This document shows positions 1 to 48,525 of a stretch of DNA of 48,525 nucleotides, in pieces; position 1 is the first letter of the stretch; each line of letters opens with the position of its first letter. Location of the stretch: the NCBI GenBank assembly GCA_026396385.1, contig JAPLWV010000012.1, positions 1 through 48,525 on the forward strand. Direction: 5' to 3'. Below the pieces are notes generated by a model that worked only from the letters and a program-made list of their open reading frames with translations, searched no databases and was not told the DNA's origin. This stretch comes from Candidatus Micrarchaeota archaeon (GTDB taxonomy: Archaea > Micrarchaeota > Micrarchaeia > Burarchaeales > Fermentimicrarchaeaceae). The translations under genes were made by a program, and so were the position numbers.

Positions 1-85
1 AGCCCTGTGCTTTAATATCTTTAAGGGCTTGAATAAACTCCTCCTTGGTAAAGTTCTGAGCTGCATTTGCCTTGTTTTTAACCAC
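1..85 (-). CDS. 5' fragment of a gene running off the window (MVKNKANAAQNFTKEEFIQALKDIKAQG...), possibly an MvaI/BcnI-family restriction endonuclease
   Basis: Open frame from GTG at 85 to the window edge. 'TKEEFIQALKDIKAQG' resembles the N-terminal helix of BcnI/MvaI-like enzymes as I recall it; only 28 aa are visible. Confidence 0.3.
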   Translation of the reverse strand, partial: MVKNKANAAQNFTKEEFIQALKDIKAQG

Positions 86-88
86 GAA

Positions 89-136
89 TTTATGTGCAAC
101 TACACCTATTTATGTGCAGCGGTTAGTTTATGTGCA
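89..136. repeat. Three direct repeats of TTTATGTGCA in a divergent intergenic region
   Basis: Exact 10-mers at 89-98, 109-118 and 127-136. Confidence 0.85.
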
Positions 137-193
137 AAGCTCCCTGAGCGGATAGGAATATAAATCAAAAACGTCAAAAGTAAAGCGGATAGG

Positions 194-1006
194 ATGGTCA
201 GGCAAAAAAAGGAGAGAGTAAACAGGGACTTGAGTTATCAAGATATAGTTGACAGGCTTGCTGAAGGCGACGATGTAAGCTTTGAGAGGATAGGGGACAC
301 CATAATAATGCGAAGGGATGAGGCTCCAGTGAGGAAAGCTATGGAGGAGCCAAAAGTATACGAGGAGCCCAGGCAGGAAAGTGACGATACTGAGGAAAGG
401 CTAGGCTTGGTCAAGAGGGAGATAGAGAAGAGGAAACCAAGAAGGGTTTCAAGAAAGGATTATGCGGATCTGGAGGAGGCTTTCGTGAGATTGGAGAGGA
501 GGCTCGACTCATTGGACAAGGAGCTGAGGGGGCTGAGGGTGGAGCTCGGCTATCTGAGGGGGGTCATGCTCGGTAAGCTTAGGGAGATGGCAAGCGAGGA
601 GCCTGCCGCAGAGAGGATTGAACAACTCCAGGTGGAGGAGGTTGTTGTGGGGGGGGAGAACAAGCAACTTCAGCTTGTGCAGGAGGACATTCCTGAGGTA
701 ACGTTCGACGAAGAGAGTGGCGGAAGTAGGCTGGGTTTCATAACGAGCACGCTTTCCAACATATACAATTCATTCTTCCTCAGTGCAGACGAGAAGGACT
801 CATACAAAGAGTTCCAGAAAAAGCTCTTCCTTCTTGTCAGGACGCAACCGAGAAGCTTGGATGAGATTGCTGACAACACAGAGGAGAATAAGGCAAACTG
901 CCTCATATGGCTGACAAGAATGGTTGACGAGGGGCTTCTGGAGGAGGCAGTCAAGGATGCTGGAGGAAAGAAAGTATACAGAATAGTTTGGGAGAAAGTC
1001 CTTTAG
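194..1006 (+). CDS. Hypothetical protein with central coiled coil and C-terminal winged helix-turn-helix
   Basis: Heptad pattern LEEAFVRLERRLDSLDKELRGLRVEL; C-terminal 'PRSLDEIADNT...LTRMVDEGLLEE...KKVYRI' wHTH pattern. Confidence 0.7.
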   Translation: MVRQKKERVNRDLSYQDIVDRLAEGDDVSFERIGDTIIMRRDEAPVRKAMEEPKVYEEPRQESDDTEERLGLVKREIEKRKPRRVSRKDYADLEEAFVRLERRLDSLDKELRGLRVELGYLRGVMLGKLREMASEEPAAERIEQLQVEEVVVGGENKQLQLVQEDIPEVTFDEESGGSRLGFITSTLSNIYNSFFLSADEKDSYKEFQKKLFLLVRTQPRSLDEIADNTEENKANCLIWLTRMVDEGLLEEAVKDAGGKKVYRIVWEKVL

Positions 1007-2208
1007 ATCCACTTGCCTATCATCTCGCCTATCCTTATTATTTCGTTAAATTTGGTGTTTCTCTCCCCACCAACCACATTCGTCTTCAACATTTTGCAGT
1101 CGTAGGCAACCGCTATGTGCGAAATTGCTGGGTCGCAGGTCTCCCCAGAGCGGTGGGATGCTATGCATGTGTATCCATTCTCTTTTGCATATTTTGCAGT
1201 TTCATCAAGCTGTGTAAGCGTGCCTATCTGATTGGGCTTCAGTATTAACGAGTTGCAGGCATGCGCCTTTACTCCTTCCTCAAGCCTTTTCTTGTTCGTC
1301 ACGAAGATGTCATCGCCGCATATCAGGCATTTGCCTGCCTTGCTGGTGAGCTCCGCAAATCCCTCGAAATCCTCCTCGTGGAGACCATCCTCAACGTAGG
1401 AAAGCTTGAAGTTCTTTATGAGCTCCATGACAAAATCAAGCTGCCCCCCCTCATCCAGCTTCCTTCCATCAACATTATAGACATACTTTCCACCCTCAAA
1501 AAGAGAACTGGCTGCCATGTCAAGCCCCATCTCAACCTTTACTCCGGTCTCACTGCTTGCCTCCCCGCAAGCTTCTGAAAGAATTCCAAGAGCGTCCTCG
1601 CTCGTGAGTTTCACAACCCAACCTGACTCGTCATCCCTGCCTAGAGTGACGCCCCTCTTTTTGAGCTTCTCCTTCACTTTCTTGTGGACAGAGAGGTTCG
1701 CCTGCAGTGCCGGGTAGATCTTCTTGGCAGTGCTTGGAAACACTAGGAACTCCTGTATGTCGCACGCATTTATTGCATGCTTTCCTCCCCCTATCATCTT
1801 GCTCAGGGGGAGAGGGAACCAACGCCCCTTGCCAAGAATTTCAAAGAGCTGCTTTCCCTGCAGCTTTGCAGACGCCTTTGCGCATGCTATTGAGATGGCA
1901 ATCGCCGCATTCCCACCGAGGCTGGAGAAGTTGTCACTCCCATCCGCCTCTCTCAGTATCGCGTCTATCTTCTTCTGCTCCCTCACGTCAACTCCGGTAA
2001 GCTTGGGTATTACCTTCTCCGTTGCAAACTTTATTGACGCATCAACGCCTTTAGGGTATGCAACTGCCTCGAATTTACCAACAGATGCACCACTTGGGGC
2101 AGAGGATCTCCCGAAAAATGATTCTCCAACTATCTCGCACTCAAAAGAGAAATTCCCTCTCGAGTCAAGTATCTTCCTCAGTTTCATGGATTTTATTCTC
2201 GCGTCCAT
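1003..2208 (-). CDS. eno: Enolase (phosphopyruvate hydratase)
   Basis: ILDSRGN, PSGAS, DIQEF, GLDMAAS, GDD, LKPNQIG and SHRSGET motifs. Confidence 0.97.
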   Translation of the reverse strand: MDARIKSMKLRKILDSRGNFSFECEIVGESFFGRSSAPSGASVGKFEAVAYPKGVDASIKFATEKVIPKLTGVDVREQKKIDAILREADGSDNFSSLGGNAAIAISIACAKASAKLQGKQLFEILGKGRWFPLPLSKMIGGGKHAINACDIQEFLVFPSTAKKIYPALQANLSVHKKVKEKLKKRGVTLGRDDESGWVVKLTSEDALGILSEACGEASSETGVKVEMGLDMAASSLFEGGKYVYNVDGRKLDEGGQLDFVMELIKNFKLSYVEDGLHEEDFEGFAELTSKAGKCLICGDDIFVTNKKRLEEGVKAHACNSLILKPNQIGTLTQLDETAKYAKENGYTCIASHRSGETCDPAISHIAVAYDCKMLKTNVVGGERNTKFNEIIRIGEMIGKWI

Positions 2209-2535
2209 TCAAGCACCTTGTATTTTCATTATAGCTCCGGCAATATCGCCGTTGAATTCAGCAAGAGCCTGCTCTGCCTTCTCCCTGGAGGCTCCCGTCT
2301 TCTCCATGACAAGCTTCAAATCATCCTCTTTTATTAAAGCTTTCTCCTCAATATTGCCAGAAATGTTAAAGCTCCTCTGCCCTTTCATGGACGTCTCAAT
2401 AATCTGGGGATCTGTTATTATTATCTGGCTACCTTCCTTTTCTATTATGACTCTCTCCGCCTTTATCTCCTGGGTCTTTACACCCATCTGCTCCATCATC
2501 CGTTGCATCTGCCTTGGGTTCATTCCCTGGAACAT
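2209..2535 (-). CDS. nac: Nascent polypeptide-associated complex protein
   Basis: MNPRQMQRMMEQMG N-terminus; C-terminal UBA-like ALAEFNGDIAGAIM. Confidence 0.95.
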   Translation of the reverse strand: MFQGMNPRQMQRMMEQMGVKTQEIKAERVIIEKEGSQIIITDPQIIETSMKGQRSFNISGNIEEKALIKEDDLKLVMEKTGASREKAEQALAEFNGDIAGAIMKIQGA

Positions 2536-2615
2536 ATCACCACTCCTAGAGAATATTTTAGTTGTGCATTTTATAAACTCTACTCCTGCTTGAAGAATTC
2601 AAAAGGAGTGAACGC

Positions 2616-3200
2616 CTAGGGAGATAAGCTTTCATACAACTCGGTCTTCTTTACCTCAATTCTCTTTAGCGGGCACAGCTTCTTTATTCTGTTGAAGAGA
2701 GTTGCTGAGAACTTTCCGAATATTATTTCCTGAATAGTTTGCTGGAAATCCATGTCTTTCACTCTTGCCAAAAGCTCCTCCTTTACGGCATTTCTCAGCG
2801 CTGTTTTCAGAGGAGAACTGACTCTCTTGGCAGTGAAAAGAGATACCTGTATTCTAATCTTGGCTCCATCTTTTGTGGTAACATCAATGACCTCGTTTAC
2901 CACATTCCTTCTCCTTCTCACAAGCGTTCTCAGGTAGCCTGCTGAAATCTCGTGGCCTACAAGCTTTGTGTAAGCTGTTTTGCCCTTCACTTCATTTATC
3001 CTGAACTGCAGGTTAACGTAAGACTGGCTCATATCACCTGTCAACTCTGCGAGGCTCACCTTGACGATCCTGTTGATGAGGTGGGCATCATCAGTGGCAG
3101 GTATCTGGCCTATCTCCCTGCTATCGAACATCTGCGGAGCGAGCACAGTATACCATGTCTTGCTCTTCCAAGTATCAACAACCTTCTCCTTAGCCATCAC
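2616..3200 (-). CDS. rps3ae: 30S ribosomal protein S3Ae (eS1)
   Basis: DTWKSKTWYTVLAP and PLKRIEVKK motifs; adjacent to S15. Confidence 0.96.
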   Translation of the reverse strand: MMAKEKVVDTWKSKTWYTVLAPQMFDSREIGQIPATDDAHLINRIVKVSLAELTGDMSQSYVNLQFRINEVKGKTAYTKLVGHEISAGYLRTLVRRRRNVVNEVIDVTTKDGAKIRIQVSLFTAKRVSSPLKTALRNAVKEELLARVKDMDFQQTIQEIIFGKFSATLFNRIKKLCPLKRIEVKKTELYESLSP

Positions 3201-3201
3201 A

Positions 3202-3657
3202 TTACCTCACAAGCAGAGCCGCCTGCTCTGGCTCATACTTCCATTTCTTTGGAAGCATCTCTACTTCTCTGTAGTATTTCACAAGCCTCTTTATCTTTGA
3301 TTCAACATGAATGAGCTTTGTCTTATTGTGAACATCACCCTTGTGCGCCTTGAGGTGTTTCCTCATGTTCACTGCTTTCTTTATTAGATTCATCAAATCA
3401 TCAGGGTAAGCCGGGGCGAGGTTCTGCGATTGCAGGATTTTCTTTATAGACCTGCCGGTCACGGATTCAACAGTTGGAACACCGTACTGGTCCCTCAGCC
3501 TCTGCCCGATAAGCGCAGCCGGAATGCCCTCCTTGTGCATCTTTATAACCAGCGTTTCCACTTCCTGGGAGCTAAGCTCGATCCACTCCGGAGCTGTTTT
3601 CACTGCTGGCCTTTTTGAACCGGATTTGCCCTTCTTTCTTGAATGCATCCTTGCCAT
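3202..3657 (-). CDS. rps15: 30S ribosomal protein S15 (uS15)
   Basis: MARMHSRKKGKSGS, LRDQYG, ESKIKRLVKYY; start moved to ATG 3657. Confidence 0.97.
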   Translation of the reverse strand: MARMHSRKKGKSGSKRPAVKTAPEWIELSSQEVETLVIKMHKEGIPAALIGQRLRDQYGVPTVESVTGRSIKKILQSQNLAPAYPDDLMNLIKKAVNMRKHLKAHKGDVHNKTKLIHVESKIKRLVKYYREVEMLPKKWKYEPEQAALLVR

Positions 3658-3662
3658 AAATA

Positions 3663-4208
3663 TCATCTCCTCAGCCACTTCGCCAATTTCTCAAGCGCAC
3701 GCCTCCTGTGCGAGCACATCATTTTCGTTTTATGGTCCTCGGCAAACGTTTTCCTTGAACCTTCAGGGATGAATATTGGGTCGTAGCCGAAGCCTTTCTC
3801 TTTCGAAATTTTATTCGAGATGTAACCCTTCACTTCTCCTCTCAGAACCGCCTCCTCCTTCCCATCCCACGCGGCAATTGACGAGACGAAGCAAGCATCT
3901 CTCACTTCCTTCCCTCTCATCAACTCCAGGATGCCCTCATTTCCAATCTTCTTGAAAACCCAGGAGGAGAACGTCCCTGGAAATCCATTCAGGGCTTTGA
4001 TGAACAGACCGGAATCCTCAATGAAGAAAGGTTCGTTCACCTCGCTGCGCAGTTGCCTGAGACAGTCCAAGGCAACATTCTCGCAGTTCTCAGCCCTTAT
4101 TTCTTCGCATTCAACATCTTTGCGCCCTATAATTACGTTATATTCTTTTAAAATCCTTTCGGCTTCCCTGAATTTGTGTTTGCTTCCGGTTATGAAAAAC
4201 AATTTCAT
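3663..4208 (-). CDS. rdgB: RdgB/HAM1 family non-canonical purine NTP pyrophosphatase
   Basis: EDSGLFI, GFPG, GFGYDPIF and SHRRRAL motifs. Confidence 0.95.
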   Translation of the reverse strand: MKLFFITGSKHKFREAERILKEYNVIIGRKDVECEEIRAENCENVALDCLRQLRSEVNEPFFIEDSGLFIKALNGFPGTFSSWVFKKIGNEGILELMRGKEVRDACFVSSIAAWDGKEEAVLRGEVKGYISNKISKEKGFGYDPIFIPEGSRKTFAEDHKTKMMCSHRRRALEKLAKWLRR

Positions 4209-4280
4209 GAAATCCCTATTGTAATATTAAATTCCTGAACGACTTATTTATATTGTGGGGAAGGTATAAAAATAAACATC

Positions 4281-6650
4281 TCATTTCTTTAGCTCAACTT
4301 TGAATTCTCCTTTTGAGATTTCTATTTTCTTAATCCTTCCTGCTGCTTCTATCTCCTCCTTAACTGAATCTAGCTGTTCTGGCTTCTCGACCTTTATTTT
4401 TGCTGATGAAAGTTCTGTATTAAGCGAGAGTTTCTGGCTCATCTTGAATTTCCGTATCTCACTCAGAACTTTGTTGAGGAGCATGGCATTCTGCTCGCTC
4501 TCCTCATCAATCATCTTTTTGTCCTCCTTGGGCCAGCTTTCTGCATGTATGCTTTCCTCCTTTGAGAAGAGCTGCTGATAGAGCTCATCAATTGTATAAG
4601 CAGCAAAGGGGGCTGTGAGCTTGAGCGAGGTCAGCAACACTGTTTTCAATGTAGACTGAGCCGCCCTTCTGCTTTCCGTTCCGTATTTGTCAGGCTGGTA
4701 GAGCCTGTGCTTCACTTCCTCCAGATAATAATCGCAGAACTCGTGCCAGAAGAACTCTGTGAAGGTGGTTATTGCGGTATAGAAATCGTAATTCTCGAAT
4801 GCATTTGTGCATGTCTCCACAACCTTGTTCAGCCTGCTTAGAATCCACCTGTCAGTCACTCTGAGCTTCTGCTTGCCCCCATCAGATTCCTTGAGGGAAA
4901 ATTCAATAAACTTTGAAGCGTTCCACAGTTTATTCAAGAAAGAGTGCGCGTAGTTCACATCCTTCCAGTAGAATATGTTGTCCTTTCCAGTGCTCCCAGA
5001 AAGAGCAGCCCACATCCTGAGGGAATCAACTGAGGATTTCTTTATCACATCCTTTGCTTCCACATAATTGCCCAGGCTCTTGCTCATCTTCTTTCCATCA
5101 GAGCCGCACACCATCCCGTTGATAAGCACATCCTTGAAGCACGGCTTGCCGGTAAGCATGAGGCAGCGGTATATGGTATAGAAAGCCCAGGTGCGGATTA
5201 TGTCAGTGCCCTGCGGCCTCAGTGATGATGGATACAGCGCAGTGAATTTCTTCTCATCATCGGGCCAGCCCCCTATTACGAGCGGGGTTATGCTGGAGTC
5301 CACCCACCCATCGCATATGCTTGTCTCCCCAATGAGCTTTCCCTCGCATTTGGGGCAGTTCTTTACAGGAGGCTTGTCCCTGGCAGGGTCTACAGGAAGA
5401 TTGGGGTATCCTGGAGCTATGACACAGTCGCATTTCTCGCAGTACCAGAAGGGAATGGGAATGCCAAAAATCCTCTGCCTTGAGAAGCACCAGTCCCACT
5501 CCAAACCGCGGCACCAGTCAATCAGAAGTTGGATTGTATGAGAGGGCACCCAGCGCATCTCATTCGCAGCCTTCATTATTTCCTCCTCATGTCCCTTGAG
5601 CTTCATAAACCACTGGGCGGAATTCAGGAATTCGACCGGTCTCTTGCACCTGTCGTGTATTTTCACCATCTGCTTTAGTTTCTCCTTCTTTGTGATGAGC
5701 TTGAGCAGGTTGAGCTCCTCAAGTATTTTCTCCCTTGCCAACTCTGCTTTCAAGCCTGTGAACTTGCCTGCATTGAGTAGTTTTCCTCTCCCATCCATTG
5801 CCTCAATGACAGGAAGGTTGTGTCTGTACGACCAGGTCACATCCTGTTTGTCACCGAATGTGCACACCATTACTATGCCAGTCCCGAAACTGGGGTCCAC
5901 CTCAGAGTCAGGGATGATTTTAACCTCCCTGTTGAACAGCGGAACGACAGCGGTTTTTCCATGCAGCTGCTTGTAGCGCCCATCCTCCGGGTTGACCAGC
6001 ACTGCAACGCACGCATGCAGCAGCTCGGGTCTTGTGGTTGCAATGACGAGGGGCTTTCCCTCGCATGAGAAGGATATGTAGTTGAGGGCAGTCTCCCTCT
6101 CTATTTCATCTGTTTCGGCTTTGGCTATTGCGCTTCCGCAGCAGGTGCACCACAGCACCGGATGCTTGGAACGATAGACAAGACCTTTTTCAAACATCTT
6201 TAGTATGGAGTACTGCACTTTCCGGTGGTACTCCTTGTCGATCGTATAATACTCCTGCCTCCAGTCTATGGAGAAGCCCATCTCCTTCATCTGCGGCTTC
6301 ATTGTGCTTATGACATCCCTCGTCCACTCCAAACATTTTTCTTTGAACTGCTCCCTCGGAAGCCTCCCGTATTTCTTCTCCACTTTTACCTCTGTCGGGA
6401 AACCATGGCAATCCCAACCCTGAGGGAAGAGGACGTTGTAGCCGCACATCCTCTTGTACCTTGCCACAAAATCCATGTAACACCAGTTCAGAGTATTTCC
6501 AATGTGGAACTCCCCTGTTGGAAAAGGCGGGGGCGTGTCTATGATGAAAACCTTTCTCTTGCTCTTCTCATCGAACTCATGAAGCTTAAGCTCCTCCCAC
6601 TTCTTTCGCATCTTCTCCTCGAACTTATGCGGAGCATATTCATCTAGCAT
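4281..6650 (-). CDS. valS: Valine--tRNA ligase
   Basis: IDTPPP, HIGN, GWDCHG, ATTRPE, FGTG.VMVCTFGD, SRQR, PQGTDIIRTW and KMSKS motifs. Confidence 0.96.
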   Translation of the reverse strand: MLDEYAPHKFEEKMRKKWEELKLHEFDEKSKRKVFIIDTPPPFPTGEFHIGNTLNWCYMDFVARYKRMCGYNVLFPQGWDCHGFPTEVKVEKKYGRLPREQFKEKCLEWTRDVISTMKPQMKEMGFSIDWRQEYYTIDKEYHRKVQYSILKMFEKGLVYRSKHPVLWCTCCGSAIAKAETDEIERETALNYISFSCEGKPLVIATTRPELLHACVAVLVNPEDGRYKQLHGKTAVVPLFNREVKIIPDSEVDPSFGTGIVMVCTFGDKQDVTWSYRHNLPVIEAMDGRGKLLNAGKFTGLKAELAREKILEELNLLKLITKKEKLKQMVKIHDRCKRPVEFLNSAQWFMKLKGHEEEIMKAANEMRWVPSHTIQLLIDWCRGLEWDWCFSRQRIFGIPIPFWYCEKCDCVIAPGYPNLPVDPARDKPPVKNCPKCEGKLIGETSICDGWVDSSITPLVIGGWPDDEKKFTALYPSSLRPQGTDIIRTWAFYTIYRCLMLTGKPCFKDVLINGMVCGSDGKKMSKSLGNYVEAKDVIKKSSVDSLRMWAALSGSTGKDNIFYWKDVNYAHSFLNKLWNASKFIEFSLKESDGGKQKLRVTDRWILSRLNKVVETCTNAFENYDFYTAITTFTEFFWHEFCDYYLEEVKHRLYQPDKYGTESRRAAQSTLKTVLLTSLKLTAPFAAYTIDELYQQLFSKEESIHAESWPKEDKKMIDEESEQNAMLLNKVLSEIRKFKMSQKLSLNTELSSAKIKVEKPEQLDSVKEEIEAAGRIKKIEISKGEFKVELKK

Positions 6651-6651
6651 A

Positions 6652-7443
6652 TCATCCCTCGAAATCAGTAAGCCTCTTTCCCTCTTCTATCCTGACAACC
6701 ATTCCATCTTTTGCCGCAATTGTCTCAACACCGCTTTCCTTCTGTATGAACCTTGCTTCTGCCTCAGGGCCTGCCCTCAGCATCCCCATTCCGAAATGCT
6801 GTATTATCGCTTTCTTTGGCTTTGCTTCTTTTAAAATTCTTATGCTCAGCTCGGAGTCCAGATGCCCGGGGTAGTGGCAGCCTGCAGGCTTAAGATTGTT
6901 AAGTATGAGGCAGTCGCAACCTGAGAAAATTTTCCCAAGCTCAGGTATGTAATCTGTGTCTCCAGTGTAGCCCATGGTTCTTCCATCTGAAGTTATTTTG
7001 AAGCCAACTCCGCTTTCATCATCGTGCTTTGTGGGAGTAGCCTCAATTGAAACTCCTTTTATCGAGAGCTTGTCTCCGGGCTTTACAACAATCTTCTTCT
7101 CGGGGAGGTTCTGGTGGTAGGCGGAGACAACCCTGTCGAATCTCTCATTTCCTTCAAGAGCAGAGCTGCTTCCTATAACTATTCCTCTCCTCCTTTTACC
7201 CCCGTTCGTCATGGCTTCTATAATCAGGTTGCAGTCGTTTGAGTGGTCTATATGTGCATGGGTTACGGCAATAGCATCCAGCTTCTGCAAGTCCTGCTTC
7301 AGCTCAAGGCTGCGTATGAGCGCACCCGGGCCCGGGTCGAAGTAGATGTTGGCTTTACCCTTAACTATGAAACCGCCGGTCGCCCTCAGCTGCTTTACTA
7401 CAACGAACCTCGCACCGCCAGTTCCGCAGAATATTATTTCCAA
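6652..7443 (-). CDS. MBL-fold metallo-hydrolase
   Basis: GTGG, DPGPG, THAHIDHSND and YTGDT motifs. Confidence 0.92.
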   Translation of the reverse strand: MEIIFCGTGGARFVVVKQLRATGGFIVKGKANIYFDPGPGALIRSLELKQDLQKLDAIAVTHAHIDHSNDCNLIIEAMTNGGKRRRGIVIGSSSALEGNERFDRVVSAYHQNLPEKKIVVKPGDKLSIKGVSIEATPTKHDDESGVGFKITSDGRTMGYTGDTDYIPELGKIFSGCDCLILNNLKPAGCHYPGHLDSELSIRILKEAKPKKAIIQHFGMGMLRAGPEAEARFIQKESGVETIAAKDGMVVRIEEGKRLTDFEG

Positions 7444-7534
7444 ATAACCGCCTTACCTGCCCCAAAAGAATTCACTTAGTTTTTGTTGGGGAAAAAGCTT
7501 AATAAGATTATTCAACCAAGTGTATTTGAACGTT

Positions 7535-9028
7535 ATGCCCGATATACGCAGTATTGATGATATAAACAAGAAGATAAGGAGTGGAGAGGTAGTTGTAGCC
7601 ACTGCGCCTGAGATGAGGGAGATAGTTGCCGAGAAAGGGGCTGAAAGAGCAGCCAAGGAGATCGACGTTGTCACCACGGGAACATTCGGAATGACCACCA
7701 GCTCAGGAGCATTTCTTAACTTCGGCCATTCTGACCCGCAGATAAAGATGGGGGGAGGAGAAGTTCTGCTCAACGATGTTCCAGCATACGCAGGGCTGAG
7801 TTCTGTGGATACGTACATAGGGGCGACGCAGTTATCAAAGGTACATAAGTTGGAGTATGGCGGGGCGCATGTGATAGAGGACCTTGTAAGCGGAAAATCA
7901 ATAGATCTGAAAGCATACGGCTCTGCCACGCAGTGCCATCCAATAAGGGAGATAAGGGGTCAGTTCACAATAAGTGACTTGAACCAGGCAATAATGGTAA
8001 ACCCGAGGTCTTTCTACCAGAGGTATAGCGCCGCAACGAACTCTTCTGATACGCCCATATGCACTTATCTTGGGACACTGCTTCCAAATTTCGGAAATGT
8101 TTCGTACTTCTCTGTGGGCGCTATAAGCCCGCTTTACAACGACCCCAGTTTCGAAACAATTGGGATTGGAACGAGGATATTGCTTGCAGGTGGCGTAGGC
8201 TATGTGATTGGAGAGGGGACACTGCACGATCCAAAAGCTATGTGCGGCTCGCTGATGGTGAAGGGAGACCTAAAGAAAATGAACTCTAGGTACTTGAGAG
8301 GGGCCGCAATAGCCAACTACGGAACTGCTCTGTTCATAGGTGCGGGGGTTCCGATACCCATACTGAATTCCACAATAGCAAAGAACTGCGGGATAACAGA
8401 TGAGGATATAAAAGTACATATTTACGATTACCACATTCCGACAAGAGTGAAGCCTCTCGTTAAGAAAACAACCTACAAGGAGCTCAGGTCCGGCAAGGTG
8501 GCCATAGGTGACAGAACTGTGAAGGCTTCAGGGCTCTCAAGCATGAAGATGGCAGTTGAGATAATAGAGAAGCTTAAAGGTATGATAGAGGAGGGTGAGT
8601 TTTTCCTAACAAAGCCTGTTGAGAGGATAACGATGGAGTCGATAACGAGACCAATGAAGCTCCTCTATGTAAAGGCATCTGACGTCATGTCTGCCCCGGT
8701 TACATGCAGCGCGGATGACAGCCTGAGGGATGCTGAGAAGCTCATGCTTGATAAGAAAGCGGGTTATGTTGTTGTGATTGACAAGCAGAGGCATATGCAG
8801 GGAGTCTTAACTTCGTGGGATGTTGCAAAGTCGATAGTGACAAACGGGACAAAGGTGAAGGATGTGATGACCTCGCAGAACATAAAAACAAGTAGGAAGG
8901 ATGAGCCGGTTGAGGTGAGCATGAGGAAGCTGGAGCAATACAGAGTGAGGGGACTGCCAGTTGTGGACGAGGAGGGGAAGGTTCTTGGAGTTGTGAGGAT
9001 GCAGGACCTGAAATACAAGGTGAAATGA
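7535..9028 (+). CDS. DUF39-CBS protein, L-aspartate semialdehyde sulfurtransferase family (MA1821-like)
   Basis: DVVTTGTFG, GHSDP, YGGAHVIEDL, NPR, SPLYNDP, IGIGTRI, GVPIPILN; two C-terminal CBS domains. Confidence 0.92.
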   Translation: MPDIRSIDDINKKIRSGEVVVATAPEMREIVAEKGAERAAKEIDVVTTGTFGMTTSSGAFLNFGHSDPQIKMGGGEVLLNDVPAYAGLSSVDTYIGATQLSKVHKLEYGGAHVIEDLVSGKSIDLKAYGSATQCHPIREIRGQFTISDLNQAIMVNPRSFYQRYSAATNSSDTPICTYLGTLLPNFGNVSYFSVGAISPLYNDPSFETIGIGTRILLAGGVGYVIGEGTLHDPKAMCGSLMVKGDLKKMNSRYLRGAAIANYGTALFIGAGVPIPILNSTIAKNCGITDEDIKVHIYDYHIPTRVKPLVKKTTYKELRSGKVAIGDRTVKASGLSSMKMAVEIIEKLKGMIEEGEFFLTKPVERITMESITRPMKLLYVKASDVMSAPVTCSADDSLRDAEKLMLDKKAGYVVVIDKQRHMQGVLTSWDVAKSIVTNGTKVKDVMTSQNIKTSRKDEPVEVSMRKLEQYRVRGLPVVDEEGKVLGVVRMQDLKYKVK

Positions 9029-9429
9029 TGAGCAAAAGAGTGCTGGTATTCTTTCCTAGCAAGGAATACACGGAGTCCCTGATACCTGAAATTGTTCTGA
9101 AGAGTGGAACTATTTTTAATACTATTAAAACTGAAGTCACGCCGACACAAGTCAAGATTATGGGCGAAATAAAGGCGAACGAGGAGAAAGCACAGGAGTT
9201 CATCAGGATATTGAAAAGAAGGGGCGCAGTTGTGAAGGAGTTGGGGCTAATAATGAGGTTCGACCCAGACAAGTGCGTTGCCTGCGGAATGTGCGTCTCA
9301 CTCTGCCCCACGAATGCAATAACCTTCAATAAGGATTTCTCTGTCAGATATGATTTTGATGAGTGCGTACTTTGCATGAACTGCTTTAAAAACTGCCCAG
9401 TGAAGGCTGTTAGCTATCTGGGTGACTAG
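9025..9429 (+). CDS. NIL domain / 2x[4Fe-4S] ferredoxin (MA1822-like)
   Basis: CVACGMCVSLCP and CVLCMNCFKNCP; N-terminal NIL-like domain; overlaps the DUF39 gene. Confidence 0.9.
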   Translation: MMSKRVLVFFPSKEYTESLIPEIVLKSGTIFNTIKTEVTPTQVKIMGEIKANEEKAQEFIRILKRRGAVVKELGLIMRFDPDKCVACGMCVSLCPTNAITFNKDFSVRYDFDECVLCMNCFKNCPVKAVSYLGD

Positions 9430-10152
9430 TTGATTGGGAGAAAGCTTGCTTTCAAGGAATCAAAGCTATTTTTGAAAATCGAAGGAGAGAAGTTTTTTGA
9501 TATTGCGCATTTATGCCTCCTGAAAAACAGGTCAGAACTGGAGGAGTATATCGCGCTGCATCCATTCTTCCAGAGCACTCTGGAACCTTTTGATGTTGAG
9601 AGTGATTCGCCGAGAGTCGTGAGGCTAATGGCACACGCAGCCAAGAAGATAGGGGTAGGTCCGATGGCGGCTGTTGCAGGCGCTCTTGCTGAGTTGATGC
9701 TAGAGGAGGTTGTAAAGAAAGGGTGCAGGTTTGCAATCATTGAAAATGGAGGAGATATTGCAATGAAGGTCGACAGAGTCGCGAAAGTAGTGGTATACGC
9801 AGGCTCCTCGCCTTTCTCGGGCAATATAGGCTTTGAGGTAATGCCCAAGGACACCCCTCTGGGTTTGTGTACCAGCTCCGGGACCGTGGGGCATTCAATA
9901 TCATTTGGAAAAGCGGACGCGGCAGTTGCATTTGCAGACGGGGCAGCTCTTGCGGATGCTGCTGCAACTGCGATAGGGAATGCTGTAAAAAGTGAGAGAA
10001 AACTGAAGGAAGCTATTGAAGTTGCAAAGAACCTACCGGTAAGGGGGGCAGTTGTGATCAAGGGAAAGAGCATTGCAGCTTGGGGGAGAATCCCGAAAAT
10101 AGTGAAAAGCAAGGGGCTGCCGAGATACTTTTATAAGGAGTTTTTTGAATAA
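9430..10152 (+). CDS. UPF0280 / ApbE-like protein (COG2122, MA1715-like)
   Basis: VGPMAAVAG, ENGGDI, CTSSGTVGHSISFG and ADAAATAIGN motifs. Confidence 0.93.
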   Translation: MIGRKLAFKESKLFLKIEGEKFFDIAHLCLLKNRSELEEYIALHPFFQSTLEPFDVESDSPRVVRLMAHAAKKIGVGPMAAVAGALAELMLEEVVKKGCRFAIIENGGDIAMKVDRVAKVVVYAGSSPFSGNIGFEVMPKDTPLGLCTSSGTVGHSISFGKADAAVAFADGAALADAAATAIGNAVKSERKLKEAIEVAKNLPVRGAVVIKGKSIAAWGRIPKIVKSKGLPRYFYKEFFE

Positions 10153-10168
10153 TATACCCTACACGCAT

Positions 10169-10240
10169 GGCCGCGGTAGTCTAATGGCATGACGGCGGGC
10201 TGTGGACCCGCAGGAGGGGGTCCGATTCTCCCCCGCGGCC
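10169..10240 (+). tRNA. tRNA-His(GTG) with genomically encoded G-1
   Basis: GCCGCGG/CCGCGGC acceptor stem; GCGGG-CT GTG GA-CCCGC anticodon arm; C73 discriminator; G at -1. Confidence 0.93.
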
Positions 10241-10287
10241 CTTATTCTACTTAAAAATAGGTAAGTTAGTATAATAAAAAAAACTTT

Positions 10288-10323
10288 ATCACTTATATAA
10301 TCACTTGTATAATCACTTGTTTT
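10288..10323. promoter_or_regulatory. Three imperfect 12-bp tandem repeats (ATCACTT core) upstream of the HxlR gene; possible operator
   Basis: ATCACTTATATA, ATCACTTGTATA, ATCACTTGTTTT at 10288, 10300 and 10312. Confidence 0.5.
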
Positions 10324-10354
10324 ACTTGGTATATAGTTATGCAGAGGTATTTTT

Positions 10355-10714
10355 GTGGAAAGGGGAAGAATAAGTAAGGAGGATATGGGCTATATAAAGA
10401 GTCTTGCGTCTATTTTTTCGCAGAAGTGGACGTTTGAAATTGTTTTTTCTCTTGCCAACGGCAATGAGGATATGGGTTTCAACGAGCTTCTGAGGAGCCT
10501 CAATGGAATAAGCGCTGCAGTGCTATCCAAACGGCTAAAAATCCTTCAGAGTTGGGGGTACGTAGCGCGTGAAGTAAGAACTGGCCCGCCCACCAGAACA
10601 AGGTATTCACTCAGCGAGAAAGGAAGAGGCCTGATAAAAGTTGCTGATTTTGTCCTCCAACACAGAGGCAAAACGACGTATTCAACTGAGAGTTTGAGCG
10701 GAGTAAATTTATAG
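10355..10714 (+). CDS. HxlR/DUF24 family winged-helix transcriptional regulator
   Basis: KWTFEIV, FNELLRSL.GIS..VLSKRLK.L, PPTRTRYSLSEKG. Confidence 0.92.
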   Translation: MERGRISKEDMGYIKSLASIFSQKWTFEIVFSLANGNEDMGFNELLRSLNGISAAVLSKRLKILQSWGYVAREVRTGPPTRTRYSLSEKGRGLIKVADFVLQHRGKTTYSTESLSGVNL

Positions 10715-12610
10715 TTACTTCAGCCTTATTGCATCAAGGTTCATCGGTGCGCGCGTCTCTACCCTCATCATCTTGTTTATCGACTTTGCAAGGTCATCGC
10801 ACTTGCTCTCATCACCGTGAAGCGTGAATATCCTCTCGGGGCTCGGCCTGAGGTTCCTGACGAAGTTTATGAGCTGGTGCCTGTCGCTGTGCCCTGAGAA
10901 ACCATCCACCGTGTCAACGCTCATGTTCACCTTTACGGTCTCAAGAGTTCCGCTCTCCCCCATGAGTGGTATCTCTTTCATACCGTTTTGTATTTTCCTT
11001 CCAAGCGAGAGAGCGCTCTGGTATCCTACGAATATGAGCAGGTTCTTTGGGTCATCTGCCATCATCTTGAAGTAGTCCACCACAGGCCCTCCGCTCATCA
11101 TTCCTGAAGGTGCAAGAATCACGCAGGGGTCGCCCTCAACTACCTCCTTCCTGTTGTTTTTGACAGACTCGAATATCTTTGATTCAAATGGGCTCTTGTT
11201 TGAGAGCACCCTTCTCTGCACGTTCTGCCTCAGGTATTCAGGATAGGCGGTGTGTATTGCTGATGCTTCCAGTATCATCCCGTCTATGTATATGGGGCAT
11301 TCGAAAGAGGAGCCCATGGCCTGCGCATACTCCTCCATGACAAGCATTATCTCCTGCGACCTGCCCACTGAAAAGACAGGTATCAGCACCTTTCCCTTGT
11401 TCTGTATAGTTTGGTGTATGAGCTCGTTGAGCCTCTTCTCTGCTTCCTGCCTCGGCAGCATCAGATCATCTCTTCCTCCATAGGTGCTTTCCATGAATAG
11501 TGTCTCTATCCTTGGGAAGGTGGTTGTGGCCTGGTCGAAGAGCCTTGTGAAACCGTATTTTATGTCTCCGGTGAAAATAAGGTTATGCAACCCATCCCCT
11601 ATGTGGAGGTGCACCATTGAGCTGCCCAGTATGTGCCCGGCATTGTGGAAGGTGAGCTTTATCTCAGGAGTTATATCGGTGACCTCCTCGTACTCCCTTG
11701 CAACGCACATATTCAGTATCTTCCTTACGTCCTTCTCAGCATAGGGCGCAGTCATTCCATTCTTCTGCAGGACATTGATGTAATCAAACTGCAGCATCAC
11801 CATGAGGTCTCTCGTTGGCGGGGTGCAGTAGATTGGTCCATCATAACCGTAAGCCACAAGGTAGGGCACAAAGCCCGAGTGGTCCAAGTGGGCATGAGTC
11901 ACTATAACTGCGTCAAGCTCATCAAGAGCAAGATTCATCGCATTGAGGTAGGGATATGCCCTGCTAGCCTCTGTGGTCTCGGGGTTTACTCCGCAGTCAA
12001 GCAGTATTTTGTCATTTGAAGTCTGCAGAAGCAGGCAGGTCCTGCCCACCTCTTTGAAACCCCCCAGAGCGGTAACTTTAACCCAGTCGCTCTTCTGGGG
12101 CTGGGCCGAAATCTTCTTTCCAAGCCCGGTGAGGAACCTCTTCCTGAAGTCGGACTCCTTGAAGAGGGATGATCGTATCCCCTTTATCGTATCTGACGGC
12201 ATGGTTGGCGTTCTGAGTATCTTGGGAGCCCACCCGGTCTGGAGTATTATTGCCTTCAGGGTGGAGCCTCCTTTTCCTATCACCAGACCAGGCTTCAAGG
12301 AATCTATTATCACTTCATTGAACTCCGGGCAGAACTTTATATCCGTCACGCCAGCATCCTGGGGTATTATCTCCTGTATCTTTTTCAGCGCAACATCCGG
12401 AGGTGCCAGGCATGAGGTATCGCTCCTTACCAGAACCCTCTTTCTCAAAGCTCCGGCTATTTTCTTTATCAGGTTGGGGTCTGAGTAGAAAGCCTCTATA
12501 TTGTTCAGGTATATGGCTATGTCAGGCCCCTCGTACTCCATCTTTGTGATAGTGCAGCCGCTAGGTAATATGGGCTCTAACTTCTTCTGCATATCGTTGC
12601 TATTGTTCAA
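10715..12610 (-). CDS. fttA: Beta-CASP ribonuclease aCPSF1 / transcription termination factor FttA
   Basis: N-terminal KH domains (KPGLVIGKGG), THAHLDH, AGHILGS, MESTYG, GFSGHSD and HGD motifs. Confidence 0.96.
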   Translation of the reverse strand: MNNSNDMQKKLEPILPSGCTITKMEYEGPDIAIYLNNIEAFYSDPNLIKKIAGALRKRVLVRSDTSCLAPPDVALKKIQEIIPQDAGVTDIKFCPEFNEVIIDSLKPGLVIGKGGSTLKAIILQTGWAPKILRTPTMPSDTIKGIRSSLFKESDFRKRFLTGLGKKISAQPQKSDWVKVTALGGFKEVGRTCLLLQTSNDKILLDCGVNPETTEASRAYPYLNAMNLALDELDAVIVTHAHLDHSGFVPYLVAYGYDGPIYCTPPTRDLMVMLQFDYINVLQKNGMTAPYAEKDVRKILNMCVAREYEEVTDITPEIKLTFHNAGHILGSSMVHLHIGDGLHNLIFTGDIKYGFTRLFDQATTTFPRIETLFMESTYGGRDDLMLPRQEAEKRLNELIHQTIQNKGKVLIPVFSVGRSQEIMLVMEEYAQAMGSSFECPIYIDGMILEASAIHTAYPEYLRQNVQRRVLSNKSPFESKIFESVKNNRKEVVEGDPCVILAPSGMMSGGPVVDYFKMMADDPKNLLIFVGYQSALSLGRKIQNGMKEIPLMGESGTLETVKVNMSVDTVDGFSGHSDRHQLINFVRNLRPSPERIFTLHGDESKCDDLAKSINKMMRVETRAPMNLDAIRLK

Positions 12611-12670
12611 AAAAAACCGCCTTAATTTTCTTAGCTATTGAAAGACAGAAATATCAATAATTCAAATGGA

Positions 12671-13300
12671 TCACTCATGCTTCGCTTCCAGAAGCTTCTT
12701 TACAGTCTCCTTATCGTACCTCTTGAATTCATCGGAGGTTATGGTAACAAGGTCTATTCCATCTCCAGTCCCTGCATCCCTCTTCATGGCAACCGCAAGC
12801 GCCCTCAAGGCTATCTTTAGATTGTCTTTTATTGGCTTATCCTCCTTGAAGCTATCCTCCATCAGCCCGTAGGCCACAGGGGAACCGCTGCCGGTTGAAA
12901 CGAACTTCTCTTCAGTCACTCCCCCGACTGGGTCAAGGTTGAAGATGCGTGGTTTGTCGTCAAAACCGCCCACTAGCATCTGAACAAGGAATGGGGCGAA
13001 CTTGTACTGCGAGAGTATGTTTGACAGAAGAGTAGTTGCGGCAGTAACGCTCATGGGCTTCCCATAGTTCATCTTGTAGAGCTGGGCCTCGAACTTCAGG
13101 TATCTGACCAGGCTCTGGGCATCTCCCACGCCGCCAGCAACTGTAACGCCAAGCACATCATCTATCTGGAATATCTTGTCCACTTCCCGGTTTGCTATGA
13201 AGTAGCCCATCGTGGCTCTCTTGTCGGAAGCCAAGATTATTCCATCGCTACAGACTAAACCCACTGTTGTTGTTCCTTTCAATGTTTTAGCTTCTTCCAT
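12671..13300 (-). CDS. psmB: Proteasome subunit beta
   Basis: KG/TTTVG propeptide cleavage site, DKRAT, AGGVGDAQ, STGSGS. Confidence 0.97.
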   Translation of the reverse strand: MEEAKTLKGTTTVGLVCSDGIILASDKRATMGYFIANREVDKIFQIDDVLGVTVAGGVGDAQSLVRYLKFEAQLYKMNYGKPMSVTAATTLLSNILSQYKFAPFLVQMLVGGFDDKPRIFNLDPVGGVTEEKFVSTGSGSPVAYGLMEDSFKEDKPIKDNLKIALRALAVAMKRDAGTGDGIDLVTITSDEFKRYDKETVKKLLEAKHE

Positions 13301-13353
13301 TATACACACCTAATGGTCGCAGAAAAAGCAATAGTATTACTGCATACATATTT

Positions 13354-14049
13354 TTAAGCCTTATGCTCCTTTTCCTCCAACGAATACTCCTCGGTTATGC
13401 TGAGCTTCTTTATGCCGCCAAGCAGGTCATGCAGTGAGTTGGCGAAAGTTGATTTGTTGATGAGGAAATCCACATCCTTATTCACTGATGCGGAGAATGT
13501 TATGCTAAGCACCCCTTCCTCAAGCTTTAAGCTGTCTGCCTTGAGGTTGAAGGTGTCAAGAATTGCCCCTATCTTGGAGTTGTCATCCGCCAGCTTCTCC
13601 TCAACCTTCAAGTCGTATATCAACTTCTCGCCTGCAAGCGGGTGGTTGAGGTCAACCATCACCCTTCCACCGCTGACGCTCTTCACAGTCCCCTTCGTGC
13701 CATCCAAATCCAGCACAAGCCCGGGGAATGGGTCTATATCCCTCTTCTTGAACTCTGAGAGAGGAAGTATCCTGACGAGGTTTGGATTCCTGTTGCCAAA
13801 AGCATCCTCAGGTGAAAGTTCGATTGATTTCTGCTCCCCCACACCCATATCGCGCAGGGACGCATCAAGACCCTTTACGAGATAGCCTTTGCCGATTACA
13901 ACGAGAGCTGGAGCGTATTTCCTCTTTTCATCGAATACGCCAGCCTCCTTAGCCTTATCCCCGAAAGTGGTGTCGAATACCTTTCCGGTCACAGCGCTTC
14001 TGCTGGTGTAGCTCACCTTTACGAAATCGCCATCCTTGAGTTTGTCCAT
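13354..14049 (-). CDS. FKBP-type peptidyl-prolyl cis-trans isomerase (long archaeal type)
   Basis: GDFVKVSY, VFDTT, PEDAFG, VDLNHPLAG. Confidence 0.94.
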   Translation of the reverse strand: MDKLKDGDFVKVSYTSRSAVTGKVFDTTFGDKAKEAGVFDEKRKYAPALVVIGKGYLVKGLDASLRDMGVGEQKSIELSPEDAFGNRNPNLVRILPLSEFKKRDIDPFPGLVLDLDGTKGTVKSVSGGRVMVDLNHPLAGEKLIYDLKVEEKLADDNSKIGAILDTFNLKADSLKLEEGVLSITFSASVNKDVDFLINKSTFANSLHDLLGGIKKLSITEEYSLEEKEHKA

Positions 14050-14096
14050 ACGAAAACCTCCAGTAATTTAATATTTTGCTGTTTAAATCCTTATTT

Positions 14097-15290
14097 ATGG
14101 AGAGGGACACTTTAATAAAAGTATTTACGCTGCTGCTCGTAGCGGCTTTCATGCTCGAGCTGTTCAGCATGCGCTCGGCGGTTACGAATACCCCATCCCT
14201 GAACAATACACCGCCGAACCAGGAGCCTTCCCTATACGGAACAGGCCAGACATCGGCAACCCTTCTCTCTTACAGGGGGTATCTGAATGTTTTCAAGTCT
14301 GGAAGGGATCTGACGGCTAACTCCTCACTAGGCGAGATTAGGAATATGGATGGGGTTAGCTACCTTAACAGACAGGGCGGTGCGTTAACTGTCATCATCG
14401 ACCAGAGTTCCAACGCACCTCTTATAGCCAGTGAGATAAAACAGAAGTTCCCGGACCTCAACGTAACCGCAGTCGGACAGTTCGAACTGCCACCAACTGT
14501 TGAATTCACAACTTCAGATGGCAGGAGGAATGTCAGTATGAATGCAGTCATAGAACTTGAGATAGAACCTGACATTCTTCCAGGCGACAATGTCACCCTG
14601 TCACTCATAGGGCTTGTGTCTGGGGACAGCCTCGCTGGAACCCCTCTGGCAAAGGTAATACCAACACAGGGGGAGGCCCTTGCGAATGCCACCATAAAAA
14701 ACATAACCTATGATTATGGGGTAGTTGCCATAATTCCCTGGGAGAGCAGAAATTTGAATGCGAGCAGGATAAGGGAGGCCCTCTCAAAGGAGGTTGGGGA
14801 TCTTAGCATGAATTACAGTCCCAGGTCTTTCGTTTTGGTGAATGGCCTTGATTCAGCAAGTGATGAAATCGTGAAGAAGGTTGAGAACCTGAGCTATGTT
14901 ACGGGTGTGTTCAGCACTGAAGTTGATTTAAGAGATGAGATGAATGATTCCGAAAAGCTTGAAAGTGATATAAAAGGAACTCTTGGAAACAACACCACCA
15001 TTGACTACCCCAGCTCTGTGATGGAGGTGACATTCCACTCCGAAAATCTTAGCAAGGATGGGCTGTTCAGGAGTATCGGGTGGACGCCGGTGGTATACAG
15101 GAGGATGTCTATTGAGGTTAGCGGAAAGCTGAACATATCTGGAGTGGAGTATGACGTGCCCAGCAATACTACTTTTGACGAGATGCTTGTTGATTCCTAT
15201 TCTGTTGGGCAGAAAATTGGCGTGTGGCTCAATACGGGAACAATAGGCAGAAGGATTGTGAATTTGAAGATTGATAGAATCGCAGAATAA
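14097..15290 (+). CDS. Membrane-anchored or secreted putative glycoprotein of unknown function
   Basis: N-terminal hydrophobic helix; beta-rich; many N-x-S/T sequons. Confidence 0.75.
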   Translation: MERDTLIKVFTLLLVAAFMLELFSMRSAVTNTPSLNNTPPNQEPSLYGTGQTSATLLSYRGYLNVFKSGRDLTANSSLGEIRNMDGVSYLNRQGGALTVIIDQSSNAPLIASEIKQKFPDLNVTAVGQFELPPTVEFTTSDGRRNVSMNAVIELEIEPDILPGDNVTLSLIGLVSGDSLAGTPLAKVIPTQGEALANATIKNITYDYGVVAIIPWESRNLNASRIREALSKEVGDLSMNYSPRSFVLVNGLDSASDEIVKKVENLSYVTGVFSTEVDLRDEMNDSEKLESDIKGTLGNNTTIDYPSSVMEVTFHSENLSKDGLFRSIGWTPVVYRRMSIEVSGKLNISGVEYDVPSNTTFDEMLVDSYSVGQKIGVWLNTGTIGRRIVNLKIDRIAE

Positions 15291-15333
15291 GACACTTGCA
15301 AGCCTCTCAGGATACTGCCTCTGACGCACTTCC

Positions 15334-15342
15334 TTTTAAATA
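15334..15342 (+). promoter_or_regulatory. Putative TATA box for the box C/D sRNA
   Basis: TTTTAAATA about 25 nt upstream of the predicted sRNA 5' end. Confidence 0.5.
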
Positions 15343-15363
15343 GGGGATGAGCAATATAATAAC

Positions 15364-15424
15364 TGGCAATGACGACACCGTCCCAGGGGGATACAATATG
15401 ACCGACGGAGTAGCTTCGGAGCCA
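15364..15424 (+). ncRNA. Box C/D methylation-guide sRNA with two guides to 23S rRNA domain V
   Basis: TGGC/GCCA terminal stem; C=ATGACGA, 12-nt guide CACCGTCCCAGG, D'=GGGA, C'=ATGACCG, 12-nt guide ACGGAGTAGCTT, D=CGGA. Guides are complementary to conserved 23S segments CUGGGGCGGU and AAGCUACUCCG. Confidence 0.85.
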
Positions 15425-15715
15425 CTATAGCTTCTTTTGGTCGAATGTATTACTTGACTTTTTACTTTGGTACTCGAAGTCGCTGAAGAATCCGTATAAA
15501 ACTATGAATACACCCACTATCATCAGTATCTGGAAGAAAAGCGCGCTGTTCTGGTATTTCGTGGAGTTGATGCACTGGTAGCAGGGGTCCGCCTCATTCA
15601 CAAACTGGGGTGAAGGGAGCGCACTGCATCCGCAGACGAAGTCATACGCCTTGCTTTCGAGCAGGAAGCCAACAAAGGAGAAAAGGAGACCAAATATTAT
15701 AATCTGGTACTTCAT
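15425..15715 (-). CDS. Small two-TM membrane protein with Cys-rich loop (CxC...CxxC)
   Basis: Two hydrophobic helices flanking VCGC...PCYQC. Confidence 0.65.
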   Translation of the reverse strand: MKYQIIIFGLLFSFVGFLLESKAYDFVCGCSALPSPQFVNEADPCYQCINSTKYQNSALFFQILMIVGVFIVLYGFFSDFEYQSKKSSNTFDQKKL

Positions 15716-15839
15716 GTTAAGGTATTTGTTAATGCCTCTTTAATACTTTTTTGGATTAGTCCCTGCGAAATTTCCTAGGAAACACAGGGATGGTAGACAA
15801 GCAGGTTTTTTCATTAAGGATTTTAGTGAATGAAGTGAT

Positions 15840-16121
15840 TCAACGATATGCCACTGAGAAGGAGCTGAACTCTCCCTTGAAATCATCCCAGGAATGCTCA
15901 ATCCTATCGACCCTGGCGGTTGGAGGTCCTTTCCTGCACCAGTCAAGCAGCGCCTCAAGAGCTTCTCTCTCACCTTCTGCAAGTATCTCAACCGAGCCGT
16001 CCCTCCTGTTCCTCACCCACCCCGTTATGCTTAGGCTGAAAGCTTTCTGCTCTGCGCCGGACCTGAAGAAGACTCCCTGGACAATTCCGTAGACTTCAAC
16101 ATGCAGCCTGGCTTTTGCCAT
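15840..16121 (-). CDS. acyP: Acylphosphatase
   Basis: GIVQGVFFR and GWVRNRRDGSVE signatures. Confidence 0.96.
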   Translation of the reverse strand: MAKARLHVEVYGIVQGVFFRSGAEQKAFSLSITGWVRNRRDGSVEILAEGEREALEALLDWCRKGPPTARVDRIEHSWDDFKGEFSSFSVAYR

Positions 16122-16185
16122 GCCTCTTATATCATGCCGGATGTTTTATATTTCTTACGCGAGAATGCTATTTGGGAGGGATCAT

Positions 16186-17229
16186 ATGAAAGGTGAAATG
16201 AAGGCTATTATGAAGAAGAAGCCAGGTCTTGGAGCGGAGCTGGTCACTGTTCCCATACCAAAAATAGGGCCGAGGGATATACTTGTGAAGGTTAAGGCAA
16301 CCTCCATCTGCGGAACCGATTCGCACATATACGAATGGAATGCGTGGGCGCAGAGGAGGATAAAGCCGCCAAGGATAATGGGGCATGAGTTCGGGGGAGA
16401 GGTTGTAGAGGCAGGAAAGGATGTCACTTTTGTTTCAATTGGTGATCATGTCTCTGCTGAGACGCATATAGTGTGCAATAAGTGCTTCCAGTGCAGGACT
16501 GGTCAGGCGCATGTATGCCAGAATGTCAAGATACTTGGAGTGGACACGGACGGTTGCTTCGCGGAATACGTCGCAATCCCGGAGGAGAATGCATGGGTGA
16601 ACGACAAGAAGCTTCCTCCGGAAATAGCAGCTATACAGGAGCCTTTTGGGAATGCTGTGCACACTGTCTTTGCGGAGGGCGTTGCCGGCAAGACTGTCGC
16701 GGTTTTCGGGCTTGGTCCGATTGGGATATGCGCTGTTGCCATATGCAAGGCAGCAGGAGCGGCACATGTGTTTGCAATTGGGAGGAAGAATGATTACAGA
16801 CTGAACCTTGCAAAGAAGATGGGTGCGGACACTGTGATAAAATCGAACGAGCAGGATGTTGTGAAGCTGGTGAAGGAGGCAACCGGCGGCTCTGGGGTGG
16901 ATGTGTCCCTGGAGATGGCAGGCTCCCAGGAGTCGATAAGCCATTGCTTCAAGGTGCTGAAGTTCGGTGGGAGGGTTTCGCTGCTTGGTCTGCCGCCGGA
17001 TAAGATAACGCTGGACTGGGCTGATGACATAGTTTTCAAGGCAGCGAGGATTTATGGAATAGCAGGAAGGAGGATGTATGGCACGTGGTACACCACTGCT
17101 GGCTTGCTTAAATCGGGCAGGGTGAATGTTGAGCCGATAATTACCCACAAGTTCAAGCTTGAGGAATTTGAGAAAGGAATGCAGCTTATGCATGAAGGAA
17201 AATGCGGGAAGGTAGTTTTATACCCATAG
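16186..17229 (+). CDS. tdh: L-threonine 3-dehydrogenase
   Basis: SICGTD, GHE, SAETHIVC..C..C, EPFGNAVHT, GLGPIG, YGIAGR; adjacent to kbl. Confidence 0.94.
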   Translation: MKGEMKAIMKKKPGLGAELVTVPIPKIGPRDILVKVKATSICGTDSHIYEWNAWAQRRIKPPRIMGHEFGGEVVEAGKDVTFVSIGDHVSAETHIVCNKCFQCRTGQAHVCQNVKILGVDTDGCFAEYVAIPEENAWVNDKKLPPEIAAIQEPFGNAVHTVFAEGVAGKTVAVFGLGPIGICAVAICKAAGAAHVFAIGRKNDYRLNLAKKMGADTVIKSNEQDVVKLVKEATGGSGVDVSLEMAGSQESISHCFKVLKFGGRVSLLGLPPDKITLDWADDIVFKAARIYGIAGRRMYGTWYTTAGLLKSGRVNVEPIITHKFKLEEFEKGMQLMHEGKCGKVVLYP

Positions 17230-17242
17230 CGGAGGTGTGTTT

Positions 17243-18418
17243 ATGGGAAGCAGACTTGGTTTCATAACGACGGAAATTGAGGGTATGAAGAGCAAGGGTC
17301 TTTTCAAGGTTCCACCCATACTAGGAGGCCCACAGGGAGCAAGGGCGGTTGTGAACGGCAAGGAGGTTATTAACCTCTCATCGAACAGCTACCTTCAGCT
17401 CACAACCAACAAAAAGATGAAGAAGGCGGCAATCGAGGCAATAAGGAAATACGGAGTTGGGACTGGAGCTGTGAGGCAGATAATTGGAACAATGGGCATA
17501 CATGAGGAGCTTGAGAAGAAAGTTGCGCAGTTCAAGGGGGCAGAAGCAGTGCTCGTGTTCTCATCAGGAGTTGCAGCCAACAGCGGAACTATACCTACTC
17601 TGGTTGCAGAGGGTGATCTGATAATAAGCGATGAGCTGAACCACGGAAGCATAATTGACGGATGCAGGCTCACCAAGGCGGAGAGAAAAATCTACCCGCA
17701 CTTGGATATGGAGGGGCTTGAGAAAGTGCTTAAGGAGAGCAAGCACAGGAGGAAGCTCATCATCACTGATGGAGTGTTCAGCATGGACGGGGATATTGCT
17801 CCGATGGACAGGATAGTGGAGCTAGCGGAGAAATATGACGCAATGACATACGTGGATGACGCCCATGGCGAGGGAGTTCTTGGAAAGAATGGCAGAGGGA
17901 TAGTGGACCACTTCAACCTGCATGGGAGGGTTGATGTTGAGATGGGAACGTTCTCCAAGGCATTCGGGTGCATGGGAGGCTATATTGCCGGAACAAACGA
18001 TTTGAGGAGCTACTTGATACAGAGGGCCAGGTCATTCCTTTTCAGCACGTCACACCCGCCAGCCACCGTGGCTGCAATAAGCGCTGCGATAGATGTTGTG
18101 CTGGAACAGCCGCAGCTTTTTGACAAGCTCTGGAACAACACCAAGTACTTCAGGAAGAAGCTGCAGAAGCTCGGGTTCAACACGGGCAACAGCCAGACGC
18201 CGATAATACCCGTCATAACAGGCGAGAGCTCCTTGGCGCAGCAGCTCTCTGCGAAGCTCTTTGAGAAGGGAGTGTATGTGAACCCGATACTGTACCCAAT
18301 GGTTGCAATGGACAAGGCAAGGGTGAGGAACATAGTGACCGCAGGGCACAAGAGGAAGGACTTGGATTATGCGATAGGGGCATTCGAGGAAGTTGGGAAG
18401 GAGCTCAAACTGATATAG
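17243..18418 (+). CDS. kbl: Glycine C-acetyltransferase (2-amino-3-ketobutyrate CoA ligase)
   Basis: SDELNHGSIIDG, TDGVFSMDGD, VDDAHG, GTFSKAFG; follows tdh. Confidence 0.9.
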   Translation: MGSRLGFITTEIEGMKSKGLFKVPPILGGPQGARAVVNGKEVINLSSNSYLQLTTNKKMKKAAIEAIRKYGVGTGAVRQIIGTMGIHEELEKKVAQFKGAEAVLVFSSGVAANSGTIPTLVAEGDLIISDELNHGSIIDGCRLTKAERKIYPHLDMEGLEKVLKESKHRRKLIITDGVFSMDGDIAPMDRIVELAEKYDAMTYVDDAHGEGVLGKNGRGIVDHFNLHGRVDVEMGTFSKAFGCMGGYIAGTNDLRSYLIQRARSFLFSTSHPPATVAAISAAIDVVLEQPQLFDKLWNNTKYFRKKLQKLGFNTGNSQTPIIPVITGESSLAQQLSAKLFEKGVYVNPILYPMVAMDKARVRNIVTAGHKRKDLDYAIGAFEEVGKELKLI

Positions 18419-18459
18419 TTTAGAAATAGTTATAAGGCTCAATTGAGCAAAAGTATATC

Positions 18460-19395
18460 ATGAGCGAGGCATGGAAAGAGATTAAGCAAACACCTCCACA
18501 AATGGCGGAGAAACCAAACTTATTTTTAGAGGAGATGGCAAGCAGAGTTAGACAGTTCTCCTCTTCTGAGCTCAAGAGAATTGGGGAAGATAGACCTGAG
18601 TATGTCCGCGAGCGTGTTAGAAAAAGACTCGAGGATAAGTTTCCAGCCGACCTTTCTTTTGAGATAAACGGAAGAATCTATGGGGTAACCTACAACGAAG
18701 GTGTCAGGCCACTCGACTTAACAGTGGTTAAGGCATTTATCTACCAGTTGGATGTTGCAGCAAGTAGGTTTCCCACTATTGAAGGATGCGACCCTTACAC
18801 GTATAGTGGTAAACAGCTTCCTATATTCGTAGATAGGGGAAGCGTAGGCCTATTCCAGTTCTACAATAGTTTTCAAATAAGAGTTGGCAGAGATGATATT
18901 GAGGACCTGGCTAAGTTTCCGAAAGACTATAAAGACATCTCCATGCAGATTCAGGGTTGTGCCTTTCACGAATTCATGCACATGCTTCGCGTTGACCTGT
19001 GCCTGAATAATATGATACCAAAAGGGTCTGCAAGAGAACTCGTAAGCCAACTTGGCGAGTTTTTGTATAACCCGAAGGAGAATAAAATGGCGAATGATAT
19101 GTTTAAAAAATTCATTGAAGGATTTAGGAAGGGCGAAAAAATCGGTTATCACGGCAACGATTGGATTACAATGGCGAGGATATTGCTCTGGGAGTATAGA
19201 CAGCTAACTCCGAGCTTTTCAATTCCTGAATCTCGTGAAGCGCAAATAGACCTAATTTCCAAACTGGATTCAGTGTATGCAGGCATGCCTCCAAAGCAAA
19301 GGGACGAAATTATAAAAAAATATGTGGTATTAAGCGACGAGGAAATAGAAAAACGCTCGGCAGCTTGTTCAAAAGAATTAAATCTTAAATTTTAG
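18460..19395 (+). CDS. Hypothetical protein with HExxH motif (possible zincin-like metallopeptidase)
   Basis: AFHEFMH followed about 16 residues later by a Glu-bearing helix (RELVSQLGE). Confidence 0.55.
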   Translation: MSEAWKEIKQTPPQMAEKPNLFLEEMASRVRQFSSSELKRIGEDRPEYVRERVRKRLEDKFPADLSFEINGRIYGVTYNEGVRPLDLTVVKAFIYQLDVAASRFPTIEGCDPYTYSGKQLPIFVDRGSVGLFQFYNSFQIRVGRDDIEDLAKFPKDYKDISMQIQGCAFHEFMHMLRVDLCLNNMIPKGSARELVSQLGEFLYNPKENKMANDMFKKFIEGFRKGEKIGYHGNDWITMARILLWEYRQLTPSFSIPESREAQIDLISKLDSVYAGMPPKQRDEIIKKYVVLSDEEIEKRSAACSKELNLKF

Positions 19396-19456
19396 CTAAT
19401 TCAAAAGGTATTTATAAGAACCTTGATATATAGTATGTCTGGTTGAAGGGGTAGCT

Positions 19457-20878
19457 ATGGTGGATGAAGGAGAATACAGCGAGGAGAATGCAGAGAGCTA
19501 CTACAAGACTGGTAATGAGTACTACGAGAAGGGCAACTTCGACCTCGCGGTGGAGTACTACAACAAGGCAATAAGAGCAGACCCCATGTTTGACAAGGCG
19601 TATTACAACAGGGGGCTGGCCTATGCCTGCAAGGAGGAGTATGACAAAGCTATTGATGATATAAACAAGATGATTGAGCTGAAGCCGAATTTTGCTGAAG
19701 CATACTACATTCTGGGGCTGGCTTACGAGTATAAGAACATGCCAGACAACGCTATTGAGAACTACGATAAGGCGCTGGAGCTAAACCCAGACTTCAAGGA
19801 TGCCCAGAATAGATTGGAGCTAGCAAAGAACAAGAAGGAGAAGGCTAAGCAGGTCACTACAACCGAGCCTGGCACCCTCATGAAAGTTGAGTTCATAGAG
19901 AAACCAAATATAAACTTTAAGGATGTTGCTGGAATGGAGCACACTAAGGAAGTCATAAACGAGCAGATAGTCTACCCATTCAAGAACCCCCAGCTGGCTA
20001 AGAAGTATGGAAAGAGTGCTGGAGGAGGCCTATTGTTCTACGGCCCTCCCGGATGCGGTAAAACTTTCATGGCAAAGGCAACTGCCGGTCAGTGCGACCT
20101 GAAATTCATACATGCCAGGATAAACGAAATTGTCGACATGTATGCTGGAAATACAGAGAAGAACCTGCACAGGGTTTTTGAGACTGCTAGAAAGAATAGT
20201 CCTGCCGTGGTCTTCTTTGATGAGATGGAGGCTATGGGAGGCAAGAGGGAGGGGGATATGCAGGGATTCCAGAAAATGGCAATCAACCAGTTCCTTGCGG
20301 AGATGGACGGGCTTGAGAGCACAACTGAGAACATTCTGGTGATAGGAGCAACAAACGCCCCATGGGATGTGGATGCTGCCCTCAAGAGGTCCGGAAGGTT
20401 CGGCAAAACAATATATGTCGGGCTTCCGGACAAGAAATCCAGGGAGGCGCTGTTCAAGCTCTACTGTAAAGACAGACCTGTCAAGGGAATATGGTGGGGC
20501 AGGCTTGCCCGAGCCAGTGAGGGGTATTCAAGTGCGGACATAAAGCAGCTTTGCGAGGATGCCGCAACAATACCTTGGAAGGAAGCATATGATGGAAAAA
20601 AGGAGAGGCCGATTGCGATGAAAGACTTCATGAAAGCAATAAGAAAGAGGAAATCCACCCTTACCGAGTGGTTCGGCACTGTCAGGAAGCAGCTCGTTGG
20701 GAAGAAGGAGAAGGTTGTGCAGGATGGGAAAGAGCACTGGGTTGAGCACGAGAGCAAGCTTTCACCTGAGGAGAGGCAACTTTACAACGACCTGGTAAAA
20801 GATGTCCGCCAGTATACTGAATGGAAGTACAAAATTCCAAGAATTATAAAGACTGAATTCTCTAAGTGGATTTTCTAG
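19457..20878 (+). CDS. TPR-repeat AAA+ ATPase (single Cdc48/Vps4-like AAA module)
   Basis: Three TPRs; GPPGCGKT, FFDE, ATNAPWDVDAALKRSGRF, GYSSADI. Confidence 0.92.
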   Translation: MVDEGEYSEENAESYYKTGNEYYEKGNFDLAVEYYNKAIRADPMFDKAYYNRGLAYACKEEYDKAIDDINKMIELKPNFAEAYYILGLAYEYKNMPDNAIENYDKALELNPDFKDAQNRLELAKNKKEKAKQVTTTEPGTLMKVEFIEKPNINFKDVAGMEHTKEVINEQIVYPFKNPQLAKKYGKSAGGGLLFYGPPGCGKTFMAKATAGQCDLKFIHARINEIVDMYAGNTEKNLHRVFETARKNSPAVVFFDEMEAMGGKREGDMQGFQKMAINQFLAEMDGLESTTENILVIGATNAPWDVDAALKRSGRFGKTIYVGLPDKKSREALFKLYCKDRPVKGIWWGRLARASEGYSSADIKQLCEDAATIPWKEAYDGKKERPIAMKDFMKAIRKRKSTLTEWFGTVRKQLVGKKEKVVQDGKEHWVEHESKLSPEERQLYNDLVKDVRQYTEWKYKIPRIIKTEFSKWIF

Positions 20879-21846
20879 CTTATCCTGTCTATTACTTTAA
20901 CTGCTCCTTTTATGCCAAGCAAGTCAACCATCACGTTCATGGAGCGTGTCATTAGGGCAAAGGCAACGCTCTCGTATGGGGGAACACCGAACAAGTAGAG
21001 CACTGCGGCAGTGCCTCCCTCTGATAGACCCATTCCGGCAAGCGTTGGGGCTGGTATGAACTGGAGCATTGTTATAAGCGGTTGGAGGAAGGCGAAGAAA
21101 ATAATTTCTGGCAGCTGGGAATTCACCTGCATGCCAACGCTCTTCGCCACAAGCAGCCATTCCAGCGATTTCAATGCCCACGTTATGGAGAGGAGTACAG
21201 TTATCTGGGGGATGAATTTCCTCACAGTTCTGGAGTTCCTCTGCATGTCTGAAAGAAGGGAGTGGACATGATCGCCGTAGGGAAACATCCTTATGAAGGA
21301 GATGCTCTTGACAAACTTGCTTGAGAAAAGCAACAGCGCCATGAGCACTACCATTGCTAAGAAGATACCGAACCCTATTATCATTCCAATGAACTTCATC
21401 TCGCCCCCAGTTTTGTATGAGATGAGTTCCAGTATGTACCACATTGCAATCGCCCCTGTTATGCATTTGAAGGCGAATTCGAACAGCTGGGGACCGAATA
21501 TGGAAAGCATTGATTTGTGCAGTTTTATTTTTGAGTTGGCAGTTATGAGGAATGCGGTTGCGAAGTAGCCTGTCCTGCCAGGAGTGAAATCTGAGGCGAG
21601 CATCCCCGACAGGCCGGCCTCCGTGGAATCGGCCAAACTTATCTTCTCATTTAAACCATTGAGGAGCATTCTTATCCTGAACCCCATGAGAATGTTGATT
21701 GCAAGGTAGACCAGCATGGATGCGAGCAGGTAGGATAGATTGATCCTCCATATTATTGCCAAAACCTTATCAAAATCCGAGAGGTATAAAACAACAGCAA
21801 TGGCAAGCAGAGAGACGAGAATTTGGATTAGGGTTGATTTCTTCAT
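20875..21846 (-). CDS. Lysylphosphatidylglycerol synthase TM-domain / flippase-like membrane protein
   Basis: Multi-TM; SDFTPGRTG and PTLAGMGLSEG motifs. Confidence 0.85.
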   Translation of the reverse strand: MKKSTLIQILVSLLAIAVVLYLSDFDKVLAIIWRINLSYLLASMLVYLAINILMGFRIRMLLNGLNEKISLADSTEAGLSGMLASDFTPGRTGYFATAFLITANSKIKLHKSMLSIFGPQLFEFAFKCITGAIAMWYILELISYKTGGEMKFIGMIIGFGIFLAMVVLMALLLFSSKFVKSISFIRMFPYGDHVHSLLSDMQRNSRTVRKFIPQITVLLSITWALKSLEWLLVAKSVGMQVNSQLPEIIFFAFLQPLITMLQFIPAPTLAGMGLSEGGTAAVLYLFGVPPYESVAFALMTRSMNVMVDLLGIKGAVKVIDRIS

Positions 21847-21927
21847 GTTAGATCGGTGGATAGCTTTAAGGTCTTCTCATTTTTTAAACTTTACAGTCAT
21901 TAATCTATTAGAGGTGCTGGGGTAAGC

Positions 21928-22908
21928 ATGAGTGGGGAGATAGTGCAGAATCTAGAGCTTCTTTTCAAGAAATTCGTTAAGAAAGCTAGAATCCGCACCG
22001 ATTGGGGAATTCTCGCAAGAACAGAGAGGTATCTTGCACCCTATGTGAATGTTTTAAGGAGCGAACTTAGTGCCTCAGAGTGGACTGTCTTAATAGCACT
22101 CTCCTCAATGATGGGTTTCATCATCCTGCTGCTTCCCGCGTATGCGCTTACCGAATCACCTGAACTCGCGCTTCTGTTCTCACTTATAGGTGCAATATTC
22201 ATCGGTTATGTTTTCATAACAATACCAACAATGCTGGCGTTCATGAAAGTGGAGAGGATGGAGAGGGCAATGCCTATGTTTCTTTCCCACTTGACTGCAG
22301 TCTACGCTGATAGGAAGAATATGAGGGATGCTCTGCTCAGCGTCATGCCCATGGATTACGGCCCGCTTTCCTATGAACTGAGGGAATCAATCTCCAATTT
22401 TGAGGTGAGCGGAAATCCTATAACCGCCTTCAGGAGATTGAGGGAGACAATAAAATCCAGAAGGATAAACAGGGCTTTCGATCTTATAATCAAATCAATA
22501 GAAGGCGGTGTGAATGTTTCGGAGTCCCTCGGCATACTGACGAATAACATAACATCTGACTTGGAGGCGGAGGCAGAGAAGAGCAGCAGGATAGGGATGT
22601 CAACTTGGATGATTTTCCTCTCATCATCGTTCTTCTACCCACTCTTCGCTGGAGTGGGCTACAATATCACTTTGATATTGGAGGGGCTGATGGGTGCACC
22701 TCTCTACTCCAGTATAGAGAAGCAATTCCTGTTATTCAGCCTGCTCATGTACATGCTGATGGGAACTGCGCTTGATTCCATGTTCGTAGGGCAGGCGAGG
22801 TACGGCTCGTTTAGGAGAGGATTGGTGATAGTCTTCCCATTGATGTTGCTCATGGCTTGTGTTGTTTTCATTATTTCAATGAAACTTACTGGAATATTCG
22901 TGGGGTGA
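21928..22908 (+). CDS. Type II secretion system F / TadC-like pilus membrane platform protein
   Basis: MERAMPMFL...YGPLSYEL...GNPITAF..L...IKS...GVNVSESL pattern with flanking TMs. Confidence 0.82.
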   Translation: MSGEIVQNLELLFKKFVKKARIRTDWGILARTERYLAPYVNVLRSELSASEWTVLIALSSMMGFIILLLPAYALTESPELALLFSLIGAIFIGYVFITIPTMLAFMKVERMERAMPMFLSHLTAVYADRKNMRDALLSVMPMDYGPLSYELRESISNFEVSGNPITAFRRLRETIKSRRINRAFDLIIKSIEGGVNVSESLGILTNNITSDLEAEAEKSSRIGMSTWMIFLSSSFFYPLFAGVGYNITLILEGLMGAPLYSSIEKQFLLFSLLMYMLMGTALDSMFVGQARYGSFRRGLVIVFPLMLLMACVVFIISMKLTGIFVG

Positions 22909-22912
22909 GTAT

Positions 22913-23191
22913 ATGACGTGCATATCGATTGAACTTGCAGTGGCGATGTTGTTCTTCGCTGGAGCGATAATACTCTTCAGGGAATACCAGAATATGAAGA
23001 CGCTGAACATTCTGAAGAAGGAGAGCGACGACTTGAGGGATGCAATATATGCGCTGCAGAAGGAGGAGAAGAACTTCAGGGAGAAGGATTTCAGGAAGCT
23101 GCTGGGCGACTTCAACAGGCTCAAGGAAAGGGCTGATGAATCGGAAAGCGAGAATATAAGGCTGAAGAAGAGCTTAGGAAACAGAAAATGA
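22913..23191 (+). CDS. Small protein with one TM and a coiled coil
   Basis: N-terminal hydrophobic helix, charged heptads, GGTGA RBS. Confidence 0.7.
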   Translation: MTCISIELAVAMLFFAGAIILFREYQNMKTLNILKKESDDLRDAIYALQKEEKNFREKDFRKLLGDFNRLKERADESESENIRLKKSLGNRK

Positions 23192-23518
23192 AGTGCTCAA
23201 CCCGCTGCTGGGGTCGGTCACATTTACCATCACAGGGTAGCTTGAGGAATCTATGGACACCTTCAGCCCATAGCTGTTTGAGAGCGAGTCTACTATTGAA
23301 GTAGCCCACTGCACCCTTCCTTTTTCATCAACATGCCTGTAACTCCTTGTTATTATATTTCTCGCAATCGCTATTCTGTCCGAATGTATCTCGGCAGACA
23401 CCATGGAGCGGTAGTTCTTGCTGGCTATGTACTGCGAGTGCGAGCTAAGCAGAAATACGAAACCCAGCATGAAGACTGAGAGCACAAGCAAACCTGCAAA
23501 TCCTCTTCTCATCGCCAT
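23174..23518 (-). CDS. Class III signal peptide (pilin-like) protein
   Basis: RRG/F followed by a hydrophobic helix; last gene of the overlapping operon. Confidence 0.75.
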   Translation of the reverse strand: MAMRRGFAGLLVLSVFMLGFVFLLSSHSQYIASKNYRSMVSAEIHSDRIAIARNIITRSYRHVDEKGRVQWATSIVDSLSNSYGLKVSIDSSSYPVMVNVTDPSSGLSTSFSVS

Positions 23519-23946
23519 AAGCTCACCCGGATAAGCCTGCTGTCAGCTCCTCCTTTCAGCGGAATTATTACTGGGAACTGTTCCCTGCGCGTAAGCGGTG
23601 CGCTACTTATCTGGACCGAGAATGAACTGGAGCCTTCTATATCAACATCAATCCTGCTCACCCCCAGCAGCTTGCCGTAGTTGTACAGCCTCAGACTCAG
23701 CGAATTGATCTCGCCTCCCGAGAGGTATCCCTTGAATTCAAGCCCTCTGGCTATTGTTGAGTATAACATCTCATCCTCATAGAAGGCATTCACAATGTCA
23801 TAGCCCGCCCTCTCCAGAGCCAGATCCCCCGTCTCGTGCCTGTCCTGCGGCCATGCTGCAAACAGCGAATAGGAAAGAATAATTGCAAGGAATAGGGAGA
23901 GCACGCCGTCTATTATCATTGCCTGGGCTTTCTTAAGACTCGGCAT
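23509..23946 (-). CDS. Class III signal peptide (pilin-like) protein
   Basis: KKA/QAMIID followed by a hydrophobic helix. Confidence 0.78.
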   Translation of the reverse strand: MPSLKKAQAMIIDGVLSLFLAIILSYSLFAAWPQDRHETGDLALERAGYDIVNAFYEDEMLYSTIARGLEFKGYLSGGEINSLSLRLYNYGKLLGVSRIDVDIEGSSSFSVQISSAPLTRREQFPVIIPLKGGADSRLIRVSLWR

Positions 23947-25201
23947 AGTTCACCACCAAGCGGTAGTTGAAGCTTCCATGTATTGCACCAAACGAAAGCG
24001 TGTTGTCTCCTCCCTTCAGGTACTTTGAAATGTCGGTAACTGAATTGGCTGGGATAGAGTTGCCATTTACTGCGATGCCAGTCACAGTGCTGGGATCTGC
24101 AGTCTCACTTAGCGAGGCGTAGTAGGTTATTACAAGAGTTGCATCTCCTGCCGCAACATTCGAACCATAACCGCCAGGCGGGCATGGACTGCTTGCTGGC
24201 TGCATGGTGATGCTTACTGTGTTCAGACCGGGTTTTACAACGTCTAAGGGGGCTGCTGTCTTGACGCCATTAACGTATATCTCCATTGAACCGCTGAGCG
24301 GGTGATTGTATAGCAATGAACCTGTTATGAAGCTTTCCTGGGGTATCTCGACAGTGCCCTGCTGGCTGAAGAAGTTTGATGAACTGATTCCTTCCGAGTC
24401 TCCTCCAGAAGTACATGGGGAGATTTGGGAATACCCATAAGAAGCTTGCGCGCTTGCACTTCTATCCTCGTACAGATGGGCATCCGTTATCTCAAGCACG
24501 GCTGAATAGATCACCGCATCCTGGGGCAGCGAGAAAATCTCTGTGTACGTGGAGGTGTCCTTCGCAACTACCTTCTTGTCTATGTTGAATGTCCTTACAA
24601 AACCGCTTGCTGGTGCCCTCGCATCAAGGACGGTGAAATTAGTCCTCACAACCACTGACTCATTCGTTAGTGGATTCACAAGCACGCTCCCATTATCGTC
24701 CTGCGCCACTGCTGTGACGTTATAAACGCCTGGGTTGGAGGGCACAAATGTTGATGTGATGGTGTGCGAGATGACCACTGTGACATTGTACTCATCCGAA
24801 ACGGAAAGGGAAGTTTCATTGCCAGATGCGTTCACAACCCATATGAGGAGATGCGGCACCTTCATCGGGTTGGGGTAGTTGTTCCATGCTGTGAGCTGTA
24901 TCATCGAAGGCTGGTAGAGGAAGTACGGCTCGCTCTTTTTAATCTCGAGAGAAACCAAACTGGCATTCGCGTACTCTCCTGAGCTTCCAGAGACGGGGTA
25001 GAAGCCTGTGCCGAAACTCTCATTGCTGAGATATGTGAGCAGGCCAGTTGATGCGTTCTCCACACCTCCGCGTGTTGCGGAGTAGGCTCCCTGCTGAACC
25101 TTCATTATCTCAGACAGGCTCATCACTCCAGCGAGCACTACGAGCACAACTGCGGAGAGTATCAGAAGAAATTCTATAGAAGTCTGAGCTCTCACGGCCA
25201 T
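23933..25201 (-). CDS. Large class III signal peptide protein (minor pilin / adhesin-like)
   Basis: RA/QTSIEFL motif; beta-rich Ig-like extracellular domains; one Cys pair. Confidence 0.85.
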   Translation of the reverse strand: MAVRAQTSIEFLLILSAVVLVVLAGVMSLSEIMKVQQGAYSATRGGVENASTGLLTYLSNESFGTGFYPVSGSSGEYANASLVSLEIKKSEPYFLYQPSMIQLTAWNNYPNPMKVPHLLIWVVNASGNETSLSVSDEYNVTVVISHTITSTFVPSNPGVYNVTAVAQDDNGSVLVNPLTNESVVVRTNFTVLDARAPASGFVRTFNIDKKVVAKDTSTYTEIFSLPQDAVIYSAVLEITDAHLYEDRSASAQASYGYSQISPCTSGGDSEGISSSNFFSQQGTVEIPQESFITGSLLYNHPLSGSMEIYVNGVKTAAPLDVVKPGLNTVSITMQPASSPCPPGGYGSNVAAGDATLVITYYASLSETADPSTVTGIAVNGNSIPANSVTDISKYLKGGDNTLSFGAIHGSFNYRLVVNYAES

Positions 25202-25557
25202 ACCTTCACCTCCATAAGAACGGACTGGTTGTTGACAAAAACCAATCTCCTAGCTGAATATACATTGACGTTGTCGGGCGCATAACTCCCGAAATGCGCC
25301 TCACCGATACTGACCTCAACTTTGTCCCTGAAAGTTGTATTAAGCTTTACCAGATCCACGTTTCCTCTCGGGTCCACATACCTCTTCGCTATCATGTCTG
25401 CAATATTGTCGGCAACCAAGTTCATCCTCTCATCCGCTATGTAAAAGTTGGTTCTCTTCTCAAGAATTAAAAAATTCGAACCGAGCAGCATCAGGGCTAG
25501 GAAAGCGACCAGAATGGAAAGCATTTCCTCGCCAAATATCAATACTCCTTTCCTCAT
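25192..25557 (-). CDS. Class III signal peptide (pilin-like) protein
   Basis: MRKG/V followed by a hydrophobic helix. Confidence 0.75.
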   Translation of the reverse strand: MRKGVLIFGEEMLSILVAFLALMLLGSNFLILEKRTNFYIADERMNLVADNIADMIAKRYVDPRGNVDLVKLNTTFRDKVEVSIGEAHFGSYAPDNVNVYSARRLVFVNNQSVLMEVKVWP

Positions 25558-25982
25558 CCACTTCCCTCCATTACAAGGAGCTTACCTCCATCCGTTTGAG
25601 TTAGGGATACCCTTAATCCCTCAAGAGGGGTGCCTGCTGTTGTGCTGGCGGAAGGATATCCATCAGGAGTTACTATAACCTTGTTTGAGCTGAAGCTTAT
25701 GCTGTAATCCACCTCTTTTGAGAAGCTGACTCCTCGGAGCTTATTTGGGAGCATGAGAGAGATTGAACAGCTGCCTTCCCTGCACAGGTTCCTCTGCAGT
25801 ATGTCCGCTGAATTTGCTATTCTCTGCGCGAGCATAACTGATGCCATATTTATCTGGTTATTCTCCTCGCTCCTCCTTATCTGCATAGTGAAAACCAAGG
25901 AGGACAGGAAGAGCAGCAGAACTGCCGCTATGGAGACGTACAGCTCTATGGATATCTGCCCTCTAGTATATGAATTCAACAA
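25554..25982 (-). CDS. Class III signal peptide (pilin-like) protein
   Basis: RG/QISIEL motif. Confidence 0.85.
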   Translation of the reverse strand: MLNSYTRGQISIELYVSIAAVLLLFLSSLVFTMQIRRSEENNQINMASVMLAQRIANSADILQRNLCREGSCSISLMLPNKLRGVSFSKEVDYSISFSSNKVIVTPDGYPSASTTAGTPLEGLRVSLTQTDGGKLLVMEGSG

Positions 25983-26379
25983 TCACTTCACCCGTTTTCC
26001 TGCAGTACATCCTTGCCACATGTCTTCCTCCAGATAGCGTGAAATTGCTGGGGAGGATGGATAACCTGTAAGGAGTCACCCTGTTGAGGCTCACCCCGCG
26101 GAATGTGAATGAGGTTATGTACTGACCATCAGCAATTCGCGTCTGGGAGTAGTTCGTCAGCCCATCAGGCACATATATCGATATTATCCTCTGAGAGCCC
26201 TCAACCATCACATCCGCATTCCCGTAAATCGTTTCAATAGAATCCGCGAACCTTGCTGTTGAAAGAGAGGGGCCTATGCTTCTGACACCTCCCTGCAATG
26301 AGTATAGTGTGAAGATGAGCAGCGTTACACCTACTGCTAATATGAGAAGGAATTCGACGCTTGTTTGACCCCTCAACAT
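25963..26379 (-). CDS. Class III signal peptide (pilin-like) protein
   Basis: MLRG/QTSVEFL; start moved to ATG 26379. Confidence 0.85.
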   Translation of the reverse strand: MLRGQTSVEFLLILAVGVTLLIFTLYSLQGGVRSIGPSLSTARFADSIETIYGNADVMVEGSQRIISIYVPDGLTNYSQTRIADGQYITSFTFRGVSLNRVTPYRLSILPSNFTLSGGRHVARMYCRKTGEVIVEFIY

Positions 26380-26383
26380 GGCA

Positions 26384-26611
26384 TCAAGTGCTATTTGTAT
26401 TGTTTGTCGAGTTTCTGAGCTCATTCAGTTGTCCTTCTATAGCCTGCACTGGAGACTGACTCTTATTGTCTATTGTCACATTGCCCTGAGTGCTGGACCT
26501 GAGCTCTTTAATCGTTAAGAAAAGGCTTATCATCAGCAGCACAACAACTGAGATTAGCAGTAGGTACTCTATTGTGGTTTGGGCTTTTTTCAACTGGGGG
26601 AGTGTTTTCAT
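26384..26611 (-). CDS. Small class III signal peptide protein (candidate major pilin)
   Basis: KKA/QTTIEYLLL; 75 aa; first gene of the operon with GGTGA RBS. Confidence 0.85.
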   Translation of the reverse strand: MKTLPQLKKAQTTIEYLLLISVVVLLMISLFLTIKELRSSTQGNVTIDNKSQSPVQAIEGQLNELRNSTNNTNST

Positions 26612-26661
26612 GATCTCACCATCCGCAATATATTGGGGGGCAGATTATTTAAACGCTATAC

Positions 26662-27366
26662 CTATAGTTTGGCGTACTTTTCCTTCATCTCCTTGAGCTT
26701 GCCACAAGAGAACTCTCCCTCTGGACAGGTTCCCAGCTGGACACATGAAGGGCCTGCCTTCTCAAATATGACAGGGGCAACTTTCCTGCACTCCTTCGCC
26801 ATCATCTCGGCAAGCTCTCTTATCTCCCACTGCGCCCTCTCACAGCATCGCAGGGAGAAGAAGTGAAGCAACTCCCTGCCGTTCATTGTTATAGTGATTG
26901 TGGTCTTCGTGGCATTGGGGAGTATGTACCTCGCATCCTCAACCGGTATGCCAGTCTCTATGAGCTCATCATAATTCTTCCTTATTTCAGAAAGGGCTGC
27001 CTTGAAGAGCTTTGAAGCCTTTTCACTTGCTTTTATGGTTGCGGGAATTACGAATGCATCCTCTCCGCTTACTCTCACATACCTCTGGCTCTGCTGGGTG
27101 TAGGATGCCATCCTGTGCCTGACAAGCTCGTGGGTGAGGGCCCTTGAAACTCCGGAAACGCTGAATGTGAATGAGACATGCTCCGTGACAGATGCGTGGC
27201 CGGATTTGATTATCTCCTTTAGCAGCTTCAGCGCCTTCTCCTTCGCCTCTGTCGAACTGGCCTTTTCAAACAGTTCTGCAGGTGAGAGGTTGCTTCTGGA
27301 AGTCCTTGCTGCAACTGCACACACCAAGTCGGGATGGGGAGTATACGCTATGAGTTTTACTTCCAT
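26662..27366 (-). CDS. thyX: FAD-dependent thymidylate synthase
   Basis: GHASVTEH, SRALTHELVRHR, SQRY, EDARYILP, AQWEIR. Confidence 0.97.
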   Translation of the reverse strand: MEVKLIAYTPHPDLVCAVAARTSRSNLSPAELFEKASSTEAKEKALKLLKEIIKSGHASVTEHVSFTFSVSGVSRALTHELVRHRMASYTQQSQRYVRVSGEDAFVIPATIKASEKASKLFKAALSEIRKNYDELIETGIPVEDARYILPNATKTTITITMNGRELLHFFSLRCCERAQWEIRELAEMMAKECRKVAPVIFEKAGPSCVQLGTCPEGEFSCGKLKEMKEKYAKL

Positions 27367-27432
27367 GAAAAAACCTCCGAATAATCTTTAAAGGAGAAGA
27401 TATAAAAATGTTGTAAGGGGCAATTAACTTAC

Positions 27433-27519
27433 GCGGGGGTGTCAGAGCCTGGTCTAATGAGCAGGGCTTAGGACCCTGTGCGCTTAGGCGCTTCGTGGGT
27501 TCAAATCCCTCCCCCCGCA
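27433..27519 (+). tRNA. tRNA-Leu(TAG)
   Basis: GCGGGGG/CCCCCGC acceptor; CAGGG-CT TAG GA-CCCTG; long variable arm; TTCAAAT T-loop. Confidence 0.95.
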
Positions 27520-27531
27520 TAAGGTAATCAA

Positions 27532-28044
27532 ATGAAGATTAGACACGCCACAGAAGACGATTTGGAAGAAATGGTCAGAGTGGATAGGAAAGCATATGGA
27601 GAATATGGCGCAAGCAAAAAATTACTTTTTAAAAAACTATCAGCCTTTCCCCAAGGACTTTTGGTCGCAGAAGATAAGGGAAGGATAACTGGTTTTACAG
27701 TTTTTGAAATAATGGAGAAGGATGATGTGCCAGAAAGTTTTTGCGATATGAAACTTCTAAAACCGATTGATGGCAGGTGGATGCACCCTACCATATTCAC
27801 CACTAAAACTGACTATAGAGATAAAAAATCGGATTCTAGGCTTCTTTTGGCTGCCGAGAAAATCGCCAAAAGCCTAGGATGCGTAGAGTCATGCGTACCT
27901 CTAAGCAAAAACCATCCGTTTAGAGATAATGGCGCATTTGAATTTTGGGAAGATAACGGTTATGAGAACATTGGAGGGATAGAGTGGATGCCTAACCCAA
28001 AAGAATCTGTTGAGTGTTACCTTTATAGAAAAAAATTGGGATAG
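27532..28044 (+). CDS. GNAT family N-acetyltransferase
   Basis: MKIRHATEDDL, LVAEDKGRITGF, motif A-like YRDKK..SRLL..AE, FWEDNGY. Confidence 0.8.
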   Translation: MKIRHATEDDLEEMVRVDRKAYGEYGASKKLLFKKLSAFPQGLLVAEDKGRITGFTVFEIMEKDDVPESFCDMKLLKPIDGRWMHPTIFTTKTDYRDKKSDSRLLLAAEKIAKSLGCVESCVPLSKNHPFRDNGAFEFWEDNGYENIGGIEWMPNPKESVECYLYRKKLG

Positions 28045-28130
28045 TTATATGTTGGAATACTGTACAGCTCTGCTACCCCCACCTGCGGAATATATAAAAA
28101 GAGTGAGCGCTGAAGGCAATCCTTCCATTC

Positions 28131-28289
28131 TTAAACTGCCTTCTTCGCTCTGATATCCTTTCTCTTAGGCCTCAGATGCGTGTAGAAGCATTTCCTGCAT
28201 CTCTCGGCTCCTCTAGGGTTCCTTGCCTTGCATTTCCTGCATATCCATATCTTGGATATCTCTGCATCAGCGAGTGGAAACTTCCCCAT
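28131..28289 (-). CDS. rpl40e: 50S ribosomal protein L40e (absent from the ORF track, 52 aa)
   Basis: Manual translation MGKFPLADAEISKIWICRKCKARNPRGAERCRKCFYTHLRPKRKDIRAKKAV; GGTGA RBS. Confidence 0.95.
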   Translation of the reverse strand: MGKFPLADAEISKIWICRKCKARNPRGAERCRKCFYTHLRPKRKDIRAKKAV

Positions 28290-28327
28290 AAATATCACCT
28301 GGAGTTAAATATTTTGAGCATGCAAGT

Positions 28328-28529
28328 GTGACATGCCCCTACCTTTTGACAGGTTTGGCTTCCTGCTTCAAAGAACACCCATCGGGTTCTCGGCCAGGCT
28401 TGCATTCCCGTATGCCCTGCGGTATTCCGCCTCTGCACTCATCCCAGACGGCTTTACACAAACTGGGAAACATGCAGATGGTTCGTGTTGCGACTCAATC
28501 ACGCCTTATGGGTTGGCGGTGTTGTGATT
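28328..28529 (-). mobile_element. Orphan IS200/IS605 right end / TnpB omegaRNA-like scaffold (non-autonomous element or stand-alone guide RNA)
   Basis: Minus strand reads AATACCGCAGGGCATACGGGAA-TGCAA-GCCTG...GAAGCAGGAAGCC-hairpin-ATGTCAC, matching recalled tnpB right-end architecture with terminal TCAC. Two more hairpins lie 5' of it. No tnpA/tnpB in the window. Confidence 0.7.
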
Positions 28530-28635
28530 ATGAAAAAGAGCATATATAAACATTTGGAAGGGGTAACTTTCCAGGTGAAGAATGTGGGATTCCGCATAGA
28601 GTTAAATTCGTATTTATTCATAATTTTATCTCTGA

Positions 28636-28707
28636 GCCCCGGTAGCTCAGTGGTAGAGCGAACGCCTTGTAAGCGTTAGGTCGCGAGTTCAATCCTCGCT
28701 CGGGGCT
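28636..28707 (+). tRNA. tRNA-Thr(TGT)
   Basis: GCCCCGG/TCGGGGC acceptor; AACGC-CT TGT AA-GCGTT; GTTCAATC. Confidence 0.96.
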
Positions 28708-28758
28708 TTCAAAAACCTTGAAAAGTATTTAATAATTGCCAGTTAAAAGGGAAAAACA

Positions 28759-30546
28759 ATGTGCGGAATTCTCGGCATAATAACTCTTAAGCCAAGAGCT
28801 ATAGGAAGGGACCTAGTTGCTGGAGGCAAGAGGCTCAGCTACAGGGGATATGATTCAGTAGGATGCGCAGTTATGTCTGACGGAAAAATAGACCTTAGAA
28901 AGGATGTCGGCAAAGTAGATGAGGTGAGCAAGAAGCTGAACTTCTCAGAGATGCACGGTGACAGAGGGGTAATACAACTGAGATGGGCAACCTTTGGAGC
29001 TCCTTCCAAAAATAATGCTCAGCCTCATCTTGACTGCGATGGGGATATGGTTGGCGCCCATAACGGCAATATAGTGAACACACCTCAGCTCAGGGAGCAG
29101 TTCATGAGGGAAGGCCACACTGTAAGGAGCACAAATGACGGGGAGCTATGCATACACGCGGTTGAGAAATACTATGATGAAGGATACAACATGGTTGATA
29201 GCATAAGAAAGGCTTACGGCGATTTGAGGGGTGACTATGCATTCATCATATTCAACAACAAGGAGAAGAAGCTCTACGCGGTGAAGAAGGGCTCTGGTTT
29301 GGTTGTCGGAATCGGAAAGGATGAAATGTACTGTTCATCAGACTTGCCTTCGCTTCTCCCTCTGACAAAGAAGATTATATTCCTAAGCGATGGTGAGATT
29401 GTTTCATTATCTCCAAAAGAGGCCAAAGTCTTCGGAGTTAGCGATGGAAAGGAGATAAAGAAGAAGATTATTGAGTACAGGGAGAATGCTGAACATGCCA
29501 AAAAAGGCGGGTACGAGCACTTCATGCTGAAGGAGATAAATGAACAGCCAGTTGCAGCTGAAGATTTGATTGAGCTGCTTGACGAGTCGGAATATGCTGA
29601 TAAATTCCTCGATGTGATAAAGAGTTCTGACAAGGTTTTCTTCGTTGGGTGCGGCTCTAGTTATCATGCCTGCCTGCTCGGCTCCTACTACTTTGGGAAT
29701 ATAGCAAAGAAAGTTGTGATTCCAGTTGTTGCACCGCAATTCATCAGCGAGTATGGACATACAGTTGATGACAAAACCTGTGTTGTGCTTGTGAGCCAGA
29801 GTGGTGAAACGAAAGACGTGATAAACGCGATGAACTATGCAAAAGAGAAGACTGATAAGATACTTGGAGTGATAAATGTGATTGGCTCAACTCTGATGAA
29901 CTCCAGCAAAGTATATCTGCCTCTTGCTGCGGGCTATGAAGTCAGCGTTCCTGCCACGAAGACGTTTATCAACCAGTGCGTGATGTTCCTTTACCTTGCT
30001 AAGAAGATGGGGGGGAAATCGTGCGATGATATGAAGAAGCTTCCACCTCTAATTAAGGATACTATAGAATCAACAACGGATGATTGCAAGAGACTGGCAG
30101 GATACCTGAAAAAATGGGATGATATGTACTGCTTGGGTTATGGATCAACATACGGGATTGCAAGGGAGGCCGCCCTGAAGATAAAGGAGATAACATACTC
30201 GCACTGCGAGGGGATGTATAGTTCTGAGTTTAAGCATGGACCACTCTCGGCGGTAAGGAGAGGTTACCCAGTAATGTTCATCAGCTCTCTGAAAGATGTG
30301 GATGTGATAGTTAGCCATATGAATGAGGTTATATGCCGAGGTGGGAGGGCTATATCCATTGCGGAGAAAAGCGAGGGCATGGTGAGAAATGCGAGTGAAC
30401 TGATTGAGCTGCCGCATTCAACTGATTACTTCTCACCTGTGCTTGCCGCAATTCCAGCACAGCTCATAGCATACTACTTGAGTGTTAGCAGGGGAATCAA
30501 CCCGGACTTCCCAAGGAACCTGAGCAAGACAATTACGGTGGATTAA
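28759..30546 (+). CDS. glmS: Glutamine--fructose-6-phosphate aminotransferase (isomerizing)
   Basis: MCGI, RGYDS, RWAT, HNG, MLKEI.EQP, SQSGET, KHGP, PRNLSKTITVD. Confidence 0.93.
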   Translation: MCGILGIITLKPRAIGRDLVAGGKRLSYRGYDSVGCAVMSDGKIDLRKDVGKVDEVSKKLNFSEMHGDRGVIQLRWATFGAPSKNNAQPHLDCDGDMVGAHNGNIVNTPQLREQFMREGHTVRSTNDGELCIHAVEKYYDEGYNMVDSIRKAYGDLRGDYAFIIFNNKEKKLYAVKKGSGLVVGIGKDEMYCSSDLPSLLPLTKKIIFLSDGEIVSLSPKEAKVFGVSDGKEIKKKIIEYRENAEHAKKGGYEHFMLKEINEQPVAAEDLIELLDESEYADKFLDVIKSSDKVFFVGCGSSYHACLLGSYYFGNIAKKVVIPVVAPQFISEYGHTVDDKTCVVLVSQSGETKDVINAMNYAKEKTDKILGVINVIGSTLMNSSKVYLPLAAGYEVSVPATKTFINQCVMFLYLAKKMGGKSCDDMKKLPPLIKDTIESTTDDCKRLAGYLKKWDDMYCLGYGSTYGIAREAALKIKEITYSHCEGMYSSEFKHGPLSAVRRGYPVMFISSLKDVDVIVSHMNEVICRGGRAISIAEKSEGMVRNASELIELPHSTDYFSPVLAAIPAQLIAYYLSVSRGINPDFPRNLSKTITVD

Positions 30547-30643
30547 GCTATTTTTCTTTTATAATTCTGATTAGATGAATCATCAGCAACTTATCATTAG
30601 GGATATAAATACTGGGAGATATAGATAGTTGTAGAGTGATTTT

Positions 30644-31450
30644 ATGAAAATAGGTACCAAAACTCTCAAAGAAGGCTTTGCTAAGATGCAGAAGGGAGGG
30701 GTGATAATGGATGTCGTCACCCCAAAGCAGGCACTGATTGCAGAGAAAGCGGGAGCTGTTGCCGTAATGGCCCTGCATGCGGTTCCGGCGGACATAAGGG
30801 CAAGAGGGGGTGTTGCAAGAATGGCTGACCCCGCGATTATTGAAAAAATAATGAAAACAGTGACGATTCCCGTTATGGCAAAGGTGAGGATAGGGCATTT
30901 TGCTGAAGCGCAGGTGCTTGAAGAACTCGGAGTGGATATGATCGATGAGTCCGAAGTCCTGACTCCTGCAGATGAACAGTTCCACATAGACAAGAAGAAA
31001 TTCAAAATTCCGTTTGTATGCGGTGCCAGGAACCTCGGGGAGGCTCTGAGAAGAATGAATGAGGGGGCAGCCATGATAAGAACGAAGGGGGAGCCTGGCA
31101 CTGGCGATGTCGCTGAAGCAGTAAAGCATGTGAGGCAGATAAGCAGGGAGGTAGAGGAGCTTGTTTCATTCCAGAAGCACAGGGGGATGAATTTTGCTGC
31201 TGGGGGGATAGCAACGCCTGCGGATGCAGCGCTCATGATGCAACTCGGAGTGGATGGGATATTTGTCGGCTCCGGAGTATTCAAATCTTCCCACCCAGAA
31301 AGGTATGCTAAAGCAATCGTTGAGGCTACGAGGAGCTATGGCAGACCAGAAGTTGTTTTGAAAGTCTCAAAGGGGCTGGGGGATGCAATGCACGGGATTG
31401 ATGCGAAGAGTCTGCAGGATTCGCAGAAGATGCAGTTGAGGAGCCACTAG
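30644..31450 (+). CDS. pdxS: Pyridoxal 5'-phosphate synthase lyase subunit
   Basis: [58 protein letters not shown]. Confidence 0.96.
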
Positions 31451-31467
31451 TTTTGCGGGTAGTTCAA

Positions 31468-32043
31468 ATGAGAGTAGGGGTTATTGCATTTCAAGGCACT
31501 GTGAGTGAGCACATGCGCATGGCTGATGCAGTGCTAGGCAGTGGAAGTGCCCTTGCGGTTAGAAGGGCTGAGGAGCTTGATGATGTCTCCGCAGCCATAA
31601 TTCCGGGAGGGGAATCGACGACCATAGGAAGACTCATGCGCAATTCAGGTGTTTTTGAAAAGCTGAAGCAACTGGGTGATGGAGGTTTTCCTATATGGGG
31701 AACATGCGCAGGAATGATTATGCTGGCAAAGGAAGGAGACGGGCAGATGAGAAGAACGGGCGAACTTTTAGGACTTATGAATATGAAGGTGAAGAGAAAT
31801 GCATTCGGAAGGCAGAGGGAATCCTTTGAAGAGGAGCTGGAATTGGAAGGAATCGGTGAATTTCACTGTGTTTTTATAAGAGCACCTGCAGTTGAGAAAG
31901 TATATGGAAAATGCAGAGCCATTGCGCATCTAGGAAAATATGTAGTTGCTGCTGAACAAGAGAACCTGCTTGCAACAGCTTTTCATCCTGAGCTGACAAA
32001 CGATCTTAAGTTTCACAGGTACTTCCTTGAGAAGGCGAGATGA
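31468..32043 (+). CDS. pdxT: Pyridoxal 5'-phosphate synthase glutaminase subunit
   Basis: PGGESTT, GTCAG, RNAFGRQ, FIRAP, FHPEL. Confidence 0.96.
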   Translation: MRVGVIAFQGTVSEHMRMADAVLGSGSALAVRRAEELDDVSAAIIPGGESTTIGRLMRNSGVFEKLKQLGDGGFPIWGTCAGMIMLAKEGDGQMRRTGELLGLMNMKVKRNAFGRQRESFEEELELEGIGEFHCVFIRAPAVEKVYGKCRAIAHLGKYVVAAEQENLLATAFHPELTNDLKFHRYFLEKAR

Positions 32044-32099
32044 GTATATGTTTTTAAAGATGTTTTCGCAAAAAGAATGTGTTCACAGGAGGTGTGTAA

Positions 32100-32321
32100 A
32101 TGGCAGAATTAACCCCAGTAGAGCAGATTGTTTTGAAGGCATTGCAGGACATCGGAGCAAGCGATGAAAGTAAGATGAAAACAGCAGACGATGTTCAGAA
32201 AAAGTGCAACAGGCCAAAAGGGCAAGTTAACAACGCGCTTATGAGCTTGGTAAGCAAAGGAGTTGTCATAAGGAAGGTTAGGGAGAAGGCTGCTGGTTAC
32301 TACTTGGTCAAGACAGGTTGA
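32100..32321 (+). CDS. Small basic winged-helix protein
   Basis: 73 aa wHTH pattern (KTADDV...VNNALMSLVSKGVV...GYYL); strong GGAGGTG RBS. Confidence 0.8.
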   Translation: MAELTPVEQIVLKALQDIGASDESKMKTADDVQKKCNRPKGQVNNALMSLVSKGVVIRKVREKAAGYYLVKTG

Positions 32322-32324
32322 GTC

Positions 32325-33695
32325 ATGAAAACAATAGTTGTTGGTGCTGGTCCCGCCGGGCTTTTCTGTGCGTATGAGCTCGCCAAAGCTGGTGCTAAAG
32401 TAGTTGTGGTGGAGAGCGGAAGCGCCGTAGAAAGAAGAAGATGTCCAATGAAGAAGATGGGCTACTGCGCCAAATGCGAGCCCTGCAACCTCATACACGG
32501 AGTTGGAGGAGCTGGCTTATTCTCTGACGGAAAGCTTAACCTGGACCCGAGGATAGGAGGAGACATGCTGCAGTTCATGAAGGATGATGAAGCTCGCAGG
32601 CTGATAGAATATGTTAACAATGTTTTCAGCGAGCATGGGGCGAAGGGGGAGAAGACTACGATTGATGAGAGGGCAGGTGCTCTTATAAGAAAGGCCAAGA
32701 TGGCTGGAGTGACGTTCATACCGATCGTGCAGAGGCACATAGGCTCCGACATGCTGCCAGATGTTATAGAATCTCTGAAGAGCTACATGGAAGCTCTTGG
32801 TGTGGAGTTCGTACTCAATACAACTGTGAGAGACATTGATGTGCACAATGGTGCTACGAAGGGAGTTATCGTAGGCAGGAGGGTAATAAAAGGAGATTTT
32901 GTGGTGCTGGCAACTGGCAGGGGAGGGGCGCAGTGGCTTGCGAGGAAATGCATGCAGCTTGGTATTCCAACGCAACACCAGCCCCTTGACGTTGGAGTGA
33001 GGGTTGAGGTACCTGCCGAGATAATGAAGGAAGTTACCGATGTGTTCTGGGACCCGAAGTTCTACATACAAACTGGCCAGTATGATGATTTTGTCAGAAC
33101 ATTCTGCACATGCCCCTACGGCTTTGTGATATCCGAGAGCTACAACAGCTTCATCTGCACCAATGGCCACTCGATGATATCAGTCAAATCGGAAAATACC
33201 AACTTCGCCCTGCTTGTCAGAGTCGCTCTCACACACCCTGTTGAGAACACAACGGAATACGGAGAATCAATAGCGAGGATAGCCTCAACGATAGGCGGCG
33301 GCAAGCCCATACTCCAGAGGTTTGGGGACCTGAAGGCGGGCAGGAGGTCGACCTGGGAGAGGATAAGGAGGAGTTATGTCAAGCCCACATTCACATACGT
33401 CACCCCGGGGGATGTGAGCATGGTGCTTCCGGGGAGGATAATGGCGGACATAAGGGAGGCACTGGAGACGCTCAACAAAGTCATTCCGGGCGTTGCTGAG
33501 GATTCAACATTGCTCTATGCTCCTGAGATAAAGTTCCACGCGCTGAGGGTGAACGTGAGCAAGCAGATGGAAACGAATGTGAAAAACCTCTTTGCAGTTG
33601 GCGATGGTGCTGGGGTCTCGAGGGGTATAGTGGGAGCTGCGCTGAGCGGGGTTGTGGCTGCGAGAGAAATAATTAAGAGGTGTAGGAATGGATGA
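32325..33695 (+). CDS. FAD-dependent oxidoreductase (COG2509-like)
   Basis: GAGPAG, GGAGLFSDGKL, HIGSD, VRTFCTCP, GDGAGVSRG; CP...C..C..C cluster. Confidence 0.9.
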   Translation: MKTIVVGAGPAGLFCAYELAKAGAKVVVVESGSAVERRRCPMKKMGYCAKCEPCNLIHGVGGAGLFSDGKLNLDPRIGGDMLQFMKDDEARRLIEYVNNVFSEHGAKGEKTTIDERAGALIRKAKMAGVTFIPIVQRHIGSDMLPDVIESLKSYMEALGVEFVLNTTVRDIDVHNGATKGVIVGRRVIKGDFVVLATGRGGAQWLARKCMQLGIPTQHQPLDVGVRVEVPAEIMKEVTDVFWDPKFYIQTGQYDDFVRTFCTCPYGFVISESYNSFICTNGHSMISVKSENTNFALLVRVALTHPVENTTEYGESIARIASTIGGGKPILQRFGDLKAGRRSTWERIRRSYVKPTFTYVTPGDVSMVLPGRIMADIREALETLNKVIPGVAEDSTLLYAPEIKFHALRVNVSKQMETNVKNLFAVGDGAGVSRGIVGAALSGVVAAREIIKRCRNG

Positions 33696-34128
33696 GATAG
33701 CTTTCTCTGCAAAGTATAAGGAATGGATTTCAATCAAGAAGATGGATATAGATGAAAAAACAACTCCACCAGAAGTTGTGCACATGCTCTCGAATGTAAG
33801 AGAGTCTATCTCAAGGAAGGCTTTTGAATTGAGCGGGATAGATAAAGGTAAAATAGATGCCTATGTGCTTGGGTTGATTAAGGGGAAAAGGAAGGGCTAT
33901 CCAACGCTCTCTGAGATATTTGGAGGCATGAAGCAGAATGAAGTCAGGGGGGTGCTGCTGTCAGCATCAAGCGAGCAGCTGCTTCCTATTGCGGAAACAT
34001 ATCTTATGAGAAAGCTGCTCACTAGCCTGGGTTATAATGCTGATATAAGCGGTGAGATGATGTCAAAGATATACCCAGAACTGAAGCTGCCAAAGCCAAA
34101 GGGCAGGTTTGGGAAGAAAAAAGAATGA
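33688..34128 (+). CDS. DUF2666-like conserved archaeal protein
   Basis: I.FSAKYKEWISIKKM N-terminus; YPELKLPKPKGR C-terminus. Confidence 0.7.
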   Translation: MDEIAFSAKYKEWISIKKMDIDEKTTPPEVVHMLSNVRESISRKAFELSGIDKGKIDAYVLGLIKGKRKGYPTLSEIFGGMKQNEVRGVLLSASSEQLLPIAETYLMRKLLTSLGYNADISGEMMSKIYPELKLPKPKGRFGKKKE

Positions 34129-34181
34129 GCTGAATGAAGAGAAGGTATTTATCTTTTGTATGACTAAAATAATGTCTCCGA

Positions 34182-34254
34182 GGGGGGATGTGCTAGTCTG
34201 GTATGCTTCGGGGTTTGGGACCCCGCGACCCGAGTTCAAATCTCGGTCCCCCCA
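34182..34254 (+). tRNA. tRNA-Pro(TGG)
   Basis: GGGGGGA/TCCCCCC acceptor; CGGGG-TT TGG GA-CCCCG; CCGAG-TTCAAAT-CTCGG. Confidence 0.94.
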
Positions 34255-34361
34255 CTGGGATTTGTAACTAAAAGTAGGGCACATCATTGTTTACGCGGGA
34301 CAACCCTAACGATAGCTTACCTTCTTAAATATTTAATCTTCTAAATATCTTGCTGAACAGT

Positions 34362-35582
34362 ATGATTCCTGACAAGGAGCTTGAGAGAATAAGAAGCGAT
34401 TTCCCGATCCTGAGTAGAGGAATCAATGGTAAGCCTCTGATCTACTTTGATAACGCATGCATGAGCCTCAGGCCCAAGCAGGTAATGCAAGTGATGAACC
34501 AGTATTACGAGGAATATCCTGCATGCGCCGGGAGGAGCATACACAAGCTCGGCAAGGCAGTGACTGACAGAGTTGCTGAAGCAAGGAAAACAATGGCAAA
34601 GTTCCTGGGTGCAAAGAGGGTGGAGGAGATAGTTTTCACAAGGAATACAACCGAAGCCATAAATCTCATTTCGCACTCGCTTGACTTCAAGAGAGGAGAT
34701 GCAGTGGTAACCAGCGATAGGGAGCACAACTCCAATCTACTTCCCTGGCAGTTCCTCTCTAAGAAAGCAGGAGTGGAGCACAGGGTGGTTTACTCCAATG
34801 ACAATATGGAGTTTGACCTGGAAAGATTTGAGGAGGCTGTTGGCAAAGGAGTCAAACTTGTTTCACTTGTTCACACCTCCAACCTTGATGGATACACTCT
34901 CCCCGCAAGAGAGATAATCAAGATATCCCACGAGCATGGCTCTCTTGTTATGCTTGACGGAGCGCAGTCAGCCTCTCACAAGCAGGTAGATGTCAGAAAG
35001 CTGGATGTTGATTTTTTTGCTCTCTCCGGGCACAAGATGCTTGGACCCTCGGGAATGGGAGTACTTTACGGCAGGTATGAGCTACTTGAGAAGCTGGAGC
35101 CTTTCATGCTTGGCGGGGATACTGTGCAGAGCTCCACATACGATTCCCATGTTCTGCTGAAGCCACCTGAGAAGTTCGAGGCAGGCTTACAGAACTATGC
35201 AGGCAGCATGGGGCTTGCAGAGGCAGCACGATATATTGAGAAGGTTGGAAGGGAGAAAATTGAGAAGCATGAAAATGAGTTAAATAAATTTATCAGCGAA
35301 AGGCTTCTGCAAATCAAAGGCACTAGCATAATAGGCCCTAAACAGGTTGAACTCAGAGGTGGTGTAGTATCCTTCAACATTGAAGGGCTGAACCACCACG
35401 ATGTGGCTATAATGCTTGATGAGAGCAATATAATGGTGCGCTCTGGGCAGCACTGCGTCCACTCATGGTTCAACGCGCATAATATTCCAGGATGCGTGAG
35501 GGCATCTTTATATATTTATAATACGAAGGAGGAAGCTGAGAAATTTCTGAGTAAGGTTGCGGAAATTGCAAAATTGGGGTAA
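34362..35582 (+). CDS. sufS: SufS/CsdA-type (group II) cysteine desulfurase
   Basis: IRSDFPIL, YFDNA, EHNSN, DGAQS, SGHKMLGP, KFEAG, RSGQHC, RASLY. Confidence 0.92.
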   Translation: MIPDKELERIRSDFPILSRGINGKPLIYFDNACMSLRPKQVMQVMNQYYEEYPACAGRSIHKLGKAVTDRVAEARKTMAKFLGAKRVEEIVFTRNTTEAINLISHSLDFKRGDAVVTSDREHNSNLLPWQFLSKKAGVEHRVVYSNDNMEFDLERFEEAVGKGVKLVSLVHTSNLDGYTLPAREIIKISHEHGSLVMLDGAQSASHKQVDVRKLDVDFFALSGHKMLGPSGMGVLYGRYELLEKLEPFMLGGDTVQSSTYDSHVLLKPPEKFEAGLQNYAGSMGLAEAARYIEKVGREKIEKHENELNKFISERLLQIKGTSIIGPKQVELRGGVVSFNIEGLNHHDVAIMLDESNIMVRSGQHCVHSWFNAHNIPGCVRASLYIYNTKEEAEKFLSKVAEIAKLG

Positions 35583-35586
35583 GTCA

Positions 35587-36246
35587 ATGATTCTATGCCT
35601 TGTTGCAATGGTAATATTCGGTGTGCTGGGGATATTCTCGGCAAAATACCGCGAGCTTGCAAAGGAGGCATTCGGCTGTGTCTTCAAAACGATTCAGCTC
35701 AAGCCATGCGACACCAAGCTTGACCAGAGGATAAAATCGAAGCTTATTGCAAAACTAATGAAGTATTCGCCTTGGCTTGCAAAGCTTACGTATAAAAATT
35801 TCTACATTCTCTCCTGGATCTTCACTTTGCTCTTCTTTGGCAGCATGGCTTACACCGCATATTCGTTATATAACTTGGCAGTTTATGGGAGCTGCAGCCC
35901 TGGCAGCTTCTGCGTATTCAACCCAAATGCGAATATTACGGAAGATAATAATGTCTGCAACATAACTGGTAAGTTCATTGAATTCTACGGTGCAGAATGC
36001 CCTCACTGCAATAAGATGATCCCCGTAGTCGCACAGGTTGAGAATGAAACGGGTGTGCATTTCGATAAACTTGAGATATGGCACAACGACACCAACAAGA
36101 ATATCTACTTAATATATTCGGAGTACATAAACAGAGACTGCGGTTCTCTTGGCATACCTACGTTTGTAGCGTTGAAGACGAACAATTCGATGTGCGGAGA
36201 AAAGACAGTGGATGAGCTGAAAACGTTCATAATTCAGAACGGCTAG
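35587..36246 (+). CDS. Membrane protein with C-terminal thioredoxin-fold domain (CPHC)
   Basis: Two TM segments; EFYGAECPHC and GIPTF motifs; additional Cys pairs. Confidence 0.82.
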   Translation: MILCLVAMVIFGVLGIFSAKYRELAKEAFGCVFKTIQLKPCDTKLDQRIKSKLIAKLMKYSPWLAKLTYKNFYILSWIFTLLFFGSMAYTAYSLYNLAVYGSCSPGSFCVFNPNANITEDNNVCNITGKFIEFYGAECPHCNKMIPVVAQVENETGVHFDKLEIWHNDTNKNIYLIYSEYINRDCGSLGIPTFVALKTNNSMCGEKTVDELKTFIIQNG

Positions 36247-36689
36247 GTTTCCAGACTCTTCGACATGACGTAGAAACTCTCTGCTCCTTTCTCAACTTCC
36301 CTTGTTATAACGAAGCCATTTCTCTGGTATAGTTTTATTGCGGGAGGGTTACTCTGTTTGACCTGCAGATATGCCGCACTCTTGCCTTCCCTGACTGCAA
36401 CCTCGCATATTTTGGCGAGGAGGGCGCTTCCGATTCCCATCTGCCTGAATTCTGGGTCAACTGCAAGTCCCATCAGTTTCACTTTTCTTTCCATCAGCTT
36501 GAAGTCAGCAAATCCCGCAACAACGCCGTCAACTACGACAACAAAGTAATCAAAGCCCTTGGAGAGCCTTTTTAGTATTTTAGATGGAGTTACTCGGACA
36601 TGCGGGAAGTGGTAATTTGTTATCTCGGAAACTCGCTCGAAATCCCTCTCCTCAATTCTTCGGATTAAAGGCTGCGAAAACGCGCTCAT
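36243..36689 (-). CDS. GNAT (RimI-like) N-acetyltransferase
   Basis: LAVDPEFRQMGIGSALL and N.PAIKLYQRNGF motifs. Confidence 0.92.
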   Translation of the reverse strand: MSAFSQPLIRRIEERDFERVSEITNYHFPHVRVTPSKILKRLSKGFDYFVVVVDGVVAGFADFKLMERKVKLMGLAVDPEFRQMGIGSALLAKICEVAVREGKSAAYLQVKQSNPPAIKLYQRNGFVITREVEKGAESFYVMSKSLET

Positions 36690-36762
36690 GGAATACCCTT
36701 TGCAATAATCTTTTAAGAGTTCACTTTAAAATAACTTTACAGCTAATGCGCGAGGGGGTAGT

Positions 36763-37308
36763 ATGCGAATAAAAGAATTGTTCCAAGGAATTGCAATGGG
36801 GTTAATGGATGGACTGATTACTATACTGGGTATTATTATTGGAGTTGGGATAGCAACAGATGACGCGAAAGTAGTTATAATCTCTGGATTGATAGGTGGG
36901 ATTTCAAACAGCTTCGGCACATCAATCGGTTTCTATACCTCAGAAAATGCAGAGAGGGGTCAGCAGATAGAGTTTTACAAGAGGAACAAGGGCGCTCGAA
37001 AAAACCAGCAGTACATTCACTCGCATTCGGAAATACTTGGCAGCACAGTTCTAAGCTTTATGGCAGGGGCTTTCGCCCTAATCCTACCGCTTCTTCCATT
37101 CTTCTTACTGCAGGATATAACAGCTAGCATGACCAGCTCACTTATAATCTCTGCCATGCTACTCTTTGCACTCGGGTATTACATTGGAAAGATTAACGAG
37201 ACTGACAGGTTAAGAAGTGGATTGAAGTATGCTAGTCTAGGGATCATAAGCTCCTTTATTGCTTTTATTTTAGGAGAAATTCTGAGGACTTTTATACTTG
37301 GAAAATGA
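36763..37308 (+). CDS. VIT1/CCC1 family transporter
   Basis: GLMDGLITILG, SNSFG, YTSE, LPLLPF. Confidence 0.88.
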   Translation: MRIKELFQGIAMGLMDGLITILGIIIGVGIATDDAKVVIISGLIGGISNSFGTSIGFYTSENAERGQQIEFYKRNKGARKNQQYIHSHSEILGSTVLSFMAGAFALILPLLPFFLLQDITASMTSSLIISAMLLFALGYYIGKINETDRLRSGLKYASLGIISSFIAFILGEILRTFILGK

Positions 37309-37398
37309 GGAATTCTTTAGGAATAAGACAAATAACAGCAAGCAATTATCTAAGTATTTACCGTAAGCTTTTAATAGGAGTGCACAAAAAAATATTGC

Positions 37399-37953
37399 AT
37401 GGAAAATATGGCACCAAAAAAAATGTTCTTGACTAAAGGTGTAGGGAAAGATAGGGATCCTTTATCTTCTTTTGAGCGCGCCTTGAAAGACGCTGGAATT
37501 GAGAAATGCAATCTAGTGAACGTTTCAAGCATTCTTCCTCCCAACTGCGAGGTAATGCCACGTGAGAGGGGAATTGAGCTACTTAAGCCGGGACAGATAA
37601 CCTTCGTGGTGATGAGCAGGAATTCATCGAACGAGCCAAACAGGCTCATAGCATCTTCCATTGGAGTTGCTATACCTGCCGACAGGTCCATGTACGGCTA
37701 CCTCAGCGAGTACCACTCCTTTGGGGAGACTGACGAGAAAGCCGGTGAGAAGGCGGAGGATCTGGCTGCGAGCATGCTTGCATCCACTCTTGGCATAGAC
37801 TTCGATGTGAAGCAGAGCTGGGATGAGAAGGAGCAGCTCTTCAAGCTCAGCGGAAAAATAGTCAAAACAAGGAATATCGCACAGTCAGCAATTGTTGACA
37901 AGGACGGAATGTGGATGACAGTTCTTTCCACTGCGGTTCTGCTTCTTGAGTAG
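37399..37953 (+). CDS. pdaD: Pyruvoyl-dependent arginine decarboxylase
   Basis: [20 protein letters not shown] self-cleavage site, YGYLSE. Confidence 0.93.
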
Positions 37954-38010
37954 TTTAAAACCGATGAGAGACAACTCGGGGTGCATAAGCGCTGTGAAAT
38001 GCCCTTGATA

Positions 38011-40200
38011 CTAGTCCAGGAAATCCTGCGGTGTTGGAGGCTCTTTCTTGTCTCCTTTCCTCTCCCTTATCTGCCCCACTATCTTGTCCTGCAAATCTTT
38101 GGGCAGCCTCTCAAACCCTGCGTGTTCATAGTACCAGAGTGCCCTGCCCTGAGTTGCTCCTCTTATATCATCCGAGAACCCGAACATGTCCGCAACAGGC
38201 ACCTTTGCAGTTAGCGTCACAATTTCCTCTTCCTGCTGTATATCCAGGATCTGACCTCTCCTTGCCTGCACCTGAGCTATTATCGGACCCATGTATTCCT
38301 GAGGAGCCTGAACAAGCAGCTTCTGCTTTGGCTCGAGAAGAACAGTTCCTGCTATAAGCATAGCAGCGTATATGGGTCTCTTTATTGCAGGTATTATCTG
38401 GGCAGGACCCCTGTGAACAGGATCCTCATGAATTGTAGCATCTGTTATTTTCACCTTGACCCCCATCACTTTCTCCTTTGCCAGTGGTCCAAGGTTCACC
38501 GCTTCCTCAAAACCCTGCATGAGGAGCTCCATCACTTCATTCATATACTGAATTCCCCTTGTCATATCGATGAGGACGCACTTGTTGGAAACATCCTTGA
38601 CATTCTTCGCCTCTTCCCTGTTCATTCCGCCCTCTATGAAGACGTCAACCAGTTTCTTTCCTTTGGGCTTTCCATCGGGAATCTCACCCTCAACCATCTT
38701 CTTGTAGACTCCTTCCTCGAGGGGCTCAACAATAACCTTGAATTTGCTGTGCTTGTTCGGTGACTTACCCTCAACAGGCCCTGCAGAACCGATGATGTTT
38801 TCCCTGTAGACCACGATTGGTTTTGAGGTCTCTATCTCAATCTTCGCATCCTTCAGCAGCTTGTATTCTATAATCTCCAAGTGAAGCTCGCCCATCCCAG
38901 ATATGAGGTGCTCGCCGGTCTCCTGATTTATCTCAATCTTTATGGTGGGATCCTCCTTCGCGAGCCTTCTGAGCGCCTCGACAAGTTTTACCAGGTCCTT
39001 GGTGTTCTTGGCTTCTATTGATTTTGTGACAACTGGCTCAGAGGAGTGCTTTATCTGCTCGAATGGCTCTATCTTCTCCTCGCTCACAGTCTCTCCAACA
39101 TAGAGATTGCGGAGCCCAACGACTGCAGCTATGTTTCCAGCCGGGACCTCGTCCACCATAACCCTGTCCGGCCCCATGTATACTCCAACCTGCTGGATTT
39201 TCTCAACTGAGAGAGTCGATGCAATATTCACCTCAACCCCTTTCTTTGCAGTCCCTGAGAAAACTCTTCCGACTCCTACCTCGCCGGCATGCTCATCCAT
39301 CACAACTCCGAATATTATCATGCACAGCTTGCCTTTGGGGTCGCAATTGATCATGTCCTTCCCAGAAGTGCTGTTCAAATCGCCTTTCCAGAGAGTTTGA
39401 ATTCTGTACTTCTGCGCAACTGCGGGATTGGGAAGGTGAGTGATTGCCATCTCAAGCAATACTTCCTCAAGAGGTGCTTTTTCAACAAGCGATTTATGGT
39501 CCTCAACGCTGCAGTATTTGTATATATCCTTGAAAGTCAGCTTCGTCTTCTGCATGCAGGGGAAGCTCAGTCCCCACTTGTTGTAAGCAGAACCGAATGC
39601 CACATTGCCCTTCTCAACCTTTATGAGCCACTCCTCCTTGAATTCCTTGGAGCCATATCGGGTTATCAAATCATTTACAGACTTTATTATCTTGACAAGC
39701 CTCTCCTGCATGTCTTCAGGCCCCAATTTCAACTCATTTATCAGTCTGTCAATCTTGTTTATGAAGAGAACCGGTTTTGCTTTCTCCTTCATGGCCTGCC
39801 TCAAGACAGTTTCAGTCTGCGGCATAACCCCTTCCACTGAATCTATGACAAGTATAACACCGTCAATTGCCCTCATGGCTCTTGTGACATGCCCTCCGAA
39901 GTCTATGTGGCCTGGCGTGTCTATGAGGTTTACGAGGTAATCCTTTCCCCCATAGTGGAACCCCAGCGATATGTCTGATGCCTTTATTGTCATGCTCCTC
40001 TGCTGCTCTATCTCCTCCGAGTCCATCACTTTGAGCTCTCCTGCCAAATCCTTCGATATGAGTCCTGCACCTGCCACAAGCGAGTCAGTCAGTGTGGTTT
40101 TGCCATGGTCCACATGGGCGATTATTGCTACATTCCTTATATACTCTGGTCGGTACATGAGTTTCTGAATTTCTTCTACGACAAACTCCTTTCTGACCAT
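38011..40200 (-). CDS. fusA: Elongation factor EF-2
   Basis: AHVDHGKTT, DTPGH, NKID, SGMGELHL, diphthamide loop HEDPVHRGPAQI. Confidence 0.98.
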   Translation of the reverse strand: MVRKEFVVEEIQKLMYRPEYIRNVAIIAHVDHGKTTLTDSLVAGAGLISKDLAGELKVMDSEEIEQQRSMTIKASDISLGFHYGGKDYLVNLIDTPGHIDFGGHVTRAMRAIDGVILVIDSVEGVMPQTETVLRQAMKEKAKPVLFINKIDRLINELKLGPEDMQERLVKIIKSVNDLITRYGSKEFKEEWLIKVEKGNVAFGSAYNKWGLSFPCMQKTKLTFKDIYKYCSVEDHKSLVEKAPLEEVLLEMAITHLPNPAVAQKYRIQTLWKGDLNSTSGKDMINCDPKGKLCMIIFGVVMDEHAGEVGVGRVFSGTAKKGVEVNIASTLSVEKIQQVGVYMGPDRVMVDEVPAGNIAAVVGLRNLYVGETVSEEKIEPFEQIKHSSEPVVTKSIEAKNTKDLVKLVEALRRLAKEDPTIKIEINQETGEHLISGMGELHLEIIEYKLLKDAKIEIETSKPIVVYRENIIGSAGPVEGKSPNKHSKFKVIVEPLEEGVYKKMVEGEIPDGKPKGKKLVDVFIEGGMNREEAKNVKDVSNKCVLIDMTRGIQYMNEVMELLMQGFEEAVNLGPLAKEKVMGVKVKITDATIHEDPVHRGPAQIIPAIKRPIYAAMLIAGTVLLEPKQKLLVQAPQEYMGPIIAQVQARRGQILDIQQEEEIVTLTAKVPVADMFGFSDDIRGATQGRALWYYEHAGFERLPKDLQDKIVGQIRERKGDKKEPPTPQDFLD

Positions 40201-40217
40201 AGAATCACCAAAGGAGA

Positions 40218-40820
40218 TTACCTGGCGCTCCTAGCCATTCTCTCAGTCTCATCCCTCTTCTTTATTGCATAGCTGTTCTGGTCGTTCTTTGCAGCAAGGG
40301 TAATTTCATCCGAAAGCGCCTGCGCGAGGGTCTTCTTCTTATCAAAAGCACCCATGATTGCAGCCAGGCTGAGGTTCCTCAGCGCCATGTCTAGCCTCCT
40401 GCTGGCTGAAACATCAACCGCAACCTGATAGGAGACACCTCCATACTGCACCCTTGTAGTATCCTCCCTTGGGGCAGTGTTCTGGATGGCATCAACAAGA
40501 ACCTGCACGGGGTTGAATTTGGTCGCCTTTGCTATTGAGTCGAAAGCCTCCTCCACAATTTTCATTGCCTTGAACTTCTTGCCCTGCAGCCTTCCGTGGG
40601 TCCTTATAACTTTGCCTGATGTTTTCTCACCAGTGCCTCCCCTCATGAGCTTGTTCACCAGCCTCTCCACAACATTCACCTTCATCTTCCCGAACTGCTT
40701 GTCCCCGTGCCTGCCGTGGGAGTGCGGTATTGAAACTGGAGTCAGATCAAGATACTTGCTGAGGCTTGGGTCAATGACCTTAACCTCTGATGTATCATAT
40801 TTTCCGAAAATCTTTTCCAT
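40218..40820 (-). CDS. rps7: 30S ribosomal protein S7
   Basis: VERLVNKLM, APREDTTR, AVDVS..RRLD.A, ERMARSAR. Confidence 0.97.
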   Translation of the reverse strand: MEKIFGKYDTSEVKVIDPSLSKYLDLTPVSIPHSHGRHGDKQFGKMKVNVVERLVNKLMRGGTGEKTSGKVIRTHGRLQGKKFKAMKIVEEAFDSIAKATKFNPVQVLVDAIQNTAPREDTTRVQYGGVSYQVAVDVSASRRLDMALRNLSLAAIMGAFDKKKTLAQALSDEITLAAKNDQNSYAIKKRDETERMARSAR

Positions 40821-40825
40821 TGAAA

Positions 40826-41254
40826 CTACCTCTTTGGCTTCTCCCTCTTTCCAACTCTCACGTCTTCAAGCGGTACGCCGTTTACGGCAACTACTTTATG
40901 CCTCACTCCAGGTATGGAACCCATCTGCCCCCTCTGGGAGCCTCCAAGTCCCTCCACTGTTACCTCATCGTGCTCATCTATGAAGCTTATTGCACCGTCT
41001 TTTGGAGCGAAAGCAGTGATTACCTTGCCGCTCCTTATGAGCTGAACTTTCACGCATTTTATAAGACCGGAGTGAGGCTGCTTCTGCTCAAGAGCCTTCT
41101 TTTCCAAAACAATTCCCTTGGCCTGGGGAGAACCTTCAAGTGGGTCGAACTTATCCTTAAGCCTAAGCTTTTTCCTCTTCCAGGATTTTTTCAACCATCT
41201 CATCTTCTTTCTTCTCCTCTGCATATCCCTTCCTGCAAATTCTCCTAGTCCCAT
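40826..41254 (-). CDS. rps12: 30S ribosomal protein S12
   Basis: [37 protein letters not shown]. Confidence 0.97.
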
Positions 41255-41263
41255 ACAAGCACC

Positions 41264-41680
41264 TTAGATCAATTTTAAATCCATGTTGAAGTATCTCTGC
41301 ATCAGCATCCTTGCCAGCTTGACTCTCTCACCATTCCTCCCAATTGCGGCACCCCTGTCACGGGGGTCAACGGTCACATAGGCAACCTTGCCGCCATCTG
41401 CTTCCTCAATTTTGAGGTTTTTTATTTCGATGCTGGAGAATATATTCCTTACGAATCTCTCCGGGTCATCCGCATGCTCAACAACGTCAACCTTTCTCTT
41501 GAAAGCATCCTTGACGCGCATTATTGCGCTTCCGCCCTTCCCAATTGCCCTTCCGAGCTCACCTTCGCTCACGACGAAAACTGCACTGTCTTTGCTTATC
41601 ACGCAGTCCCTCACCGATGCGCCAGTAAGTTGCTGGAAGAGCGAGATGCATTTTATGTCGTCATTGTTCAACTTTACCAA
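41264..41680 (-). CDS. nusA: Archaeal NusA (two KH domains)
   Basis: AIGKGG and AIGRNG KH motifs; conserved operon position. Confidence 0.95.
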   Translation of the reverse strand: MVKLNNDDIKCISLFQQLTGASVRDCVISKDSAVFVVSEGELGRAIGKGGSAIMRVKDAFKRKVDVVEHADDPERFVRNIFSSIEIKNLKIEEADGGKVAYVTVDPRDRGAAIGRNGERVKLARMLMQRYFNMDLKLI

Positions 41681-41684
41681 GCAA

Positions 41685-41984
41685 TCACTTCACGAGCTCT
41701 AGTACGTTTGAGTTTCCGGGGTCATGTATGCTCAATGCAGAAATCGGGAATGGCTTTCCGCATAAGGAGCCTAACTCCAGAGAAGTCTCGCTGGACATAT
41801 AGACAGCCGTTTTGGACAACTTAGAATAATATGTAATATCTTCTTTAAATTTCTTTGGGCAATTGCTTGAGATAATTATCAGTCTTGCCTCTCCGCTTGA
41901 AGCGAGGCGCAGGGCGCTCTTCACTCCGAAATCCACTTTTCCTGTATCCACGGCCATTCTTATTGCTTTATCTATACCCGCCAT
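41685..41984 (-). CDS. rpl30e: 50S ribosomal protein L30e
   Basis: AVDTGKV.FG, ELGSLCGKPF, I.DPGNS. Confidence 0.96.
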   Translation of the reverse strand: MAGIDKAIRMAVDTGKVDFGVKSALRLASSGEARLIIISSNCPKKFKEDITYYSKLSKTAVYMSSETSLELGSLCGKPFPISALSIHDPGNSNVLELVK

Positions 41985-41988
41985 CTGA

Positions 41989-45538
<3,550 letters not shown>

Positions 45539-45542
45539 CCTA

Positions 45543-47369
45543 TCACGCCTTGTCTTTCAGAATAATTCTTGGGAACACCCCAATTGCCTTTATCTCGTCC
45601 AACAGAAGCTTGAATGCATAGCTTATCTCGATTGCATAGAGTTCATTTGATTCCGAGCACAGGGGGCAGTAGCTCTTGTTCCTTATGTAATCTGTGACTG
45701 CAACAGAGCCGCATTTGGCGCATACGAGCTCGGTGGTCTTGTCAGACTCCTCTAGCATCCTCTCCTTGAGAAGCATGCTTGCTCCATGGCCTATGAGGCA
45801 GTCTCTTTCCATCTCGCCAAACCTTAGACCGCCCTCCCTTGCCCTTCCCTCAGTCGGCTGGTGGGTGAGAAGCTGGACAGGTCCTCTGCTCCTCACATGC
45901 ATCTTGTTTGAAACCAGATGATGCAGCTTCTGGTAGTAAACAACTCCGATGAATATCTCCGCGTTTATCGCCTCTCCGCTTATTCCATCATAAAGCCTCT
46001 CCTCTCCGTTCTTCTTGAAGCCGTAGTTCTCAAGTATTTTTGAGAAGCTTTCCTCCTTGTCTCCGTTGAATGCCGTCGCATCCATTGTTTTTCCATTCAT
46101 GCAGGCAGCCTTTCCTCCTAGCATCTCTAGTATGTGGCCTGCAGTCATCCTTGATGGAATTGCGTGTGGGTTTATTATTAAATCGGGAACTACTCCCTGC
46201 TCGCTGAATGGCATATCTTCTTGGTTTGCCAGCAGGCCTATAACCCCCTTCTGCCCATGCCTTGAAGCGAACTTGTCTCCGGGCTCAGGCACTTTCACGC
46301 TTCTTACCTTAACCTTGACGAGCTTATTTCCTGATGGACTTTCGGTAAGCAGGATCGAATCAACAAAACCCTCCTCGCCCTCTTTCACAACCGCGGAGTT
46401 CTCCCTCTTCTTCTCCTCGGCAATGCCAAATCCGCTGACCTCCTCCAAGAATCTTGGTGGTGAAGTTTTTCCGACGAGCACGTCCCTTGCTTTCACTTCT
46501 GCCTCTGGGAATATTATGCCATCCTCTCCAAGCTTGGAGTACATGGCTTCCTCCCTGTAGCCTGCAACCGTAGGCTGGGGAATCTCGAACTTGTCCTTCT
46601 GACCTCCGGGGTATCTCCTCTCCTCCGTCTCATAAGTCTTGTAGAAGGCAGACCTCGCCAGAGCCCTGTCGACTGAATTCCTGTTCATCACAACCCCGTC
46701 TCCCATATTGTATCCGTAGTAAGTGGCAACTGCAACTACGAAGTTCTGGCCGGCTGGTCTTTTTGAGAATTTAAGGGTTCTGTAAGGCCTTGACTGAACA
46801 AGCGGTGCCTGTGGGTAGTACATGATGTGCGCCCTTGAATCCATCCTCAGGTTGAAATTGCTCGCATAGAGACCAAGGGACTGCTTGCTCATTGCACAAG
46901 CCATTGTAATCCTTGGTGATGAATTGTATTCCGGGAAGGGCAACTGGGCAACGGTAACTCCAACTATCGAAACAGGGTCTATCTCAAGGTGGGTGTGCTC
47001 CTCGGTGAGCTCCTCCTCTCTTGTAGCAACATAGGCATTCTCCTCTTCCTCTGCATCCAGGTATTCTATAATGCCGTTGCTCACAAAGTATTCCCAGGTG
47101 ACCTCCTTCTTCCCCAGCTTTTCAACTATTTCCGACGTGAGCTTGCTCTTTCCATTCTCAACAATAATATAGGGCCTTCTTGCCCTTCCGCTGTCCGTGT
47201 TTATGTAGAGTGATTTTTCCCTCGGGAAGTGGGCGAAGTTGACCTGCTTGTTTATTATGCCAGTCCTCCTCTTCTCCCGGAGCGAGTCCACTAGTTTGCC
47301 ACCATTCTCATGAAATCCAAGAAGTCTACCATTCAGGTATACGGCAGTCTTATGCTTCGTTTTTTCCAT
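45543..47369 (-). CDS. rpoB1: DNA-directed RNA polymerase subunit B' (C-terminal half of split Rpo2)
   Basis: GDKFASRHGQKG, NPHAIPSRMT, GGLRFGEMERD; start set at ATG 47369 behind GAGTGA RBS (alternative 47390). Confidence 0.96.
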   Translation of the reverse strand: MEKTKHKTAVYLNGRLLGFHENGGKLVDSLREKRRTGIINKQVNFAHFPREKSLYINTDSGRARRPYIIVENGKSKLTSEIVEKLGKKEVTWEYFVSNGIIEYLDAEEEENAYVATREEELTEEHTHLEIDPVSIVGVTVAQLPFPEYNSSPRITMACAMSKQSLGLYASNFNLRMDSRAHIMYYPQAPLVQSRPYRTLKFSKRPAGQNFVVAVATYYGYNMGDGVVMNRNSVDRALARSAFYKTYETEERRYPGGQKDKFEIPQPTVAGYREEAMYSKLGEDGIIFPEAEVKARDVLVGKTSPPRFLEEVSGFGIAEEKKRENSAVVKEGEEGFVDSILLTESPSGNKLVKVKVRSVKVPEPGDKFASRHGQKGVIGLLANQEDMPFSEQGVVPDLIINPHAIPSRMTAGHILEMLGGKAACMNGKTMDATAFNGDKEESFSKILENYGFKKNGEERLYDGISGEAINAEIFIGVVYYQKLHHLVSNKMHVRSRGPVQLLTHQPTEGRAREGGLRFGEMERDCLIGHGASMLLKERMLEESDKTTELVCAKCGSVAVTDYIRNKSYCPLCSESNELYAIEISYAFKLLLDEIKAIGVFPRIILKDKA

Positions 47370-47373
47370 ATAA

Positions 47374-48525
47374 TCACTCAATTTTGACATTCATCTTCTT
47401 CAGCAGACCCTCGATTGTGGCTTCGTTTTCACCTGTCGATATGTCGCAGAGTAGAGACATGTTCTTCACAAGTGCGCATGAGGGGCCTTCAGGTGATTCG
47501 TTAGGGCAGAGCTTGCCCCAGTGCGTCCCGTGAAGGTCTCTTGCCTTGAAGTGCGGGTGCCTCCTGCTGAGTGGTGAAATTATTCTCCTAAGATGTGAAA
47601 CAGTTGAGAGATAGTTGGTTCTGTCAAGCAACTGCGAAACTCCCGTCTGCCCAGCGATCCAGTTGCCTGTCGCCATTGAGTACCTTATCCTCTCAGTAAG
47701 CGCATCGGGCCTCACAAGAGTCTGTATGACCAGCTTTCTGCCCCTTGCAGATGCTCTCTCAACCTGATAGGCGATATCTTTTATCAGGAACTGGAAGGCA
47801 TACCTGAAGAGCTCCTCCATCAAATTTCCAGCGAGCTTTATCCTCTTGTTCGCATAATGGTCCTTGTCATCAGATGCTGTATTTCCGCATGCGACTTCTA
47901 TTGCCTTCTCAGTCATCTTGCAGAGGTAGTATGCTTTCGCAATCCTCATGCTCGGCTCCACACTGATGTGCGGCAGGAGGTAGTTGTCAAGCAGTATCTC
48001 AGCCCTCTTGAGCTGGTACACCTTAGCCTGCCCGACAGCAGCTTTCTTTCCAATTGCCTCAAGTGCATTCTGGGTTCCTGTAGTCTGATCAACTTCCATA
48101 TTGAGCAGCATGTCATTCTGCACTTCAAGTTCGTCGCTGAATGAGTTGAGTATCTCCTGATTCGGATGCAGACCAAGCGCTCTCAGCACAGTTATCAGGT
48201 TCAAATCCTTTGGCGCTGCTGGGAAGACCACTGAAAGCTCCCCATTGGTGCTCCTCTCCACAACGCACCTTGCCCTGAAGCCAAATCTTGTAGAGAAAAC
48301 TTTTGAAGTAATGAGCGCTCCATCCTTCTCCTTTGAAACCATTATCCTGTTTGGAGCCAAATCTTCTATGCTGACGAGCACCCTCTCGCTTCCGTTTATT
48401 ATGAAGTAACCGCCTGGGTCTTGCGGGTCCTCCCCTGCTTCAATCAACTCGTCCTCAGTCATGTTGTCCAGATGGCACAGCTTTGATTTAAGCATCACAG
48501 GAAGTTCCCCGATGAATACCTCCTG
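47374..48525 (-). CDS. rpoB2: DNA-directed RNA polymerase subunit B'' (N-terminal half of split Rpo2), 5'-truncated by the window
   Basis: GGYFIINGSER, DDKDHYANKR, GVSQLLDR, SHLRR, ARDLH, CPNESPEG. Confidence 0.96.
   Translation of the reverse strand, partial: QEVFIGELPVMLKSKLCHLDNMTEDELIEAGEDPQDPGGYFIINGSERVLVSIEDLAPNRIMVSKEKDGALITSKVFSTRFGFRARCVVERSTNGELSVVFPAAPKDLNLITVLRALGLHPNQEILNSFSDELEVQNDMLLNMEVDQTTGTQNALEAIGKKAAVGQAKVYQLKRAEILLDNYLLPHISVEPSMRIAKAYYLCKMTEKAIEVACGNTASDDKDHYANKRIKLAGNLMEELFRYAFQFLIKDIAYQVERASARGRKLVIQTLVRPDALTERIRYSMATGNWIAGQTGVSQLLDRTNYLSTVSHLRRIISPLSRRHPHFKARDLHGTHWGKLCPNESPEGPSCALVKNMSLLCDISTGENEATIEGLLKKMNVKIE

Follow-up and report, generated by a model that had tools for sequence, protein, structure and literature searches.

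SNORD31 and yeast snR67 guide the methylation of the P-loop guanosine (Gm), and the same P-loop nucleotide is modified by the protein-only Gm2251 methyltransferases RlmB (bacterial) and Pet56/MRM1 (mitochondrial), which are stand-alone enzymes that use no guide RNA. In archaea, the equivalent of G2251 is a predicted box C/D target in three of seven species (Dennis et al. 2015, PMC4644070). The archaeal P-loop sRNAs, as that paper describes them, belong to hyperthermophilic hosts and carry RUGAUGA and CUGA boxes. The K-turns formed by archaeal C and D boxes are strongly U:U at the 3b:3n position, followed by a strongly conserved G:C at 4b:4n (Ashraf et al. 2017, PMC5689011). Where 3b.3n is a Watson-Crick pair, as in the U4 snRNA and Kt-15, K-turns are described as unfolded in Mg2+ alone, yet they are bound by L7Ae-family proteins (McPhee et al. 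2014, PMC4382518).

The window analysed here, a contig of 48,525 nt (C48), belongs to an archaeal genome of 1.02 Mb in 54 contigs with 46% G+C. Positions 15364-15424 (+) very probably encode an archaeal box C/D guide RNA of about 61 nt, apparently expressed from its own TATA promoter and predicted to target G2251 and U2438 of the 23S rRNA. Compared with the archaeal P-loop sRNAs in the account of Dennis et al. (2015, PMC4644070), the kind of RNA, the machinery, the target nucleotide, the 12-nt guides and the N+5 rule are the same, while the differences from that description lie in the host (Micrarchaeota), the boxes (AUGACGA/CGGA and AUGACCG/GGGA) and a G.U pair kept in the P-loop duplex. The K-turns of the U4 snRNA and Kt-15, as described in PMC4382518, share with the present one a G-C, G-U or C-G pair after the tandem G.A pairs, but they are not part of box C/D guide RNAs; K-turns of that kind need protein to fold. 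A C-G pair at 3b.3n is thus unusual for a box C/D RNA but biochemically plausible, because K-turns of the U4/Kt-15 type bind L7Ae-family proteins. The RNA kind, the mechanism and the main target are already known. New are the lineage, the sequences of the boxes, the view across the family of a 3b.3n that drifts next to a covarying 4b.4n, and the non-Watson-Crick pairs conserved in both guide duplexes. A literature search found no publication on box C/D sRNAs of Micrarchaeota, nor on box sRNAs together with fibrillarin in DPANN archaea.

The locus escapes searches built on consensus boxes, as the initial annotation had anticipated. At the gathering score, Rfam gives no C/D family match at the sRNA; its only matches in the window are four tRNA genes on the + strand (10170-10240, 27433-27519, 28636-28707 and 34182-34254). 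The consensus-box score of the sRNA is 15/22, below the listing threshold of 17. Run in E-value mode, Rfam brings up only SNORD31, snR86 and SNORD49 (E = 0.4-2.7). The best of these, SNORD31 (RF00089), reaches 13.6 bits against a gathering score of 40 (E = 2.3), which is short of family membership. This weak alignment lays the SNORD31 guide ACCGCCCCAG-UCUGA over ACCGUCCCAG-GGGGA of the sRNA and so identifies the two as one and the same antisense element to the P loop, located upstream of D′. The sRNA differs from SNORD31 in its second guide and in having the size and spacing of archaeal RNAs.

Anatomy of the Locus

The element occupies the gap between the stop codons of two open reading frames, 14076-15290 (+) and 15425-15715 (-), neither of which has any Pfam match. 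On the + strand of the window, the DNA reads TGGC (15364-67), A, ATGACGA (15369-75), CACCGTCCCAGG (15376-87, 12 nt), GGGA (15388-91), TACAAT (15392-97), ATGACCG (15398-404), ACGGAGTAGCTT (15405-16, 12 nt), CGGA (15417-20) and GCCA (15421-24). This direct reading bears out the boxes, spacer lengths and coordinates that had been assigned at 15364..15424. The corresponding RNA is UGGC-A-AUGACGA-CACCGUCCCAGG-GGGA-UACAAU-AUGACCG-ACGGAGUAGCUU-CGGA-GCCA, and its features are as follows.

15333..15341 (+): TATA-like promoter element TTTTAAATA, a motif match only, about 25-30 nt 5′ of the first base of the RNA
15364..15424 (+): predicted box C/D sRNA, whole, 61 nt; in relatives the conserved block spans the 5′ stem through the 3′ stem
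15364..15367 (+): UGGC, 5′ strand of the terminal stem (C stem of the C/D K-turn); pairs with 15421-15424
15369..15375 (+): C box AUGACGA (consensus RUGAUGA; position 5, which is 3b, is C)
15376..15387 (+): D′ guide CACCGUCCCAGG; 15377-15386 pair with 23S 2257-2248 (P loop), C15383 opposite G2251
15388..15391 (+): D′ box GGGA (consensus CUGA; GA kept); with C′ it can form G.A, A.G, C-G and C-G
15392..15397 (+): 6-nt loop UACAAU closing the C′/D′ motif (K-loop form)
15398..15404 (+): C′ box AUGACCG
15405..15416 (+): D guide ACGGAGUAGCUU; pairs with 23S 2434-2444, A15412 opposite U2438, A15409 facing C2441 (mismatch)
15417..15420 (+): D box CGGA (consensus CUGA; position 2, which is 3n, is G)
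15421..15424 (+): 3′ half of the terminal stem, GCCA, with covariation in the family alignment

The terminal stem has 4 bp, the inner loop 6 nt, and the internal D′ and C′ boxes lie, as in archaeal C/D RNAs generally, between spacers of about 12 nt (exactly 12 nt for both guides). All the elements of a C/D K-turn can be read in UGGC / AAU / G-A ... G-A / GCCA, namely a terminal stem, a 3-nt bulge and tandem sheared G.A/A.G pairs. In the C/D motif, the G.A and A.G pairs are followed by C-G at 3b.3n and G-C at 4b.4n, and in the C′/D′ motif by C-G and C-G. Measured against RUGAUGA and CUGA, the C box AUGACGA agrees at 6/7 positions and the D box CGGA at 3/4, and the internal boxes are AUGACCG (C′) and GGGA (D′). 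The sRNA departs from the box consensus and keeps the K-turn core. Its minimum free energy is no better than that of shuffled sequences (z = -0.15), as expected for an RNA whose guides must stay open.

Conservation in Micrarchaeota

A 141-base query covering the element was compared by BLAST with 60 relatives; the element was recovered across the order and, more weakly, across the class. The pattern of the two guide cores was also searched in 185,579 species genomes, which gave 70 loci, 39 with archaeal titles (nearly all Micrarchaeota) and 31 with bacterial titles. C and D boxes and a TATA motif upstream are seen in all 39 archaeal loci; the 31 bacterial ones show none of these. Because about 134 pattern matches are expected by chance (19 fixed bases, 31 gap lengths, 596 Gb, both strands, uniform composition), the bacterial matches are consistent with chance. 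In the Ca. Fermentimicrarchaeum limneticum record (L087), the copy of the sRNA differs from that of the window at 3 of 61 bases, and on the strength of such records the genome is assigned to Micrarchaeota (DPANN), probably within or close to this genus.

Removal of duplicates left 37 distinct full-length homologues, which were aligned (A1). Both guides are nearly unchanged across these 37 Micrarchaeota sequences, and the U-G-A of the C box and the G-A of the D box are invariant (37/37); in the single sequence, the tandem GA pairs had already been noted as kept. In the terminal stem, 89.9% of the cells are paired and all four pairs change on both sides across the family. For the whole named structure, 82.0% of the cells are paired against 59.9% in shuffles, none of 500 shuffles being as high, and sliding the partners by 1-3 columns lowers the 82.0% found in register to 17.6-49.2%. 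A TATA-like motif begins 24-38 nt upstream (mode 29) in 33 of the 37, against 8 of 37 for a downstream control window of the same width. The public sequencing runs listed for positions 14600-16100 of the window, 23 in number, are all DNA contigs with word shares of at most 0.26, and no RNA run is among them. Outside the genus, relatives have a hairpin at the position of the C′/D′ loop, often closed by a GNRA-type loop. The D′ spacer of one homologue, L031, is 11 nt, which would move its N+5 position by one base.

Architecture alone is weak evidence for an sRNA gene. When the 1.0-Mb genome was scanned for stem and boxes under relaxed criteria, 32 matches were obtained against 2-9 in five shuffles, so the false-positive rate of such a scan is appreciable. 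It is conservation, in the form of 37 distinct homologues with covarying stems, that lifts this sRNA above chance. Judged by these alignments, 15364-15424 (+) is a real gene, for a predicted box C/D sRNA that is widely conserved in Micrarchaeota. The reading that there is no RNA gene at all, and that the box-like words arose by chance in an intergenic spacer or form part of a 3′ UTR or terminator, is hardly credible: the relaxed box architecture does arise by chance several times per genome, but against it stand the 37 distinct homologues, in which the guides are invariant, the stems covary and TATA motifs lie upstream, and the guide-target covariation described below.

Evolution of the K-Turn Boxes

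The initial annotation had called the box changes compensatory, which proves to hold for one of the two pairs concerned. At 4b.4n, all 37 sequences have a Watson-Crick pair, of four types (GC 27, AU 6, CG 2, UA 2), which points to clear compensatory evolution. At 3b.3n, the states are U.U in 12 sequences, C.U in 10, C-G in 5, C.C in 3, A-U in 3, G.U in 2 and G-C in 2, so that standard pairs make up 12 of 37; the 3b base is C in 18, U in 12, G in 4 and A in 3. Since sister lineages persist with C.U or C.C, pairing at 3b.3n is not required. It is not clearly selected either, and the C-G of the window seems to be just one of the states through which this position drifts.

The D box CGGA is found only in five distinct sequences, from the genus of the window (g1) and its sister genus (g2); the other sequences have CUGA, CCGA, UCGA, UUGA, AUGA or GUGA. 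C at 3b is spread over several families of the order, while G at 3n is limited to g1 and g2. Going by this distribution rather than by a tree, the C-box change would have come first and the U-to-G change of the D box second. The AUGACC/GGGA combination recurs in other clades, e.g., in L019-L021, L025 and L085.

Predicted Targets on the Native 23S rRNA

In the assembly, the native 23S gene is partial and consists of the 3′ 820 nt, on contig C53. Positions were numbered by alignment to E. coli K-12 rrlH, and the mapping was repeated on the complete 23S of a genome of the same genus. Both guides proved complementary to the organism's own 23S, the D guide with one A.C mismatch. The native 23S has CUGGGGCGGU at 2248-2257, which gives 10 bp with 15377-15386 of the D′ guide, including one G.U (U15381.G2253), and C15383, the fifth base upstream of D′, is opposite G2251. 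The assignment of the D′ guide to the P loop with N+5 on G2251, first made against a consensus, is thus upheld on the native sequence. In the complete 16S and 23S of the same-genus genome, the P loop is the best match of the D′ guide (score 9.5; 5 of 300 shuffled guides as good, p = 0.017).

For the D guide, the native 23S has AAGCUACCCCG at 2434-2444, and A15412, the fifth base upstream of D, is opposite U2438. The register on U2438 had been correctly proposed; the U at 2441 of that consensus and of E. coli is, on the other hand, C in the native sequence, so that A15409 forms an A.C mismatch and the duplex consists of 7 bp, the mismatch and 3 bp. The N+5 rule thus places the D′ guide on G2251 and, with this one mismatch, the D guide on U2438. 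All relatives with a site recovered by the pattern (19 of the 30 rRNA loci examined) have C at 2441, and the guide A is kept throughout. In the same-genus genome, 2434-2445 is the best match of the D guide in 16S and 23S, but taken by itself this match does not reach significance (shuffle p = 0.21). A search for an alternative perfect target of the D guide, with AGCTACTCCG in G000, G002, G005, G006 and G013, returned only the sRNA gene and one unconserved site on G000:C19.

The strongest support for both predicted assignments is provided by guide-target covariation. The 23S genes of G033 and G048 have CUGGGGUGGU (C2254U) and AAGUUACCCCG (C2437U), and the sRNAs of the same two genomes carry the matching guide changes ACCACCCCAG and GGAGUAACU. 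The two genomes belong to different genera of one family and probably reflect a single ancestral event; they are counted as one observation kept in two genera.

Each of the two duplexes retains a single non-Watson-Crick pair, at guide position 7 (15381) in one and 8 (15409) in the other, counted from the box, and both U15381.G2253 and A15409.C2441 are conserved in nearly all relatives. They possibly serve to tune very G+C-rich duplexes.

The rRNA genes show a further peculiarity. On C53 (G000:C53:32593-33215; locus L103:2040-2555, -), the 23S match does not begin until model position 2144, and the sequence ahead of it, up to the end of the contig, is an insertion. This insertion holds an open frame of 171 aa containing ...YLRGFFDAEGEV..., a stretch which we take to be LAGLIDADG-like; NCBIfam gave no family match for the frame. 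An insertion is probably present in the 16S of a same-genus genome too, which measures 2018 nt against a model of 1478 positions.

RNP Proteins and Other sRNAs of the Genome

The genes asked for by the initial annotation are all present in the host genome: fibrillarin (284.7 bits), Nop5, a Nop-domain protein (197.4 bits), and L7Ae, on contig C19:22480-22758 (TIGR03677, 136.1 bits against a cut-off of 134.6). A gene for ribosomal protein L30e lies in the window at 41700-41975 (-) (NF002172, 112.4 bits); it matches the Pfam L7Ae family PF01248, yet is not L7Ae.

Three genome scans (relaxed stem-plus-box, consensus-box and promoter-anchored relaxed), the top matches of which were inspected, gave four convincing sRNAs in total, listed below with strand and with C/D boxes.

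C48:15364-15424 (+): the sRNA of the window, AUGACGA / CGGA; predicted targets G2251 and U2438
G000:C18:15628-15688 (-): A-loop sRNA, AUGAGGA / CCGA (G-C at 3b.3n); D′ with an 11-bp perfect A-loop match, N+5 on U2552, and D with N+5 on U2504 (predicted)
G000:C26:11913-11970 (+): canonical sRNA, UGAUGA/CUGA; D′ guide complementary to the 16S 3′ end (AGAUCACCUCC); conserved in relatives
G000:C53:23873-23932 (-): canonical sRNA, UGAUGA/CUGA; guides to 23S near E. coli 1920 and 1940; conserved in relatives

The promoter-anchored relaxed scan showed no enrichment for further sRNAs (4 matches against 0-3 in shuffles). Candidates of the consensus scan on C38, C49, C9 and C54 were not counted; by eye, they are without an upstream TATA-like motif and resemble ordinary surrounding sequence. 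The repertoire is small, which fits the low C/D sRNA counts given for some other archaea, namely 7 in M. maripaludis and 26 in N. equitans (PMC7994747).

The A-loop sRNA has the layout UGCC-A-AUGAGGA-12 nt-CUGA-UACAAC-AUGAUGA-12 nt-CCGA-GGCG (locus L146/L149). In the 20 rows of its family in which both boxes are visible, the 3b.3n states, read by eye, are U.U 6, G-C 4, C.U 3, C.C 3, G.U 2, C-G 1 and A-U 1. The two canonical families have UGAUGA/CUGA wherever both boxes are visible, in 16 of 18 rows for one family and in 11 of 11 for the other. A lineage-wide relaxation of the K-turn code was rejected on this account, and the variant boxes are a property of the two guides for PTC loops rather than of the whole lineage, since the two other families stay UGAUGA/CUGA.

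A separate observation concerns the last ~14 bases of the A-loop sRNA (ACAGCGTCCGAGGC, with up to 2 mismatches), which recur between unrelated accessory genes. Copies lie at G000:C18:15629, 14163, 10821 and 7714 (-), at C9:48308 and 52965 (-) and at C41:865 (+), and the element is multi-copy in G001-G003. Some copies also carry a downstream palindrome, ATTTTACG-A-CGTAAAAT, and in relatives some copies have a TATA motif of their own in front and differ in the 5′ half. Among the neighbours are transglutaminase-like, NosD-like, radical SAM/SPASM, methyltransferase and RNase II genes. Pfam found no integrase among the 8 ORFs near the repeats on C18. The recurring 3′ end may be an att-like or cassette-boundary element.

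Proposed Mechanism and Alternative Explanations

In the mechanism that we propose, L7Ae would bind the C/D K-turn, composed of the terminal stem UGGC/GCCA, the 3-nt bulge, the sheared G.A and A.G pairs and then C-G and G-C, and would also bind the C′/D′ K-loop (G.A, A.G, C-G, C-G). Nop5 and fibrillarin would then assemble on the sRNA. Pairing of the D′ guide with the 23S P loop (E. coli 2248-2257) would lead to 2′-O-methylation of G2251, while the D guide would pair with 2434-2444, located 5′ of the central PTC ring, and direct methylation of U2438. The unusual boxes would represent one state of a drifting 3b.3n, next to a 4b.4n held Watson-Crick by covariation. Transcription, assembly of the RNP and methylation are all inferred, by analogy with the well-studied archaeal C/D RNP.

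It could be argued that this real C/D sRNA is effectively a single guide, in which D′ alone would methylate and the D guide would be a pairing or chaperone element, or a guide made weak or inactive by its A.C mismatch. To our knowledge, methylation at U2438 has not been reported, which agrees with such a view, as do the D-guide complementarity, no better than in shuffles (p = 0.21), and the mismatch, which is present at guide position 8 in the host and in all relatives with a recovered site. The D guide is, however, as conserved as the D′ guide, it covaries with rRNA position 2437 in G033 and G048, and in the five genomes searched its perfect matches come down to its own gene and one site in a single genome. 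A distance of 187 nt separates the two targets in domain V; such spacing is common for double guides and also counts against a single guide. On balance, a single guide is improbable, and a double guide directed at both G2251 and U2438 is the preferred reading. Another view takes the box changes for adaptive compensatory rewiring and supposes that Micrarchaeota hide a sizeable repertoire of non-CUGA sRNAs, close to what the initial annotation had suggested. The A-loop sRNA speaks for it, with AUGAGGA and CCGA boxes forming G-C at 3b.3n and a family that shows the same range of states; within the P-loop family, moreover, all purines at 3b are paired (7/7), and the D box leaves U only when 3b is C or G. 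These points have to be set against the persistence of C.U (10) and C.C (3) among the 37 sequences, the 12 standard 3b.3n pairs observed where ~9.7 are expected from the marginals under independence, the UGAUGA/CUGA boxes of the two other families in the same genomes (16/18 and 11/11 rows), and the yield of three genome scans, just four convincing sRNAs. Rewiring together with a large hidden repertoire is thus unlikely. What remains of the latter is one further variant-box sRNA, the A-loop guide, in a set of four of which two are canonical. We retain the reading of a drifting 3b.3n beside a covarying 4b.4n in a double guide RNA.

Significance for Micrarchaeota and for Box C/D K-Turns

The four sRNAs make up a first, well-supported set of C/D guide RNAs for Micrarchaeota. 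In a symbiont genome of about 1 Mb, predicted guides are kept for the two universally modified loops that hold the ends of tRNAs, at G2251 and U2552. Finders that rely on consensus boxes, and Rfam, miss such RNAs, and sRNA counts in DPANN archaea may therefore be underestimates, though here modestly so.

The family described here also constitutes a natural mutational series of a box C/D K-turn, with seven 3b.3n states and four 4b.4n states among 37 sequences, that can be compared with published folding rules. A tentative generalisation, which we consider possible but doubtful, is that in the P-loop and A-loop guides 3b.3n and 4b.4n evolve like ordinary helix positions, and that the conserved G.U (guide position 7) and A.C (position 8) have been selected to loosen very G+C-rich PTC duplexes. 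If 3b.3n and 4b.4n do evolve in this helix-like way, RNP assembly would proceed without a need for the U.U/G-C identity of 'stem II', at least where the terminal stem is stable.

Follow-up and report, generated by a model that had tools for sequence, protein, structure and literature searches.

The window examined here, a 48,525-nt stretch of DNA from the genome of a Candidatus Micrarchaeota archaeon (DPANN), carries a confirmed non-autonomous, protein-less IS200/IS605-type element. The element has exact boundaries, is present in some populations and absent from others, is homologous to tnpB elements in its ends and promoter, and shares its genome with intact TnpB proteins. It is probably a derivative of a tnpB element that carries a promoter and an omegaRNA for a TnpB encoded elsewhere, in keeping with the homing model for TnpB of Meers et al. 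2023 (bioRxiv 10.1101/2023.03.14.532601). A preliminary description of this DNA had offered a non-autonomous element and a stand-alone omegaRNA-like guide as alternatives; both appear to hold at once, with use of the guide being predicted.

The extent of the element was determined from empty sites in relatives, a comparison the preliminary description had proposed. In all five congeners, position 28602 is joined straight to 28327, reading ...GAATTTAA|ACTTGC..., and because the congener flanks abut at 28327/28602, the element comprises 28601-28328 (274 bp), lies 3′ of TTTAA and has no target duplication. Metagenome contigs from two of four runs (X2; X4, a 12.8-kb contig) likewise join 28327 to 28602, skipping 274 nt. 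The right end proposed earlier, 28328, is therefore exactly the last base of the element, while the proposed size of about 200 bp was too small, with the 5′ edge placed short of its true position at 28601. Similarly, the TTCAT at 28534-28530 that had been put forward as the transposon-adjacent motif (TAM) is internal to the element, and the TAM is TTTAA at 28606-28602. The main features of the locus are as follows.

28328-28601, minus strand: whole non-autonomous element, 274 bp, without target-site duplication, defined by presence/absence against five congeners.
28602-28606, minus strand: target/transposon-adjacent motif TTTAA, directly 5′ of the element, seen in the congener empty sites and at the X2 and X4 joints.
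28576-28601, minus strand: left-end remnant, whose homologue in tnpB elements is the first half of the left-end hairpin region, by comparison with sequence upstream of five tnpB genes and with other copies.
28543-28575, minus strand: promoter homologous to the tnpB promoter, consisting of the block CCTGGAAAGTTACCCC ... and the TATA box TTTATATA (28550-28543).
28308-28327, minus strand: predicted guide of 16-20 nt in flanking host DNA, which together with TTTAA restores the empty site.
28131-28289, minus strand: small zinc-ribbon L40e-like gene, with its ATG at 28289, 38 nt past the element and on the same strand.

The insertion is found in the window lineage alone and is polymorphic among populations whose flanks are ~97-98% identical, with both alleles present in public metagenomes. 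The X2 and X4 contigs carrying the empty allele have flanks ~97-98% identical to the window, while contigs from runs X1 and X3, which may include the source sample, span both element junctions with 0 differences. Two further copies in the genome also occupy precise insertion sites: the C49 copy (279 bp), for which the site is empty in G002, G004 and G001 and reads ACATTAA|TAAATATA, and the C9 copy, for which the site is empty in G005 and reads GTTTTAA|AAATAA. In the window genome, both the TAM and the right end of the C9 copy are mutated. As judged from empty sites, the motif immediately 5′ of the insertion is TTTAA for the window copy (C48), ATTAA for C49 and TTTAA for the C9 site (in G005), and further copies were placed after TTTAA by left-end homology.

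No protein gene was found within the element, as the overlapping ORFs are just 40-73 aa long and none of the six matches Pfam at E ≤ 1; the ~220 nt between the TATA-like box and the downstream ORF are without a convincing ORF. The element sits between the L40e-like gene and a tRNA-Thr gene (28635-28708) on the opposite strand. Its right-end hairpin is present, though variable among copies, while the left-end hairpin, which reads ATCCCAC...GTGGGAT in full elements, is half-deleted in the window copy (which lacks the second half) and in C49, and is elsewhere present or differently truncated. The window copy is a recent insertion despite its half left-end hairpin and the lack of any transposase found.

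The element is a repeat feature far beyond chance. By BLAST, there are five near-full copies in the 1.015-Mb, 97%-complete genome, the four others being 78-87% identical to the window copy, along with three partial matches to the last 44-76 nt of the element, one of which lies directly downstream of a TnpB zinc-ribbon match. A scan of the genome for the motif GAAGCAGGAAGCC - hairpin - GCATGTCAC yielded 13 right ends, and a covariance model, built from the five in-genome full copies of the class here termed type B, added those of C40 and C12, bringing the number to 15. These right ends are of two types. Type A ends have the penultimate hairpin GTTGC..GCAAC and close tnpB genes plus a few short derivatives, while type B ends have the penultimate hairpin GAGAAC..GTTCT and six members in the genome, including the window copy, none of which adjoins tnpB.

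Across the family, 13 full-length type B copies were found in four of ten family genomes (five in G000, three in G001, one in G002 and four in G004), these genomes being MAGs of 89-100% completeness in which absence is not proof; G003 and G005 have type A ends only. The other copies are 61-94% identical to that in the window. No type B copies were found by BLAST in 55 genomes outside the genus, and the pattern of the 5′ module (described below) had no matches in viral contigs. Seven metagenome loci contain the 5′ module, and all are full-length type B copies with a tnpB-type promoter and no tnpB in the inspected flanks. Four of these are orthologous to known copies and two are at new sites after TTTAA. 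The closest relative of the window copy (93.6%) is at a C35-orthologous site in a related population. A type B end joined to a tnpB gene was not found in 43 tnpB loci, the ten family genomes or the seven metagenome loci.

The promoter region is shared with tnpB genes. The TATA-like sequence TTTATATA noted earlier is present on the minus strand, and the block CCTGGAAAGTTACCCC ... TATA also precedes the tnpB ATG in C6, C34, C54, C24 and C40, as well as other type B copies. The spacing from TATA box to transcription start in archaea is well established, and on this basis the start is predicted near 28522, ~25 nt past the TATA box and a few bases before the first helix. The guide proposed at 28327-28308 is exact, as similarity among all copies ends precisely at TCAC, after which the 3′ flanks all differ, and the G005 empty site matches 19 of the 20 bases of 28308-28327. 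The search for copies with different 3′ flanks that the preliminary description had recommended was thus productive. A search of the genome for a second target of the guide, also recommended there, returned none at ≤1 mismatch over 16 nt for any of six type B guides, and matches with two mismatches were without the TTAA motif. As there is no other genomic target, the type B guides are best regarded as plain flanks and not as retargeted regulators.

The predicted transcript comprises two structured halves of similar length, with the following elements.

28427-28519, minus strand: 5′ RNA module of ~95 nt, not derived from tnpB, with a closing helix (28519-28515/28431-28427), a small hairpin, and a long hairpin (28478-28472/28438-28432) with an inner stem.
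28508-28513, minus strand: 5′ strand of a pseudoknot, ACCCAT, complementary to 28382-28377.
28377-28382, minus strand: second (3′) strand of this pseudoknot, ATGGGT, located partly in the loop of the penultimate hairpin and partly on its 3′ side.
28328-28422, minus strand: omegaRNA core of ~95 nt, homologous to tnpB 3′ ends by BLAST and covariance-model matches.
28422-28408, minus strand: GGGCA-loop hairpin of the core.
28398-28395/28365-28362, minus strand: helix of the core.
28391-28386/28376-28371, minus strand: penultimate hairpin of the core, followed by GAAGCAGGAAGCC.
28359-28335, minus strand: terminal hairpin of the core, followed by the end ATGTCAC (28334-28328).

This RNA structure is under selection, as seen in the pattern of change among copies, where substitutions track RNA pairing. 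In the 13-copy alignment, 96.9% of cells are paired, versus 42-49% when the partners are slid, and both-sided changes occur at 22 of 43 pairs. The covariation score of 0.437, obtained from an alignment fitted to the covariance model and therefore leaning towards that model, compares with at most 0.111 in slid controls and 0.165 in shuffled controls (0 of 500 reach 0.437); the shuffle-based comparison is inflated because the copies are related, making the slid controls the fairer one. Within the 5′ module, both-sided changes were found at three of five pairs in helix 1, six of seven in helix 3 (the outer part of the long hairpin) and four of five in helix 4, while the GGGCA-loop hairpin of the core covaries at all five of its pairs. 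All 13 copies retain the pseudoknot, as ACCCAT/ATGGGT in ten, ACCCGT/GCGGGT in one and ACCTG(T)/(G)CAGGT in two. An alignment of 11 copies with MAFFT and RNAalifold dropped the long hairpin owing to a misplaced gap, and realignment to the covariance model restored it. The fold of the single sequence is no better than chance (z = -1.58, with 15 of 200 shuffles as good), so the evidence for structure is comparative.

Much of what had been drawn from the window sequence alone is borne out by this comparison. The long hairpin at 28478-28432 is real, as its outer pairs show, and the GAAGCAGGAAGCC motif, the ACCT/AGGT hairpin and the ATGTCAC end are all present. The ~100 nt of structured sequence reported ahead of the scaffold, with no tnpB remnant, corresponds to the covarying 5′ module. 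The hairpin at 28529-28497 fared less well, as it occurs in the single-sequence fold of the window copy and is neither conserved in other copies nor part of the consensus; some of it is probably ahead of the point where transcription starts.

The same data bear on whether the element is simply a decaying deletion derivative that evolves neutrally and has no RNA function. The truncated left-end hairpin, the mutations in the TAM and right end of C9 and the lack of any transposase found would all fit such a relic. However, copies that are only 61-94% identical keep 96.9% of their pairs, with 22 of 43 compensated, and the insertion is polymorphic between populations with flanks ~97-98% identical. 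In addition, copies in two species (G002_C1 and G004_C8a) share a common 3′ flank ~1.4-1.5 kb from the L40e locus, and at this same site six compensated pairs were found versus one broken pair, which argues that the RNA of an element staying in one position is subject to selection. We therefore regard neutral decay as distinctly improbable.

The two halves of the RNA differ in their relation to tnpB. The kinship with tnpB right ends, which the preliminary description had proposed, is supported by both BLAST, in which the core is 81-82% identical over 44-48 nt to ends downstream of tnpB, and covariance-model searches, in which the type B model matches 25 of 43 tnpB loci (named Micrarchaeota and Aenigmatarchaeota records) at 17.6-38.4 bits. 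Common to the type B core and the tnpB ends are the GGGCA hairpin, the CCTG/CAGG helix, GAAGCAGGAAGCC and GCATGTCAC. The matches at tnpB loci are compressed in length (106-253 nt), and both alignments inspected pass over the 5′ module. Among 28 tnpB-linked sequences, covarying helices are confined to a ~125-nt core (the GGGCA hairpin, CCTGC/GCAGG and the penultimate hairpin), and these three are the helices of the type B 3′ half; in this tnpB-linked type A form, both-sided changes were found at 14 of 23 pairs.

For the 5′ module, on the other hand, no tnpB counterpart was detected. A blastn search with 7-nt words returned nothing, and an nhmmer profile of the module recovered just five sequences from the genome, all of them type B copies (the next hit having E = 3.7), and nothing from the 43 tnpB loci, where the best hit, on the opposite strand, had E = 0.11. 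RNAalifold, which is blind to pseudoknots, detected no covarying structure in the part of the tnpB coding sequence that precedes the type A core. As the module is absent from tnpB loci and there is no structure upstream of the type A core, it is interpreted as an addition and not as retained tnpB sequence.

Three uninterrupted tnpB genes (C6, C34 and C54) are present elsewhere in the genome, along with two carrying in-frame stops (C24 and C40) and a fragment of another family (C51). The C6, C34 and C54 proteins pass the NCBIfam guided_TnpB model at 287-303 bits (cut-off 100). Residues 2-362 of the C6 protein, the one searched against structures, align to ISDra2 TnpB at E = 1e-41, and its RuvC motifs are in place (GIDLG, ALEKL and DRDLNAARNI). 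The search for tnpA and tnpB advised in the preliminary description thus succeeded for tnpB, with three intact genes and intact RuvC motifs in C6, and yielded no tnpA. The Y1 transposase TnpA (PF01797) was found in none of the ten family genomes, which are 89-100% complete MAGs in which absence is not proof (the control was positive in six of 14 known genomes), and serine resolvase (PF00239) was not found in the window genome, the one searched.

On the preferred reading, an element derived from the resident tnpB-only IS200/IS605-type elements would have inserted 3′ of TTTAA while keeping the tnpB promoter. Transcription from near 28522 would produce a ~195-nt scaffold, with host flank from 28327 following it as the guide. 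Within the scaffold, the omegaRNA core would make up the 3′ half, and a family-specific domain, closed on itself and pseudoknotted to the penultimate hairpin loop, the 5′ half. A resident TnpB nuclease, one of three, would then bind the common core in trans and cleave the allele that lacks the insertion (TTTAA + ACTTGCATGC...), which would favour retention or re-copying of the element. Judging by sequence, the type B RNA may be usable by a resident TnpB; its penultimate hairpin and 5′ domain are unlike those of the tnpB-linked form.

A guide RNA gene with its own promoter, a conserved scaffold and no adjacent protein gene could also be expected if the RNA had been domesticated as the guide of a nuclease-dead, TldR-like TnpB regulator aimed at another locus. 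TldR systems (PMC10705468) resemble the present case in that a guide RNA gene for a TnpB-family protein occurs outside a simple transposon context. However, TldR proteins are nuclease-dead and their guides are described there as aiming at conserved host promoters, whereas the TnpB of the window genome keep their RuvC motifs, the six guides have no second target and the guide sequence is DNA that flanks a recent insertion, making domestication of this kind very improbable.

Its size, and the fact that it adjoins a tRNA gene and a ribosomal-protein-like gene in an archaeal genome, might instead suggest that the RNA is a housekeeping RNA, such as a minimal RNase P RNA, an SRP RNA or a snoRNA-like RNA. 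RNase P and SRP RNA, which the preliminary description had named as identities that would overturn its proposal, are both encoded on other contigs and score over their cut-offs (93.8 and 97.1 bits, respectively). At gathering thresholds, Rfam 15 matched just four tRNAs in the whole window, none on the element. At E ≤ 10 over 28100-28760, just two matches overlapped the element, one of 22 nt to c-di-GMP-I-GGC (13 bits, E 3.9) and one to snoR101 that extends past the right end into flank and ORF (14.8 bits, E 2.7), each falling far short of its cut-off; Rfam may hold no model for this class of omegaRNA. Together with the multi-copy nature of the element and the empty site in five congeners, these results make a housekeeping RNA scarcely credible.

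The position of the element relative to the downstream gene suggests a further role. The L40e-like ORF, which has a weak match to Pfam Ribosomal_L40e (18.6 bits, cut-off 23), is conserved in five congeners, and TTTAA in the uninterrupted site is probably part of a TATA-like TTTAAA. The element may therefore have inserted into the TATA-like box of this gene and now act as a mobile promoter or leader that drives it, with the RNA structure serving transcript stability or processing and not TnpB. For example, the empty site GAATTTAA|AC places TTTAAA 38-43 nt before the ATG, which would fit the TATA-to-start geometry of archaea with a short leader containing GGTGAT. C49 and C9 have likewise interrupted AT-rich sites resembling a TATA box, which lie 35 and 48 nt ahead of start codons, so that three empty sites of this kind lie 35-48 nt before same-strand starts, those of the L40e-like gene, purS and a 316-aa ORF. 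Across the genome, a same-strand ATG ORF begins 31-48 nt past eight of the 15 right ends (one of the eight being dubious), compared with 12.4% of 1745 TTTAA sites. Six of these ORFs are supported, five by Pfam matches over cut-off (PurS, L15e, GatD, formyltransferase and OMP decarboxylase) and the L40e-like gene by its sub-threshold match.

A general 31-48 nt rule was nevertheless rejected, as this interval was picked after seeing the data and the proportions elsewhere (3/25 and 5/25) did not replicate it against a null of ~10-12%. A looser enrichment was found at 10-75 nt for ORFs of at least 100 aa (14/25 and 11/25 versus 20.5%), although it is post hoc, includes four loci duplicated between the sets and may reflect only the survival of intergenic insertions. 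Several type B copies, moreover, have no gene downstream, and a role as promoter does not account for the tnpB-type core being conserved right to the last base of the element. Promoter targeting by the element is thus suggestive only, and we consider it unlikely that driving the downstream gene, to the exclusion of TnpB, explains the structure, although such a role is compatible with, and not exclusive of, service as a TnpB guide RNA. Because the 31-48 nt rule did not replicate and the loose enrichment may equal intergenic survival, transcription reading through from the element into the L40e-like gene is proposed for the window site alone, at roughly even odds.

The omegaRNA of ISDra2 contains a pseudoknot, and the TAM of ISDra2 is TTGAT. 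The window family, unlike ISDra2, has TTTAA or ATTAA as its TAM, according to insertion sites. As in the ISDra2 TnpB-omegaRNA structures (PDB 8bf8, 8ex9, 8exa and 8h1j), the RNA is a multi-helix scaffold that ends at the transposon end and continues into the guide; however, the ISDra2 RNA overlaps the 3′ end of tnpB, whereas in the window element the RNA is a separate unit whose 5′ half does not come from tnpB.

Elements with no protein gene and nothing but a guide RNA for TnpB have been described before, and the basic identification is a confirmation. PATEs were first defined in Haloquadratum (Dyall-Smith et al. 2011, PMC3119063), and according to Meers et al. 2023 (10.1101/2023.03.14.532601) they frequently specify omegaRNAs that TnpB would use in trans. 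The PATEs of Geobacillus stearothermophilus described there resemble the window element in having no protein gene, ends in common with the tnpB elements of the same genome, a scaffold abutting the right end with the flank as guide, TnpB in trans, and TAM-adjacent insertion without duplication. The window element differs from them in being archaeal (Micrarchaeota), keeping the tnpB promoter and possessing a ~95-nt covarying 5′ domain with a pseudoknot. According to the same text, G. stearothermophilus has a candidate TnpA, whereas none was found in the window genome family. Haloarchaeal PATEs are, like the window element, archaeal non-coding IS1341/tnpB derivatives in which the left end is fused to the right-end region. 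Their strain-specific insertions even without an intact TnpA pose the same puzzle (PMC3119063), and at least one is transcribed, the PATE-derived RNA VNG_R0052 being expressed in Halobacterium (Gomes-Filho et al. 2015, PMC4615843, on sotRNAs). As described in these papers, haloarchaeal PATEs are mostly terminus fusions, some of only 52 bp, and no classical BRE-TATA promoter was found for the sotRNAs, in contrast to the clear tnpB-type TATA promoter and added structured domain of the window element, which has no sequence or Rfam (HgcC) match to them.

What is new, accordingly, is a 5′ domain not derived from tnpB, the occurrence in Micrarchaeota and recent mobility in genomes where no transposase was detected. 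A literature search not aimed specifically at the 5′ domain returned neither a non-tnpB 5′ domain on a PATE omegaRNA nor the targeting of a TATA-like TAM. An added domain of ~95 nt that docks by a pseudoknot suggests that a free-standing omegaRNA, not processed from tnpB mRNA, has needs of its own, which bears on the engineering of compact TnpB guides, and recent polymorphism with no transposase found is relevant to a long-standing question, the means by which tnpB-only (IS1341-type) elements spread. As the TAM resembles an archaeal TATA box and the element separates, at three sites, a TATA-like motif from a start codon and supplies a promoter of its own, it may also point to a route by which insertions are tolerated in 1-Mb genomes.

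A broader and more doubtful proposal, with a small yet appreciable chance of being correct, is that type B elements constitute self-sustaining, guide-RNA-only parasites of TnpB. Their own 5′ domain, pseudoknotted to the core, would allow a free transcript to be loaded or stabilised without excision from tnpB mRNA; they would still be mobile without a detectable Y1 or serine transposase; and they would prefer TATA-like TTTAA sites, to which they bring a replacement promoter. If so, TnpB itself could mobilise them, as could a factor from the host or a symbiont, or a transposase encoded by a virus not yet sampled. IS200/IS605 elements occur in >65% of Micrarchaeota genomes, according to PMC13343696.

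The Y1 transposase (PF01797) was detected in none of the ten genomes of the family (G000-G009, of which G000 is the source genome), yet these genomes contain many tnpB elements and derivatives, which are polymorphic among closely related genomes. Within the source genome, two stop-bearing tnpB genes and one TnpB fragment were found:

C24, near 16976-18100, minus strand: tnpB with an in-frame stop in its N-terminal part
C40, near 3800-4981, plus strand: tnpB with an in-frame stop in its N-terminal part
C51, 537-731: 138-aa fragment of a different TnpB family

The stop-bearing genes on C24 and C40 are probably pseudogenes, and both have retained complete right ends, while the fragment on C51 carries no right end of this type. 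Upstream of the three uninterrupted tnpB genes (contigs C6, C34 and C54; loci L013, L011 and L015), the distance from the end of the TATA box to the ATG is 26 nt, so the tnpB transcripts probably have no leader or hardly any. Immediately 5' of the ATG lies a short hairpin, GACG TAAATAA CGTC.

Besides the type B copies, which form stand-alone guide-RNA units with an extra 5' module, the source genome holds two further kinds of orphan cassette, both of the tnpB-linked type A form, as well as a shortened type B variant:

C53, 863-996, minus strand: orphan type A guide-RNA cassette with its own TATA-like box
C18, 25972-26106, minus strand: orphan type A guide-RNA cassette, left-end hairpin joined to the core
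C25, 3112-3267, minus strand: short type B variant, scoring 66.7 bits against the type B covariance model

The TATA-like box of the C53 cassette is a different one and stands immediately 5' of the GGGCA hairpin, and in the C18 cassette, which adjoins a tRNA gene, the core is fused directly to the left-end hairpin with nothing between. The C25 variant shares its final ~76 nt with type B (89% identity), while its 5' part is shorter and different and is preceded by another TATA-like box.

Type B copies C24a, C35 and C49 of the source genome, together with L140, a metagenome copy at the site orthologous to that of C35, have a mosaic appearance. C24a has its 5' two-thirds in common with C35 and its terminal hairpin in common with C49, and L140 is closer to C48, the element in the window, than C35 is (93.6% versus 84.8% identity), which suggests recombination or conversion among copies.

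The left end of the element in the window lies only ~30 nt from the start of the tRNA-Thr gene, and the AT-rich stretch between them (28606-28635, plus-strand view) probably contains the tRNA-Thr promoter. At the empty site, as seen in congeners, the divergent intergenic region measures ~70 bp and may contain both promoters. Further tRNA genes were also found:

window 10170-10241, 27433-27519 and 34182-34255: three tRNA genes (His, Leu, Pro)

The gene neighbourhood of the window tRNAs is an ordinary housekeeping context, with thyX, glmS and pdxS-like genes among the neighbours. Purely as speculation, a homodimeric TBP would suit palindromic TATA boxes such as TTTAAA, the sequence at which these elements also insert.
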